64,000 nt of DNA from Spirochaetia bacterium (GCA_963662795.1 OY759746.1:3008001-3072000); one strand, 5' to 3'. Positions 1 through 64,000 are shown, counted from the stretch's first letter. The notes: generated from the letters alone by a model not told the origin. Made by a program: numbers and translations.

Positions 1-830
1 TTTATTGAATCAGGTACACTGCCTTCAAATAATGCCAGAAATGATTCCCTGCAGCTTACTCCGTTATTGACCGGTATATCAGCTGTGTCATAATATTCGC
101 TTCCTTCTGTACTGCCGAACCATTTAACCGAAAAAGGGAGACTCTCTTCCGGCTTAAAGGAGAAACTGAAATTGTTTTTAAGATTATTACCTGAAAGATC
201 TTTCAGTGAATCTGATATTTCCACTTTATAATATCTGCCGGGCTGCAGATTTTCCACCGGTGTAAAACATGCTTCTTCCCCGGTGCTGCTGAAACTGATA
301 AACCCTTTTACATCAGGAGTAATGGAAAATGCAGAATAAAAGCTTTCCTCCTTTATTTTTTCAGAAAATACAACTGTAATTACAGGAGAGCTGCTTTCAA
401 TTATTTCATTGTCAGCCGGGGTGGTTGAGATGATACGCGGTTCATCTGTCTTTGCTGAAGTTGTAAACGTAAAAATAAACTTTTCTGACAGTGAATTCCC
501 GTATCTGTCTTCAGCGTTCCGGGATACTGATATTTCATAGCTGCTTTCAGGAGTAAAGCCGACGGTTGGAATAAAAATAAGGGAATTGCCTTTCCATGAA
601 AATCTTCCGGAAACCTTGCTGCCGTTTCTGGAAAGTGAAAAAGCATTTTCAGTTTTACTCTTCTCCATATCGCCTGAAAAATCAATAACAACTGCATCAA
701 TCTCATTTGCGCAGATAAAGTTTTCGGACGGAACTGTTCCGGTTACTGTTACCGCATTCATGTTGAGGTACTCATCAATCATGCTGCATCCTGATATGAT
801 AAAAAAAATAAGGAATACAGGTATTCTCAT
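1..830 (-). CDS. Ig-like (Big_5/SbsA-type) repeat lipoprotein, 3' end runs off the window (not in ORF track)
   Basis: Hand translation from ATG at 830: MRIPVFLIFFIISGC (lipobox), then repeats such as IDFSGDMEKSKTENAFSL...IFIPTVGF...YEISVSRNAEDRYGNSL and VVFSEKIKEESFYSAFSITP...FTPVENLQPGRYYKVEISDSLKDLSGNNL; open to position 1. Confidence 0.8.
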   Translation of the reverse strand, partial: MRIPVFLIFFIISGCSMIDEYLNMNAVTVTGTVPSENFICANEIDAVVIDFSGDMEKSKTENAFSLSRNGSKVSGRFSWKGNSLIFIPTVGFTPESSYEISVSRNAEDRYGNSLSEKFIFTFTTSAKTDEPRIISTTPADNEIIESSSPVITVVFSEKIKEESFYSAFSITPDVKGFISFSSTGEEACFTPVENLQPGRYYKVEISDSLKDLSGNNLKNNFSFSFKPEESLPFSVKWFGSTEGSEYYDTADIPVNNGVSCRESFLALFEGSVPDSI

Positions 831-840
831 TTTCCAGTCC

Positions 841-2286
841 CTATCTTGCCCTTAGAAGCTGTTTAATTTCTTTTTTCAAAAAACTGCCTTCATTATTGAT
901 AATTCCGGATTCACCTCCTTTAATTTTAAGCAGGTAATAATGAAATATATTTTCATCGCTGCTGTATGGGGTGAAGCCGATGTAATTAATAATCAGTCTG
1001 TAATCTGAAAACCATGAATATTTTGCCGGCCAGGGACTCCCTCCTGACGGCGGATAAATACAGGAAAGACTGATGTTGTTCTGCGCCGAAAACTTTGATT
1101 TATCATCAAAGAACGGCCTTGAAAAATTGAAAGTAAAGTAATAGGAGTAGGGCGAGCTTACTCCATATGGCTGTATATCGATGCATGTTCTTTCACTGAA
1201 AGATGAGACAGGAAAGCCGTCCTCTGCTCTTCCGTCGATTTCAGATAGCTTGAGTTCAGCAATATCAGGTGTAAATATCTCTTCATAATTTTCCCTTAAA
1301 TATATCCCTGCCTCTGATGCCGCTCCCTTTGATATAAATAACAGATATTCAGTCCCCTGTTTCCATCCTTTTTCAGGTATAAAAACAAGCGCAGCGCTTT
1401 CCGGCCAGAAATATCTCCCCGCAATATAAGGTGTAATAGCCAAAGCATTTTCAGTTGTTTCCGTATTCATTGGCTTTGAAAAAATTATTTTAAGTGCATC
1501 ACTGTATTTTAATGAATTTAAATCGCTGTTTAGTGAGGGGAACTGTGCGGCAAAATCACTGACAGCAGAATCTGTCGACAATATTTCAGGTATCTCATGA
1601 TCTTCATCCGTATAGAGTGTAAAACTGTATCCTTCAGCCAGCGGTATCTCTTCAGCATCCTTTATTTCGTCAGTGATATCAAAAGTATAGACTGTAAGAT
1701 TTTCCCATTTGTCATCCGGTATTATGCTTACTTCGTCCTTTTTCATACTCCATTCGGTGTTAAAACTGATTCCGGGAGAAATACTGAATCCTTTTTTAAA
1801 TGAAATATCATTCATCTCTTTTGTGAAAAGAATTCTTATTTTTTCTGATCCTGAAATTACTGACCCTCCCGGTGGACTTATTTCCCTGATTACCGGTATA
1901 TCAGCTGCTGCAGTTTCAAAATAGAAAGGCAGTAAGACATTGACAAGAGTTTTACCTCCGTTCCTGCGGAGTACACTTCCGTTAAATTCAAAGGTATATA
2001 TTCTTCCGCTTATAGGTTTTTTTTCAGGTGTGAAAATCAGCCTGCTGCTTTTCCAGCTTAAACTGCCTCCCACATTACCGCTGTAATCAGAAATACTGAA
2101 AAATGATTCAGCAGAGATTTTATCAGGAGCAAAGCCGAATTCTATAAAAATATCATCAGTCCGGGACAGTACCTGGTACCTGTTTGAAGGATTTGTTTTG
2201 AATTCAATATTTGGAGAGAGATCAATTATTTCGCATGCAGCTATCTGCATGCTGAACAGCAAAAGCAACATATAGCGGAGAATCAT
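841..2286 (-). CDS. Ig-like (Big_5/SbsA-type) repeat lipoprotein
   Basis: Lipobox IAAC; about 3 repeats of the type FSKPMN...ITP...W...VFIP...Y.L.I...G..L. Confidence 0.75.
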   Translation of the reverse strand: MILRYMLLLLFSMQIAACEIIDLSPNIEFKTNPSNRYQVLSRTDDIFIEFGFAPDKISAESFFSISDYSGNVGGSLSWKSSRLIFTPEKKPISGRIYTFEFNGSVLRRNGGKTLVNVLLPFYFETAAADIPVIREISPPGGSVISGSEKIRILFTKEMNDISFKKGFSISPGISFNTEWSMKKDEVSIIPDDKWENLTVYTFDITDEIKDAEEIPLAEGYSFTLYTDEDHEIPEILSTDSAVSDFAAQFPSLNSDLNSLKYSDALKIIFSKPMNTETTENALAITPYIAGRYFWPESAALVFIPEKGWKQGTEYLLFISKGAASEAGIYLRENYEEIFTPDIAELKLSEIDGRAEDGFPVSSFSERTCIDIQPYGVSSPYSYYFTFNFSRPFFDDKSKFSAQNNISLSCIYPPSGGSPWPAKYSWFSDYRLIINYIGFTPYSSDENIFHYYLLKIKGGESGIINNEGSFLKKEIKQLLRAR

Positions 2287-3641
2287 TTTGTAATCTCCAC
2301 CTTCATTCCGTCTGTCATCCGTTTATCCGGATCAAGGCATACAATTTCACCTGAGATGTCAGCTCCAGGGTCGTCAATATCTTCGCAATTACGGATAAAG
2401 GCCCTGTTATCCTGAACAAACGACACATCGATTTCTTTTTTAAACAGTGTATTATTTCTTACTATAAAAACAGAAGGAATATTTGTTTTTTCATCTTTTA
2501 ATAAAGCAGCTTCAGGTATGACTGTGTAGAATTTATTTTCACCAGTGCGGATGCTGACCTTTACAAAGCTTCCCGGGATGAGAAGGTTATTACTGTTATC
2601 CGCAAGTATTTTTATCTCCCTGCTTCTGCTGGAAGGATTAATGACAGGTGAAATCAGCTCAACTGTCCCTGTAATTGCAGCATAATCAGTTAAAGCAGAG
2701 GCCGGATTTCCCTTCCGGATTTCGAAGGATCTGAGCTCACCGATTTCAACCCGTAGATAGACTTTGCTGCTGTCGAAGATTGTGAATAGCCTTGTTCCGG
2801 GTTCTACTTTTTCGCCCCTGTCCATTTCTCTTTTTCCAATTATTCCTGAAATGGGAGAGAGTATTTCAGTCTCTTTAATCAATAAATCTATAATTGCAAG
2901 TTCGGCCAGAACAGCATTGAGATCAGATTCAGCGGCATTTCTCTCTGCCTTGAGAATTGAGGTATTAATTCTTTTAACTATTTCATTGCGCTTACCTGTC
3001 TCATGAGGAACGGGATAGCCTGCACTCAGGATATCAGAATCCCTGTATCCGCATTTTAAAATATCAAGATCGTTTTGTGCGCTTGCTGTTTCGTATGATG
3101 CATTTATAAAAGCCATTTTATAATTTTCCAGTTCTTCAGGAGAAAGTCCTCCGGCCTCATAAAGCTGCTTTTTGTTCGCATATATCCTTTCCATGTTGGC
3201 AAGTTCTGCATTTTTCTGGTCAAGATATGCTTCACCTGATTTTATTGCTATTATTTTTTGTTCTGCTTCAAGCAGGCCGGCTTTAAGTCTTTCATCAGCA
3301 AGTGATAAAAGTGATTTTTTGGATTCTACAGCAGCAGAGGCTTCCATCCTCTGAAGAAGCAGTTTTTCCTGTCTGAGTTTTGCAAGAATATCTCCTGTAT
3401 TTACTTTATCCCCTTCTTCAAAATAAATGTTTTCAATATACCCTTCCGCCGGGGGAAATACATCAGCTTTTGAATAATAGAGAACTGTGCCGAAACCGGA
3501 TACGGAAGGGGCTGTATTCTCTGTTTCTGTTTCTGCAGTCCGTATCTGTACCGGGTGATATTCTGACTCAGGCACGGTTTCTTTGCAGGCTGTGATTACA
3601 GGAGAAAACAATAACAATAATTTTATTATATTAAATAACAT
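2283..3641 (-). CDS. Membrane fusion / periplasmic adaptor protein (HlyD/RND-MFP family), predicted lipoprotein
   Basis: Lipoyl half-motifs GYIENIYFEEGDKVNTGDILAKL and ILSPISGII; long alpha-hairpin; ISPVINPSSRS and LIPGSFVKV; lipobox ITAC. Confidence 0.85.
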   Translation of the reverse strand: MLFNIIKLLLLFSPVITACKETVPESEYHPVQIRTAETETENTAPSVSGFGTVLYYSKADVFPPAEGYIENIYFEEGDKVNTGDILAKLRQEKLLLQRMEASAAVESKKSLLSLADERLKAGLLEAEQKIIAIKSGEAYLDQKNAELANMERIYANKKQLYEAGGLSPEELENYKMAFINASYETASAQNDLDILKCGYRDSDILSAGYPVPHETGKRNEIVKRINTSILKAERNAAESDLNAVLAELAIIDLLIKETEILSPISGIIGKREMDRGEKVEPGTRLFTIFDSSKVYLRVEIGELRSFEIRKGNPASALTDYAAITGTVELISPVINPSSRSREIKILADNSNNLLIPGSFVKVSIRTGENKFYTVIPEAALLKDEKTNIPSVFIVRNNTLFKKEIDVSFVQDNRAFIRNCEDIDDPGADISGEIVCLDPDKRMTDGMKVEITK

Positions 3642-3667
3642 GCAATCACCTGTACTGACGCTCTAAA

Positions 3668-5056
3668 TCATTTAATAAGAAATCCAGCCGTATCTTTGAT
3701 GTTAATAATGCCGCATAACCTTAACAGCCTGATTTCCTTTCTGTATAATTCGGAAACCGAATCAAGCAGCCTGATTTTTTCTTTTACAAGTGCAATACCA
3801 TTTTCAATAAAATCAATTCTTTTAATTTCTCCAAGCGCAAGCTGAAGTTTTTCAATTTCCTCTTTTCTTTCAGATACTTTCAGTTTCCTTCTTAATAAAC
3901 CAAGTTCTTTAACACCTGATTCAATTTCAATAAAAAGTTTCCTTATTTCAAATTCATTATTCAAAAGAAATGAGCTTAATTCATATTCCCTTCTTTTCAA
4001 TGCAGCTTCGGCACCTTCTTTAAGGTAATAGTTTTCAAGTCCTCCAAACGGCGAGGTTTCCGCTGTTAAACTCCTTGATCTTTCATTAATATTCTCACTT
4101 CCTGCAGACCCTGTTATTGATAAGGGGATTCCGGGATAATTGAAACTTAATGATAATGAAATGGAAAAACCTTTCTCCGTCAGAGGGAAGTCCTCTCCCG
4201 CTATAAAAAATGAACCTGCTGCCGATACTTCAGGAAATTTATTTGATGCAAGCCGGTATTCATTTTTTGCTTTTTCAAGAGAAAGCACCAATTCTTTGAT
4301 TGTACTGCTGTTCCCGGCTGAATTTCCTATATAATAATCAATGCATTGATGAAGGAATCCGTTATAATCAGGATTGATACTTCCTGCCAATACAGGGGTA
4401 AGCCCTGACGGCAGCTCAAGAAGACGGGAGAAGACAAAAATTATTCTTTTTTCTTCGAGATAAAGATTCTGAATGTCCTCCTCCATTCCGGTAACAGCGA
4501 TTTCCATTTCAAGAAGATCAACTTCTGTAATTTCACCAAGCTCCTTCTCTTTTTCTGCTATTTTCAGTTGCAGATAAGCGCTTTCAACCGCATCCCTGCT
4601 GATATCTATCTCAATTTTTATTCTCAGAATATCAACATATGAGCTGATCAGCTCAAAAATGAAATCTTCAAGCTGCTGGGTAATTTTAAATTTCCCCAGA
4701 GCAGTTTCTTTCTTCATTATTTTAATAGCTGATGAGAGTAATCCTTTTTCATAAATTCTCTGTTTGAGACCTGCGGATATTTTCTTTTCCCTTGAATCCG
4801 GATTCCAGTATGATACTGATGTATATTCTGAATAGCCCAGATTTATTTCAGGGAGAAAATTCCTGTACATTAGTTTCAGATTTTTTTCCGCAACTGATAT
4901 CTCTTTACCTGTTAAAATAAATTCCCTGTTGTTTTTTAAAGCTGTATCTATTGCCTTGTTTATATCAAAAGAAACTGTTTCTCCGTCAGCAAAAAGAAAT
5001 AAGCATGCTGACTTCAGTAAAATCATAAAAGCCGGAATACAGGTTTGTCTTTTCAT
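3668..5056 (-). CDS. TolC-family outer membrane efflux/secretion channel
   Basis: Signal peptide, AIDTALKNN, FLPEINL, ELGEITEVDLLE and a second repeat LGEIKRIDF; adjacent to an MFP. Confidence 0.8.
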   Translation of the reverse strand: MKRQTCIPAFMILLKSACLFLFADGETVSFDINKAIDTALKNNREFILTGKEISVAEKNLKLMYRNFLPEINLGYSEYTSVSYWNPDSREKKISAGLKQRIYEKGLLSSAIKIMKKETALGKFKITQQLEDFIFELISSYVDILRIKIEIDISRDAVESAYLQLKIAEKEKELGEITEVDLLEMEIAVTGMEEDIQNLYLEEKRIIFVFSRLLELPSGLTPVLAGSINPDYNGFLHQCIDYYIGNSAGNSSTIKELVLSLEKAKNEYRLASNKFPEVSAAGSFFIAGEDFPLTEKGFSISLSLSFNYPGIPLSITGSAGSENINERSRSLTAETSPFGGLENYYLKEGAEAALKRREYELSSFLLNNEFEIRKLFIEIESGVKELGLLRRKLKVSERKEEIEKLQLALGEIKRIDFIENGIALVKEKIRLLDSVSELYRKEIRLLRLCGIINIKDTAGFLIK

Positions 5057-5068
5057 ATTTAATGATTT

Positions 5069-5581
5069 TTATAATCCTGTTTGCCTGATCCCCTTTTTCA
5101 GGATTCTGTAAAGATATAAATTGGATGATATTGTATTTGCACTTTCTTCTGTAACAAATACTGCCTTAAGCACTCTTTTTCTCTCTTTTGTGTAGATTAC
5201 TATTTCAAGTGTTACAGTATTCAGGGCATCAAACCCCTTAAGGAAAGAATCTTCCTTGAGAACAACATCAGCAGGGTACCTTTCCTCTTTTATCCCTGCC
5301 TGCGCGTTTATGTTTTTTTCTGCCAGCAGAAATTCAAGAATATATTCACAATTATTTTTTACCGATTCGCTGCCGATTACTTTTCTTACTGTAATATTTT
5401 CAACTCTGATACCGCTTTTTCTCATAACAGCTTCCTCGGAGGGGCTTGTTCCATCCTCACTGACAAATAATACACTTTCCTCTATTGCGTGTTCAAAAAC
5501 AGCGCAGGAAGCAATAATGCCTGCCAAAGTAATTACCAGGATAAACATAAAGTTTTTTACTTTTCTAACGCATTTGCTCAT
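5069..5581 (-). CDS. Hypothetical lipoprotein (start uncertain: 5620, 5581 or 5548)
   Basis: Hydrophobic segment ending IIASC; operon position. Confidence 0.55.
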   Translation of the reverse strand: MSKCVRKVKNFMFILVITLAGIIASCAVFEHAIEESVLFVSEDGTSPSEEAVMRKSGIRVENITVRKVIGSESVKNNCEYILEFLLAEKNINAQAGIKEERYPADVVLKEDSFLKGFDALNTVTLEIVIYTKERKRVLKAVFVTEESANTISSNLYLYRILKKGIRQTGL

Positions 5582-6245
5582 AAACTGCCCTGACCGAATT
5601 ATAAAGTTCATGATCTTCACCCAGTATGTTTAATGCCTTTTCCAGTTCATCTGCCGCCTTATCCCTGATGGAAAAAGATGCGTAAATTTCAGCGAGATCA
5701 AGGTGAGCCTCCGCTATTTCATCCTCGATTAAAAAGGATTTTTTGTAGTATTCCATTGCCTCAGGATAATTGTGATTCTCTTTCATTATTTGCCCGTTGA
5801 GTATCAGCAGTGAAGTATCTTCCGGTGAATCTTCAAAAAGCACATTGAGAAGAGCTTCTGCTTTATTCAAATCTCCTTTTGCCATATAAGTCCTGCAGAG
5901 CCATTTCCCGTAATTTATGTTATGCGGTTTGTTTTCATAAGCTTTAAGAAAATATTTTTCTGATTCTGACGGATTTTCGGTAAAAAAATGGATCCGTCCT
6001 GCTAGTTCAAGAGCAGGGGTAAACAGGGGCGCTTTTTTTTCTATTGTACATAGAATCTCAAGAGCTGTTTTTGAGTCGCCTTTAATGTAACAGTTTTTTG
6101 CTTTCTGATAATTTTGTATGGCTTCACTGTTTATTTGCGAAGTTGTACCTGCGGATTTCCCGGGTGCGAAATCCGCTTGCCTTAAGCAGCAGGAACTCAG
6201 AAGCATAAAAACCAAAACCCGGTATAATGCTTTTTTCAGATTCAT
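5565..6245 (-). CDS. Tetratricopeptide-repeat lipoprotein
   Basis: Lipobox-like LSSC; TPR patterns (ALELAGRIHF, AEAHLDLAEIY, AADELEKAL). Confidence 0.75.
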   Translation of the reverse strand: MNLKKALYRVLVFMLLSSCCLRQADFAPGKSAGTTSQINSEAIQNYQKAKNCYIKGDSKTALEILCTIEKKAPLFTPALELAGRIHFFTENPSESEKYFLKAYENKPHNINYGKWLCRTYMAKGDLNKAEALLNVLFEDSPEDTSLLILNGQIMKENHNYPEAMEYYKKSFLIEDEIAEAHLDLAEIYASFSIRDKAADELEKALNILGEDHELYNSVRAVYEQMR

Positions 6246-6339
6246 AAAAGTAATAACAGACGATCTGTCAGGTCTGATTTAAGTAAAGCTATTAATTAAT
6301 TCAAATCAATAAAGTTTTTTCTGCAGTTTTGAGGTGAAT

Positions 6340-6368
6340 AAAAAAACCGGCTCCATGGCGGAGCCGGA
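6340..6368 (-). terminator. Intrinsic terminator after fadD
   Basis: CCGGCTCC/GGAGCCGG stem followed by a T7 run on the minus strand. Confidence 0.75.
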
Positions 6369-6414
6369 AATAATACATTATTGTTAAAAATTGTGCAGAC
6401 TGTCTGTTAAAGCC

Positions 6415-8313
6415 TTACCTGAAAAGTTCCTTAATCTGCTTTGCATACATTTCGTTTATAACCGACCGCCTGAGTTTTAATGTCTGAGTCAGCTCTTTTC
6501 CTACTTCAAACGGCTTGCTTAACAGTTTGAATCTGAAAATTTTTTCAAAATGCTTAAAGCCGTTTTTAACATTTATCTTTTCTTTGAGTTCCTGTTCGAT
6601 AAGATTGTTAATCTCGGGATTGGACATGAGGTCATCCTTATCCATGTATGGGATTTCAAGCTCAGCTGCTTTTTGCTCCATAAGTTCAAAGTTCGGCACT
6701 ATTAGGGCTGCTATATATTTCTTGTCCTGACCAAGAACAATTATTTGATCGATGTAGTCTGACTCAAGGCATTTATCCTCGATAGGCAGAGGTTCGATGT
6801 TTTCTCCCCCCATCAGTACTATTGTCTCTTTTGCACGTCCGATTATTTTAACTTCGCGATTAATTGTCGCAATTACAATGTCTCCGGTATTAAGCCATCC
6901 GTCTTTAAGGACTTTCAGTGTTTCCTCTTCATTGTTATAGTAACCTTTCATTACCTGATCGCTCTTTACATAAAGGATTCCCTTTTTCCCGTGTGAGACA
7001 GATTCCATATTCTTGTCAACAACCTTGAACTCAACATCAGGCAGGAGCGGGCCTACAGTGCCGTGAACAGTTTTCTTCTGTGTGCAGACTGAGAGTACGG
7101 GCCCTGTTTCAGTAAGGCCGTAGCCCTCATTTACTTTTATCCCCATAGCGTTAAAAAAACGTCTGACGTGAGGGGGAAGGGCTCCGCCGCCTGAGATACC
7201 AAGAATAAGCCTTCCTCCGAAAAGTTTTGTAATTTTTGAGAAAACAAGAACACCGCCCAGCAGCTTAAACGGCAGCAGAAGTATAAGAGGAATCACTGAA
7301 ACAGCTATGTCAAAGAGCCTGCACCGTTTCCTGAACTGAGGAAGAGTACCGGAAAACCTTGCGAGAAAATCATTATAAAGCTTTGCTGCTTCGAGGAAAA
7401 AGAAGAACAATGCTCTCTTGATCTTTTTCCCTGCCTTGAGTTTTCTTAAAATTGCCGCTCTTACCCCTTCCCATATTCGCGGAACAGATACAATCCATTC
7501 CGGTTTTATTAAAGCCATATCCGCAATCAGAACTGAACCTATAGGCTGGGAGTAGGCCAGCGCTCCACCTGCATCAAGGAAAATATATTCGCAGGTCCTT
7601 TCAAATGAATGCCATACCGGAAGGATGCTCATCATGATGTCTGAGGGTTTTATCTGTATATATTTTCCGTTTATCCTGTCAAGCTGGAAGATGAAGTTTC
7701 GGTGAGTGAGCATGACTCCTTTTGGTTTCCCGGTTGTCCCTGATGTATAAATTATTGTCGCAAGATCATCAGGGTTTCCCTTGTCAATCTCCCTGTTGAA
7801 AATCTCTTTGTCCGAATCAAGCATTTTCCTGCCTGCAGCAGCAACTGCCTTAAAAGAAAGAATTTCTATCTTGTCTTTTTTATCATCACTTATTTTACTT
7901 TCATCGCTGTCTAAAAGAATGATTTTTTCAAGAACCGGAAGGGTCTCCCTGTGTTCAAGTATCTTGAGGGCCTGTTCCTGGTTTTCCGCTATCACAATCC
8001 TGCAGTCTGCGTGTTTTAATATAAATGAGATTTCCAAAGCAGTTGAATCTGAACCTCTTGGAACATCCGCTGCTCCGAGGCCCATAAGGGCAAGGTCCGA
8101 GATAATCCACTCCCTTCTGTTGTCAGAAATAATACCTATATGATCGCCTCTCTTTACTCCGGCCTGGATAAATCCTGCTCCTGCAGCTTCAATCTCCCTG
8201 TAAAAATCGACGTGTTTTGTGACCTGAAATACTCCGCTGCTGTCTTTGGAATAAAGGGCAGGTATATCTGAATATTTCCTGCTGACCTCTTTCAACCGTT
8301 TTGTTAATGTCAT
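6415..8313 (-). CDS. fadD: Long-chain fatty acid-CoA ligase (AMP-binding)
   Basis: IIYTSGTTGKPKGVMLTH, GYGLTET, GWLNTGD, GRAKE; start moved to ATG 8313, just after the fabZ stop. Confidence 0.9.
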   Translation of the reverse strand: MTLTKRLKEVSRKYSDIPALYSKDSSGVFQVTKHVDFYREIEAAGAGFIQAGVKRGDHIGIISDNRREWIISDLALMGLGAADVPRGSDSTALEISFILKHADCRIVIAENQEQALKILEHRETLPVLEKIILLDSDESKISDDKKDKIEILSFKAVAAAGRKMLDSDKEIFNREIDKGNPDDLATIIYTSGTTGKPKGVMLTHRNFIFQLDRINGKYIQIKPSDIMMSILPVWHSFERTCEYIFLDAGGALAYSQPIGSVLIADMALIKPEWIVSVPRIWEGVRAAILRKLKAGKKIKRALFFFFLEAAKLYNDFLARFSGTLPQFRKRCRLFDIAVSVIPLILLLPFKLLGGVLVFSKITKLFGGRLILGISGGGALPPHVRRFFNAMGIKVNEGYGLTETGPVLSVCTQKKTVHGTVGPLLPDVEFKVVDKNMESVSHGKKGILYVKSDQVMKGYYNNEEETLKVLKDGWLNTGDIVIATINREVKIIGRAKETIVLMGGENIEPLPIEDKCLESDYIDQIIVLGQDKKYIAALIVPNFELMEQKAAELEIPYMDKDDLMSNPEINNLIEQELKEKINVKNGFKHFEKIFRFKLLSKPFEVGKELTQTLKLRRSVINEMYAKQIKELFR

Positions 8314-8314
8314 T

Positions 8315-8737
8315 TTATACCCCTTTTGCCTGTACAAGGCATAGCCATTCTGCTTCTGCCGCAAGCTCATCGCCTATGTATGCTTTCCCAGACTGTTTAA
8401 TCATTGCCTTGGATATCCTGATATTTGTAATAACAAGTTTGACTTTGTCTCCGGGTTTTACCTGTCTGCGGAATTTTGCTTTATCAACAGTAGCCAGGAA
8501 AAAGAGTGATTCGCCCAGGAGCCCGCTTAATGATATTCCGGCCCCTCCTGCCTGTGCCATTGTTTCAACAAGTATTACACCCGGTACAACAGGATACTCC
8601 GGAAAATGGCCTTTAAAGAAAAATTCCTTATCTGTGTATGTTCTGTATGCAATGATTTCTTTCTCATCTGATTTTTCAATAAAATCTACAAACAGAAAAG
8701 GATCCCTGTGGGGCAGCAGCTCTTTGATATCTTTCAT
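8315..8737 (-). CDS. fabZ: 3-hydroxyacyl-ACP dehydratase
   Basis: LLPHRDPFLFVD, FFKGHFPEYPVVPGVILVETMAQ, FRRQVKPGD. Confidence 0.95.
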   Translation of the reverse strand: MKDIKELLPHRDPFLFVDFIEKSDEKEIIAYRTYTDKEFFFKGHFPEYPVVPGVILVETMAQAGGAGISLSGLLGESLFFLATVDKAKFRRQVKPGDKVKLVITNIRISKAMIKQSGKAYIGDELAAEAEWLCLVQAKGV

Positions 8738-8821
8738 AACGCAGTACACTCCTGATTTTTATGGTTTAGATTAAAAAATTAACGATATTATAACATTTGA
8801 ATAAGCAAAACAAGTAGTAAT

Positions 8822-10576
8822 TTAATCGGTATTTGAAATTTTTCTGACAAGCAGGGCTTTTGTAATAATTTCAGGGAAGAAATAAGGTTCAGTATCTGCA
8901 TCACCGGGAGGATAGTATGCATATACAGGAACGCCGGCTTTCCCGTTTTCCTTCATCCAGTCTCCAATGTCAGGATCTCCGTTTGTAAAATCTCCTTTAA
9001 GCAATGTGATTTCATTTTCCAGAAAAAGTGAAATAATTTCATCAGAACTTAAAACAAAACGTTCATTTATTTTGCAGGTAGTGCACCAGTCTGCGTATAT
9101 GTCTACAAATACGCCCCTTTTTTCATTGATCAGGGAATTCAGAATATCCTGTGAAAAAGGTTTTATATAGGCATTCACGCCGGTTTCATCGCTGTATTGT
9201 TCACCCGATATCCGGAGGGTATTAGCAGATGTTTTGCTGAAATCAACAAGAAAAAACCACCCGGCAGCAATAATTGCTGCAGAAAGGAGAAGGGCGGCGG
9301 CTGTTCTTTTTGCAGATGCACCGGGTAAGGCGGTTTTTCCATAAAGCCATGCGGCAAAGGACGCGGCGAGAAAGAAAAAGAGTATATTTACTCCTGTCTC
9401 AGGAGGTCTACCCTTTAAAATTCCTGATACAAGATAGACTGAAGTGCCGGCAAGAATAAAACCGAGAAGCTCCTTGAATATTGAACTCCATCTGCCTGGT
9501 TTTGGGAGTTTTTTTATTAATTTGTGATTAAAGCCGAGGATTATAAACGGCAGGGAAAATCCTGCACCTATAAAGATGAAAAACAAAAGAATTATTAAAC
9601 TGTTTTGGGAAAGGGCAAAGGCAATCGCAGGACCGAGGAAAGGGGCAGTACATGGAGCTGCGACAAGAACCGCAAAGATTCCTGTAAGGAAATGTCCTCC
9701 ATAACCTTTTACGGCTGATGTTTTTCCCGCTGTATTACCACCGGGAAGCGTAACCGTAAATACATCAAACATGGAGAGTGCAAAAATAAATATTACAGCA
9801 GATAAGGCCATAACAAACCAGGGGTTTTGCATCTGGAAACCCCATCCCGCAAATCTTCCCGCGCTTCTTAGTATAATCAGAAAAACCGCAAGGATAAGCA
9901 GGGATAAGACAATCCCTGACGCATAGCTTAGAGAGGAAAGGAGTATTTTCCTTTTGTTCTCCTCTGCCTGTTTGACTAGCGAGAGCGCTTTTATGGAAAG
10001 CAGCGGAAATACGCAGGGCATTACATTAAGAAGAAGCCCTCCCGTAAAAGCAAACAATATGTAGTAAAGAATCGATGAAAATGAAATATTACCGTTATCG
10101 GACACATTAGCATTAACTGCTTTAAGTGTTACATTGATCTCTTCCTCAGAGCTGCCGGGCAGATAACATGTCCCGCTCTCATCGCATAGCTGGTATCCTG
10201 CCTTTATTCTTATATTATATTCTCCGGGCGGAACCTTTTCCCTGTCAATGGACAGTGTGATAATGGCTTTATCATAATAATTGACTAAATCACCTGATTT
10301 TTTCCCTTCAGGATATGTAATTTTAAAGTCTGTAAATATTTCAGGTCCGGTTATATCAGCCCTGAAAAAGCCGGGATTGTGGGTCTGATGATAACCTTCG
10401 GGGAATTTATAGAGAATTTTTATTTTAAAAAAATTTTCAGCAGTACTTTTTTCATCAGCCGTTACTGTTACTTCAGGCGAAGGGACCTCAGGCAAAAAAG
10501 CACTTGCCGCAGAAATCGTGAAAAAAGTAAAAAGAAAAATCAGTATAAAAGTTTTCCTGATTATGCTCAGTTCCAT
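8822..10576 (-). CDS. dsbD: Protein-disulfide reductase DsbD family
   Basis: N-terminal CDESGTC, transmembrane cysteines PCVFP and PCTAP, C-terminal thioredoxin WCTTCK. Confidence 0.9.
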   Translation of the reverse strand: MELSIIRKTFILIFLFTFFTISAASAFLPEVPSPEVTVTADEKSTAENFFKIKILYKFPEGYHQTHNPGFFRADITGPEIFTDFKITYPEGKKSGDLVNYYDKAIITLSIDREKVPPGEYNIRIKAGYQLCDESGTCYLPGSSEEEINVTLKAVNANVSDNGNISFSSILYYILFAFTGGLLLNVMPCVFPLLSIKALSLVKQAEENKRKILLSSLSYASGIVLSLLILAVFLIILRSAGRFAGWGFQMQNPWFVMALSAVIFIFALSMFDVFTVTLPGGNTAGKTSAVKGYGGHFLTGIFAVLVAAPCTAPFLGPAIAFALSQNSLIILLFFIFIGAGFSLPFIILGFNHKLIKKLPKPGRWSSIFKELLGFILAGTSVYLVSGILKGRPPETGVNILFFFLAASFAAWLYGKTALPGASAKRTAAALLLSAAIIAAGWFFLVDFSKTSANTLRISGEQYSDETGVNAYIKPFSQDILNSLINEKRGVFVDIYADWCTTCKINERFVLSSDEIISLFLENEITLLKGDFTNGDPDIGDWMKENGKAGVPVYAYYPPGDADTEPYFFPEIITKALLVRKISNTD

Positions 10577-10625
10577 CAGTTTATAACCCCTTTCCACTGC
10601 TGACTTATTCCTGAATAAATGCAGA

Positions 10626-11156
10626 TTATTTTGTTAATTCAGTAAAAATCCTTATTACGTTATCTGTATCCCATTCCTTTGCACCTATAAAGCCTCCGGC
10701 AAGTTTTCCATTTGTATCAATTATATAAGTTGTAGGGATTGATCGTGCCTGATACCTTGATGCAGCTTCTGCCTTGGGATCTACCAGTACGGTGAATGTA
10801 TATTTGTTTTTGGTTATGAACTCCTTGACTGTTTTTGGATCCTCCTGAACATTTACAGCAAGCATTTCGAAATTCCTCCCTTTTAGTTTATTGTAAAGTA
10901 CTTCCATGGATGGCATTTCTTTTCTGCATGGAGGACACCATGTGGCCCAGAAGTTGAGCATTATTACTTTTCCCTGAAAATCTTTAAGATTAACCTGTTT
11001 TCCGTTTATATCTGTAAGTGAAAAGTCAAAATAGTTGACATCTCCTTCAATTGTCTGCATATCCATAGCGTGCAGACTGTCTTTGAATGTATCTGCATAC
11101 AGATTCCCGTACAGTATAAAAAGCATAAAAGCTGTTAAAATAATATTTTTTCTCAT
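10626..11156 (-). CDS. TlpA/ResA-like thiol-disulfide oxidoreductase
   Basis: LNFWATWCPPCRKEMPSM; signal peptide; upstream of dsbD. Confidence 0.9.
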   Translation of the reverse strand: MRKNIILTAFMLFILYGNLYADTFKDSLHAMDMQTIEGDVNYFDFSLTDINGKQVNLKDFQGKVIMLNFWATWCPPCRKEMPSMEVLYNKLKGRNFEMLAVNVQEDPKTVKEFITKNKYTFTVLVDPKAEAASRYQARSIPTTYIIDTNGKLAGGFIGAKEWDTDNVIRIFTELTK

Positions 11157-11239
11157 CTGATTCGTCTCCTCCGGCTAAATTGCAATATATGAATAACTAT
11201 ATGTAAATAATAATATGCAGCAGTTATAAAGTCCAATAT

Positions 11240-11923
11240 TTAAAAAGAAAATACATAGGAAAGAATGACAAAAAAGTTAAAAAATGTATGTGAAAGGGCA
11301 TTTATGTGAATATTTCTGTGTTTAAGGAATATCAGGGATAATACTATCCCTCCTGAAAATGAAAGTAAAATTCCGGCTGTACCCTGATACGCATGACAGG
11401 CAGAAAACATCAGCGAAGATAGTATAACCGGGATATAATATCTCCCGTTATTTTTTAATGCATTTAAAAGATATGATCTGAAAAAAAGTTCTTCCCTGTA
11501 TCCTGTCACCGCGGAAACAACCAGGTATAGCGGAAGCAGGGAAAAATTATCTCTGACCGCAGCAGCCGCTTCATTAGCCGCTGTCACGGAAGAAATTACC
11601 CGGTCAGGGTAAAAAAAACGGCTGTACAGACCGGTAAAGGCAGTGGAAAAAAGGAGCAGCGCAGCAGTATAAAAGATGGCTAACGGAATTGTGGAGGATT
11701 TTATTTTAGTCATGCCGGCTTCTGTTTTGCTGTAATTTTTAGTATCAAGAATCCAGATAATAAATATAATCTGGGGAATTGCAGTTATGAGATATACAGT
11801 CACTGATGAGGCAGAAGTAAGGATGAAAGAACTGTTTTCCATAAATAAAAATACTGAGGGAAAAAACAATACCGCATATATAAGTAATGGCTCAAAAACT
11901 GTTAAATCTGTTTTTAATCGCAT
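11240..11923 (-). CDS. CPBP (CAAX protease/Abi) family intramembrane metalloprotease
   Basis: EELFFR, FSACH, HTFFN motifs; multiple TM helices. Confidence 0.85.
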   Translation of the reverse strand: MRLKTDLTVFEPLLIYAVLFFPSVFLFMENSSFILTSASSVTVYLITAIPQIIFIIWILDTKNYSKTEAGMTKIKSSTIPLAIFYTAALLLFSTAFTGLYSRFFYPDRVISSVTAANEAAAAVRDNFSLLPLYLVVSAVTGYREELFFRSYLLNALKNNGRYYIPVILSSLMFSACHAYQGTAGILLSFSGGIVLSLIFLKHRNIHINALSHTFFNFFVILSYVFSF

Positions 11924-12042
11924 AATTTTAATCTATACACTATTGAAGATATATGTAATATTTTTTGCTATCAATTTTTATCTTTTAAAGATATAATTAA
12001 CACTATAAAAAGTTTGTTCGATAATTAATAACAAGAAACATT

Positions 12043-13035
12043 ATGACAGTAATTTTAATTTTTACAATAATATTGATAGCAGCGGTGCTCGTACTTCTCA
12101 AAATTTTCGCGAGCGATAATTTTCCCTGGATACAGTTTTATACAAGGGGAAGAGAAAGCGGCTTTGCTTTTCCTGAAATAAACCTACTCAGAAAGGTTGC
12201 GGTTGAAAACAATATTCAAAATCCTGTATCACTCTTCTGGTCTGTAAAGCAGCTCGACAGGTGCCTGCGCAGCATGATTATAAAACTTAAAACTACAGCA
12301 GGATACGGAGCAAATCAGGAGCTTATTTCAAAACTTTTTGATTTCAGAAAAAAGGTTGAATTTGAACAGCCGAAATATAAAATTGGAATTACCACAAGCA
12401 GAAAAATAGCAGTCAGGCAGGTAATCAAGATCACCCTTCCCGGTGTAGGGAATTATGTCTCCAATGTTGTTGAGAATTTAAGAAAATATTTTGCAATCTC
12501 TTATCCTGTCGGGCCTACGCTGCCTATGGGCGTTTCCTGGTCAGGACAAAAAATAAATGTCTATTTCTGGAGACCGGACGATGCCGGCTATGTCTTTGAA
12601 ACAAGAATTCTTAACGATTTTACAGACAGCAAAGTACCTATTTTACATGTAGCCCATTCAGATACCCTTGTAAGAAGCCAGAAACGGGGTTCGGTAAGGG
12701 CAGATGTAAATAAAAACGCGCATCTATATTCGATCAAGAACGATGAAGGCGCCAATGAGAATATTGAAAAAACATCCGGAATCAAATGCATGATTCTTGA
12801 TATTTCGGAAGACGGCGCTGCCATTCTGATAGGTGGAAAAGCCCGGGCCGGTCTTTCTGTAAAAATTCAGACAAAACTCTCCGGTGAAGATGTTGTAATG
12901 TGCGGTGTTGTAAGGGGCGTTAATTACAACCAGAATAAAAACCAATCTGTTCTTCATTTAAAAGCGGCCCCTCTCGGTTTCAATATGAAAAACAGGGTTT
13001 TAGGCTTTGTTTACGGCCTTTTCCCCGATAAATGA
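12043..13035 (+). CDS. Membrane-anchored PilZ-domain (flagellar-brake-like) c-di-GMP receptor
   Basis: N-terminal TM helix; RxxxR (RGSVR) and DxSxxG (DISEDG). Confidence 0.8.
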   Translation: MTVILIFTIILIAAVLVLLKIFASDNFPWIQFYTRGRESGFAFPEINLLRKVAVENNIQNPVSLFWSVKQLDRCLRSMIIKLKTTAGYGANQELISKLFDFRKKVEFEQPKYKIGITTSRKIAVRQVIKITLPGVGNYVSNVVENLRKYFAISYPVGPTLPMGVSWSGQKINVYFWRPDDAGYVFETRILNDFTDSKVPILHVAHSDTLVRSQKRGSVRADVNKNAHLYSIKNDEGANENIEKTSGIKCMILDISEDGAAILIGGKARAGLSVKIQTKLSGEDVVMCGVVRGVNYNQNKNQSVLHLKAAPLGFNMKNRVLGFVYGLFPDK

Positions 13036-13760
13036 TAAATCAGACCATGTATTTCATAAATGGAATTCTTCAATCAGTAAAAAGAAAAAAATCTTTATTA
13101 ATTTTTATTCTGCTTATAATTTCCAATACCTTTCTATTATGTCAGATTCTCACGGCACAGCAGCTTCCGGAGGGCAGCAGCGCAAGCGCAGCATATCAGA
13201 AGATGCTTGATGCTGTTCTCAGCAGTCCGCCGCGGGAAGTCCAGAATGTGCTTCAAAGTGCGTGGGAGGGGAGTGAGCTTACAATAATTGAAAAAGGAAA
13301 GCTGTTTGAGGCTGTAATGAAACTTTCTTTTGATTATAAGCCGAAAGACCACCTGGAATCTTCCGTGGTAGACAATATCCGCCTTATGTGTATAAGAAAA
13401 TTTTCTGAACTGAAGTGGGCGGAAGCAACTGAACTTGTAATTATCTATCTCGACAGGCTGACCAGCTATAAAAATACCATTCCGGTCAAAAACCAGATGA
13501 TAGAAGCCATCAACTGCCTTGGATCGTTAAACACGCATGAAGCAGCTTTGCGGTTAAACATGTTTCTTGAAGTAACAAATAATTTTGCACAAAACGGCTT
13601 TACATATGACAATGACATTGTTTTTGCCGTAATAAGAAACCTTGGAAGAATCGGAGATATAACTGCTTTTGAAAATCTTTCCAGTGTCAAAAATTATTCC
13701 TATACACCGGAAATCATCAGAGAAGCTGAAATTTCCCTGTCAAAACTTAAAGCCAGATAA
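13032..13760 (+). CDS. HEAT-repeat-like helical protein with N-terminal signal/TM segment
   Basis: EAINCLGSL, AVIRNLGRIGD helical repeats. Confidence 0.55.
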   Translation: MINQTMYFINGILQSVKRKKSLLIFILLIISNTFLLCQILTAQQLPEGSSASAAYQKMLDAVLSSPPREVQNVLQSAWEGSELTIIEKGKLFEAVMKLSFDYKPKDHLESSVVDNIRLMCIRKFSELKWAEATELVIIYLDRLTSYKNTIPVKNQMIEAINCLGSLNTHEAALRLNMFLEVTNNFAQNGFTYDNDIVFAVIRNLGRIGDITAFENLSSVKNYSYTPEIIREAEISLSKLKAR

Positions 13761-15078
13761 TATTTCTTCAATAAAAAAGTACTATTATGATCTCACTGTT
13801 TTTGCAATTATTGCTTTTTCCGTTGCTGCTTTTCTCCCTGTACTAAGAACTCCTGTTCCATTTGTTCCGTTTGAATCTGATAATATCTCATATATTGAAG
13901 GCGTGCTTACTGCCGATTCAAAAGTACTGCGGGGGGGTAAGGCTTTTTATTTACTGAAATTAAGATCTGCCGTATCTAAAACCGGCATAAGGGCGGAAAC
14001 AGAAGGATGCATCAAGGTTATCTCCCGCGGTGAAGCCCTGTACCGGGGGTCACATGTAAGGATAGAAAAGCCTGATTTCCTGCAGTATGATTATTCATTG
14101 CCGCTGTATTTTCAATCTCCGCCTGTTATAACCGGATATTCCGCAGTTCCGGTTTACATTCCTGAATCTGTTATTTTAAGAAAAAGAACTGTAGATTACA
14201 TACTTTCCGGTGTGAAAAAAATAGAAACAGGGAACGGACTGGTCGCTGCCCTTCTCATCGGGAACAGGATAGGTCTCGACCCTGTTCTCGCAGAAAACAT
14301 AAGAAAGGCCGGATGCTCCCACCTCCTTGCACTCTCCGGCATGCACCTTGGAATACTTACAATGTTTATATTTTTTATTCTTAAAAAGGCTATCGGGATA
14401 AGATTTTCGATTATTGTCTCACTTGTGTTTAATTACCTTTATGCAGTATCTGCGGGGATGTCGGCATCCCTCCTGCGCGCTTTTATTTTTTTTCTGCTTG
14501 CCTCTGTCTCAAGGCTTTCCTCCAGAAAGGGGGATTTCAGGAGGCTGATTGTCCTCTGTTTTGCTGTTGCTGTTTTTACAGCGCCGGATGAGGCCGGTGA
14601 ACTCACATTCCAGTATTCATTTATAGCAGTTTGCGGTATAATTTTTCTTACAGATTACATCTACAGAATAATCCCCGGTTTTATACCCCCGTTAATTGCC
14701 GCCCCTTTTGCCTGTACGCTGGCCGCACAGATCCCCTCTTATGTTCTTTCTGCCATTGTATTTAAAGAAATATACCTCTCCGGTCTTGTTTCCTCCCTGA
14801 TCCTTACCCCTTTAGTAACTGTTTTAATGCTCACCGCTTTCCCGTCCCTTATTATTGTTCTGCTTACAGGAAGGATTCCCATGGCGGTAAATTACCTTCT
14901 TGAGTTATTATCTGTATCAATCGGGAAAGCAGCATCCTTATTTGCCTTATTGCCGCCTGTTAAAACCGGAGTGTTGTCAATTTGTCTATTAATTATTATC
15001 AATCTATTTGTTATAGTCTTTGCCATGTTCCCGCTTCGGCCGTTTAAATTGTTAAATTTTTTAAAGAGGTACAGATGA
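13669..15078 (+). CDS. comEC: ComEC/Rec2 competence membrane protein (no C-terminal beta-lactamase domain; start uncertain)
   Basis: GCSHLLALSGMHLG, SLLRA, FQYSF. Confidence 0.85.
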   Translation: MKIFPVSKIIPIHRKSSEKLKFPCQNLKPDNISSIKKYYYDLTVFAIIAFSVAAFLPVLRTPVPFVPFESDNISYIEGVLTADSKVLRGGKAFYLLKLRSAVSKTGIRAETEGCIKVISRGEALYRGSHVRIEKPDFLQYDYSLPLYFQSPPVITGYSAVPVYIPESVILRKRTVDYILSGVKKIETGNGLVAALLIGNRIGLDPVLAENIRKAGCSHLLALSGMHLGILTMFIFFILKKAIGIRFSIIVSLVFNYLYAVSAGMSASLLRAFIFFLLASVSRLSSRKGDFRRLIVLCFAVAVFTAPDEAGELTFQYSFIAVCGIIFLTDYIYRIIPGFIPPLIAAPFACTLAAQIPSYVLSAIVFKEIYLSGLVSSLILTPLVTVLMLTAFPSLIIVLLTGRIPMAVNYLLELLSVSIGKAASLFALLPPVKTGVLSICLLIIINLFVIVFAMFPLRPFKLLNFLKRYR

Positions 15079-15914
15079 ATTATAATTCCCCGAAAGATAT
15101 TATCCGTTTACTGGCGGAAAAAGGACTTGCTCCCCAGAAAAAATTCGGACAGAACTTTCTTGTTTCAGGAAGTGTGAGGGAACAGATTATTTCAGCAATA
15201 GATCTGAAAAGCGGCCTTAAAATATGGGAGATAGGTCCCGGTCTCGGTTCGATAACAGAACTAATTCTTGAAAAGATCTCACCCGATTCCGGCGGGCATC
15301 TGACAGTATTTGAGATTGACAGGGGTTTTTCCGAACTGCTCCGCTCGCTTTTCAGGGATAAAATCGAGATTGTTCAAGGCGATATCCTTAAAACCTGGAA
15401 GAACTACAGCACTGAACAGGGACTGCCTGACAGAATATTCGGCAACCTTCCCTATAACACAGCTTCTGTAATGATTGCATCGTTTATTGAAGAGAGTTTT
15501 GTCCCTGAAAAAATGGTTTTCACGGTGCAGAAAGAGGTTGCGCAGAGAATGGCATCAAAGCCGGGTGTCAGCGGATATTCATCATTTTCAGTTCTATGTC
15601 AGCTTGCCTGTGATGTTAAAATTGAGTCGGAAATCAAGGGGGGGGCGTTTTATCCTGCGCCGGATGTGATATCTGCCATTGTCTCGATGACTCCGCACGG
15701 GAGGTTCACTCATATTAAAAACCGGAAGGAATTCTCGCAGTTCCTGAGAATGCTTTTCAATTCCAGACGTAAAACAATATTCAATAATCTCAAAACAATC
15801 GGTAAAGAAAAAACCGTTGCTGTACTGGATGCTGAAGGTATTCCTCCCGGCATCAGGGCCGAAAAGCTTGATGTCGGGCAAATTGTCTCGCTTTTTACAA
15901 GAATCAGCGGATAA
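15075..15914 (+). CDS. rsmA: 16S rRNA adenine dimethyltransferase
   Basis: KKFGQNFL, EIGPGLG, GNLPYN, QKEVAQR, FYPAPDV. Confidence 0.95.
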   Translation: MNYNSPKDIIRLLAEKGLAPQKKFGQNFLVSGSVREQIISAIDLKSGLKIWEIGPGLGSITELILEKISPDSGGHLTVFEIDRGFSELLRSLFRDKIEIVQGDILKTWKNYSTEQGLPDRIFGNLPYNTASVMIASFIEESFVPEKMVFTVQKEVAQRMASKPGVSGYSSFSVLCQLACDVKIESEIKGGAFYPAPDVISAIVSMTPHGRFTHIKNRKEFSQFLRMLFNSRRKTIFNNLKTIGKEKTVAVLDAEGIPPGIRAEKLDVGQIVSLFTRISG

Positions 15915-15992
15915 AGTGTTAATATCCTGTATTTGCTGATTCGGCTGTTTCATAAGCTGAGTATCTGTCCCTGACTCCCTCTATCAGGGAAC

Positions 15993-16034
15993 AAAAAAGG
16001 CTGCCTGAATTCCCTGTTCCGGGGAGGCAGCCTT
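15993..16034 (-). terminator. Intrinsic terminator after dapA, facing rsmA
   Basis: AAGGCTGCCT...AGGCAGCCTT 10-bp stem followed by T6 on the minus strand. Confidence 0.7.
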
Positions 16035-16107
16035 ATCGATTATCAATCGGGCTATAGTCCTTCCGCCGGTTTTAATCAGCTCAGGCTAGCCAGGGAATGG
16101 ATGACCG

Positions 16108-17010
16108 TTATTTAAAAAACTTTGTGAATTTTGATATGAGGTCCATTTTGTCAAGCACATCCTTAACCTGCTTCTTGTTATCCCTGCTCAATTCGCAGAG
16201 CGGAAGCCTGTAGATTTCCTTAATCATACCTTTCAGCGACATCATATATTTAATGGGAATCGGATTAGTATCAATAAATTCTGCCTTGAAAAGGGGAAGA
16301 AGCTTATAATGAAGCTCCCGCGCTTTCATCATATTTCCTGCAAGTGCCGCTTTTACCAGTTCTTCCATCTGTGAAGGGATAAGGTTACTTGCGACAGATA
16401 CAATTCCTGTACCTCCAAGCGCGATAATTGGAAGGCCGAGATTGTCATCTCCGGAAAGTATATCAAAGTCGGCAGGTTTTTCAGCCGCAAGTTCCATGAC
16501 CTGTGCTATATTTCCGCTTGCCTCTTTTACAGCGCAGATGTTCTGATGTTTTGCGAGTTTAAGCATTGTGCTGTTTTCAATATTTTTCCCGCTCCTGCCG
16601 GGAATGTTATAAACCAGGAGAGGAATATCAACCGCATCGGCAATTGCCATGAAGTGTTTGTATAAACCTTCCTGGCTCGGCTTGTTGTAATAGGGCGCTA
16701 CCTGAAGAGATACATCAGCTCCGTAATCTTTGGCAAGTTTTGTCATCCTTATTGCTTCATCAGTACAGTTTGAGCCGGAACCGGCAATTACAGGGACTCT
16801 TCCCGCAGACTGTTTTACAACAAATTCCACTACTTTCATGTGGTCTTCATGGCTTAGTGTGGGGCTTTCCCCTGTTGTTCCCATCGGCGCGAGACCGCTT
16901 ATTTTCTCATCAATCTGGAACTCAATAAGATTTTTCAAAGATTCCCAGTCTACCGAGCCGTCCTTGTTGAATGGGGTGACAAGAGCTGTATATACACCTT
17001 TTAATCTCAT
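16108..17010 (-). CDS. dapA: 4-hydroxy-tetrahydrodipicolinate synthase
   Basis: GTTGES, PYYNKP, YNIPGRSG, KEASG, SGDD, NPIPIK. Confidence 0.95.
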   Translation of the reverse strand: MRLKGVYTALVTPFNKDGSVDWESLKNLIEFQIDEKISGLAPMGTTGESPTLSHEDHMKVVEFVVKQSAGRVPVIAGSGSNCTDEAIRMTKLAKDYGADVSLQVAPYYNKPSQEGLYKHFMAIADAVDIPLLVYNIPGRSGKNIENSTMLKLAKHQNICAVKEASGNIAQVMELAAEKPADFDILSGDDNLGLPIIALGGTGIVSVASNLIPSQMEELVKAALAGNMMKARELHYKLLPLFKAEFIDTNPIPIKYMMSLKGMIKEIYRLPLCELSRDNKKQVKDVLDKMDLISKFTKFFK

Positions 17011-17020
17011 AGTTTACTCC

Positions 17021-17764
17021 TTAACCTAATAATTCTTTAATAAATAATTCAACCGGAAAAAAGCCTTTTTTATCTTTGACCCATTCCGCTGCCATTACGG
17101 CACCAAGTGCAAAACCGTTTCTGTTTCTTGCCCTGTGTGTAATTTCAATCGTATCAGCGGCAGAATCAAGCATCACCGTGTGAGTACCGGGAATTTCACC
17201 GCATCGGGTAGAAGTAACATGAAGCTCATTTTCTTTTATCTGCCGGTCCAGGGTTTCTGTTGTGATTGTATCTTTTCTGTCAAGACCTGCAATGATTTTT
17301 GATGCAGCAGTAAGCGCTGTTCCTGACGGAGAATCTTTTTTCCTTTTGTGATGATACTCATGTAAAAGCATATCATATTCCGGCAGGGAATTTATCAGTA
17401 AAGCTGCTTTTTCCGTCAGAATAAAGAACAAATGAGCCCCAATGGAAAAATTAGAGCCCCAGATAAAACCGATTCCTGCATTATTTACCTGTTTTTGAAT
17501 TTTTTCCCGTATCTGTTCCCACCCTGTTGTACCCATTACAACAGGTGTTTTTCCCTGCACATATACATTACAGTTGCTTTCAACAGCGGCAGGTGAAGAA
17601 AAATCAATTACTACATCTGCCTCTTCAAGAAGACCCAAGGTAACTTGCTTATGTCCGCCTGATGCAACAGGATCTACAAATCCGGTGAGGGAATGCCCGC
17701 GGGAGATTAGGATTTTTTCTATCTCTTTTCCCATGCTCCCATATCCAATCAGTAATACTTTCAT
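17021..17764 (-). CDS. dapB: 4-hydroxy-tetrahydrodipicolinate reductase
   Basis: GYGSMG, GTTG, SNFSIG, EYHHKRKKDSPSGTA, FALGA. Confidence 0.95.
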   Translation of the reverse strand: MKVLLIGYGSMGKEIEKILISRGHSLTGFVDPVASGGHKQVTLGLLEEADVVIDFSSPAAVESNCNVYVQGKTPVVMGTTGWEQIREKIQKQVNNAGIGFIWGSNFSIGAHLFFILTEKAALLINSLPEYDMLLHEYHHKRKKDSPSGTALTAASKIIAGLDRKDTITTETLDRQIKENELHVTSTRCGEIPGTHTVMLDSAADTIEITHRARNRNGFALGAVMAAEWVKDKKGFFPVELFIKELLG

Positions 17765-17804
17765 GAAGGAATATTTTAAAATAAAACCGAAGTTGTCAAC
17801 CCCT

Positions 17805-17838
17805 AAAAAAAAATCCGCTCCTGTCGGGGGAACGGATT
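17805..17838 (-). terminator. Intrinsic terminator after pta
   Basis: AATCCG...CGGATT hairpin plus T9 on the minus strand. Confidence 0.65.
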
Positions 17839-17868
17839 GTAAGATTGCTGATATTGATATCAGAAAGA

Positions 17869-18864
17869 CTATTTTTTGTTTATTGTTGCAAGTGAACTGT
17901 AAACTATATCGTTAGCGTTGCATCCTCTTGAAAGGTCTGATACCGGTTTTGCAAATCCCTGCAGTACAGGACCGTAGGCTTCAAACCCGCCGAACCGCTG
18001 TGTAAGCTTGTATCCGATGTTTCCTGCGTTAAGGTTCGGGAAAATAAGTGTATTTGCGTATCCTGCGACTTTTGACCCTGGCGCTTTTCTCTGACCTACT
18101 TCCGGAATTATTGACGCGTCAAGCTGCAGTTCTCCGTCAACATCAAGATCAGGGGCGGCGGCTTTTACAATCTCAAGCGCTTTTGTTACCCTGTCTACTG
18201 TTTCATGTGTTGCAGAGCCTTTGGTTGAAAAAGACATCATTGCTATTTTCGGCTCTGTCAGAAGATAGCTTCTGCATGAATCTGCAGCTGCAAGAACTAT
18301 GTCGGCAAGCTGTTCAGATGTGGGATCGATGATTACAGCGCAGTCAGCCATTATAAGGCTTCCGTTGTGGCCCCATTTTGAACCTGGTTTATCCATAATA
18401 AAACATGAGGAAGCTGTTTTTATTCCGGGTGCGGTTTTTATAATCTTGAGTGCGGCTGAAATAACAGCTCCTGTTGAATTCTCGGCTCCGGCAACCATTG
18501 CGTATGCAACATCTTTCCGTACCATCATTGCGCCCCAGCTTAACACCCCTTTCATTTCCTCAGCAGCCTGTGCTTCTGTCATCCCCTTGTGTTTTCTCAG
18601 TTCATAGTATTCATTGACATATTCATCACGGTTGGGTGATTTTTCAGGATTTACAATTACTATTCTGTCGTTGAGTTTAACGCCTATGGAATCAGCGTTT
18701 TTCCTGATTTCATTATCATCTCCTACAAGAAAAACTTCAGAAATCAGATTTTCGTCGATTAATGTTTTTGCCGCGGTTATTACCCTTGAATCCCTTCCTT
18801 CCGGCAGAACCAGTTTAAGCATTTTTGCCCGTGCTTCTTCTTTCATTCTTTCTATGAACCCCAT
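17869..18864 (-). CDS. pta: Phosphate acetyltransferase
   Basis: LVLPEG, ADCAV, SFSTKGS, DGELQLDA, FPNLNAGNIGYK, DLSRGC. Confidence 0.95.
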   Translation of the reverse strand: MGFIERMKEEARAKMLKLVLPEGRDSRVITAAKTLIDENLISEVFLVGDDNEIRKNADSIGVKLNDRIVIVNPEKSPNRDEYVNEYYELRKHKGMTEAQAAEEMKGVLSWGAMMVRKDVAYAMVAGAENSTGAVISAALKIIKTAPGIKTASSCFIMDKPGSKWGHNGSLIMADCAVIIDPTSEQLADIVLAAADSCRSYLLTEPKIAMMSFSTKGSATHETVDRVTKALEIVKAAAPDLDVDGELQLDASIIPEVGQRKAPGSKVAGYANTLIFPNLNAGNIGYKLTQRFGGFEAYGPVLQGFAKPVSDLSRGCNANDIVYSSLATINKK

Positions 18865-19054
18865 ATTTACTCCTTGAATTGCTCTTTTTCTGTAATTAGT
18901 CAGAGATGATTAATTGTTTTTACTTTAGTAATAATGACCTGTTTTCTATGAAATTTCAATGTCCTATTTCTGCAATATAATACAAAAAAGTATAAAAATC
19001 AGTTATTAATCGAATAACTGCTCATCTAAAGACCTGCTCTTTTTGCTATTCATC

Positions 19055-19083
19055 TTGACACCTCTTTGAAGGTTAAGTACGAT
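19055..19083 (+). promoter_or_regulatory. sigma70-type promoter of the bactofilin-TPR-mtaB unit
   Basis: TTGACA-17 nt-TACGAT, then a GGAGG RBS. Confidence 0.55.
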
Positions 19084-19112
19084 ATTTTCATAGAAATCCG
19101 GAGGGAGATAAA

Positions 19113-19466
19113 ATGGCTGAAGTCAGTATTAAAAATGTTGAAGAATCGGAAATAGATACTATCCTGTCAGAAGATATTGATTTTAAAGGCGAACTTTCTT
19201 TTGAAAAACCTCTTATGATTAAAGGCAAGTTCAATGGTGTTATAAATGCCTCAAGCAATCTGTATGTTGGAAAAGACGCTGTAATTACAGCCCAGGTTGA
19301 TGCCAGCCTGGTTTCAGTAAAAGGGCGGGTTGAGGGTAATATTAATTCAAAAGAAACGATTGAATTATTTTCCACTGCCATTATTACCGGAGATATTACA
19401 AGTCCTGCCGTTGTTATGGAAAAAGGGTGTATTTTCAACGGTATCTGTACAATGACAGCTAAATAA
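19113..19466 (+). CDS. Bactofilin (polymer-forming cytoskeletal protein)
   Basis: TILSEDIDFKGEL...IKGKFNG...VKGRVEGNI...ITGDI...MEKGCIFNG. Confidence 0.9.
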   Translation: MAEVSIKNVEESEIDTILSEDIDFKGELSFEKPLMIKGKFNGVINASSNLYVGKDAVITAQVDASLVSVKGRVEGNINSKETIELFSTAIITGDITSPAVVMEKGCIFNGICTMTAK

Positions 19467-19480
19467 ACTGGAGTTTTAAC

Positions 19481-20110
19481 ATGAAAAAACAACTACTCTA
19501 TATAATTATAATTTTTTTTATTGCGTCGGTATTTCCTCTTTTTTCACAGGAACGTCCCGATGCACTGCAGAAATACAAAAACGGTGAATATGAAGAAGCT
19601 GTTAAAATATGCCTTAATGAAATTGAACAGATGCCGCGTAACATGGATTCATATACCGTACTTGGCTGGTCTCTTATAAAACTTAAAAAATACCAGGAGG
19701 CGCTTGATTACAGCCTTGCGGCGCTTAAAATATCGCGCTATGACAGCAGGATAATAGAAAACTGCGGAGAAGCAAGTTATTATCTCGGCAACAATCTCGA
19801 AGCGCTTAAATACTTTGAGGAATATGTCTCGCTGGTACAGAGCGGCGGGCGGATTGATGTTGTTTATTATTACATGGGGGAAATCTTTATACAGATCGGC
19901 GAATTCCATCATGCCGATATAGCGCTCACTACAGCCCTGTATCATTCCCCGAATATTGCACGATGGTGGGCCCGGCTCGGCTATACGCGGGAGATGGCGG
20001 AAGATTACAAATGGTCCCTTGATGCGTATGACAAGGCTTTAAAGCTTAATCCTTCAAACCCTGAGGCAGTACGCGGTAAGAACAGGGTACAGATGAAGCT
20101 CGCAGGCTGA
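19481..20110 (+). CDS. Exported TPR protein
   Basis: Signal peptide; multiple TPR motifs (YDKALKLNPSNPEA). Confidence 0.8.
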   Translation: MKKQLLYIIIIFFIASVFPLFSQERPDALQKYKNGEYEEAVKICLNEIEQMPRNMDSYTVLGWSLIKLKKYQEALDYSLAALKISRYDSRIIENCGEASYYLGNNLEALKYFEEYVSLVQSGGRIDVVYYYMGEIFIQIGEFHHADIALTTALYHSPNIARWWARLGYTREMAEDYKWSLDAYDKALKLNPSNPEAVRGKNRVQMKLAG

Positions 20111-20136
20111 CAAGGGAGTACATTGCCTGTTTTTAA

Positions 20137-21555
20137 ATGAAAAAATCAAAATCACGCGTTGCTTTTTACACACTCGGGTGCAAGCTGAATCAGTTTGAGA
20201 GTGAAGTCCTTGCAGATTCTTTTTTGTCTGCCGGAGCAGATATCGTACCTGTATCAGAAAGCGCCGACATCTATATTATAAATACATGCACGGTAACCTC
20301 AAAAAGCGAGCAGAAGGCACGGAGGATAATAAGAAAAATCTCACGGGACTATCCCGGGGCAGTCGTAGTTGTAACAGGCTGTTATGCGCAGCTTGACCCG
20401 GATAAGATAGAAGATCTTGCTGATAATCTGCTTGTAATACCCCAGGACAAGAAACATCTGCTGCTTAAAAGCACGGAATTGCTTCTTGATTCCTGTATCG
20501 AACCTCAGGATGCGGTACCGCTGCTTAAAGAATTTATCAGGGAAAACACCGGGGTAAAGTCAGCCTCACGATTACAGCTGAAATCACAGCCTCAAACACA
20601 AACAGTGAAACCGGAGGAGAGCAGTTTTTATACTGTCACAAAAGGATTTCAGTTCCATTCCCGCGCATTTCTTAAAATTCAGGACGGCTGCGATAATTTC
20701 TGCAAATACTGCAGGGTTCCTCTTGCCAGAGGCAGATCCAGGAGCCTTGATCCTGACCATGTTATCTCAAATATTATTGATATTGAAAAATCCGGCTACA
20801 ATGAACTTGTTCTTACCGGAGTCAACATCTCTTCCTATAAATCCGGCGGTCTTGACCTGGTTTCCCTGATAGAGAAAATTCTTGCTGGCACGGAAAAGAT
20901 GCGGATACGGTTGTCGTCTCTTGAGCCTGACAGCATAGACGAACGGTACCTTGATATCATAAAAATGGAAAGGATATGCGGCCATTTCCATCTGCCTGTA
21001 CAGTCAGGCTCGGATACCATTCTCTCCGCAATGGGCAGAAAATATAAAAGAGACAAGGTAACAGAAGCTGTATCACTCCTGAGGCAGAAGGGGAATAATC
21101 CTATGATATCAGCTGATGTCATAACAGGATTTCCCGGAGAAACTGATAAGGATTTCGGGGATACATGCGATCTCGTGATTAAAAATGAATTCGCCTATCT
21201 TCATGTATTCCCCTTTTCCCCCCGTCCCGGAACAGCTGCTTTCAGGATGAAAAACCATGTTCCTGAAAGGATTTCAACGGAAAGGGCCGAACACCTTAGA
21301 AATTTATCCGGAAAGCTTTTTGCATCCTATGCATCAAAATGTATAGGGATGAGCGCCTCCGCAATTATCGAGGGAAGGGAAGGGGCTTTAAAAGATGTCT
21401 GGAACGGGATCTCTGATAATTATCTCAAGCTTAAAATAAAAGGTTTTCAGGAAGATAAAGACCCCCTGAAGGGAAGCATAGTCAACTGTGTGATAGAAAA
21501 GCACAGGGAGAATGAAGGAAACAGTTTTGACGCCGGTTTTACTTCTTTCGGCTGA
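20137..21555 (+). CDS. mtaB: tRNA t6A37 methylthiotransferase (radical SAM)
   Basis: TLGCKLNQFE, NTCTVT, GCYAQ, KIQDGCDNFCKYC, HVFPFSPRPGT. Confidence 0.9.
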   Translation: MKKSKSRVAFYTLGCKLNQFESEVLADSFLSAGADIVPVSESADIYIINTCTVTSKSEQKARRIIRKISRDYPGAVVVVTGCYAQLDPDKIEDLADNLLVIPQDKKHLLLKSTELLLDSCIEPQDAVPLLKEFIRENTGVKSASRLQLKSQPQTQTVKPEESSFYTVTKGFQFHSRAFLKIQDGCDNFCKYCRVPLARGRSRSLDPDHVISNIIDIEKSGYNELVLTGVNISSYKSGGLDLVSLIEKILAGTEKMRIRLSSLEPDSIDERYLDIIKMERICGHFHLPVQSGSDTILSAMGRKYKRDKVTEAVSLLRQKGNNPMISADVITGFPGETDKDFGDTCDLVIKNEFAYLHVFPFSPRPGTAAFRMKNHVPERISTERAEHLRNLSGKLFASYASKCIGMSASAIIEGREGALKDVWNGISDNYLKLKIKGFQEDKDPLKGSIVNCVIEKHRENEGNSFDAGFTSFG

Positions 21556-21640
21556 AAAACTCCTTTTTAGTCCGCCTGAATGGTCTCATTCCTTCAGATC
21601 ATAAACAGCAATTTTAAGGTTAAAAAAACTCACCAAATGA

Positions 21641-21669
21641 TTGACAATTTTTTTGAATACTGCTAAATT
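21641..21669 (+). promoter_or_regulatory. Promoter of the tRNA pair
   Basis: TTGACA-17 nt-TAAATT about 20 nt upstream of tRNA-Lys. Confidence 0.6.
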
Positions 21670-21688
21670 GCCAAAGTCCTAATAGACT

Positions 21689-21761
21689 GGGCCGCTAGCT
21701 CAGCTGGTAGAGCAACGCCCTTTTAAGGCGTGGGTCAATGGTTCGAATCCATTGCGGCTCA
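21689..21761 (+). tRNA. tRNA-Lys(UUU)
   Basis: Cloverleaf GGGCCGC/GCGGCTC; anticodon loop CTTTTAA; GGTTCGAATCC; CCA not encoded. Confidence 0.95.
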
Positions 21762-21815
21762 TACAGTACTTGATGGCTTGAATACTTTACTTGAATAATG
21801 CAGGTACTGCTTTAT

Positions 21816-21887
21816 GTCTCCTTCGTCTAGTGGTTAGGACAGTGGGTTTTCATCCCGCCAACAGGGGTTCGACTCCCCTAGGAGATA
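21816..21887 (+). tRNA. tRNA-Glu(UUC)
   Basis: Acceptor GTCTCCT/AGGAGAT; anticodon loop TTTTCAT; GGTTCGACTCC. Confidence 0.95.
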
Positions 21888-21894
21888 GTGATTT

Positions 21895-21930
21895 GGGGAT
21901 TTATCAAAACTGGTAAATCCCCATTTTTTT
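21895..21930 (+). terminator. Terminator of the tRNA pair
   Basis: GGGGATTTATCA-AAAC-TGGTAAATCCCC followed by a T run. Confidence 0.8.
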
Positions 21931-22088
21931 GCCTTCTAATTAGTATTTCAGCCAGAAGATTATTTCATCCCAACATTTTATTAAAATACAATTCGAATAG
22001 ATCCGTAAACTGTTTTCAGTCAATTGATAATCAGCCATTCCAGATTCTATAAGTATATATATTTAAATGATAATTATTTAAAAATAAG

Positions 22089-22132
22089 TTGACAAATAAT
22101 TATTGCCAGGGTTAGAATGAATGATAATCATT
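22089..22132 (+). promoter_or_regulatory. sigma70 promoter with an adjacent palindromic operator (Fur-box-like core)
   Basis: TTGACA (22089)-18 nt-TAGAAT (22113); AATGATAATCATT palindrome at 22120-22132. Confidence 0.55.
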
Positions 22133-22191
22133 TATATTTAAATGATACATGATTGTTTGACATCATGCATTTATCCTCAGAGGTTTGTTTT

Positions 22192-23304
22192 ATGGAAAAA
22201 AAAATGTTGTTTGCTCCTGGACCTGTTATTACTACTGAAAGAGTTAAAACAGCTGCTTTAATACCGGATATTTGCCACCGCAGCAAATATTTTGAAGAAA
22301 TATTATCTGAACTCCGGCCGAAAATACTGAAAATTTACAACTGTGACGATTCATATACTTCCGTAGTTATAAGCGGATCAGGAACCGCATCCAATGAATC
22401 GGTATATTCATCTCTTTGCGGCAGCAGTGATAAAGTATTGCTCATTACAAATGGTGAATTCGGAAACAGATTAAAAGATATTATCGAATGCTACAATATT
22501 AATTACAAAGAGCTGAAATATGAATGGGGAGAATATCCTGATTGTGAAGATATCGAAAAAATCCTGAAAACAGATAAAGAAATAACAATTGTCGGGATGG
22601 TTTGTCATGAGACCAGCACCGGAATAATCAATCCGGTGAAAGATGTTGGAAATTTATGCAAAAAATACAGTAAATTGTTTTTTCTTGATTCAATCAGCGC
22701 CGTCGGCGGAGAATACCTTGATTTCAGTGAGTATAATGTTGATGTGTGTACTGGAGTGCCGAATAAATGTGTCTCAGGGCATCCCGGTACTTCTTTTCTT
22801 GTCTTAAGAAAAAATCTGATACAAAAAGCCTATGATACAAAGCCCCGGAATATCTATTTAAATCTGGGGAGACATATAAAAATCGCTGAAGAAAAAAACC
22901 AGACCCCAAATACTCCTTCGGTAATAATGATTAATGTTTTACTCGAATCAATTAAAGAGCTGCTTGAAGAAGGAGTCGAAAACAGGATCAGAAGATATAA
23001 AAAACTGGCCCGGATAATACGAGATGGATTATCCGAAATGGGACTGGAAATATTTTTAACTGATCCTGCTCAGATGGCAAATACTGTTACAACAGTATAT
23101 CTACCCAAAAAAATACCAATGAATGTGTTTTTAACTGAAATGGAAAATGAAGGGTATGTATTTTACGATGGAAAAGGCGATCTGAAATCAAAAAATCTTT
23201 TTCAGATAGCAAATATGGGAAATCTTGACGAGAAAGACTGCCGCGAAATGTTAAAGGTACTGAAGAAGGTTTTGATAAAAAAATTCAATTATGAAGTTAC
23301 TTGA
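22192..23304 (+). CDS. PLP-dependent class V aminotransferase (AEP-transaminase / serine-pyruvate-like)
   Basis: FAPGP, DICHR, GSGT, NGEFG, HETSTG, LDSIS, PLP lysine in PNKC; ATG 22192 has an AGAGG RBS. Confidence 0.85.
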   Translation: MEKKMLFAPGPVITTERVKTAALIPDICHRSKYFEEILSELRPKILKIYNCDDSYTSVVISGSGTASNESVYSSLCGSSDKVLLITNGEFGNRLKDIIECYNINYKELKYEWGEYPDCEDIEKILKTDKEITIVGMVCHETSTGIINPVKDVGNLCKKYSKLFFLDSISAVGGEYLDFSEYNVDVCTGVPNKCVSGHPGTSFLVLRKNLIQKAYDTKPRNIYLNLGRHIKIAEEKNQTPNTPSVIMINVLLESIKELLEEGVENRIRRYKKLARIIRDGLSEMGLEIFLTDPAQMANTVTTVYLPKKIPMNVFLTEMENEGYVFYDGKGDLKSKNLFQIANMGNLDEKDCREMLKVLKKVLIKKFNYEVT

Positions 23305-23403
23305 TTTTTTGGCTATTAAAATTCTCATGTTTGAGAATTGAAATAAAATAGTTTGGGGGATTTTTATGAAAAAGATTTTTTATTTTTTTACTGGAGGTTT
23401 AAA

Positions 23404-24495
23404 ATGAAAAAAAAGTATCTAAGTCGTCTATTTTTAATTATCGGCATGGCAGCAATTGTAGCTTTTGCGGCTGTAACATTTACCGGCTGCGCCCAGAAAG
23501 CAGGAGGAAGTGAAACAGCACAGACAAAAAAAGATACAATCAAATGGCGCTTGCAGACATATGCCGGTCCATCAATGAATGATGATATTATTGGCAACAA
23601 AATCAAGGAATTTAACAAAATTGCTGACGGAGAGATGGTAATTGAGATGTTCGGAGCTGATCAGCTCGTCCCTCATGGAGAGTTATTTAACGCTGTTCAA
23701 AAAGGTACTATAGATATGGCAGTCAGCGATGATGAATCTATGGGCTCACCGGCGGATGTAGCAGTATTTTCCGCATATTTTCCAGCAGCCGGAAGAATTG
23801 GACTTGATATTGATGTTTTATGGAATCGTTACGGTTTGAATGAAATCTGGAAAGAAGCTTATGATGAGATTGATGGTGTTACCTGGCTTGCTCAGGGTAG
23901 TTGGGACCCTTGTCTTGTAGCTAGCAATAAACCAATTAGAAAAGTAGAAGATCTTAAAGGCTTAAGACTTTTTACTTCTCTTTTTAATGGAAAATTTCTT
24001 GAAGCAGAATATGGTGTTGTTCCTGTTGTAATGCCTGTGGAAGATGTTCAAATGGCACTCCAGACCGGAATGCTTGATGGTGTTACCTGGTCGGGTGCAA
24101 CTGAGCTTTACACAACAGGGATTGCTGATGTTTGTAAATATTTGCTGACCAATCCAATTTCCGGCGCATGGTCCGGGGGTTTCTTTGTAAATACAAAGTC
24201 ATGGGAAGCTGTTCCTGAACGCCTTCAGAGGCTGCTTCTTTTGACAATTGAAAGTTCGAACTATTACAGACTGAACTGGTATTGGTGGGGAGAAGCACGG
24301 TACAGAGCAGAAGGCAGCAAAATGGAGCTTACATCAATTCCTGACAGCCAGTGGACAGGCGTTGAAGTCCAGGCTAATAAATACTGGGATGAATTTTCCA
24401 AGAAAAGCCCAAGGTCAGCAAGAGTTATTGAAGCATTTAAAAAGTACTCAGCTATCAGAGAGAAAGCCGGTGCGCCTTACACCAGCGGTAAGTAA
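23404..24495 (+). CDS. TRAP transporter solute-binding lipoprotein (DctP family)
   Basis: Lipobox FTGC; KWRLQT, ELFNAVQKGTIDM, KPIRKVEDLKGLR, ALQTGMLDG. Confidence 0.9.
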   Translation: MKKKYLSRLFLIIGMAAIVAFAAVTFTGCAQKAGGSETAQTKKDTIKWRLQTYAGPSMNDDIIGNKIKEFNKIADGEMVIEMFGADQLVPHGELFNAVQKGTIDMAVSDDESMGSPADVAVFSAYFPAAGRIGLDIDVLWNRYGLNEIWKEAYDEIDGVTWLAQGSWDPCLVASNKPIRKVEDLKGLRLFTSLFNGKFLEAEYGVVPVVMPVEDVQMALQTGMLDGVTWSGATELYTTGIADVCKYLLTNPISGAWSGGFFVNTKSWEAVPERLQRLLLLTIESSNYYRLNWYWWGEARYRAEGSKMELTSIPDSQWTGVEVQANKYWDEFSKKSPRSARVIEAFKKYSAIREKAGAPYTSGK

Positions 24496-24518
24496 ATAAT
24501 AAGTTGAAAATATTTAAT

Positions 24519-24548
24519 ATCTAATCCTGGAGAGATTCAGGATTAGAT
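24519..24548 (+). other. Intercistronic hairpin after the binding-protein gene (likely mRNA-stabilising)
   Basis: ATCTAATCCTGGA-GAGA-TTCAGGATTAGAT, 13-bp stem with a GNRA loop and no long T run. Confidence 0.55.
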
Positions 24549-24631
24549 TATAACACTGCCTTATTTTATTGCTGTTTATAAGGAATACGGCAGGGATTTT
24601 CAGTAAAACGACAAATGGAGGAGTGGAATTT

Positions 24632-25177
24632 TTGATTAACCCAATAAAAATTTACGTAAAGTCCATGGATTCAATAAGCATCCTGATAGGCAATATTGTA
24701 AAATTCCTTGTTTTGTTAATGATAGCTGTATTGGCTTATGAAGCTGTCTCAAGGAATATTTTTGGTAATTCCAATAAATGGTCTTTGGAGATAACTCAAT
24801 TTATTAACGGAACCTATTATTTGCTGGGCGGAGCTTATGTCTATCTTATAGGCGGGCATGTAAGAATGGATTTTTTTTATGAAAGATGGTCCCGAAGAAA
24901 AAAAGCCATTATCGATATTTGTACTTTTATATTAAGTTTGGCATATCTGACAGGTCTGTTAATTGGAGGGATTTCCAGTTCTTATTATGCGGTAAAATAC
25001 AATCAGACAAATTATTCGGCATGGGGCCCTCCTATAGCCCCAATGAAGATTATTGCTACAATAGGTATAATTTTAATGTTATTACAGAATATATCAGAAC
25101 TTATTAAGGATATCGTAATAGCTTTTGGCAAAGATAGTTCCTGGATAAAGAATTGGAGTATAGATAATGAGTTTTGA
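24632..25177 (+). CDS. TRAP transporter small permease (DctQ)
   Basis: YEAVSR, WSLEI, GGAY, HVRMD; 4 TM; probable TTG start after GGAGG. Confidence 0.85.
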   Translation: MINPIKIYVKSMDSISILIGNIVKFLVLLMIAVLAYEAVSRNIFGNSNKWSLEITQFINGTYYLLGGAYVYLIGGHVRMDFFYERWSRRKKAIIDICTFILSLAYLTGLLIGGISSSYYAVKYNQTNYSAWGPPIAPMKIIATIGIILMLLQNISELIKDIVIAFGKDSSWIKNWSIDNEF

Positions 25178-26486
25178 ATTTATTGCTTTATTAATGTTTC
25201 TTACGATGTTTGTTACACTTTTGTCGGGACGTCATATTTATGCCGTTATAGGCGGAGTCGCGGCTATTTTCTCAATAATACTTTGGGGAACCGGTGGAAT
25301 AGATATGGGGTACCATTCTGCTTTTAAGCTTATAAACTGGTATCCTTTGGTAACGCTGCCGATTTTTGTATTTATAGGGTATTTGTTTTCCGCATCAAAA
25401 ATATCTGAGGATTTGTACCGCCTGATTCATGTTTTAACAGGTCCTCTTAGGGGAGGATTGGCCATTGGTACCATTGTCCTGATGGCAATTATATCGGCAA
25501 TAAATGGTTTAAGTGTAGCAGGTATGAGTGTCGGAAGCAGTGTTGCCCTGCCGGAAATGCTGAAGAAGAATTATGATAAAAAAATGGTAACCGGAGTAAT
25601 TCAGGCGGGGAGCTCTCTTGGTATTCTGATTCCTCCCAGTGTAGTTCTTGTTCTCTATGGAATGATCGCAAGACAACCTGTGGGACATCTCTGGCTGGCA
25701 GGTGTTTTCCCCGGTCTTTTAATGTCTGCTTTATTTGTTCTTTATATTGTAGTCCGGTGCTGGTTTCAGCCGGAACTGGGACCGGTTTTGCCGAGGGAAG
25801 AATGGGATATACCTGTTATGGAAAAGGTAAAAGCTCTCAGGGGCGGATTACTTCCTTTATTTATAATATTGATGATGTCGGGACTTTTTTTACTGGGAGT
25901 AACCAGCCTTGTCGAAAGTTCAGCTATTGGGGCTATCGCAACAATAATTGCAGCAGGAATCAAGAAGCGGTTGAACTGGAAAATACTTAATAGCGTTTTA
26001 ACAAACACATTAAATGTCAGCGGCATGTTTATGTGGGTTGCCATGTCGGCAATGGCCTTTGCTGCAATTTTTGACGGACTTGGAGCTGTTCATGCGATAT
26101 CAACATTGTTTTTGAGTCATGGTTTTGGTCCAATTGGTACGATTATTGCTATGCAGGTTTCATTTTTATTATTAGGCACTTTCCTCGATGATACAGCCAT
26201 GTTGATTATAGTCGCTCCTTTATATATCCCTCTGGTGGTTACTTTAGGTTTTAATCCGATATGGTATGGTGTTCTTTATACGATAACCTGTCAGATAGCG
26301 TATCTTACACCGCCGTTTGGATATAATCTTTTTCTCATGAAGGCGATGGCTCCAAAGGAAATCAGTCTTAGTGATATCTATCGTTCTATTGTTCCTTTTA
26401 TATTTCTCATGATTTTAACGATAGTTATATTAATTATATTTCCGGAAATTGCTACCTGGTTACCTGATTTATATTTTTCGAAATAA
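25167..26486 (+). CDS. TRAP transporter large permease (DctM)
   Basis: LGILIPPS, AGVFPGL, GFNPIWYG, LTPPFGYNLF, FPEIATWLP. Confidence 0.92.
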   Translation: MSFEFIALLMFLTMFVTLLSGRHIYAVIGGVAAIFSIILWGTGGIDMGYHSAFKLINWYPLVTLPIFVFIGYLFSASKISEDLYRLIHVLTGPLRGGLAIGTIVLMAIISAINGLSVAGMSVGSSVALPEMLKKNYDKKMVTGVIQAGSSLGILIPPSVVLVLYGMIARQPVGHLWLAGVFPGLLMSALFVLYIVVRCWFQPELGPVLPREEWDIPVMEKVKALRGGLLPLFIILMMSGLFLLGVTSLVESSAIGAIATIIAAGIKKRLNWKILNSVLTNTLNVSGMFMWVAMSAMAFAAIFDGLGAVHAISTLFLSHGFGPIGTIIAMQVSFLLLGTFLDDTAMLIIVAPLYIPLVVTLGFNPIWYGVLYTITCQIAYLTPPFGYNLFLMKAMAPKEISLSDIYRSIVPFIFLMILTIVILIIFPEIATWLPDLYFSK

Positions 26487-26509
26487 GAGAAATAATATTG
26501 AGAATAAAG

Positions 26510-28009
26510 ATGAACGAATATATTTTATCAATAGACCAGGGAACAACTGCTACAAAAGTGGTCCTCTACACCTTAAATGGGGATATTATGGCAATAAGCA
26601 CTCAGCCTGTTAAGCAGTATTATCCTCAGGACGGATGGGTGGAGCATGATCCCTATAATATCCTTGATTCCATAAAAATTGGAATCAGGGATATATTATG
26701 CAAAACTGAAATAACGAAAGATCAAATACTCGCTATTGGAATAGATAATCAGGGCGAAACAATAATTCCTTTTGATCGAAAAACCGGGGAACCATTATAT
26801 AATGCCATAGTCTGGCAGGATAGAAGGACCAGTCAATTCTGCAACCGGATGAAAGATGTTCTTGATGAAGCAATTATTACAGAAAAGACAGGGTTATTCC
26901 TTGATCCCTATTTTTCAGCACCCAAAATGAACTGGCTGATAAAAAACGTTGATAAAGTGAAAGAATCAATCAATAAAGGAAACGCAGTTATTGCAACATC
27001 GGATGTGTGGTTGTTGTATATGATAACAGGCAGACAATCGATAATGACTGATGTTACAACAGCTTCGAGAACATTATTGTTCAATATCAACGAATTGCAA
27101 TGGGATAATGAACTACTGGAATTATTTGAAATTCCTGAAAATGTGCTGCCGAAAATAGTGCCGTCTTCCTGGTTTTTTGGATTATCTGACCCTTCGGTAT
27201 GCGAAGGAATATCTGCACCTATTCATTCATCTGTGGTAGATCAGCAGGCTTCTCTTTTTGGCCACACGTGTTTTAATAAAGGAGAAGCCAAGATTACTTA
27301 CGGTACAGGAGGATTCCTGTTACTTAACACGGGTAAAGAAAGACTGAAATTAAATGACAGGATTTCTACAACAATTGCAGCTCAATATAATGATGAGATA
27401 AATTATGCCATAGACGGCGGAGTATATTGTGTCGCGTCCTGTATAAACTGGCTTATTAACGAATTGAAAATTGTATCCAGTCCGCAGGAATTAAGTGAGA
27501 TAAAATTTGATTTAAAAAATCCCTGCAGCACCTATTTTGTTCCATCAATGGCCGGTATTTCTGCACCATACTGGAAATCCGACTTGAAAGGAGCTTTTTT
27601 AGGATTATCACTTAATACAGGAGGGAATGATTTAATCAGGGCCATGATAGAGGGTATTGCCTACAGGTTTATGGATCTTGTTGAAATTATCAGAAATAAC
27701 GGGTTCGGGGAAATCTCATCAATATCTGTTGACGGCGGGGTAAGCAGAAATGATTTTCTTATGCAGTACCAGTCTGATCTTCTGGGTGTGAAAATGCAGA
27801 GACCTGCTGTACGTGAAACAACTTCACTGGGTTCTTTTTATCTGGCTGGATTGAAAACCGGAATATGGAATGATGTGAAGTCATTAAAAGAGAAAAAAGT
27901 AGATGAAAAAATATTTATACCGGAAAGTAATAATTCAGAAATAATACAAAACTATATAATATGGCAGAAAGCAGTAAAAGCAATTATTAACTGGCATGAT
28001 AGTTTTTAA
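26510..28009 (+). CDS. FGGY-family, glycerol kinase-like kinase with an altered substrate pocket
   Basis: IDQGTT, GWVEHDP, NAIVWQDRR, LDPYFS, TASRT, DQQA, YGTG, VDGG; DNQGET in place of TNQRET. Confidence 0.85.
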   Translation: MNEYILSIDQGTTATKVVLYTLNGDIMAISTQPVKQYYPQDGWVEHDPYNILDSIKIGIRDILCKTEITKDQILAIGIDNQGETIIPFDRKTGEPLYNAIVWQDRRTSQFCNRMKDVLDEAIITEKTGLFLDPYFSAPKMNWLIKNVDKVKESINKGNAVIATSDVWLLYMITGRQSIMTDVTTASRTLLFNINELQWDNELLELFEIPENVLPKIVPSSWFFGLSDPSVCEGISAPIHSSVVDQQASLFGHTCFNKGEAKITYGTGGFLLLNTGKERLKLNDRISTTIAAQYNDEINYAIDGGVYCVASCINWLINELKIVSSPQELSEIKFDLKNPCSTYFVPSMAGISAPYWKSDLKGAFLGLSLNTGGNDLIRAMIEGIAYRFMDLVEIIRNNGFGEISSISVDGGVSRNDFLMQYQSDLLGVKMQRPAVRETTSLGSFYLAGLKTGIWNDVKSLKEKKVDEKIFIPESNNSEIIQNYIIWQKAVKAIINWHDSF

Positions 28010-28115
28010 ATCTGAATATGCTTTAATAATTTTAACAACCTTTTTATCTGAAAATTCAGGGTTTCAGACTTGGCAACATTTATCAGTTCTATATAATTAC
28101 TGAAGGTTGGGATCT

Positions 28116-29054
28116 ATGAACATCGAACATCTTAAAATTTTTTATTATACTGCGAAATTTAAAAATTTTACTAAAGCTGCTGAATTTTTAAATATTACTC
28201 AACCGTCTGTAACAAGACTGATCTATGAATTCCAGGATAAACTTGGCCTTGTTTTGATTAATAAAAACGGAAAAAGCTTTGTACTGACAGATCCCGGTAA
28301 AAAAATTTATGAAATGGCTGAAAAAATATTTGAAATAGAATTAAAAATTGAAGAATGCGTCAGAGACATAAAACAGCAGAAATCAGGAATTATAAATATA
28401 TTAACAACAGAGACATACGGCGCTCATTTTATGCCGGAATTTCTGGTTGAATACAAGAGGCTGTATCCCGGAATTTTATTAAATGTAACAACCTTGCCCA
28501 ATGATCAGGTAGTTGAACTTACAAGCCATCTTGAATGTGATTTCGGAATTATATCAAAAAAACTTAAAAACCAGAAATTACTTGTAAAAAATCTTCTTGA
28601 GGAAAAAATTGTTCTTATATCGGCGCCTGGTAAACCTCTGGCGAAACGAAAGGAATTAAGCCCTCAGGAAGTAAACAATCTTCCAATTATTTTGTTTGAA
28701 GAAGAATGCGGCACAAACGAAGCTGTCATGAAATTCAAGAAAAAAAATAATCTGGAATTCGATGTAAGATGTATATTTTCCAACAGCGAATCAGTAAAAA
28801 GCCTTGTGAAAAAAGGACTTGGGTACGCGTTTATATCAAGAAATGTTATTAAAAATGAGGTTGCCAGAAATGAACTTGTTGAAATCAACGTACTTGATGA
28901 GACTCTTGTAAGGCAGTTTTATATTATTTATCATAAAGAAAAATATATCTCCAATACATTAAAGACTTTTATTGATATCATGATTGAGTGGTCTGATAAA
29001 TATACAGAAAAAATAAAACAGGAAATAACACGAATTAATTTAAAAAAGTCATAA
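28116..29054 (+). CDS. LysR-family transcriptional regulator
   Basis: NFTKAAEFLNITQPSVT HTH; LTDPGK; VKKGLGYAFIS; own promoter-like TTGGCA-16-TATAAT at 28070-28097. Confidence 0.9.
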   Translation: MNIEHLKIFYYTAKFKNFTKAAEFLNITQPSVTRLIYEFQDKLGLVLINKNGKSFVLTDPGKKIYEMAEKIFEIELKIEECVRDIKQQKSGIINILTTETYGAHFMPEFLVEYKRLYPGILLNVTTLPNDQVVELTSHLECDFGIISKKLKNQKLLVKNLLEEKIVLISAPGKPLAKRKELSPQEVNNLPIILFEEECGTNEAVMKFKKKNNLEFDVRCIFSNSESVKSLVKKGLGYAFISRNVIKNEVARNELVEINVLDETLVRQFYIIYHKEKYISNTLKTFIDIMIEWSDKYTEKIKQEITRINLKKS

Positions 29055-29110
29055 TGAAGCATGAATAGCACTTTTCTGAGTTCCTCAAAATATCTTCATC
29101 AAAAGACCCG

Positions 29111-29197
29111 GAAGAAAAGTTCGGCATTCATGAAAAAGGGATACCGTGCTCAGGCGTTAAATGTCCTGTCTGTAATACAAATTTAGAAAGAGATTAA
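29111..29197 (+). pseudogene. 3' remnant of a small zinc-ribbon protein gene
   Basis: Frame reads EEKFGIHEKGIPCSGVKCPVCNTNLERD*; no ATG/GTG/TTG before the upstream in-frame stop at 29066-29068. Confidence 0.5.
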
Positions 29198-29205
29198 TTC
29201 TTTTT

Positions 29206-30636
29206 CTAAATTACTTCAACTTTCATCATATTAACCTTATTTGATTCAAGCAGCGGAATACCAGCCACAAAAATAACAGTATCTCCGGTTTTGATATATC
29301 CAAGTTTCAGGGCAAGTTCTTTTGCCCTTTTCAGGGTTGAGTCAGTATCTGACATATTGTCAATCAGCTCACCTTTTACCCCCCATACCATGATCAGGTG
29401 TTTTATTATTTTTTCCTTTTCAACAAAGGCGATGACAGGCGTATTTATCCGGAACCTTGAAAGCATTCTCGCTGTTTTACCTGTTTTTGTGATGACAATT
29501 ATGGCAGCTGAGTCAATATCAACTGCAAATGAACAGACTGCTCTTGTCATGTTGTTGACAAGAAAATCGCTGGAGTTTTCATCTTTATTTCTCCTCAGTC
29601 TCATCCGGTTAGTATAAAAACCTTTTTTTTCAGCTTTCCCGCAGATCCTTTTCATCATGGATACAGTTTCAACCGGGTAGTTTCCAACAGAAGTTTCACC
29701 GCTCAGCATGACAGCGTCGGTGCCGTCAAGAACTGCATTGGCTACATCGCTTGCTTCTGCCCTTGTAGGGCGCGGGGAGCTTATCATGGATTCAAGCATT
29801 TGTGTTGCAGTGATAACAGGTTTGTTCTTTTCTATGCATTTGGAAATTATCATTTTTTGAATCATCGGTACTTCTTCAGGAAGAACTTCAACTCCGAGAT
29901 CTCCACGTGCAATCATTACAGCATCGCTTTCCTCACAGATTGAATCAATATCATTAACAGCAGCAGGTCTTTCAATTTTTGCTATGACAGGTATATCTGA
30001 GGTCTTTCTGATAATAATTGATTTAAGCTCTCTTATGTCAGCGCCGCTTGTAACAAATGACATTGCGAAAAAGTCAGCTCCGATTTTTATCCCGAAATCG
30101 ATATCTTTTCTGTCTTTTTCTGTTATAAGCGGGGTTGATATTTTAGTTCCAGGAAGGTTTATTCCTTTTCTGGACTGGATCAGTCCGCCGTCAATTACTT
30201 TACATATAACATCAGTATCTGTTGTATCAATTACTTCGAGTTTGATAAGGCCGTCATTGATCAGAACCGGGTCTCCTTTTTGAACATCAGACGGAAGATT
30301 TTTATAGCTGGTTGAGACCCTCTCTCTGGTTCCTGTAATGTTTTCTGAAGTAATAATTAATTCTTCACCTTTTGATATTTCAAAAGGCTCCTTCATTTCT
30401 CCGAGTCTTAGTTTTGGTCCACAGAGGTCAGCAATAATAGGTATCGGGTACCCGATCATCTTTTCGGCCTTCCTGATGTTTTCAACAATCGCCAGTTTGC
30501 TTTCGTCGGAACCGTGTGACATGTTGATTCTTGCAATATTCATTCCGTTTCGGGCAAGTTTAATTATTGTTTCCGTTTCAGCTGAGGCCGGGCCTATTGT
30601 GCATATGATTTTTGTTTTGTTGAACAGTACCGGCAT
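29206..30636 (-). CDS. pyk: Pyruvate kinase
   Basis: TKIICTIGPAS, ARINMSHG, AKIE, MIARGDLGVE, TATQMLESM, PTRAEASD, MLSGET. Confidence 0.96.
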   Translation of the reverse strand: MPVLFNKTKIICTIGPASAETETIIKLARNGMNIARINMSHGSDESKLAIVENIRKAEKMIGYPIPIIADLCGPKLRLGEMKEPFEISKGEELIITSENITGTRERVSTSYKNLPSDVQKGDPVLINDGLIKLEVIDTTDTDVICKVIDGGLIQSRKGINLPGTKISTPLITEKDRKDIDFGIKIGADFFAMSFVTSGADIRELKSIIIRKTSDIPVIAKIERPAAVNDIDSICEESDAVMIARGDLGVEVLPEEVPMIQKMIISKCIEKNKPVITATQMLESMISSPRPTRAEASDVANAVLDGTDAVMLSGETSVGNYPVETVSMMKRICGKAEKKGFYTNRMRLRRNKDENSSDFLVNNMTRAVCSFAVDIDSAAIIVITKTGKTARMLSRFRINTPVIAFVEKEKIIKHLIMVWGVKGELIDNMSDTDSTLKRAKELALKLGYIKTGDTVIFVAGIPLLESNKVNMMKVEVI

Positions 30637-30845
30637 TAATTACTCCTGATTTTTAAATCATCATCACTATTATGTTCGGTATATTGTAATTCTTTTATCT
30701 GTTAATCGCAAATAAAATTAAAAAACCTTTCCCCCTTGAGTATAAAGATGTGGTATCCCTTTTATTTGCCTTTTTATGTATAATTACTTCCACAAAACCT
30801 GATATAACTGATATTATTGAACAAAACAGAACAGGAGCAGCAGTC

Positions 30846-31919
30846 ATGGGGAAAAAAATAATACTAAAGGCAACAGATCTGGACGGATACCTGGGCGGAA
30901 CCGATAAGGGATATCTTGCTCAGATGAATTCATATTACGAAAAAGCGACTGAAATATTCAAAACCATAGACAGCCGGAATCTTAAAAACCCTGATGACAA
31001 TGACAGAAACAATCTTATAGAGATCTTTAATAAAATGGGTGAATTCATGAAGGAAATTGTTTCAGGCGAACCCCGCATAAGGGTTTATTCCTTTGAAACG
31101 CCTGTTTCAATTCACGGCGAGGCATCGCGCCTGATTGCCAAACTTCGGGATGTCAACACCAAACACAGGGAATTTCTTTATTATACACAAAGAGCTTATG
31201 AACTTCTTTTTAACCTCTCCCTTTACGGCGGGGATCAGACTAAAAGACACTATCTTGTGGTGAAAACTCCTGTAAAAACTCCTGTTCAGAACTATGCGGT
31301 CCATAAAATACCGTATATTGATGAGGATCTTAAAAACAGCGTCATGTGCGTAATGCTCCGCGGCGCGCTCCTGCCGTCGATTATAATGTCAAAGGAAATA
31401 CAGGAATATTCTTCTGACAACTATGTAACTCCGTTTGCCCTTTTCAGGATTAAAAGGGATGATACGAAGAAAGAACATAACATGGAATATATACTTGATC
31501 TTGAGAAATCGTATTTTGACCTTGAATGCATGAATGGAAAAGACCTTATTTTCGCGGATCCGATGAACGCGACAGGGGGCAGTTTTGTCACAATAATAAA
31601 ATACCTGATGGACCAGGGGGTAAAACCCAGGTCGGTCAAATTTTTCAATGTTATCTCTTCCCTGAAAGGGACCCTCAGAATAGTAAGGGCGCTTGAAAAT
31701 GTTACAGTATATACACTCTGGATGGATCCTGTGATGAATGAACTTGCATACATTCTACCCGGGCTCGGGGATGCCGGGGACAGGCTCAACGGAGAGGATG
31801 AACCTGATTACCCGAGAAATATTATTCAGCTGATTGCTGATTACGGTTCTGTTGTCTCAGACCTTTACAGGGCGCAGATAAGGAAGATTGAGGAAACTGT
31901 ACTTTCTGCTGGAGTATAA
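30846..31919 (+). CDS. upp: Uracil phosphoribosyltransferase, long form with N-terminal extension
   Basis: MLRGAL, DPMNATGGS, YILPGLGDAGDR. Confidence 0.8.
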   Translation: MGKKIILKATDLDGYLGGTDKGYLAQMNSYYEKATEIFKTIDSRNLKNPDDNDRNNLIEIFNKMGEFMKEIVSGEPRIRVYSFETPVSIHGEASRLIAKLRDVNTKHREFLYYTQRAYELLFNLSLYGGDQTKRHYLVVKTPVKTPVQNYAVHKIPYIDEDLKNSVMCVMLRGALLPSIIMSKEIQEYSSDNYVTPFALFRIKRDDTKKEHNMEYILDLEKSYFDLECMNGKDLIFADPMNATGGSFVTIIKYLMDQGVKPRSVKFFNVISSLKGTLRIVRALENVTVYTLWMDPVMNELAYILPGLGDAGDRLNGEDEPDYPRNIIQLIADYGSVVSDLYRAQIRKIEETVLSAGV

Positions 31920-32837
31920 ATGGGTTTAGAGCTTAAAAAAATCATATTTTTTGGTTTGCTGATCCTTTTTTTGTTGACAGGCTGTGCCGGCGGCCTTTCA
32001 AGGCGTGAATCCGCAAAACTGTATTATAATCTCGGTAATGCTTATCTGGAACTCGGCGACACTGCAAAAGCTTCGGAGGCATATCTTAAAGCGCTTGAGT
32101 ATAATAAAAATATGAAAATTGCATCGTTCAATCTTGCAAAAGCTTATATGGAAGTTGAAAAATACAGCGAAGCAATAAGAATTCTTGACGGGATGCTTAA
32201 AGAGGAACCTGAGAATACAATATTGCTTTCTGCAAAAGCATATTGTGTCTACCGGTTCGGCAATTATGAAAAAGCATCAGAGTTATATGATGATGTATTA
32301 AAAATTGACCCCGGAAATATGGAAGCGCTTTACAACAGCGCTGTAATCAGGATAGACAGAGAAAACTACAGTGCTGCACTGGACAAACTCACTCTCCTGA
32401 AAGCAAAGAAAATTGAAGATGATTCAATGCTTGCAAAGATAAATTCCGCGTTCGGGGAAACATATTATAAGACTGAACAATATTCTGAAGCAATAAAGTA
32501 TCTTGATCTTATCCGGCAGAAAGAACCTGATAATATCAATAATTTAACAATGCTTTTCAATTCTTATCTCAAGACCCGGTATTTCGCATCTGTAGTTGAA
32601 ACCGGCGTTTTGCTTCTGGAAAAACAGCCTGAAAACAAAGAAATCTTATTTGATATGGCCGCTGTTTACCTGAATGAGATTGAAGATACGGAAAAGGGCA
32701 TAACCTATCTTGAAAAAGCGGTTTCAGCTGGTTTTGATGACAAAATAAGGGCAAAAGAACTTGCCTCAGCTCCGGATATAGCGGGTAAAGAGAGAATTTA
32801 TAAAATACTTCAAAATGCAAAGCTTTTAGACGATTAA
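31920..32837 (+). CDS. TPR lipoprotein
   Basis: Lipobox LTGC; YYNLGNAYLELG, ASFNLAKAY, ALYNSA. Confidence 0.85.
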   Translation: MGLELKKIIFFGLLILFLLTGCAGGLSRRESAKLYYNLGNAYLELGDTAKASEAYLKALEYNKNMKIASFNLAKAYMEVEKYSEAIRILDGMLKEEPENTILLSAKAYCVYRFGNYEKASELYDDVLKIDPGNMEALYNSAVIRIDRENYSAALDKLTLLKAKKIEDDSMLAKINSAFGETYYKTEQYSEAIKYLDLIRQKEPDNINNLTMLFNSYLKTRYFASVVETGVLLLEKQPENKEILFDMAAVYLNEIEDTEKGITYLEKAVSAGFDDKIRAKELASAPDIAGKERIYKILQNAKLLDD

Positions 32838-32886
32838 TAAAGTAAATACAGCACTACTGTCTGTATATCAAGTTCAGGAGTTTTTG

Positions 32887-33357
32887 ATGAATAAAAAGAT
32901 GATTCTGATATTGGTTTTACTGTTTTTAATATCTGCTTTTTCAGTTTTCGCGGAATCATTTGGAGAGACAAGGCTAGGGTTTGGTTTCGGGATGCCGAAT
33001 ACTGTTCTCATGTTTCAGACCGGACCTTATGATATAAAGGTCGGTTATGATTTTACAGAGGGAAGCGAATATTTCTTTCTGAATGGTTCCTATATGGTTA
33101 TTAATTCCAGGCCGATAAATGAGATCTTCAGCGGTACTCTCGGGATAGGACTTTTCGGAAAAGTCTCATTTGCCGATGAAAATGAAAATGACTTTATCGG
33201 GGGGCTTAATATTCCCATGACAGGTGAGGCGGCGCTGCTTGACGGATTCCTTGAACTGTTTGCCACTGTCGCACCTGCTGTGGAACTGTTCCCGAAACCG
33301 GTATTTACAACACGGGCTATCAGCTGGTGGATTGGTTTTTCAATCATGCTTGATTGA
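32887..33357 (+). CDS. Small exported protein, probable outer-membrane beta-barrel
   Basis: Signal peptide; alternating Gly/aromatic beta-strands (LGFGFG, LGIGLFG, LELF); C-terminal WWIGFSI. Confidence 0.5.
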   Translation: MNKKMILILVLLFLISAFSVFAESFGETRLGFGFGMPNTVLMFQTGPYDIKVGYDFTEGSEYFFLNGSYMVINSRPINEIFSGTLGIGLFGKVSFADENENDFIGGLNIPMTGEAALLDGFLELFATVAPAVELFPKPVFTTRAISWWIGFSIMLD

Positions 33358-33369
33358 TCCTCTGTGCCG

Positions 33370-34185
33370 CTATGTGTAAATAAAGTATTTTACAATACTG
33401 TTTACCGTGTCGGTTATATTGCTGAAATCAAATTTTACGCACTTTTCAGGGAATGAGGAAAATAAATAATTTTCACAATCCCTGAAGTTTTTTAATTTCT
33501 GCTGTATTGATGTTTCACCCTCTGTCGTCCTGAAAAATTCATTCCCGCAGATAAGACATCCGCTTTTTCCCTCGTAATCCGGTTCTGAAAAACTGTTGAT
33601 ATTGCCGCATTCTGTGCATATCTGGAATTTCATGTGGTCTGGCTCTGATCCGGCTTTCGGATTATTGATGATTATGCATCTGTCAAACTGGAATTTCCCC
33701 AGCATCTCCTCAATAAAGTCAATATTATTGCTGTTGCTCAGGAACATAAAATGATTTGAAAGATTCTCCGCTTTGATTTTCGCATCAATTCTTTCCATAA
33801 GCTTTTCAGGGGAGAGTGCGTTTTCAATTCTAAGCTGTTCACTCATAAAAACAGGCAGCTTCAGTACAAGAGAAAGCCGCTGTGATATCAGTTCAGTTTT
33901 AATAAATGGATTTCCTGTAATAAAGAGGTTTAGTTTTGTTTGACGTATAAATGGAAAACCTTTTTTATTGAGATCAAATATTATTTTACACTTCAATGAC
34001 CCAATGTGCATTTCTTCTATATTGTAAAATTTGCCGCATATCCCGCATTTTCCTGTCTTTTCGGTACAATCCGTACAGCAGTACAGTGTCTTTCCTTTTA
34101 AATCTGTTTCAATGTATTTACCGCAATTTACACAGTTGCTGTAAGAGATTTTTTCAGTTATTTCTGCCGTAACACTATCTGCCAT
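33370..34185 (-). CDS. Zinc-finger protein fused to a degenerate adenylate kinase-like domain
   Basis: N-terminal CVNC...CCTDC...CGIC; LFITGNPFIKTE at the P-loop position; lid-like CTECG...CLICG. Confidence 0.55.
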   Translation of the reverse strand: MADSVTAEITEKISYSNCVNCGKYIETDLKGKTLYCCTDCTEKTGKCGICGKFYNIEEMHIGSLKCKIIFDLNKKGFPFIRQTKLNLFITGNPFIKTELISQRLSLVLKLPVFMSEQLRIENALSPEKLMERIDAKIKAENLSNHFMFLSNSNNIDFIEEMLGKFQFDRCIIINNPKAGSEPDHMKFQICTECGNINSFSEPDYEGKSGCLICGNEFFRTTEGETSIQQKLKNFRDCENYLFSSFPEKCVKFDFSNITDTVNSIVKYFIYT

Positions 34186-34227
34186 GTACTAATAATATAT
34201 CTTTTTTTAAAAAAATTCTAATACGGG

Positions 34228-34349
34228 TTGACTAAAAAAAGGAAAATATATATCTTTCATTTCGCAGTCAATAAGTGATTCTTGATATTTGAAAATCAGC
34301 AAAGTAAAGAGCCAAATCTATTGACATTTTGCAGTATTAAAACTATTCT
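34228..34349 (+). promoter_or_regulatory. Tandem rrn promoters P1 and P2
   Basis: TTGACT-17-TATCTT (34228-34256) and TTGACA-17-TATTCT (34321-34349); boxA-like TGTTCTTTAAAA at 34456. Confidence 0.7.
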
Positions 34350-34589
34350 TTATATCGCTCAATAAACAATTTATATGTTTGTGAGTCTGTAGAAATATTT
34401 GTTTTAATAATCTGCATAAAATAATTACTCGAAACTATATTTGATTCGGGTATAATGTTCTTTAAAAGAAGAAGAGAAGGGACCTGAAGCGGGTCAAGAA
34501 GTAATTTTTGACAGTTTCATTTTTTTGTAAGAGTGAAGCTGGGAGAGAAACGAAATTAGAAACTATCAAGCTTAGGCTTGATGGAATAA

Positions 34590-36139
<1,550 letters not shown>

Positions 36140-36341
36140 AGAAAGGTATAAAGCTCTGCTTTTTTAAGCAGGGTAAAATAAAGTCCTTATTAAATTGAAT
36201 GTGAGCAATCACAGGAAATTAAGGTAAGGCGGCCCATATAAGCTTCAGGTCTCCCTCTTTTTTTAATATATGTATGCTGGGTATAAAATACTTGGCATAC
36301 GATGGGGTTTACCCTCTGTCACAGGGGATTGTCCCCGACTA

Positions 36342-36415
36342 GGGGGCATAGCTCAGTTGGCTAGAGCATCGGCTTTGCAAGCCGAGGGTCCAGGGTTCGA
36401 GTCCCTGTGCCTCCA
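36342..36415 (+). tRNA. tRNA-Ala(UGC) in the 16S-23S spacer
   Basis: GGGGGCA/TGCCTCC acceptor with G3-U70; anticodon loop TTTGCAA. Confidence 0.96.
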
Positions 36416-36568
36416 GAGAAAATCAGGCAGGATTTAACCATCCGTGGAAATCCCGGTAAACGGGCTAAAGCAGAAATACGCCATCAATGGCTTCGGTCTT
36501 TAAAAAGAAGATTCCTGTATGAAAGAAAAGTAGTACGGAGAATATAGAGAAGGGTTAAAAAGTAATAT

Positions 36569-39566
<2,998 letters not shown>

Positions 39567-39656
39567 ATTATTATTTAACCCTTCTTTTAATATATATTTT
39601 GCTGGAGTTATCAGGTTTTCACCTGATAACTGTGGTGAAATAAAAAATTAAATTAA

Positions 39657-39768
<112 letters not shown>

Positions 39769-39834
39769 TTTTTTTATTTATTTACACTGCTGATTTGAAT
39801 GACTGTGCTGAATATTTTACTTGAAAAGAAATGT

Positions 39835-39875
39835 AAACCTGGCTATCCCGTTACGGGCATTCCAGGTTTTTTTTT
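39835..39875 (+). terminator. rrn terminator T1
   Basis: AAACCTGG...CCCG-TTA-CGGG...CCAGGTTT followed by T9. Confidence 0.75.
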
Positions 39876-39982
39876 CATGGAGGAAAAAACCCACGTAAAC
39901 GGGGACAGCAGAGGAGGCATGGAAGCCGATAGGCTGCGAGTTCATGGTGTTCCCGTTTGCGGGATGAAAATACACAGCAATT

Positions 39983-40014
39983 AAGTCCCCCGTCATCCCG
40001 ATGGGGGCTTTTTT
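39983..40014 (+). terminator. Second terminator (rrn T2, or attenuator of the flavodoxin gene)
   Basis: AAGTCCCC...GGGGGCTT plus T6. Confidence 0.7.
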
Positions 40015-40103
40015 ATTTGGCTTTATCGGATATTATATTTCAGAAATATTAAAGCGACTCAAGACGGAGTCTGGAATAACTGTTATTTATATCAGGAGGA
40101 TTC

Positions 40104-40736
40104 ATGAAAGTTTTATTGGTTAACGGCAGCCCGCATGCTGAAGGATGCACATATACCGCGTTGAATGAAGCAGCTTCTTCTCTTGGTAAGGAAGGAATAG
40201 AAACCGAGATCTTTCAGGTTGGTAAAAAACCTATTATCGGGTGTATTGCCTGTCTTAAATGTACCGAACTCGGACGCTGTGTTTTTGTCGACAGAGTTAA
40301 TGAGTTTATAAAAATAGCAGGAGACTTTGAGGGATTTATTTTTGGCACTCCTGTCCATTATGCAGCGGCGTGCGGTGCTATAACATCTTTTATGGACAGG
40401 GCGTTCTATGCGATATCAAGATCGGGAAAGGATCATTTTTATCTGAAACCTGCTGCAGCGGTTATATCGGCAAGAAGGGCTGGAACAACGGCAACCTTTG
40501 ATCAGATTAATAAGTATTTCACTATATCACAGATGCCTGTAATCTCTTCGCGCTATTGGAACATGGTACATGGAACCACTCCGGATGAAGTAAGGCAGGA
40601 TCTTGAAGGCTTGCAGACTATGAGAATTCTTGGACGAAATATGGCGTTTTTTCTTAAGTGCAGAGAAGCAGGGCTGAAATCCGGTGTTAATTTTCCGGAA
40701 AAAGAAGAGATTGCACGCACGAATTTTATTCACTGA
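40104..40736 (+). CDS. Iron-sulfur flavoprotein / NADPH-dependent FMN reductase (flavodoxin family)
   Basis: NGSPH, CIACLKC...C, GTPVHY, SARRAG, SSRYWNMVHG. Confidence 0.9.
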   Translation: MKVLLVNGSPHAEGCTYTALNEAASSLGKEGIETEIFQVGKKPIIGCIACLKCTELGRCVFVDRVNEFIKIAGDFEGFIFGTPVHYAAACGAITSFMDRAFYAISRSGKDHFYLKPAAAVISARRAGTTATFDQINKYFTISQMPVISSRYWNMVHGTTPDEVRQDLEGLQTMRILGRNMAFFLKCREAGLKSGVNFPEKEEIARTNFIH

Positions 40737-40754
40737 TTTTTATACAGCCGCGCC

Positions 40755-40877
40755 ATTTAATGACAGCAGGCTCTTGAAGGCGGAAGGCCGTAGATACTGT
40801 TGTATTCAAGGCTGAATGGTGAGAAGCTTTTATATCACACACCGAATACGGCCTAAGTGATGCCGTTATCGTTAGAC
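40755..40877 (+). repeat. Long imperfect palindrome, attC-like
   Basis: ATTTAATGACAGC...GTTATCGTTAGAC outer arms; AGGCCGTA/TACGGCCT inner arms; ends in GTTRRRY. Confidence 0.35.
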
Positions 40878-40911
40878 AACATAGAACGGCAGACTTCCTG
40901 CCGCCGTAAAA

Positions 40912-41257
40912 CTTTACGGAATCAGCGTTAAAAATAACCTTTATCGTATTCGCTTCTATGGGCATGCTAAGCGGACTATCGGGAATACTGTTCGCCTCAT
41001 GCCTTCAGTCTGCAACCCCTACTGCCGGAACCCTTTTTAAGCTTGATCCGATCACGGTGGTATATATCTGCGGTATGCAGGATGGAGGGGGTATCGGTAA
41101 AGTAACAGGCTCTCTTATAGGGGCTCTTGTATATATCTCCCCGATGAACGCAATGAATCTTATGGGTACAGATATATCCCTTCAGTATGTAATCAGGGGT
41201 GCAGTACTGGCTGCCACTGCTATATTTGTTGTTGAAACAGGAAAAAGCACAAGGTAG
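40912..41257 (+). pseudogene. C-terminal fragment of a sugar ABC permease (XylH/GguB/MmsB type)
   Basis: ITFIVFASMGMLSGLSGILFAS.LQSATPTAG, GGIGKVTGSLIGALV, MNLMG..ISLQYVIRG; GISVK lies in another frame just upstream; N-terminal two-thirds missing. Confidence 0.75.
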
Positions 41258-41380
41258 AAAAAATACTCTAACTTAATTGCATTATCAGTACCTGCTATAA
41301 AACATCTATCATCCCTTTATTCATTGTCAGCTGGAAGAGAAGTCCTGGCTAAAGATCATTTTTATTGCCTGTGAAATCAT

Positions 41381-41998
41381 TTATCTTGAAAAGTACTCCA
41401 CAACCAGATGCATTTTTGCAACTGTATTCTGTTCATTTATATCAGGCGTTCCCTGAATAAAAAGACTTAGTTCTTCCGGGTCTGTTTTTATCCATAACGG
41501 GTTCTGTGCTGTTTTTGAAGCAATATTCGCACGGATAAGTTTTGATGCTTTTTTACCGCTTCCAAGAGTAATTCTGTCGTTAATTGAAACCCTGTAGGAT
41601 GGAATATCTACTGATTTACCGTTTACGCTGAAATTCCCGTGTGTCACCATCTGTCTTGCCTGTCCCCGGGTCCGTGCAAATCCTGAAATATAGATTATAT
41701 TGTCAAGTCTCTGTTCAAGGAGCTTTACCATGGTGTCGCCTGTCTTTCCCTTTGATGATGCCGCTTTTTTAAACAGGTTCCTCATTTGAGGTTCGGACAA
41801 GCCGTATGTGAATTTGAGTTTCTGTTTTTCAAGCAGCTGCAGGCTGTAATCACTTTTTTTCCCCCTCTGAACAGCTTTGGGATTTTTCCCGGGTGCATTC
41901 GGTTTTCTCTTTAACAGTCTGTCATATTTCTCATTACCAAAAATATTTATTCCCAGTCTTCTTACTATTTTACCTCTGGGTTTATCGTACCCTGTCAT
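41381..41998 (-). CDS. rpsD: 30S ribosomal protein S4
   Basis: SDYSLQLLEKQKLK, LEQRLDN, TRGQARQMVTHG, VNGKSVDIPSY, LVVEYFSR. Confidence 0.95.
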   Translation of the reverse strand: MTGYDKPRGKIVRRLGINIFGNEKYDRLLKRKPNAPGKNPKAVQRGKKSDYSLQLLEKQKLKFTYGLSEPQMRNLFKKAASSKGKTGDTMVKLLEQRLDNIIYISGFARTRGQARQMVTHGNFSVNGKSVDIPSYRVSINDRITLGSGKKASKLIRANIASKTAQNPLWIKTDPEELSLFIQGTPDINEQNTVAKMHLVVEYFSR

Positions 41999-42203
41999 TA
42001 TTTGCCTCTATAATTAGATATGTCTAAATATAATAGACAAAACAAATAAAAACGTCAAGAATTACCTTAATTATTAAGCTCAAATAATATCAAAAATGCA
42101 TTTTGATTTAATAAATCCTTTATATCAGGTAAAATACTGGAAAAAAAATCTTAAAAATAAAAAAAAATATTATCAATAATCAGCATATGCTATAATTTTT
42201 CAT

Positions 42204-45197
42204 ATGTATACAATCTATAATTCAAAAAACAAAATCCATTTTCAGATATCAATCGTTTTAGGGGTCCTTATCATTGTAGGATTACTGACATTTTCAATTG
42301 TAACCATGACATTGTCAGTAGCACGCGTGGCTGCCAGGGAATCAGCAGATACCAACTTCAGGGCAATCAGTCTTGCTGCCCGGGAGAGGACCGGTCTTCT
42401 TTTGAGGCCGGCAATGGATATGGCATATACCGCTGCATATATGCCTGGAGTAAAATCTGTAATACTTGATGACGGGTTAATGCATCCTTCACGTCTTTTA
42501 TTTACCCGAATGCTGCAGACTAAACCGGCTTTTTATTCAATCTACATAGGAAAGGAAGATGGTACTTTTTTTCAGGTAATAAAAGCCGAAAAAAGTACTC
42601 TGGTTAATAAAGCCCATGAAGCGCCGGAAAATACCGACTTTATAATCAGGACAATCTCTGCTCAGGGAAAAAACAGAATACAGATTTTTACCTTTCTTGA
42701 CCAGAATGGGAATGTTATCGGCAGCCGCAGGGAAACTCATTTCAGTTACGATCCCAGACAGCGTCTGTGGTATAAGGACGCAACAGAATATAAAGACGTA
42801 ATCCTGTCTGATCCCTATATTTTTAATTCTCTTAAGCAGCCAGGAATTACTGCAGCATGCGCAATTTCCGGCGGGGGAGGGGTTGTCGGGGTTGATCTGA
42901 CAATATTCAGCCTGTCTTCATTTGTTACATCACAGAAAATATCGAAAAACGGCGGTATTGCGTTATTGACTGAAAAACTTGATATTATTGCGTCTTCACC
43001 GGGAAGTAAGGCAATGCTTGATGATATTTTCAAGAGGAAGGGGAAAACCGCGGACAGTCTTTCCGGATCAGATACTGATATTGATGAAAAGATGCTGATA
43101 CATACTGAAGAATGGAAATTTGCGGTAAACAATGCCATGTATTTTTTTTCATCTGCGCCGTTAAGCGATTTTATGTCTGGTGCTGTTGAGATGAGAAGAA
43201 AGATATTGTTTATTTCCGTTATTATTCTGTTAATTACTATTCCTTTTGTGGTTTTGTGGGCAAGGCGTCTTGCCAAAGCCCTCAAAGAACTTGCCGAAGA
43301 TGCTGAAAAAATAGGGCAATTCAATTTTGATGGAAAACTTTCAATCAATACCTCTATTTATGAATTTAACCTGCTGGCCAGGGGATTTGATGTAATGAAA
43401 GTTACGATCTCCCAGCGAACAGAAGAGTTAAAGCAGACCCTGATAAAACTGCAAATGCTTGTTGATATGAGTATCGCTATGTCGGCAGAGTTTGATATTA
43501 ACAGGCTTTCAGAAATGATACTGCTAGGGGCAAAAAAACTTACAAATGCGGATGGTGGAAGTCTTTATCTGGTTGATCAGGACAGAACACTGCTGGAATT
43601 TAAAATAGTACTGAATGATACGCTCAATTTCAGACAGGGAGGAGCCGGCGGAGTCCCTGTTGTAATGAAACCTGTTCCTCTTTACGATACTGACGGGGTT
43701 GAAAACCATCATAATGTTGTAACTCACGCATTTCACACAGGGAAAACAGTAAATATTCCCGATGCCTATGAAATCGGCAAATACGATTTTTCAGGTACCC
43801 GGGCGTTTGACAAGGAAAATAATTACCGCTCAATTTCTTTTTTGACTGTACCGTTAAAACCCAGGGGCGGCGGTAAAGCACTGGGAGCGCTTCAGTTAAT
43901 CAATGCCAGGAGTAATGAAACAGGGGAAATAATACCTTTTCCTGAAAGTATTCAGGACTTTGTAGAAGCTCTCAGCTCTGCGGCGGCGGTGGCGGTCCAA
44001 AACTGGGGATTGATGGAAAGGCAGAAGCGGCTGTTTGATGACCTGGTCAGGTTTGTCGCAATCGCTATAGATGCCAAAAGCCCTTATACTGCCAGACATT
44101 GTGAACGGGTTCCTGAGATTGTCAGAATTCTGACACGGGAAGCCGAGAAAGTTCAGGAAGGCCCTCTTGCTTCGTTCCGTTTTGAGAATACTGACCAGCA
44201 GCGGGAATTTGAAGTTGCTGCATGGCTTCATGACTGCGGAAAAATGACAACACCTGAATATGTAATTGACAAGGCTACTAAACTGGAGACAATCTATAAT
44301 CGAATTCATGAGATACGTACCCGTTTTGAGGTACTGCTCAGGGATGCACGCATAAGAAGACTCGAGGCTGTCCTAGAGGGTAAGGATCAGAAAAGGGCCG
44401 ACCTGGAACTGGCTGAACAGGAGATGAAGCTGCATAACGATTTTGCTTTTGTAGCTGAATGCAATATCGGACGTGAATTCATGGATGATAAAACAATTGA
44501 GAGGTTAAAAGAAATTGCTTCCACAACATGGTACAGACATTTTAATGACCGGATCGGCCTTTCGTGGGGAGAAAAAAACAGACTTGAAGCTCTTGGCGAA
44601 AGTCTTGAATACGGAGGTATACCTGTCAGGGAATATTTAATAAATGACCGGCCGGAACATATTATCCCCAGGGAGAGCTGGACCCGTGAGTATTACGGGA
44701 ATTACGGTTTTAATTTCAAGATTCCTGAGCATCTCTACAACAGAGGCGAACTTTACAATCTTGCTGTCCGTAAAGGGACATTGACTGTTGAGGAGCGGTT
44801 CAAGATTGATGAGCATGTGGCACAGACAATCGTTATGCTGGAACAGCTTCCGTTCCCTGAAGAATTGAAAAAGGTTCCCTGGTATGCGGGCATACATCAT
44901 GAACTGCCGGATGGTTCAGGATATCCCCGCCATCTGAAGGAAGACAGGCTATCCATTCCTGACAGGATTATGGCTCTTTCTGATATTTTTGAAGCCCTTA
45001 CTTCATCGGACAGGCCGTATAAAAAAGCCCACACACTCTCTGAATCCATAGAAATTCTATATAATATGAAAAATCAGCACCGTGTAGATCCGGACCTTTT
45101 TAATCTTCTGTTGTATTCGGGAGCTTATAAAGAATATGCTGAAAAATTTCTTCAGCCGTCACAGATAGATTCAGTTGATGTTTCAAAATACCTTTGA
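42204..45197 (+). CDS. Membrane sensor HD-GYP phosphodiesterase (Cache-HAMP-GAF-HD-GYP)
   Basis: 2 TM; YDPRQRLWY Cache motif; GAF (NIPDAY, YRSISFLTVPL); IDAKSPYTARH, WLHDCGK, HHE..DGSGYP, DIFEALT..DRPYKK. Confidence 0.9.
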   Translation: MYTIYNSKNKIHFQISIVLGVLIIVGLLTFSIVTMTLSVARVAARESADTNFRAISLAARERTGLLLRPAMDMAYTAAYMPGVKSVILDDGLMHPSRLLFTRMLQTKPAFYSIYIGKEDGTFFQVIKAEKSTLVNKAHEAPENTDFIIRTISAQGKNRIQIFTFLDQNGNVIGSRRETHFSYDPRQRLWYKDATEYKDVILSDPYIFNSLKQPGITAACAISGGGGVVGVDLTIFSLSSFVTSQKISKNGGIALLTEKLDIIASSPGSKAMLDDIFKRKGKTADSLSGSDTDIDEKMLIHTEEWKFAVNNAMYFFSSAPLSDFMSGAVEMRRKILFISVIILLITIPFVVLWARRLAKALKELAEDAEKIGQFNFDGKLSINTSIYEFNLLARGFDVMKVTISQRTEELKQTLIKLQMLVDMSIAMSAEFDINRLSEMILLGAKKLTNADGGSLYLVDQDRTLLEFKIVLNDTLNFRQGGAGGVPVVMKPVPLYDTDGVENHHNVVTHAFHTGKTVNIPDAYEIGKYDFSGTRAFDKENNYRSISFLTVPLKPRGGGKALGALQLINARSNETGEIIPFPESIQDFVEALSSAAAVAVQNWGLMERQKRLFDDLVRFVAIAIDAKSPYTARHCERVPEIVRILTREAEKVQEGPLASFRFENTDQQREFEVAAWLHDCGKMTTPEYVIDKATKLETIYNRIHEIRTRFEVLLRDARIRRLEAVLEGKDQKRADLELAEQEMKLHNDFAFVAECNIGREFMDDKTIERLKEIASTTWYRHFNDRIGLSWGEKNRLEALGESLEYGGIPVREYLINDRPEHIIPRESWTREYYGNYGFNFKIPEHLYNRGELYNLAVRKGTLTVEERFKIDEHVAQTIVMLEQLPFPEELKKVPWYAGIHHELPDGSGYPRHLKEDRLSIPDRIMALSDIFEALTSSDRPYKKAHTLSESIEILYNMKNQHRVDPDLFNLLLYSGAYKEYAEKFLQPSQIDSVDVSKYL

Positions 45198-45262
45198 AAA
45201 AATGGATTTAGATCTGTTTAACACTCTCCGGGGTGGGAGATAATTTTATTGTACTGAAATTT

Positions 45263-46783
45263 TTATTTTCCGAAGTATATCTTGAAATCAAGGTCTTTCT
45301 TTTCATGGTTGACTATTGAAGTCCAGACTATTTTCCTTTTTTCTTTAGGTATTTTTCCGTAGATCCTATCCTTAATTCTGTCAAGAAGAACAGACTGGCT
45401 TTTCATGTTGTCCATTTTTTCTTTTTCTTCTTTTGTGAAGTATTCCTCTGTATGTTTGACTATCAGTTCCTTAATCCCTGTACTGTATTTATCAATAATC
45501 TGTTTATAGCTGGCATACACATTTTCACTGTAAACAACTACAAAATAGTCTATCTCTGGAATGTTCGGCAGAAGAGTTGCTACTTCCGAAAGCTTTGAGA
45601 CAGCTTCTTCATAATGGTTATGCATAAACAGGTCCAGAGAATCACGGGCAAGTTTGATAACTGAAATATTATTGAATGTTAATATATTTCCATTATTCTC
45701 AGGTAATTTCAGGCTGAACAGAGGAATCCGGTTACAGACATCACATATAAGTTCAATCAAACTGGAAAATACGTTTTCATTCCAGAGTTTTTTCCTGAGA
45801 GAATCAATTAAATCTATCATTATCCCCTGGTATTTCATTCTGTATTTTTCTTTGTCGTCTATTATTACTTCAAAAATTGTCAGATTTATTCCCTTGAATC
45901 CTACATGGCCGGCATTGAAAAAATCTATCAGATGCTCAGTAAGAAACGGGTCTTTCTTAATTGTTGCTTCAGCAATGAAATTTCCTGCAACATGGTTTGA
46001 CACTAATATCCTGTTGGTATTTTTTGATATCTTGTTTGCCTGAGCCTGTAGTCTTGCTGCAGTATTAACTACAGTTCCTGAAAGGTCTCCGTCAGATGTA
46101 ATTATAAGAGGTGTATATTTTTTGCCGCCGGCAATTCCTGCAGATATTGTCATATCCGGCAGAAAAGCAGGTCTTGAACCTCTGGATTTTATAATTTTCT
46201 CATTTTTAATAATATTTTTTCCGGCAAAATAATCTGCGATCTGTACTGTTGTTTCTACAACATCAAGGGCTGAAGACCCTCCAAGAATAATTTCATCTCC
46301 CCTGGCTCTCTTGCAGATGACGTTGTTTTCTCTTGCCATTCGCGTAATATTTTTATCGATGAAATCATCCAGTTTTTGAAGACGCGAAGTGTTGATTCCT
46401 GAATTGAAGCAGAAGGCAGTATACCCGTGGATATCAATAAAGCCGATATAAATATTGGTAATAGTCATATTCCTTTTTAAATCTGCGGCAAATGGATACT
46501 CCTGATTTGGAATTGTCAGTTTTTTCCAGAGTTTCGGATATTCATCCGGTGAAAGCTGGTTGAAAAAACCCCAGTTAAGTCTGCGAAGCAGATAAAAGGC
46601 GTTTTTGAGAGCATGTTCTTTTGTGTTTGATTGAGGTATTTTCTCTGTCAGTGAAACAATCTGATCAAATGCTGTTATTTCTTTTTTAATGAGTTTGACA
46701 TACAGAAAGAAAAACAGTTCATACGAGGTTGTGTTTTCATTAAAATCATTAATTCTAACCATTTGATATATTTTCGGATACAA
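45263..46783 (-). CDS. Soluble protein with a class III nucleotide cyclase-like domain (start 46783 TTG or 46762 ATG)
   Basis: FIDIHGYT, RARGDE, ISAGI, DLSGTVVNTAARLQ, RILVS, GFKG. Confidence 0.7.
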   Translation of the reverse strand: MYPKIYQMVRINDFNENTTSYELFFFLYVKLIKKEITAFDQIVSLTEKIPQSNTKEHALKNAFYLLRRLNWGFFNQLSPDEYPKLWKKLTIPNQEYPFAADLKRNMTITNIYIGFIDIHGYTAFCFNSGINTSRLQKLDDFIDKNITRMARENNVICKRARGDEIILGGSSALDVVETTVQIADYFAGKNIIKNEKIIKSRGSRPAFLPDMTISAGIAGGKKYTPLIITSDGDLSGTVVNTAARLQAQANKISKNTNRILVSNHVAGNFIAEATIKKDPFLTEHLIDFFNAGHVGFKGINLTIFEVIIDDKEKYRMKYQGIMIDLIDSLRKKLWNENVFSSLIELICDVCNRIPLFSLKLPENNGNILTFNNISVIKLARDSLDLFMHNHYEEAVSKLSEVATLLPNIPEIDYFVVVYSENVYASYKQIIDKYSTGIKELIVKHTEEYFTKEEKEKMDNMKSQSVLLDRIKDRIYGKIPKEKRKIVWTSIVNHEKKDLDFKIYFGK

Positions 46784-46914
46784 TGTACATGTTATACAGG
46801 AAAAGTATTATGAAGTACTGTATGAAATATTTAATTGATCAAAATACTTGCAGATATTTTTTTTTATTTGATTTACAATAAATTGATATTTTGTCCCTGT
46901 TCCGGAGGTTTAAT

Positions 46915-48222
46915 ATGGATTTCAGCATCAAGACATTGGGTGAATGCAGATTCAGATCGCCTATTCTGGATAATTATCCTCATCTTGAATCGGCCTTTAT
47001 TGATGAAAATAAGCGTGTCAGACTTAATGTTATTGTTGATGTTAACGGACCTGATACAGAAGAACCTACACTTGAAATTGCCGGACAGAGACGGAAACTT
47101 TATTTTAATCCTCCATATACCCGGGCTGCCATTGTTACCTGCGGTGGACTCTGCCCCGGCCTCAATGATGTAATCAGATCAATAGTAATGGAATCCCATT
47201 ATCATTACGGTGTAACCTCAATCATGGGAATCAGATACGGTTATAACGGGCTGAAAGAGGGAAGTCCCTATGCCCCGGTGGAACTGACTCCCGATAAAGT
47301 CAAGGATATCCACAAGATAGGCGGAACAATTTTAGGCTCATCCCGCGGCGGAACCGATAACATCAATTCGCTTGTTGATTCACTTGAAAAAATGGGGATA
47401 AATATTCTATATACAATCGGGGGTGATGGTACACTTACCGGTGCACATGAAATTGCCTCAATTGCGGAAAAAAGGGGACTTCCTCTTTCTGTAATCGGGA
47501 TACCCAAGACTATTGATAATGATATAAATTTCATACAAAAATCTTTCGGATTTGAAACTGCTTTTTCCAAGGCTGTTGAGGCAATTTCAGGAGCTCATGT
47601 AGAAGCAAACGGAGCTCCCAACGGGGTAGGTCTTGTGAAGCTTATGGGCCGGCATTCCGGGTTTATTGCTTCCTATGCATCGCTTGCGATGAATGATGTA
47701 AACTTTATTCTTGTCCCGGAGCAGCCTTTTGACCTTGATCCTCCTAACGGGCTTTTATATCATCTTGAAAATTATCTCATTAAAAGAAAACACGCTGTTA
47801 TATGTGTTGCAGAAGGGGCAGGGCAGGAACATATGGTATCAGCTAAAGGAAATACTGAAAGGGATAAGTCAGGCAATATCAAATTAAACGATATAGGTGT
47901 ATATATTAAAGAAAGAATTACAAGCTACTTCAGGGACAGGAAGAGTGAAGTTAATGTTAAATATATCGATCCCAGCTATTTGATAAGGAGTGAACCGGCC
48001 TGCCCCAACGATTCTCTTTTCTGCGGCCTTCTCGGGCAGTATGCTGTTCACGCAGGTATGGCAGGAAAAACAGATATGATAGTCGGTATGATCAATGATA
48101 CATATATACATGTTCCTATTAAAGCAGCAGTAACAGGAAGAAAAACCATTGATGTCACTTCCCAGTTCTGGAATAATGTCCTGCAGGCGACAGGACAGCC
48201 GGGAAATATGAAAAACGGCTGA
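46915..48222 (+). CDS. pfkA: 6-phosphofructokinase (long group X-like, probably ATP-dependent)
   Basis: TCGGLCPGLNDVIR, GGTILGSSRG, GGDG, PKTIDND, LMGRHSG, YIDPSY. Confidence 0.92.
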   Translation: MDFSIKTLGECRFRSPILDNYPHLESAFIDENKRVRLNVIVDVNGPDTEEPTLEIAGQRRKLYFNPPYTRAAIVTCGGLCPGLNDVIRSIVMESHYHYGVTSIMGIRYGYNGLKEGSPYAPVELTPDKVKDIHKIGGTILGSSRGGTDNINSLVDSLEKMGINILYTIGGDGTLTGAHEIASIAEKRGLPLSVIGIPKTIDNDINFIQKSFGFETAFSKAVEAISGAHVEANGAPNGVGLVKLMGRHSGFIASYASLAMNDVNFILVPEQPFDLDPPNGLLYHLENYLIKRKHAVICVAEGAGQEHMVSAKGNTERDKSGNIKLNDIGVYIKERITSYFRDRKSEVNVKYIDPSYLIRSEPACPNDSLFCGLLGQYAVHAGMAGKTDMIVGMINDTYIHVPIKAAVTGRKTIDVTSQFWNNVLQATGQPGNMKNG

Positions 48223-48257
48223 AAAAAGGGGCTTCCCCGTTTTACCGGAAAGCCCCC
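48222..48257. terminator. Terminator hairpin between the convergent pfk and usp genes
   Basis: GGGGCTT...AAGCCCC stem with an A6 run on the left (T6 on the minus strand). Confidence 0.65.
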
Positions 48258-48279
48258 TGATATTTTATTTCCATAAAAA

Positions 48280-48711
48280 TTATTTTACTACCATCACATT
48301 TGTCTTGGCATACTGCAAAACCTTGTTGCTTACGCTTCCCAGGAAAAATCCCTGAAATTTGCTTAATCTTCTGCGCCCTACAATAATAAGGTCGTGTTTT
48401 TCTTTTTCTGCCAGAGTGCATATATTTTCGACAGGAGATCCCTTTTTTATCACTGTTTTAACATTGATCCCTTTGCTTTCCAGTGCTTTCTTTGCGGTTT
48501 CAGCAGCGTTTTCATAGAAACCTGTCTGTTCCTTTTTTAATCTGGCCATAACGTCCTGCGGTACATTGCTTGCATAATTCATGTTATCTGCGTTTTCTAT
48601 GACTGAAAGAACAGTAACTTCGGCATTCATCGCAAGGGCAAGTTTAGCCGCTTCTTCAATTGTCTTTAAAGCCTGTTCTGATCCGTCTGTTGTAACAAGA
48701 ATTTTATACAT
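48280..48711 (-). CDS. Universal stress protein
   Basis: KILVTTDGSE, GSP, DLIIVG, LGSVSNKVL; ATG 48711 follows a GGAGG RBS. Confidence 0.9.
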   Translation of the reverse strand: MYKILVTTDGSEQALKTIEEAAKLALAMNAEVTVLSVIENADNMNYASNVPQDVMARLKKEQTGFYENAAETAKKALESKGINVKTVIKKGSPVENICTLAEKEKHDLIIVGRRRLSKFQGFFLGSVSNKVLQYAKTNVMVVK

Positions 48712-48950
48712 AAATATTCCCTCCTGCTGATTTGTACATCCTGATATGATAAATATTATTTCATTATCCCTGTACAAATTAAAGATAAAAAAACTTAATT
48801 GCAGTGTCAAGATGATAAATATTTTTATGGAACCTTTGTAATCCATCAATCTGCCAATATTATCTAAAATCCTTTAATTCCTGAAAAGAAAATTGATAAA
48901 TAATTAAAATTAATGCATAATGATTAAAATTGATAATCCAAGGAAATAAA

Positions 48951-49424
48951 ATGGCTATTGATGATACTATTCAGCTTGTTACATTTAATCTCGGAAAAGA
49001 ACAATATGGTATAGATATTATGCAGGTTGAGGGGATAGTCCGTGAGCATGAAATCAGGAATATACCTAACGCTCCGGCCTTTGTTGAAGGAATTTTCAAC
49101 TTAAGAGGCGACATACTCCCTGTAATCAATCTTCATAAGCGGTTTCACCTGGAAAAAATTAAAAAAGATGAATCAGATGAACTTTTAAGCGGTTTAATAA
49201 TTATTAAGGTCAACGGGATGAAACTGGCTGTCAAGATTGATAAAGTCGCTAAAGTAATTACTATCAATAAAAACAAGATACAGCCGCCCCCTCAGATGAT
49301 AAAGGGGATCGGAAGTGAGTATATTGAGGGTGTTACTCCTCTTGAGGACCAGTATATTATCATTCTTGATATTGACCGCCTTTTTGCTCTCAAAGAATTG
49401 AAACAGCTTGAAAGTCTTAAATAA
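48951..49424 (+). CDS. cheW: Chemotaxis coupling protein CheW
   Basis: QLVTFNLG..YGIDI, IPNAPAFVEGIFNLRG.ILPVINL, YIEGV, IILDID. Confidence 0.92.
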   Translation: MAIDDTIQLVTFNLGKEQYGIDIMQVEGIVREHEIRNIPNAPAFVEGIFNLRGDILPVINLHKRFHLEKIKKDESDELLSGLIIIKVNGMKLAVKIDKVAKVITINKNKIQPPPQMIKGIGSEYIEGVTPLEDQYIIILDIDRLFALKELKQLESLK

Positions 49425-49440
49425 AAAACAAGGATAATTG

Positions 49441-50469
49441 ATGAGCATCAGTGTATTTAAACCTTTTATTAATCGAAAAGACATGAACAGCGTATTAAGC
49501 TGTCTTGTGAGCGAAAAACTTGCGAACGGAAGTATTGCAAAACAGTTTTCTGCTGACTTGAGCAGACATCTCGGAGCAGATGAAGGCTTCCTTCTTAAAG
49601 AATACAGGCGGGCAATTGAAATTGTTTTAAAATCATCAATTAATCCTGAAAAAGATCTTGTTTTAATATCACCTCTCTCTTCGTTCTATTATAAAAAAGC
49701 AGCGGATGATGCCGGTTTAAAACTCCTTTTTATAGATATCGATCCAGATACCGCAAATATATCATTTGAAAAACTGTCTGAAGCAGTTGAAGAAAACCGC
49801 AGCCGCATACATTCTGTAGTTGTCGACTCACCGCTGGGATTTGTCCCTGAGATTGAAAAAATATCAGAAATGGAAATAAATATTATTGAAGATATTTCCA
49901 ATTCATTCGGGGCGCAGGCCGGGGATAAAAAGCTTGGCAGTTTCGGTAATTTTACAATAATGAATATGGACCCTGAGAGGATCATTACAACCGGAAGCGG
50001 CACTTTTATTGCGGGAAAAAGCAAAAAAGAGAAAGATATGCTCCGCAGCAGCATTTTACCTTATGGAAACGACATTCTGCTTCCAGACCTGAATGCTGCT
50101 ATCGCTGTCACACAGCTTGCCAATATTGAAAAAATTGTAAATGTAAGAGCAGAAATAGCTGAAAACTATGTTCAGGCTGTAATGAAAACAAGGAATAAAA
50201 CTTTCCTTCAAAAAAATGAATTCAGTAATGTATATTGCAGTTTTGCTGTTATTGCTGAAAGCAGTGTAAAGGAAATTAAAAAATATGCCCAGAAAAAAGG
50301 TATTGATACTGCCGATGCCTTTGAAGGTTCAATTATAAAAAATATTACTATTGAGGACTGCCCGGAGGCACAGAAGCTTAACATGAGGTGTCTGCTTTTC
50401 CCTTTGTATCCGAATATTGGAAAAAACAATGCGGAAAAGGTAATCAAGGTTATTTCAACACTGCCGTAA
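49441..50469 (+). CDS. DegT/DnrJ/EryC1/StrS fold protein lacking the PLP lysine
   Basis: FIDIDPDTANI, IIEDIS, GSFG, ITTGSG, LNAAIAVTQL, LLFPLYP. Confidence 0.75.
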   Translation: MSISVFKPFINRKDMNSVLSCLVSEKLANGSIAKQFSADLSRHLGADEGFLLKEYRRAIEIVLKSSINPEKDLVLISPLSSFYYKKAADDAGLKLLFIDIDPDTANISFEKLSEAVEENRSRIHSVVVDSPLGFVPEIEKISEMEINIIEDISNSFGAQAGDKKLGSFGNFTIMNMDPERIITTGSGTFIAGKSKKEKDMLRSSILPYGNDILLPDLNAAIAVTQLANIEKIVNVRAEIAENYVQAVMKTRNKTFLQKNEFSNVYCSFAVIAESSVKEIKKYAQKKGIDTADAFEGSIIKNITIEDCPEAQKLNMRCLLFPLYPNIGKNNAEKVIKVISTLP

Positions 50470-50542
50470 ACGGTTAAGAAAATTCAGGTGACAGGGTTTG
50501 AAGTAATTTGCGATATACATAAAATACAGGAAATACTTTCAG

Positions 50543-51397
50543 ATGAACAATGATGAACTGATTTTAATAATTTATAATCCTGAAAAAAACGATGCGGAAA
50601 AAATGTCCATTGAAATTCATGATTTCCTGGATTCAAAAAATATAGAAAATAAAATATGCAGCAGCAAAAATATTCCTGACTCATATTTCAATAAAAAGCA
50701 CAGGCTTGTTATAACACTCGGAGGGGACGGGACAGTCTTATACTGTTCAAGGATATTTTCCCCTTTTAAAACGCCTATCTTTGCCATAAATTTTGGAGAA
50801 ATCGGGTTTATAACAGAAATAGAAAGAAAAGACTGGAAAAAATCACTTACCTCTTTTCTGGATAACGATTATCAGGTGAAAAGACATCTGATGCTCAGGG
50901 TTTCCGTATACAGAAAAGGGGAAAAGGTTTACCAGGTATGCTGTCTAAATGACAGTGTTATTACTGCAGGCGGCGGTGCAAAAATTGTCAAGCTTGATGT
51001 TTACATAGATGATTTATACCTTGGGGAATACAGGGCCGACGGTATAATAGTTTCAAGTCCCACAGGCTCAACTGCCTATTCAGCAGCCGCAGGCGGACCG
51101 CTTCTGTTCCCTGAAATGGATGCGGTGATGCTCACACCGATATGCCCTTATTCGCTTTCAAACCGGGCAATTATTCTGCCTGTGGATAAAAGAATCAGAA
51201 TCTCGGTTGAGAAAGAGCAGCGGGTTGACCTGATTCTTACTTCAGATGGTCAGGAAATTTTCAAACTTCAGAAAGGCGATAATATTTTAATTGACAAGTC
51301 ACAGTACCGTGCATTGATTATAAAGTCTCAGCAAAATCTTTTTTTCAACAAGGTAAAGTCCAAGCTTAACTGGTCTGGAGGGCCAAATAATGCTTGA
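50543..51397 (+). CDS. nadK: NAD kinase
   Basis: LGGDGT, LND, ADGIIVSSPTGSTAYSAAAGGP, DGQ. Confidence 0.95.
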   Translation: MNNDELILIIYNPEKNDAEKMSIEIHDFLDSKNIENKICSSKNIPDSYFNKKHRLVITLGGDGTVLYCSRIFSPFKTPIFAINFGEIGFITEIERKDWKKSLTSFLDNDYQVKRHLMLRVSVYRKGEKVYQVCCLNDSVITAGGGAKIVKLDVYIDDLYLGEYRADGIIVSSPTGSTAYSAAAGGPLLFPEMDAVMLTPICPYSLSNRAIILPVDKRIRISVEKEQRVDLILTSDGQEIFKLQKGDNILIDKSQYRALIIKSQQNLFFNKVKSKLNWSGGPNNA

Positions 51398-53081
51398 AGA
51401 GATATATATAAAGAATATTGCTTTAATAGATGATATAAAAATCGAATTTACCTCCGGATTCAATGTTCTGACGGGAGAGTCAGGCTCAGGTAAATCCCTC
51501 ATCGCCGGTGCGATAGGGCTTCTGAAAGGGGTTAAAGGGGACACGGGAGTAATCAGAACGGGAGAAGACTCAGCTGAAGTTGCTGGTGTATTCGGAATAA
51601 AAAACAATCAGGATGTACTTGACTGGCTGTCTTTTAAAGGGATATCTGCTGAGGATGATTCCATTATTATCAGAAGGTCAGTAAAAGCTAACGGCAGAGG
51701 CACGATAACAGTCCAGTCTACACCTTTAAACAGAAGCGAACTGATTGAACTCACATCACTGCTTTTTGATATTCACGGGCAGAACGAACATCATACAATC
51801 ATGAGCGAGGAGAGGCAGCGGAATCTTCTCGACAGCTATTCAGGACTTCCTGGAGATACGTCATTCTTTTCTTCTCTTTTCAGCGAACTTGGAAAGATGA
51901 AAAAAAGGCTCACTGGACTTGAACTCTCTGAAAAAGAGCGGCTCCGCGAGATCGATATACTCAAATTCACAATAAATGAAATCAATGAGGCAAAAATATC
52001 GGCTGCTGAGGATGAAGAGATTGAAAAAGAGCACAAGATGCTTGTTGAACATGAAAAGCTTTTCAGATTTGTGGCGGAATCCCGTGACGAGTTTTCAGAA
52101 AGTGCTACAGGAATTATTCCCCGCCTTAAAAATACACTGAATACTTCATCTGCTGCAGCAGCTATAGATGAGAGCCTTCTGCCTCTTTCAGAAAGACTTT
52201 CAAACGCTTTTTTTGAAATTGAGGATATAGCTGAATTGCTCAGGGATTATGTACTTAAAGATAACTTCAGTCCGGCAAGACTTGCAAAATGCGAGGAGAG
52301 GCTTGCTGTTCTTCACCGGTTGAAAAAAAAGTACGGGCCTGAAATTGCCGATGTTATAAACCATCAGAATATTTCAGAAATTCGTCTTGCTGAGCTTGAA
52401 AATCTGGCTATAGACAGGGAAGAGCTTAAAGTTGAGATAAAAAAAACGGAAGATGAGGTGCTGAAAAAAGCATTGGTACTCTCGGAGGAAAGGAAGAAGA
52501 ATTCCGCAGTTCTTGAAAAAAAGATAGAAGATGTGCTTAAACAGCTGGGTATGCCGGAAGTGGTTTTCAGCATCCAGGTTAAATCCCGGAAAAATGATTC
52601 CGGCAAACCGGTATGCGGAAGTTACGGATTTGACCAGGTGGAGTTTTTGATATCGCCCAACACAGGAGAGCCTCTCAAGCCAATAGACCAGATTGCCTCC
52701 GGTGGTGAAATGTCACGTATAATGCTTGCCGTAAAAAGTGTTCTCTCTGACAGCGACCCGGTTGATTCAATGCTTTTTGATGAAATCGACTCCGGTATCG
52801 GAGGAGAAGTGGCTGTTTCACTCGGGTATCATCTTCAAAAACTATCAAAAATCAAACAGATAATTTGCATAACTCATCTTGCTTCCATCGCTGTTAATGC
52901 CGATAATCATATAAGGGTTAATAAAATTATTGAAAATAAAAGAACTGTAACACGGGCGGAAAAAGTCGATAATGACAGCAGGGTAACAGAAATTGCCAGA
53001 ATGCTGTCCGGCGACCAGAGCGCTAATGCTTCTCTTGAACACGCAAGGGTGCTTCTGTCAAAAAGAGGGTTGAATGGGTAA
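51390..53081 (+). CDS. recN: DNA repair protein RecN
   Basis: LTGESGSGKS, DIHGQ, ASGGEMSR, FDEIDSG, ITHL, EIARMLSG. Confidence 0.96.
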   Translation: MLEEIYIKNIALIDDIKIEFTSGFNVLTGESGSGKSLIAGAIGLLKGVKGDTGVIRTGEDSAEVAGVFGIKNNQDVLDWLSFKGISAEDDSIIIRRSVKANGRGTITVQSTPLNRSELIELTSLLFDIHGQNEHHTIMSEERQRNLLDSYSGLPGDTSFFSSLFSELGKMKKRLTGLELSEKERLREIDILKFTINEINEAKISAAEDEEIEKEHKMLVEHEKLFRFVAESRDEFSESATGIIPRLKNTLNTSSAAAAIDESLLPLSERLSNAFFEIEDIAELLRDYVLKDNFSPARLAKCEERLAVLHRLKKKYGPEIADVINHQNISEIRLAELENLAIDREELKVEIKKTEDEVLKKALVLSEERKKNSAVLEKKIEDVLKQLGMPEVVFSIQVKSRKNDSGKPVCGSYGFDQVEFLISPNTGEPLKPIDQIASGGEMSRIMLAVKSVLSDSDPVDSMLFDEIDSGIGGEVAVSLGYHLQKLSKIKQIICITHLASIAVNADNHIRVNKIIENKRTVTRAEKVDNDSRVTEIARMLSGDQSANASLEHARVLLSKRGLNG

Positions 53082-53874
53082 GATAACTCAAGAGGCAAGA
53101 AAAAATTATACAGAGCATATTACAAAATACAAGCAAATAATGGAAGAAATTGTAAAAAAGGAAAACAGCTTCAATACAGATCTCAAAACAGGAAAAATAA
53201 CAGAAAAAATTGAATACAAAAAAATTGAAATCGCGGATAATGTTTTAAACCTAAGCTCCTACTACATACTTCTCAACTCGCTATCCTCAAATCTGCTTGG
53301 TGTAAAAAATGAAAACTTCCTTAATGAAGCGCGTAAATCAGTTTACAGGGCTCTTATCTATCTTGAAAGTGTTGTAACAGATGAAATTGATATCCCGTTT
53401 TCTGAACTGTCCGTAGCCCTGGATAAAATATCCGAGCTTTCTGATGAAAAAAGGTTTAATACTGTAAAAAAACTCGGGTTTACAATTGATATGATTAAAG
53501 ATTCTTTCGGGGAAAATTCAAAATGGAAATGGTCTTTTGTAGAGCTTGAAGGGCGTTTCGCAACAGTTGCTAAAAATATGATAAACTACAAAACTCTTGT
53601 TTCAGGGATGGACCCTACGGCAGCGGGATATGAACTCAGGGTATATCACTTAAACCTTGTCAAGAAAATGCTTATGCTTGCGGCAACCCGCTACAGGGAA
53701 AAATATGAACTTAACACCTTCCGGATTGATGATTTTAAACTGGCGCTCAACTATCTGTCTGCCCTAAGAAGAATACATGTATATCTTGGTGAGACAAATG
53801 ATTCTGAAACTGTGAAAAAGAATCTTGAAATCTGGAAAAACAAGATGGAAAAAGATTCAAGTAAAAGTATCTGA
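53074..53874 (+). CDS. Hypothetical helical protein whose start overlaps the recN stop
   Basis: 266-aa ORF overlapping the recN stop; FGENSKWKWSFVELEGR; no family recognised. Confidence 0.7.
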   Translation: MGKITQEARKNYTEHITKYKQIMEEIVKKENSFNTDLKTGKITEKIEYKKIEIADNVLNLSSYYILLNSLSSNLLGVKNENFLNEARKSVYRALIYLESVVTDEIDIPFSELSVALDKISELSDEKRFNTVKKLGFTIDMIKDSFGENSKWKWSFVELEGRFATVAKNMINYKTLVSGMDPTAAGYELRVYHLNLVKKMLMLAATRYREKYELNTFRIDDFKLALNYLSALRRIHVYLGETNDSETVKKNLEIWKNKMEKDSSKSI

Positions 53875-53974
53875 CCGGTCCTGACTGCTTATCAATAAAC
53901 TTTTATGGCAATATCCATTATTTTAAGACATTAACACTTCATTAACAGCAGTCAGCAAATAAATTTGAATGTAG

Positions 53975-54376
53975 TCAGTTTTTTTTCAGGTCATGCAGGG
54001 AATCTTCAGGATAAAGTTCTCCAAGCAGCATCATTTTGAAATTTTTGTCCCTGCCGGCATAGAAAACAGGCGCATCTCCTTCGCAGAATTCCGACAGCAC
54101 CTGTCTGCAGGCTCCGCATGGAGGAACGGGAGATGGGGAATCCGCGCAGTATACGGCAACGGCTGTAAACACTTTTTTCCCACAGCCGGCCGCAGTGCTT
54201 ACTGCAGAGCGTTCGGCACAGATTGTAAGACCGTAGGATCTGTTTTCAATATTGCATCCGGTAAATATGCTGCCGTCGGTGCATAAAAGAGCCGCCCCGA
54301 CATGAAACCCTGAATAAGGTGCATAAGAAAAGCGGGATGCAAAAACTGCAGCTTCTTTTAAATTTGTATAATCCAT
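53975..54376 (-). CDS. cdd: Cytidine deaminase
   Basis: YAPYSGFHVGAAL, GCNIEN, CAERSA, PCGACRQ. Confidence 0.93.
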   Translation of the reverse strand: MDYTNLKEAAVFASRFSYAPYSGFHVGAALLCTDGSIFTGCNIENRSYGLTICAERSAVSTAAGCGKKVFTAVAVYCADSPSPVPPCGACRQVLSEFCEGDAPVFYAGRDKNFKMMLLGELYPEDSLHDLKKN

Positions 54377-54471
54377 GTCCAGTTCTCCTCCGTAATATTT
54401 CGTTGACACCTGCAAATCTATTATATACAATTGAATATGATTACAGCAAGGCCGGATAAACAGCAGGATTT

Positions 54472-55527
54472 ATGAAAAAAAAACGAAAAAAAATCAGTGT
54501 TTTGTTCTTCCTGATCATATATATATTTCTTGCTCCTGAATATGAGAATAATTCCATAAAATTTTCTCCGGTCTGGGTTCTGAATGCGCTTAAGCCTGAG
54601 CAGGGGGACGCAGAAAAGAATTCCCTGATTCCGTTCAGACTTGGAGAGGTTTTCGGATATTTTGACCGCAGCGGAAAGACTTCATTTATAGACAGGGTTT
54701 TTTACAATACTGCTCAGAATAAAAAATATTTTATCAATTATACTTCTGTAACGGAAAATCTTGTTGTAAATAAAAATGACAGAACTTTTGTTTCGAATTT
54801 AAAGACAGCAGGTTATCCCTATTTTATCGATGACAGGCTTTTTGTAATTTCAGCAAACAGCAAAAAAATATCGGAATGGAGTATTGAAGGGGAGAATATT
54901 TTTTCCTATGAAAATGAATCGGAAATTATATCTTCCGATGCCAATATTGATACCTATATTGCAGGATTTGTAGACGGGTCTGTCATAATTACGGATAAAG
55001 ACAGAAAAATTGAAAAGCTGATGAAACCGGAGTTGAGCAGAATAAATGCTGTTTACGGACTTGCCATTTCAGGTGATTCCGACCTGATAGCCATGATAAC
55101 AGGTCTTGATCCCCAGTACATGATTATAATGGAGAAAAAACACAACCAGTACAGCAGGATATATACTTACCAGTTCAATAATAATCTGAGACATTCACGG
55201 TACATAACATTTTCAGATGACAACAGATATCTTTTTTTTGAAAGTGAAAATATTTTTTACTGTTATGATTTTCTGACTAAATCCCTTTCAAACACTCCTC
55301 TTGAGGGTAAGATCATTGCTGTACATTATCTGTCTGATTCAGGTTTCTCCGCTGTTAAAACTGAAGGTCCGGCAGGGCAGTCGTATTTTTATCTGATTTA
55401 TCCTGACGGCAGCATTCTGTACAGAAATAAAAGCAAATCAGGCAATGTTTTCATGACCGGCAGCGGCGGAAGATTTTATTTCGGAACAGGTAATTTTATA
55501 TATTCGGTAGATATACTTGATGATTAA
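54472..55527 (+). CDS. Membrane-anchored beta-propeller-like protein
   Basis: N-terminal TM; beta-rich repeats (AGFVDG, LAISGD, FSDDNRYL). Confidence 0.55.
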   Translation: MKKKRKKISVLFFLIIYIFLAPEYENNSIKFSPVWVLNALKPEQGDAEKNSLIPFRLGEVFGYFDRSGKTSFIDRVFYNTAQNKKYFINYTSVTENLVVNKNDRTFVSNLKTAGYPYFIDDRLFVISANSKKISEWSIEGENIFSYENESEIISSDANIDTYIAGFVDGSVIITDKDRKIEKLMKPELSRINAVYGLAISGDSDLIAMITGLDPQYMIIMEKKHNQYSRIYTYQFNNNLRHSRYITFSDDNRYLFFESENIFYCYDFLTKSLSNTPLEGKIIAVHYLSDSGFSAVKTEGPAGQSYFYLIYPDGSILYRNKSKSGNVFMTGSGGRFYFGTGNFIYSVDILDD

Positions 55528-55555
55528 ATCCACTGTCCCGGAGAGGAATAACAGC

Positions 55556-56437
55556 ATGAAAAAATATTTTGTTTTTTTTCTGTTATTAATTATAAATGCC
55601 GCAACTCTTTATTCCCTGCAATGGCCGGTTGAGAAATGGGTTCTCCAGTCAACATTTGCTGAAAACAGGGGTGATCACTATCAAACAGGTATAGGAATAG
55701 GGGGGGGAGAACAGAAGGTTCTGTCTGTTGCGGACGGGGAAATTGTCTATTACCAGGAAGAAAATACTTTTTCAGCCCTTCCTTCCGGGCTCGGCAATTA
55801 TATCGTAATTGAGCATGAAAGACAGCTCAGAACTACCTATGCAAATCTGAAAAAGGATTCCATAGATAAAAAAAGCATAAAAGTCAAAGCTGGTGATAAA
55901 ATCGGCCTTATAGGCGACAGCGGAGCATCCAGCGGCCCTGTTCTCCATTTTGAGGTTATTGATCTCGAACTCAATGAAATTGTTAACCCCCTCATGCTGC
56001 TTCCTCCTGCCGGAGACAAAACAAAACCGGCCATTAAAGAGGTTTTTATAGAAATGACAGGAAGCGAGAATGAGATAAAACTCTCACCCCGGAATGATAT
56101 AAAGGCCGGAAAATATGATTTAAGCGCGGTAATCTATGATACCAGCGAATATGTTGATTATTTTTGTCAGCTTGCCCCGTATAAGATAAATGTCTACATT
56201 AACGGCGAAGAAGCTGCCTCTATATCCTATAATTCCATTAAAAAGAATGATAAATCGCTTGTATTAAGCAGCAACATGAAGAAAGTATCTGAATACTATA
56301 AAAACACCGTGAATAACTGGCATATTTATCTTGGGCAGTTCGAAATCAGCGCGGGAATGATCCGGGTAGAAATTGCAGCATCAGATTTTGCAGGAAACGA
56401 AACTTCAAAAGAATTTTTACTGGTTTCCCAAAAATAG
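55556..56437 (+). CDS. Exported M23/LytM-domain protein with a degenerate active site
   Basis: Signal peptide; WPV, VADGEIV, LGNYIVIEH, G.SG.SSGPVLHFEV, VNPL. Confidence 0.8.
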   Translation: MKKYFVFFLLLIINAATLYSLQWPVEKWVLQSTFAENRGDHYQTGIGIGGGEQKVLSVADGEIVYYQEENTFSALPSGLGNYIVIEHERQLRTTYANLKKDSIDKKSIKVKAGDKIGLIGDSGASSGPVLHFEVIDLELNEIVNPLMLLPPAGDKTKPAIKEVFIEMTGSENEIKLSPRNDIKAGKYDLSAVIYDTSEYVDYFCQLAPYKINVYINGEEAASISYNSIKKNDKSLVLSSNMKKVSEYYKNTVNNWHIYLGQFEISAGMIRVEIAASDFAGNETSKEFLLVSQK

Positions 56438-56450
56438 GTCAGGGCATTAG

Positions 56451-57308
56451 TTGAAAACTTATTCAAAAATCCCTTCAGGAGAGAGACTTAAGGGCATTTT
56501 ATGCCCCCTGTGCGGCAGCGGAGAAGAGAAGCACACTCTTCTTTATACTTATGATCTCTATAGTTTTAAAAAATGCTCAGGCTGCTCTCTTGTCCTTCAG
56601 AATCCCCAACCGCTTTTCCCTGACCTGTCCCAGAGGTATGATGAAGATTATTTTAAATACGAAATTGAGAATGAGGAATCCTTTTTTTCACTTATGATGA
56701 TGGCCCTTTCTGACATAGGTTTTGACAGCCTTGATTTATCATCATTTAAAAAGTTGAGAATTCTTGATATCGGATGTGCGACAGGCAGATTCCTTTTGGA
56801 ATTCAGAAACAGAGACTGGGAAACTGCCGGAGTCGAAATATGCTCAAGGGCTGCAGAGTACGGAAATAAACAAAGAGGGGTAAATATTCACAATTGTACG
56901 CTTGAAGAGGCACATTTCCCTGAAAAAAGTTTTTCTGTTGTTCATGCATCGCATCTTATAGAACATCTCAATGATCCGGCTTCATTCCTTAGAGAGATCC
57001 ACAGGATTCTTGATGACAGGGGATTTCTGATAATTGTCACCCCCAATATTAAAAGTCTGCAGGGATTCCTTTTCAGGTCCGGATGGAGGTCCGCAATTGC
57101 TGATCATCTTTTTCTGTATTCACTTAAAACACTTGAGAATATATGCATTAAATACGGTTTTAAGCTGATAAGGAAAAAAACATGGGGAGGTCTTGCAAAA
57201 GGGCTTGCCCCTCCTGCCGTAAAAAAAATATTTGATAAAGTTGCAAAAAAAACCGGGACAGGTGATGTTATGGTAATGCTTTTTCAGAAAAAAGCAGAAA
57301 ATCCATGA
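56451..57308 (+). CDS. Class I SAM-dependent methyltransferase with N-terminal Zn site
   Basis: CPLC...CSGC; LDIGCATG; HLIEHL; VTPN. Confidence 0.85.
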   Translation: MKTYSKIPSGERLKGILCPLCGSGEEKHTLLYTYDLYSFKKCSGCSLVLQNPQPLFPDLSQRYDEDYFKYEIENEESFFSLMMMALSDIGFDSLDLSSFKKLRILDIGCATGRFLLEFRNRDWETAGVEICSRAAEYGNKQRGVNIHNCTLEEAHFPEKSFSVVHASHLIEHLNDPASFLREIHRILDDRGFLIIVTPNIKSLQGFLFRSGWRSAIADHLFLYSLKTLENICIKYGFKLIRKKTWGGLAKGLAPPAVKKIFDKVAKKTGTGDVMVMLFQKKAENP

Positions 57309-57428
57309 GTCTGACTATAATTTATTTGTTAACCCTCCATGATACAGCCAAAGTTCAAAAACAAAATATCGCTATTGACACTCCAAAATCATTTTAATAG
57401 GATAATTTTAAAACCGGGGGGAGACCTT

Positions 57429-58169
57429 ATGACCAAAGATAGACTCAAGTCATATTCATATTCTTCTTTGAAAGAAATGGCCAGAAAGGAAGGAATCATA
57501 AATTATCAGAATCTCCCTCTGGAAAAACTCATCGATGCTGTAATAGAAGCTCTTGAAGAAAACAGAAATGACAGAATTATATCCAACAGTATAATTATCA
57601 GGGGAGAAGAGAAAAAATTCGATATATTCCGGGATGAGGAAATTGAAACCCAGGACATAAATGAATATTCTATACCTGAAAGTTACAATGAAACAAAAAT
57701 ACATATAATGCTTGTTGAGCCGCTGCTTGCCTATGCATACTGGGACCTCTGTGAAAAAGACAGACTTGTTTATTCCAATACTGTAAAACAGGGCAAACTG
57801 CTGCTGCGTGTCCATGAAAAATCAAATGAAGATAGAATTGAAGATGAAAATATTCCGGATTTTTTTGATATCCCGGTAAGGCTGAAAGATGAGAACTGGT
57901 ATATAAATCTTCCATCACATAATTCAAGTTATTCTATCGAACTTATACTGTATATGTACGGAGATGAGAGAATACTCTGCACATCAAACACAATAACCGG
58001 CCCGCCAAGGACAATGGAAGATATAAAGACATGTCAGGATTGTTTAAGCGAGGATTTTCTGGTCCTTTCCGGATTTTATGATTTTACAGATGGACCTTCA
58101 GATAACAGCATACCTCAGCGTATTATTTCATTTCTTGATAATAAATACCTGATTGACACAGAAAATTAA
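57429..58169 (+). CDS. DUF4912-like protein with a Rho N-terminal-like helix pair
   Basis: LKEMARKEGI; IPESYNET.I..MLVEP...YAYWD; NWYINLP; upstream of GH57. Confidence 0.75.
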   Translation: MTKDRLKSYSYSSLKEMARKEGIINYQNLPLEKLIDAVIEALEENRNDRIISNSIIIRGEEKKFDIFRDEEIETQDINEYSIPESYNETKIHIMLVEPLLAYAYWDLCEKDRLVYSNTVKQGKLLLRVHEKSNEDRIEDENIPDFFDIPVRLKDENWYINLPSHNSSYSIELILYMYGDERILCTSNTITGPPRTMEDIKTCQDCLSEDFLVLSGFYDFTDGPSDNSIPQRIISFLDNKYLIDTEN

Positions 58170-58181
58170 GAGGACCTGCGA

Positions 58182-59774
58182 ATGCATAACGGATATTTAT
58201 TATTTGTCTTGAATGCTCATTTACCTTTTGTGAGACATCCGGCTTACAACCGCTTTATAGAGGAGAACTGGCTCTATGGCGCCATATCCGAGACATATCT
58301 GCCTCTGCTAAGGGCATTCAACAGGCTTGACCGGGATAATGTTCAATTCTGCGTGACACTGGCAATTTCTCCGACACTTGCATCCATGCTTTCCGATGAA
58401 ATGCTTCAGGGCAGGTATTTACAGTATCTTGATGAGAGAATTGAACTTGGTAAAAAAGAGATAGAACGAACATCATTTGATCCGGTTTTTAACAGGCTTG
58501 CAAAGATGTATCATTCCTCCAATATCCAGAACCGTACTGATTTTACTGATCTTTATAAATTGAATATCCTGAAAGGATTCAAGGAGCTTGAGAAGAAGGG
58601 ACGGCTCCAGATAATTACATCAGCCGCAACACATGCATATCTCCCGTTTTATTCTGATTACAGCAATGCTCTTGAAGCCCAGGTGCAGACAGCTGTAATT
58701 TCCCACAGCAGGATTTTCGGCAAAGAACCATCCGGATTTTGGCTTCCGGAACTTGGATATGCGCCTGGAATTGAAAAAACACTTAAAGCAAATAATATTA
58801 AATATTTTTTTACAGCAGGCTATTCATTCCTGTTTGCGAAGGAATTTCCCAAATACGGAATATATGCGCCTGTATCATGTTCTCCCGGTATAAATGCTTT
58901 CTGCAGGGACATACTTACATCCAATTCTGTCTGGTCATATGATGACGGTTATCCCGGTAACCGTACTTACAGGGAATATTACAGGGACATCGGTTTTGAA
59001 ATGACAGATGAATACCTTGAAAACATTGTCTATAAAGATCGTGTAAGGGTAAACACAGGATTCAAATATTACGCAAATACAGGAAAACCGAGGGAAGAAA
59101 AAAAGCCTTATGACATTGATGAGGCGCAGCAGAAAGTGAATGAACATGCTGAAAACTTTATCTACAGGATGCAGAAACAGGTGAAAAAACTTTCAAAACA
59201 CATGGACAGGCCTCCTGTTTTTGTATGCCTTTACGATGCGCAGATTTTCGGTCACTGGTGGTATGAGGGTATACCCTGGCTTGAAAAGGTTTTAAGGCTC
59301 ACTTCATCGGATAACAGTCTCACTACGATCAGCGCTGATGATTATATTGAAAAATGGCCTGAAAACCAGAAAAACGAAATCTCTTTTGCAAGCTGGGGCA
59401 ACAACGGTTATGCCAGAATATGGTGCAGCGGAAGCAATGACTGGGTTTATAAGCATGTCCATATAGTTATTGATAAAATGGCAGAACTTGTCAAAAGATT
59501 CCCTGATGAAAAAGGACTTAAGGAAAGAGCACTTAATCAGGCCGCGAGGGAGGTTCTTCTCTCCCAGGCATCGGACTGGCCTTTTATTATGCAGACAGGA
59601 ATTGCAAAACCATATGCCGAGAAACGGGTAAAGGAACATATACATAACTTTCTTGTAATATACGATAATCTCTGCCGTAACACTGTAGATACTGAATGGC
59701 TGACCGGGATAGAGAAGGAAAACAATCTTTTTCCTGACATTGATTACAGGATTTTTATGGACAGCAGTACATGA
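58182..59774 (+). CDS. Glycoside hydrolase family 57, 1,4-alpha-glucan branching enzyme type
   Basis: AHLPFVRHP, ETYLPL, ATHAYLP, WLPE, FGHWWYEG, SDWPFI. Confidence 0.9.
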   Translation: MHNGYLLFVLNAHLPFVRHPAYNRFIEENWLYGAISETYLPLLRAFNRLDRDNVQFCVTLAISPTLASMLSDEMLQGRYLQYLDERIELGKKEIERTSFDPVFNRLAKMYHSSNIQNRTDFTDLYKLNILKGFKELEKKGRLQIITSAATHAYLPFYSDYSNALEAQVQTAVISHSRIFGKEPSGFWLPELGYAPGIEKTLKANNIKYFFTAGYSFLFAKEFPKYGIYAPVSCSPGINAFCRDILTSNSVWSYDDGYPGNRTYREYYRDIGFEMTDEYLENIVYKDRVRVNTGFKYYANTGKPREEKKPYDIDEAQQKVNEHAENFIYRMQKQVKKLSKHMDRPPVFVCLYDAQIFGHWWYEGIPWLEKVLRLTSSDNSLTTISADDYIEKWPENQKNEISFASWGNNGYARIWCSGSNDWVYKHVHIVIDKMAELVKRFPDEKGLKERALNQAAREVLLSQASDWPFIMQTGIAKPYAEKRVKEHIHNFLVIYDNLCRNTVDTEWLTGIEKENNLFPDIDYRIFMDSST

Positions 59775-59795
59775 TATCCAGTGTCGGAAACCGGA

Positions 59796-60041
59796 TCAGA
59801 TCAGGCTTTCAAGTTCAGATAAGGTAAGCTGCTCGAGGTGAAATGACGTAACTGTTTCATTCCTGTCTTCCCTTGTTGTTTTTTTATAGACCCTGAATGC
59901 TATTGTTTTTATACTTGGGAATGGAAGCCTCGCTGGATAGCCGTTGATGTCAACTATCTGATTTACAGTCAGCATATGGGGTATTTCCTGCCTGTCTCCT
60001 TCCGGATATACTATCTCCCTGATATCGTATTTCATCAGCAC
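59796..60041 (-). CDS. Small hypothetical protein
   Basis: GAGG RBS; IVYPEGD.QEI, VDING, LEQL; fills the intergenic gap. Confidence 0.6.
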   Translation of the reverse strand: MLMKYDIREIVYPEGDRQEIPHMLTVNQIVDINGYPARLPFPSIKTIAFRVYKKTTREDRNETVTSFHLEQLTLSELESLI

Positions 60042-60166
60042 CTCATATTATTCCAGTATTATTCAATTATAGTAAAAGTAATCCCATTATCCTTCCATAC
60101 TTAAAATATGTTAAGTACCCAGGGCGGTAAAATATAGTTTTTTCAATGTTGGATTAAAAAACAAAG

Positions 60167-60246
60167 TTGACATATGAATTTAATCCTTTATTATTACTTT
60201 GAGTGGTAAAAAGTGGTAAAAAATAGGGGAAAGTGGTATTTAGTGT
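60167..60246 (+). promoter_or_regulatory. dcw promoter with MraZ-binding direct repeats
   Basis: TTGACA at 60167; GTGG at 60203, 60213 and 60233 plus GTGT at 60243 (10-bp period). Confidence 0.75.
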
Positions 60247-60685
60247 GTTAAGCGGGGAATTTGTTAATAATATTGATGAAAAAGGGCGCATTATGATTCC
60301 TGTAAAGTTAAGGGCTGCCATAGATGGCGATTCTCTTATCCTTACCAGGGGCGTTGATCAGTGTCTCTGGCTTTTCCCCGTTTCCGAGTGGCAGAAGGTT
60401 TCACAGCAGATTATGTCTGCAACTTCAATTCTTCAGGCAAGGGCGCGGATGATCCAGAGAAGAATTATCGCACCTGCTCAGGAAACTGAAATCGACAGAT
60501 CCGGCAGGATAAATATAGCGCCTGTTTTGAGGACATTTGCACAGCTTAAAAAGGAATGTGTAATACTTGGGATAAATAATTATATTGAAATATGGGATGA
60601 AGAGGTTTATCAGAAATACTGGGAGGAGAATGAGGCTGATTTTCAGAAAGCTGCGGAAGAGCTTGGAAAAATAGTCTCGGTATAA
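60245..60685 (+). CDS. mraZ: Division/cell wall cluster repressor MraZ (GTG start at 60245 preferred over 60233)
   Basis: IDEKGRI.IP, LTRG.DQCL, IDRSGRI, IEIWD. Confidence 0.93.
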   Translation: MLSGEFVNNIDEKGRIMIPVKLRAAIDGDSLILTRGVDQCLWLFPVSEWQKVSQQIMSATSILQARARMIQRRIIAPAQETEIDRSGRINIAPVLRTFAQLKKECVILGINNYIEIWDEEVYQKYWEENEADFQKAAEELGKIVSV

Positions 60686-60686
60686 C

Positions 60687-61631
60687 ATGGTTGAAGTAGT
60701 CCATTATTCCGTAATGAAAAATGAAGTTGTCTCATTTTTAAAACCTGATAAACCCGGTCAGATTCTTATCGATGCAACTACAGGAGAAGGCGGGCATTCC
60801 GAGTGGTTTTTAAAACGCTATCCTGATATCAATGTTGTCTGCCTTGATGCTGATGAAGCGATAATGGATATAGCCAGAAAAAGGCTTGAGTGCTTTGGAA
60901 GCCAGGTGAGATTTTACAACAAGTGGTTTAATGCTTTTTTCAGGGATTATCCGTCAGACCTTGAACGGCCGGACAGAATCCTCTTTGATCTCGGTATTTC
61001 AACATTCCATTATGAAAAAGCGGAAAGGGGATTTTCATTCAGGAAGGACGAAAATCTGGATATGAGGCTTGAAAAACACCTTGAAATTTCGGCCGCGGAT
61101 ATTGTTAATACTTATCCGCAGAAAGAGCTTGCTGACATAATCTATGAATACGGCGAAGAGAGGTATTCCAGGAAAATTGCAGAAGCTGTAGTCAGGTACA
61201 GGAAAAACAGCAGGATAAGAACTACAGGGGAATTTGCCGAGATTATCTGGAATGCTGTTCCTGTTTCCTACAGGCATGGGAGAATTCATCCTTCCACACG
61301 CACTTTCCAGGCTTTGCGTATTGCTGTAAACGGCGAACTCGCGCGTCTTAAGGAAGCTCTTGAAGGGGCCCTTTCTGTCCTTAATGTGGGCGGGCGGATA
61401 GGTGTTATAAGCTTTCATTCGCTTGAGGACAGGATTGTGAAGCATTTTTTCAGGGATATGGCCAAAGATTGTATATGCCCTCCTGAAACGCCGATATGTA
61501 ATTGCAGGGGAGTAAAAATTGTTGAATTGATTACAAAAAAACCTGTTGTTCCGGAGGCAGAAGAAATCAATGATAATCTGCCTTCACGGAGTTCAAAATT
61601 GCGTGTCATTGAAAAGGTTAACGAACTATGA
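60687..61631 (+). CDS. rsmH: 16S rRNA m4C1402 methyltransferase
   Basis: DATTGEGGHS, DLGIS, LDMR, YGEE, TFQALRIAVN, SFHSLEDRIVK. Confidence 0.96.
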   Translation: MVEVVHYSVMKNEVVSFLKPDKPGQILIDATTGEGGHSEWFLKRYPDINVVCLDADEAIMDIARKRLECFGSQVRFYNKWFNAFFRDYPSDLERPDRILFDLGISTFHYEKAERGFSFRKDENLDMRLEKHLEISAADIVNTYPQKELADIIYEYGEERYSRKIAEAVVRYRKNSRIRTTGEFAEIIWNAVPVSYRHGRIHPSTRTFQALRIAVNGELARLKEALEGALSVLNVGGRIGVISFHSLEDRIVKHFFRDMAKDCICPPETPICNCRGVKIVELITKKPVVPEAEEINDNLPSRSSKLRVIEKVNEL

Positions 61632-61933
61632 AAAGTGTTAAAAAAACAGTTCTTGTGGCACTTGCTGTTATTACAGTGCCTGTTCTCCTTTTTCTGAATG
61701 TATGGCAGGGATTCCGTTATGAAAGGATGAATGCTGAGATCAGAAATTATGAATATGAGCAGAAAGAATGGTTTGAGGAGAACAAAAGAATGCTGGCTGC
61801 CTTATCTGTATACAGTTCTCCGGCCAGAGTTGAAAAAATTGTTGATGAGGATTCGGAATTAAGCATACAAAAGCCCGGACAGGCCATAATAATAAAATTT
61901 TCGCGGAATCAGGAAGGAGTTGCAGGTGAGTAA
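61628..61933 (+). CDS. ftsL: Cell division protein FtsL-like
   Basis: One TM plus coiled coil, SSPARVEKI; position after rsmH. Confidence 0.7.
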   Translation: MKSVKKTVLVALAVITVPVLLFLNVWQGFRYERMNAEIRNYEYEQKEWFEENKRMLAALSVYSSPARVEKIVDEDSELSIQKPGQAIIIKFSRNQEGVAGE

Positions 61934-63335
61934 TGAGTCTCTGATGTCAGTAAGGGAAGCCGCTTTAATGATGAATGGCACTCTGCTGACAGAGGGGCCT
62001 GAACCCTATTTGAGCTCTGTTGCAATAGATTCAAGGAAAGTTGAGCCTGGTTCTCTCTTTATTGCCCTTAAAGGGGAAAAAAGTGACGGGCATAAATATA
62101 TCGGAAATGCAGTTTCTGCAGGCGCTGTATGCTGCGTAATAGAGAATGAAAACAGTGAGACAATAGCTCTTAAGGAAAATCAGTCCTGCGTATTTATTCT
62201 CGTAAAGAATACTCTCAGGGCGCTTCAACTGCTTGCCGGACAGTACCGCGCCAAATTTGAAAACATTTTTATTGTCGGGATTACCGGAAGCAGCGGAAAA
62301 ACAACTACAAAGGAACTGCTTGCTTCGATACTTGCAAAAGAGAATCTGACAGTAATGAATGAAGGCAATCTTAATTCTGAAACAGGGCTGCCTCTTTCCA
62401 TGTTCAGAATAAAAACCGCTCACAGATTCGGTGTTTTTGAACTGGGGATCAACCATGCCGGTGAAATGGATGTTCTGGTGGATATCTTAAGACCTGATTA
62501 TGCTGTACTTACAAATATCGGCACTGCCCATATAGGGCTGCTTGGTTCAAAAGATCGTATCGCAAATGAAAAAGTGAAAATTTTCCACAGCTTCGGCAAT
62601 TTGAAAGCTGGAATTGTGTATGAAAAGGATGATTTTGCCCCGCAAATATTAGCCGACAGCAGATACGGAAAGATAATATCATTATACGGCCTGGAAAGTC
62701 AGAAGAATGAGGTTTCTGTAATTGATAAAGGGCTAAACGGAACTGAAATAACACTTGGAAAAGAAAAAATAGCATTTCCCCTTATCGGAAATCATAATCT
62801 GCTTAATGCCCTTGCTGCATTAAAAGCTGCCAAGTACCTTGGAATAGATAACGTAAAAATAAAAGAAGCTCTTGAAGAGGCAAAACCTCTGTTTGGAAGG
62901 GGCGAAATAACCAATACTCCTGTAACTGTGATATCAGACTGCTACAATTCAAATCTGGAATCTGTTAAAGCAGCCCTTGATTTTCTTGACAGCATTCCGT
63001 GGAGCGGGAGAAAAGCTGTTCTGCTGGGTTCAATACTTGAACTTGGAGACAGTTCGGATGATATCCATAATAAAGTTGCAGATATGGCTGTACAAAGCTG
63101 TGCTGATGCAGTTTTTCTTTTTGGAAAGGAAATTGAAAAAGCATATAGCGGCTTAACCGGCAGAAAAAAGGATAAACACATGTTCTGGACAGATGATCCG
63201 GGAAAGATGAACGATGCGCTTTCCGGGTATCTGTGTACGGGAGATATTATCCTTCTTAAAGGTTCAAGGGGAATGTCTCTTGAGAGGTTTCTTGAAATTA
63301 TCGGAAAAATAAACAGGATGGTGCCAAATTGCTGA
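61926..63335 (+). CDS. murF: UDP-MurNAc-tripeptide--D-Ala-D-Ala ligase
   Basis: IDSR, GITGSSGKTTTKE, GNLNSETGLP, NIGTAH, DCYNSN, LKGSRG. Confidence 0.95.
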   Translation: MSNESLMSVREAALMMNGTLLTEGPEPYLSSVAIDSRKVEPGSLFIALKGEKSDGHKYIGNAVSAGAVCCVIENENSETIALKENQSCVFILVKNTLRALQLLAGQYRAKFENIFIVGITGSSGKTTTKELLASILAKENLTVMNEGNLNSETGLPLSMFRIKTAHRFGVFELGINHAGEMDVLVDILRPDYAVLTNIGTAHIGLLGSKDRIANEKVKIFHSFGNLKAGIVYEKDDFAPQILADSRYGKIISLYGLESQKNEVSVIDKGLNGTEITLGKEKIAFPLIGNHNLLNALAALKAAKYLGIDNVKIKEALEEAKPLFGRGEITNTPVTVISDCYNSNLESVKAALDFLDSIPWSGRKAVLLGSILELGDSSDDIHNKVADMAVQSCADAVFLFGKEIEKAYSGLTGRKKDKHMFWTDDPGKMNDALSGYLCTGDIILLKGSRGMSLERFLEIIGKINRMVPNC

Positions 63336-64000
63336 AAGAAATATTTCTGCCGCTTATCGGTAAATTAACATTTTTTAATATCTTTCAGTATATCACTTTC
63401 AGGGCGGCTTATGCGGCTGTTACAGCCCTGTTCTTGTCGCTTTTTTTCGGGCCTATGCTTATAGAATGGCTCAAAAAACAAAAAATGGGACAGGAGATAA
63501 GGGATGACGGACCAAGCACTCATCAGGTTAAATCCGGAACTCCCACAATGGGCGGCATACTTATAATATTTTCCATTGTTGTCTCTGTACTGCTCTGGCA
63601 GGATATAAAAAATATCTATACCTGGATATCCATCATATCAATACTCGGCTTCGGCCTGATCGGTTTTGTAGATGATTACCTCAAGGTTTTTAAAAAGAAT
63701 TCTGCCGGTATGCATGCAAAGTTTAAATTTATAGCCCAGATTCTGCTGTCGCTTGTGATAGTTACTTTTATTTTCGTTAACAGCAATAAGGAAACAACGC
63801 TCCTTTATATTCCTTTTTTCAAGTATCCGGTGCTTGATCTCTCATATTTTTATATCCCCTTTGGTGTACTGCTTCTTGTAGGGACTACAAATGCGGTAAA
63901 TCTTACTGACGGCCTTGACGGGCTTGCGATAGGGCTTGTTCTTCTTGCCGGAATTGCATTTGCAATCCTTACATATCTTACCGGAAGGGCGGATTATGCA
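63329..64000 (+). CDS. mraY: Phospho-N-acetylmuramoyl-pentapeptide transferase, partial (runs off the window; not in ORF track)
   Basis: TTG start; FNIFQYITFRA, IRDDGP, KSGTPTMGG, GFVDDY, NAVNLTDGLDGLA. Confidence 0.95.
   Translation, partial: MLKEIFLPLIGKLTFFNIFQYITFRAAYAAVTALFLSLFFGPMLIEWLKKQKMGQEIRDDGPSTHQVKSGTPTMGGILIIFSIVVSVLLWQDIKNIYTWISIISILGFGLIGFVDDYLKVFKKNSAGMHAKFKFIAQILLSLVIVTFIFVNSNKETTLLYIPFFKYPVLDLSYFYIPFGVLLLVGTTNAVNLTDGLDGLAIGLVLLAGIAFAILTYLTGRADYA

Follow-up and report, generated by a model that had tools for sequence, protein, structure and literature searches.

We propose that six co-oriented ORFs in a spirochaete genome, which fill positions 22153-29054 (+ strand) of the window (the whole 64,000-nucleotide stretch of DNA that was analysed), form an operon for the uptake, phosphorylation and nitrogen removal of a small primary amino alcohol, a reading to which we give a probability of about 55%. 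As we picture it, a TRAP transporter would import the cationic substrate through a non-carboxylate, ethanolamine-type binding protein, a GlpK paralogue with altered pocket charge (Arg83 to Gly, residue 80 to Asp) would phosphorylate a hydroxyl of the substrate, a PLP enzyme derived from AepZ/PhnW would strip the nitrogen from the O-phospho-amino alcohol, and a LysR protein would control the unit. The substrate class, the order of kinase before PLP enzyme and the chemistry of the final step are the parts that we infer. Ethanolamine as the substrate falls slightly short of even odds; serinol or aminopropanediol seems unlikely. The features of the locus are as follows.

21688..21888, + strand: tRNA-Lys(ttt) and tRNA-Glu(ttc) (ARAGORN)
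22089..22118, + strand: promoter-like site TTGACA-18-TAGAAT, 11/12, upstream of the PLP-enzyme gene; a consensus match only, with 35 such sites across the region and an expectation of 29.7
22192..23304, + strand: class V PLP enzyme derived from AepZ/PhnW, 370 aa (PF00266, 76 bits; TIGR03301; alignments to PDB chains and orthologues)
23353..24495, + strand, likely start 23404 at MKKK: TRAP solute-binding lipoprotein, DctP (PF03480, 85.6 bits)
24569..25177, + strand: DctQ, small TRAP membrane subunit (PF04290, 75 bits)
25167..26486, + strand: DctM, large TRAP membrane subunit (PF06808, 227 bits)
26498..28009, + strand: GlpK-derived FGGY kinase, proposed amino-alcohol kinase (FGGY_N and FGGY_C; alignment to E. 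coli GlpK chains)
28070..28097, + strand: promoter-like site TTGGCA-16-TATAAT, 11/12, before the LysR gene; likewise a consensus match only
28107..29054, + strand: LysR-family protein, putative regulator of the unit (HTH_1 and LysR_substrate)

The original prediction had described one co-oriented unit of class V aminotransferase, TRAP P, Q and M subunits, glycerol-kinase homologue and LysR, and profile matches were obtained for all six. The start at 22192 is an ATG that agrees with the N-termini of PLP-enzyme orthologues, and 29054 is the LysR stop. GC content is 0.31-0.40 over 22-29 kb, compared to 0.39-0.45 in the flanks, and the upstream border of this lower-GC block is formed by the tRNA pair and a terminator-like hairpin 3' of it (21894-21923, from a terminator scan). 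The six-gene set repeats in G001, in three genomes from a different genus (g4, in which DctQ is 74-77% and DctM 88-89% identical) and, rearranged, in one genome of another family, which speaks against a chance grouping. The operon is probably accessory and laterally moving. The LysR protein reaches no NCBIfam equivalog; it has a counterpart of 40% identity in the equal position in genus g4, and in G039 the LysR gene and the kinase gene diverge.

The unit and its flanks hold no phosphonatase gene (PhnX/PhnA/PhnY), no glycerol-3-phosphate dehydrogenase, no EutBC and no glutamine synthetase-like gene, just as had been predicted, and also no PepM or Ppd gene for phosphonate synthesis; GlpF, GlpD and GlpA are absent from the unit. 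In the whole 98%-complete genome, EutB gave 0 matches (with a positive E. coli control) and Gln-synt_C matched one 710-aa frame. With no EutB and only one glutamine synthetase-type frame, the genome would encode neither known ethanolamine route.

The closest solved chains to the binding protein are 4uab and 4xf5 (E 9e-111), which we take to be Csal_0678 with ethanolamine and with (S)-2-amino-1-propanol, respectively. The binding protein has Phe where 4yzz (nmRigg) and 5cm6 (kmRipg) have the Arg equivalent to SiaP Arg147, and 4uab carries the identical Phe. According to an extract of PMC4646407, Csal_0678 lacks Arg147 and binds ethanolamine, while excerpts of PMC10132767 give a Kd of 7.9 uM for ethanolamine with its homologue EtoX and a cut-off of e-60 for the ethanolamine TRAP binding-protein family, which the similarity of our protein to 4uab/4xf5 exceeds. 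The binding protein is therefore predicted, from its sequence, to be probably of the non-carboxylate, ethanolamine-binder type. The claim that the whole system is undescribed does not extend to the transporter, which belongs to this known ethanolamine-binding type (PMC4646407 and PMC10132767, as excerpted); for the two-enzyme route of kinase and PLP enzyme acting on an amino alcohol, our literature search found no description.

The binding protein also belongs to a derived subclade that makes up 13 of its best 120 matches and is marked by three co-varying motifs, FTSLFNG, MPVED and TEL, whereas YMFPTGG, LPYED and TED are nearly constant in the other 107. These motifs adjoin the strands of the Arg147-equivalent and the Asn187-equivalent, and a canonical paralogue, 61% identical, is encoded elsewhere in the genome. 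Thus, the substrate may be an analogue of ethanolamine rather than ethanolamine itself.

The kinase is approximately 40-45% identical over its full length to solved GlpKs (E 2e-131 to E. coli GlpK), but scores below the GlpK equivalog cut-off of TIGR01311 (529.2 bits compared to 590.35) and passes only the broader subfamily model NF000756 (559 compared to 498). Its sequence DNQGET stands opposite NQRET in both E. coli GlpK and a canonical GlpK that the genome encodes elsewhere, such that Gly occupies the place of E. coli Arg83 and Asp that of residue 80. Arg83 presumably binds glycerol, and E84, W103, Y135, D245 and F270, which we take to be the remaining glycerol-contact or catalytic residues, are all identical in the kinase; Q246 is also kept. 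Gly83 is present in all aligned orthologues, D(N/H)QGET is common to eight kinases from loci that bear the PLP enzyme, and xNQGET was found in 5/5 parseable clostridial kinases. A 129-sequence tree has a split (support 0.78) with 63 Arg83 GlpKs on one side and all 65 Gly83 proteins on the other. Thus, the Gly83 change defines the kinase clade. The original prediction that binding protein and kinase had each lost a substrate-binding Arg was borne out, in both cases as a clade-defining change, and none of the aligned orthologues departs from these substitutions.

The PLP enzyme, whose nearest PDB chains are 9kk8, 1m32 and 6pd1, keeps the PLP lysine (VPNK; the NKC lysine aligned with 1m32 and 9kk8) and has a DICHR motif near its N-terminus, with a His-Arg loop whose role we presume to be SerC-like. 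It reads FQIANMG in place of the FRIGN/FRIAN of PhnW and AepZ, with Gln at the FRIG/FRIA Arg of PhnW, AepZ and serine-pyruvate aminotransferase; we take the Arg of this C-terminal FR(I/V)xN(I/L)G motif in PhnW/AGT to bind the acid substrates (carboxylate or 2-oxo acid). Gln replaces Arg in 5/5 orthologues and 120/120 nearest homologues, 117 of which have the DxCHR motif, while an AepZ-like paralogue has this motif together with the Arg. Thus, the Gln substitution defines the PLP-enzyme clade. The enzyme scores below all three equivalog cut-offs (TIGR03301, 299.5 against 360.8; NF010006, 235.4 against 296; TIGR02326, 228.8 against 400.8), and the aminotransferase had rightly been called atypical.

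Since the Arg that would bind a 2-oxo acid is absent, a plain transaminase reaction, as originally proposed, is uncertain; the PLP enzyme may remove the nitrogen as a phospho-lyase or as a transaminase. A phospho-lyase needs no 2-oxo acid, which would account for the loss of the carboxylate-binding Arg. Precedents exist: PbfA, annotated as a transaminase, is actually a 1,2-eliminating PLP lyase (PMC8154272, in excerpt), and AGXT2L1 acts as a lyase on phosphoethanolamine (PMC9283133, in excerpt). We tentatively favor, at well under even odds, a version in which ethanolamine would be converted to phosphoethanolamine and a PLP phospho-lyase would release acetaldehyde, ammonium and phosphate. If true, this is a B12-independent route for ethanolamine.

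The co-occurrence in other genomes that was anticipated for the kinase and the PLP enzyme was found. The PLP enzyme occurs in 9 of 401 genomes of the class, with an FGGY kinase within ~7 kb in 9/9; in Clostridia the kinase gene directly adjoins it in six of nine loci, and the pair is linked in Spirochaetota, Clostridia and Desulfobacterota. The neighboring transporters include a TAXI-TRAP (L027), APC permeases (L028, L079) and ABC transporters whose binding proteins are PotD-like (L036, L050). Across phyla the two enzymes stay together, with exchanged transporters beside them. A minimal module made up of transporter, kinase, PLP enzyme and regulator, and lacking any other enzyme, is found repeatedly. 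L051 has a GpsA-like gene at a distance of two genes from that of the PLP enzyme.

These observations bear on the simplest alternative, that an ordinary glycerol kinase and AEP transaminase merely adjoin an unrelated TRAP transporter and no common pathway unites the three. Public sources, whose automatic annotation gives 'glycerol kinase' and '2-aminoethylphosphonate-pyruvate transaminase', agree with it, and the kinase of the clostridial locus L085 does exceed the GlpK equivalog cut-off (629 compared to 590). We consider it highly improbable, however, because the genome has its separate canonical GlpK, both enzymes fall under their family equivalog cut-offs and lack the substrate Arg, the unit is without phosphonatase, and different phyla have preserved the pair alongside differing transporters.

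The same L085 provides support for ethanolamine: its kinase is in an operon with EutH (546 compared to the NCBIfam cut-off of 482), and the PLP enzyme adjoins. Ethanolamine had been placed last among the alternatives originally listed; this clostridial operon speaks for it. In contrast, two clostridial loci (L082, L086) have next to the pair TRAP systems of DctP type that do contain the Arg, which counts against the proposed route. Genome G724 has a full eut locus plus the second EutH adjoining the kinase, so that here too the substrate may be an analogue of ethanolamine.

The chief alternative is that serinol or 3-amino-1,2-propanediol is imported, phosphorylated and transaminated to DHAP or glyceraldehyde-3-phosphate, which would enter glycolysis. 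The kinase has its glycerol cage intact, which is better suited to a substrate of three carbons than to ethanolamine: with every glycerol contact but Arg83 kept and Asp80 gained, the pocket would fit a look-alike of glycerol in which one hydroxyl has become an ammonium. The binding protein, a remodelled version of the canonical ethanolamine type with a canonical paralogue also in the genome, likewise favors a C3 amino-diol such as serinol, and the second EutH of G724 repeats this pattern. In addition, the minimal module would be expected if the product itself belonged to central metabolism, the invariant Gln of the PLP enzyme could hydrogen-bond a hydroxymethyl group, and the GpsA-like gene of L051 would be in keeping with such a product; transamination of DHAP to serinol-phosphate is known in the biosynthetic direction (PMC3222319 and PMC9283133, in excerpt). 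Nevertheless, we judge this route rather unlikely. A transaminase requires a 2-oxo acid, whose binding Arg is gone in 120/120 nearest homologues, and the EutH linkage indicates ethanolamine. Few natural sources of serinol have been reported (PMC3222319, in excerpt), whereas the enzyme pair comes from several phyla, in genomes obtained from sludge, sediment, groundwater and the gut, and our literature search yielded no publication on serinol catabolism. The general idea of the original prediction, a self-contained unit that takes up and breaks down a small cationic amino alcohol, was supported; its choice of serinol was not upheld, in that no result singles it out from several candidates.

Some neighbors of the PLP enzyme would be better explained by a true transaminase, yielding an aldehyde phosphate, than by a lyase. 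Transaldolase-like genes (355-401 aa) adjoin it in 4/23 scanned loci (L027, L042, L043, L046), and OCD/alanine-dehydrogenase-like genes, which could regenerate pyruvate, occur in the vicinity of the pair in L027, G091 and L086. If phosphoethanolamine were truly transaminated, phosphoglycolaldehyde would be formed and could pass by transaldolase or transketolase into the pentose-phosphate pathway. The spirochaete genome itself has a 36%-identical homologue in an operon of GntR, a HisC-like aminotransferase and a transaldolase-like gene, and in L042 a gene of the choline/ethanolamine-kinase family stands in place of the FGGY kinase, both of which agree with this outcome. We nonetheless regard it as quite unlikely: the TRAP-type and minimal modules are all free of transaldolase, in relatives the distribution of the transaldolase-like gene does not follow that of the cluster (4/6 cluster-bearing genomes compared to 5/35 others), and the PLP enzyme is without the Arg for a 2-oxo acid. 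We also know of no role for phosphoglycolaldehyde as a central metabolite.

Deamination might also come first, such that the free amino alcohol is transaminated (for example, serinol to dihydroxyacetone) and the carbonyl product is then phosphorylated. E. coli GlpK accepts dihydroxyacetone and L-glyceraldehyde, and the gene order (PLP enzyme, transporter, kinase) does not fix the order of reactions. However, a kinase for a neutral triose would need neither the change of Arg83 to Gly nor the gain of Asp80, and the DxCHR motif of phosphonate-handling AepZ-type enzymes is still present in the PLP enzyme. Moreover, a Metallophos phosphoesterase replaces the kinase in L036, L039 and L044, as would suit a PLP enzyme whose substrate is phosphorylated. 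We thus hold deamination first to be very unlikely, and phosphorylation before deamination, as in the original prediction, agrees with these loci.

Returning to the phospho-lyase version, we suggest that it may reach well beyond this genome. The Gly83 kinase and Gln-bearing AepZ-like clades could constitute a route that is independent of B12, serves ethanolamine or a close analogue and is widespread among anaerobes (Spirochaetota, Clostridia, Desulfobacterota and Chloroflexota), in which an FGGY amino-alcohol kinase is followed by a class V PLP phospho-lyase that yields aldehyde, ammonium and phosphate; we offer this generalization as doubtful but worth stating.

The transporter and the two enzymes each have recognizable relatives from which they depart. 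With GlpK the kinase shares its domains and E84, W103, Y135, D245, Q246 and F270, but it differs in Gly83, Asp80, its TIGR01311 score under the cut-off and its status as a paralogue beside a canonical GlpK. PhnW/AepZ enzymes work with PhnX in catabolism and with PepM and Ppd in biosynthesis. The PLP enzyme has its nearest NCBIfam model (TIGR03301) among them and has in common with them the PLP lysine, DxC(H/P)R and, as in the AepZ type, xIANxG; unlike in these systems, Arg has become Gln in the whole clade, genes for phosphonatase or phosphonate synthesis are missing from the unit, and the transporter suits a cation rather than a phosphonate. 

The RtxA N-domain and Cj1437 are aminotransferases that convert DHAP to serinol-phosphate, the reverse of the reaction first proposed (PMC3222319 and PMC9283133, in excerpt); they are biosynthetic and use glutamate or alanine, whereas the PLP enzyme here is without the 2-oxo-acid-binding Arg. 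The transporter resembles those of the Csal_0678 cluster of Chromohalobacter salexigens and of EtoVWX of Phaeobacter sp. MED193 in its binding-protein family, its tripartite P/Q/M make-up and the absence of an Arg147 equivalent, but differs in the three subclade motifs, FTSLFNG for YMFPTGG, MPVED for LPYED and TEL for TED. In place of the ethanolamine gamma-glutamylase, dehydrogenase and amidohydrolase of their gamma-glutamyl pathway, this unit has kinase and PLP enzyme.

Erwinia and Mycobacterium reportedly use an amino-alcohol kinase followed by an O-phospho-amino-alcohol phospho-lyase. If the favored version is right, the logic of our operon would be the same as in that route and in human ETNPPL/AGXT2L1, but the known kinases belong to the APH/choline-kinase type and the known lyases to the class III aminotransferase fold, compared to FGGY and class V here, where the lyase activity is a putative one. 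Both steps would then be non-homologous replacements of the APH kinase and the class III lyase.

The window corresponds to G000:C1:3008001-3072000 of the single-contig genome (3.93 Mb), and the unit lies within it as follows.

Gene organization of the unit and its immediate surroundings
Just upstream of the unit: genes for tRNA-Lys and tRNA-Glu, then a terminator-like hairpin
22089-22118: promoter-like site before the first gene (consensus match only)
22153-29054, forward strand: six co-oriented ORFs with Pfam matches to, in order, Aminotran_5, DctP, DctQ, DctM, FGGY_N+FGGY_C and LysR
28070-28097: promoter-like site before the LysR gene (consensus match only)

According to Pfam, the upstream flank is made up of housekeeping genes (dapA, dapB, pta, a bactofilin, TPR proteins and a MiaB-like radical-SAM enzyme), and the downstream flank carries pyruvate kinase. 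The GC content of the unit is 0.31-0.40, compared to 0.39-0.45 beside it. A search for an orthologous empty insertion site in a related genome (G002) yielded none, the best pyruvate-kinase match there being only 43% identical. Elsewhere in the window, at 32884-34185, we noted two ORFs (157 aa, forward; 271 aa, reverse) for which Pfam gave nothing at E <= 0.001.

All six genes recur in identical order in G001, where identity is 93-98%, and in three g4 genomes (g4 being another genus), while in G039, from another family, the order is kinase, PLP enzyme, DctP, DctQ, DctM, with a divergent LysR gene. When g4 is compared with the genus of our genome, identity is much higher for the TRAP genes (DctP 81%, DctQ 74-77%, DctM 88-89%) than for the PLP enzyme (54-57%), the kinase (45-48%) and LysR (40%), which suggests that the transporter cassette may have been exchanged recently. 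In g4 (L009:5490-18775, L010, L011) the module sits inside a nucleoside-uptake ABC cluster, where it splits the Bmp/PnrA binding-protein gene from the ATPase and permease genes; this nucleoside system adjoins genes for a pyrimidine nucleoside phosphorylase, a phosphopentomutase-like protein and a patatin-like phospholipase.

The kinase and the PLP enzyme remain together over much larger distances. At E <= 1e-80 the PLP enzyme was present in 9 of 401 sampled genomes of the class (6 of 156 genera), and in all nine an FGGY kinase lies within ~7 kb of it; in one of these, G047, both genes are decayed. That decayed pair (L066:4761-7051, on G047:C38) is still adjacent, with a gap in the kinase at about residues 274-364 and several stops or a frameshift in the PLP enzyme. 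Seven of 400 Clostridia genomes encode the PLP enzyme, and a kinase with Gly at position 83 (E. coli GlpK numbering) directly adjoins it in six of nine clostridial loci. A pattern-seeded scan of species genomes yielded 38 loci, 30 of them at 43-95% identity and distributed among Spirochaetota, Desulfobacterales, Anaerolineales/Chloroflexota, Oscillospiraceae and Eisenbacteria. We scanned 23 of these loci with Pfam; of the others, L045 was not long enough, L047 was omitted and the remainder repeated loci already covered.

Gene contexts at other loci
L027: TAXI-type TRAP, GntR, kinase, PLP enzyme, octopine-dehydrogenase-like and transaldolase-like genes
L028: kinase, PLP enzyme, APC permease
L029: kinase, TRAP DctP/DctQ/DctM, PLP enzyme, Metallophos
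L036, L039, L044: PLP enzyme, ABC transporter with PotD-like binding protein, Metallophos; GntR in L036 and L039
L030, L048: the same ABC layout, Metallophos not detected by Pfam
L042 (Chloroflexota): APH/choline-kinase-family kinase (GntI/choline-kinase-like), DMGDH-like gene (DAO-FAO_M-GCV_T), transaldolase-like gene, PLP enzyme, ABC transporter
L043, L046 (Chloroflexota): DMGDH-like gene, transaldolase-like gene, PLP enzyme, ABC transporter
L031, L034, L035, L037, L040, L041: other FGGY kinases with M81/MlrC or Phosphodiest genes
L033, L051: PLP enzyme adjoined by MTTB (non-Pyl MttB-family methyltransferases)

The original prediction requires the transporter, kinase and aminotransferase genes to co-occur in other genomes. 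The linkage of kinase and PLP enzyme indeed holds across phyla, but the TRAP transporter is often exchanged for others. We conclude that kinase and PLP enzyme form a stable core, around which transporters from cation or amine families are exchanged.

Several loci have further neighbors. A recurrent variant (L031, L037, L041, L080, L083, L084) combines a Dpp- or sugar-type ABC transporter, an M81/MlrC-like peptidase, a DeoR regulator and the PLP enzyme with a second FGGY subfamily, which carries a TQWK motif and has XylB as its best hit. Two clostridial loci, L082 and L086, each have a TRAP with the Arg beside the pair; L082 also has two Fe-alcohol dehydrogenases, and L086 a gene of the OCD family. 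The DMGDH-like genes of L042, L043 and L046 and the MttB-family genes of L033 and L051 hint that demethylation of choline-type head groups may feed the same PLP enzyme; as direct substrates of that enzyme we rejected N-methylated amines, since PLP chemistry requires a primary amine.

We propose that a small primary amino alcohol would be taken up by the TRAP transporter, phosphorylated by the GlpK-derived kinase and then relieved of its nitrogen in a PLP-dependent step. The phosphoesterase in loci lacking the kinase is consistent with the PLP enzyme acting on a phosphorylated substrate.

The closest solved chains to the binding protein are 4uab and 4xf5 (E 9e-111), both of which we take to be Csal_0678; every other TRAP binding protein scored E 2e-15 or worse. 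A Phe in the binding protein, as in 4uab, aligns with the carboxylate-binding Arg of 4yzz and 5cm6. Csal_0678 is described as lacking the equivalent of Arg147 and binding ethanolamine (PMC4646407), and its homologue EtoX as binding ethanolamine with a Kd of 7.9 uM and being tied to the gamma-glutamyl pathway (PMC10132767). The protein of our operon likewise lacks an Arg147 equivalent, but differs from the Csal_0678/EtoX type in changed subclade motifs. The transporter family is thus an already known one, and it is large, numbering 2093 proteins at the E <= 1e-60 threshold. A derived subclade accounts for 13 of the 120 best hits and is marked by FTSLFNG or FASLFSG, longer by one residue, together with MPVED and TEL; it takes in the operon's binding protein and all of these hits with at least 68% identity. 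The remaining 107 mostly have YMFPTGG (87) and LPYED (71), and the third motif over all 120 is TED in 86, TEV in 13, TEL in the 13 of the subclade and another residue in 8. A second TRAP of this family in the genome (C1:784437-787489, with the binding-protein gene at 784437-785525), 61% identical, has the canonical motifs. Uptake of AEP was rejected because the binding protein lacks the Arg and a phosphonatase is missing; taurine and isethionate were rejected on the same grounds and because their routes include no kinase step.

Ethanolamine is our preferred substrate, at a probability of roughly 0.45, given transporters of the EtoX and EutH types and the abundance of the compound. EutH follows the kinase in L085 (score 546, cut-off 482), and elsewhere the genome of that locus (G724) encodes EutB and another EutH in a eut locus of their own. 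This arrangement also bears on the original prediction, in which serinol is imported and the kinase makes serinol-phosphate, which the aminotransferase turns into DHAP (with 3-amino-1,2-propanediol, leading to glyceraldehyde-3-P, as an alternative): in G724, as in our genome, the module's transport protein is a paralogue of a canonical ethanolamine system in the same genome. A C3 amino-diol would moreover suit a kinase whose glycerol cage is intact, and the module would need no further enzyme; we consider this substrate less probable than ethanolamine. Aminopropanols are improbable, and so, to a like degree, is some other substrate.

The kinase aligns full-length with E. coli GlpK (E 2e-131) and scores 529, below the GlpK equivalog cut-off of 590; a canonical GlpK (NQRET) is encoded elsewhere in the genome (C1:190959-192458). 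In the alignment, Gly replaces GlpK Arg83, and E84, W103, Y135, D245, Q246 and F270, to which we ascribe their presumed functional roles in GlpK, are retained. The eight PLP-enzyme-linked kinases compared share D(N/H)QGET, having lost the Arg and gained an Asp three residues earlier. The 120 best database hits comprise 50 with xNQGET, 58 with NQRET and 12 unparsed. A FastTree phylogeny built from 129 sequences contains a split, supported at 0.78, with 63 Arg83 and no Gly83 sequences on one side and all 65 Gly83 sequences on the other; the grouping was judged by this bipartition test, the MRCA test being uninformative owing to rooting. The L085 kinase (L085:10619-12145) has Gly83 (IDNQGET) yet exceeds the GlpK cut-off (629 to 590), and thus automatic annotation will name members of this clade glycerol kinase.

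The best families for the PLP enzyme are AepZ/PhnW, with all scores under the cut-offs. It retains the PLP lysine, and Gln (residue 338) replaces the Arg of FRIGNIG (PhnW), FRIANIG (6pd1) and FRIGHMG (3zrp). The Gln is kept in 5/5 orthologues, 120/120 nearest homologues and 9/9 clostridial loci. A DxCHR motif, found in 117 of the 120 nearest homologues and also in the genome's AepZ-like paralogue, which retains the Arg, is similar to the SHR loop in the SerC proteins that this genome encodes, a loop that presumably binds phosphate. Loss of the Arg that binds a 2-oxo acid would make sense if the enzyme were a phospho-lyase yielding acetaldehyde from ethanolamine, a tentative version that takes the larger share of the ethanolamine reading. 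A transaminase making phosphoglycolaldehyde from ethanolamine, suggested by transaldolase-like and alanine-dehydrogenase-like neighbors in a minority of loci, is unlikely. As a cluster marker the transaldolase-like gene was too weak (9 of 41 relatives: 4 of 6 cluster-bearing, 5 of 35 others), and the genomes are interrelated, so we do not count it as support.

Known ethanolamine routes need B12 (Eut) or the four-enzyme gamma-glutamyl pathway. Since the genome contains no EutB and only one glutamine-synthetase-type gene, it encodes neither; its eight aldehyde dehydrogenase matches show only a capacity to handle aldehydes. The second ethanolamine-type TRAP of this genome (L019, G000:C1:782937-787019; region C1:778610-789967) is a DctP/DctQ/DctM system with canonical motifs; neither a kinase nor a PLP enzyme adjoins it, and it lies behind GntR, octopine-dehydrogenase-like and Asp/Glu-racemase-like genes, with a split transketolase and RpiB following; its octopine-dehydrogenase-like gene is 40% identical to that beside the pair in L027, and a further homologue adjoins the kinase of G091. 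Outside the window, at G000:C1:790944-796233, an APC permease gene is twice paired, in tandem, with a choline/ethanolamine-kinase-like (APH) gene, which suggests that choline or ethanolamine is also used in a separate way, perhaps in lipid or surface decoration. An operon at L060:7688-10906 (G000:C1:462687-465905) encodes GntR, an aminotransferase that resembles HisC but scores under the hisC cut-off, and a transaldolase-like protein of 391 aa, 36% identical to those beside the PLP enzyme in Chloroflexota; here, for a second time, this type of transaldolase accompanies an aminotransferase.

In guts, sludge and sediments, major sources of nitrogen and carbon include ethanolamine and related head-group amines. 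If our reading is right, the use of amino alcohols would have to be inferred differently from anaerobe genomes, given a route of only two enzymes with a light cofactor demand, and matched charge changes in transporter, kinase and PLP enzyme would have retargeted a pathway from anionic or neutral to cationic substrates. Two large enzyme clades, now automatically named 'glycerol kinase' and 'AEP-pyruvate transaminase' or 'alanine-glyoxylate aminotransferase', would need re-annotation. Homologues of the PLP enzyme are attributed, by source name, to cultured bacteria (Ihubacter massiliensis, Anaerovorax odorimutans), making direct tests feasible.

The logic of a kinase followed by a PLP enzyme is known for amino alcohols in bacteria, with other protein families. 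The accessible literature yielded no account in which an FGGY kinase and a class V PLP enzyme serve together in amino-alcohol use; subscription papers or supplements could contain one. AGXT2L1, a lyase acting on phosphoethanolamine, is a precedent for the same logic (PMC9283133). Compared to these known amino-alcohol routes, it is the protein families that differ, the pair here being an FGGY kinase and a class V PLP enzyme.
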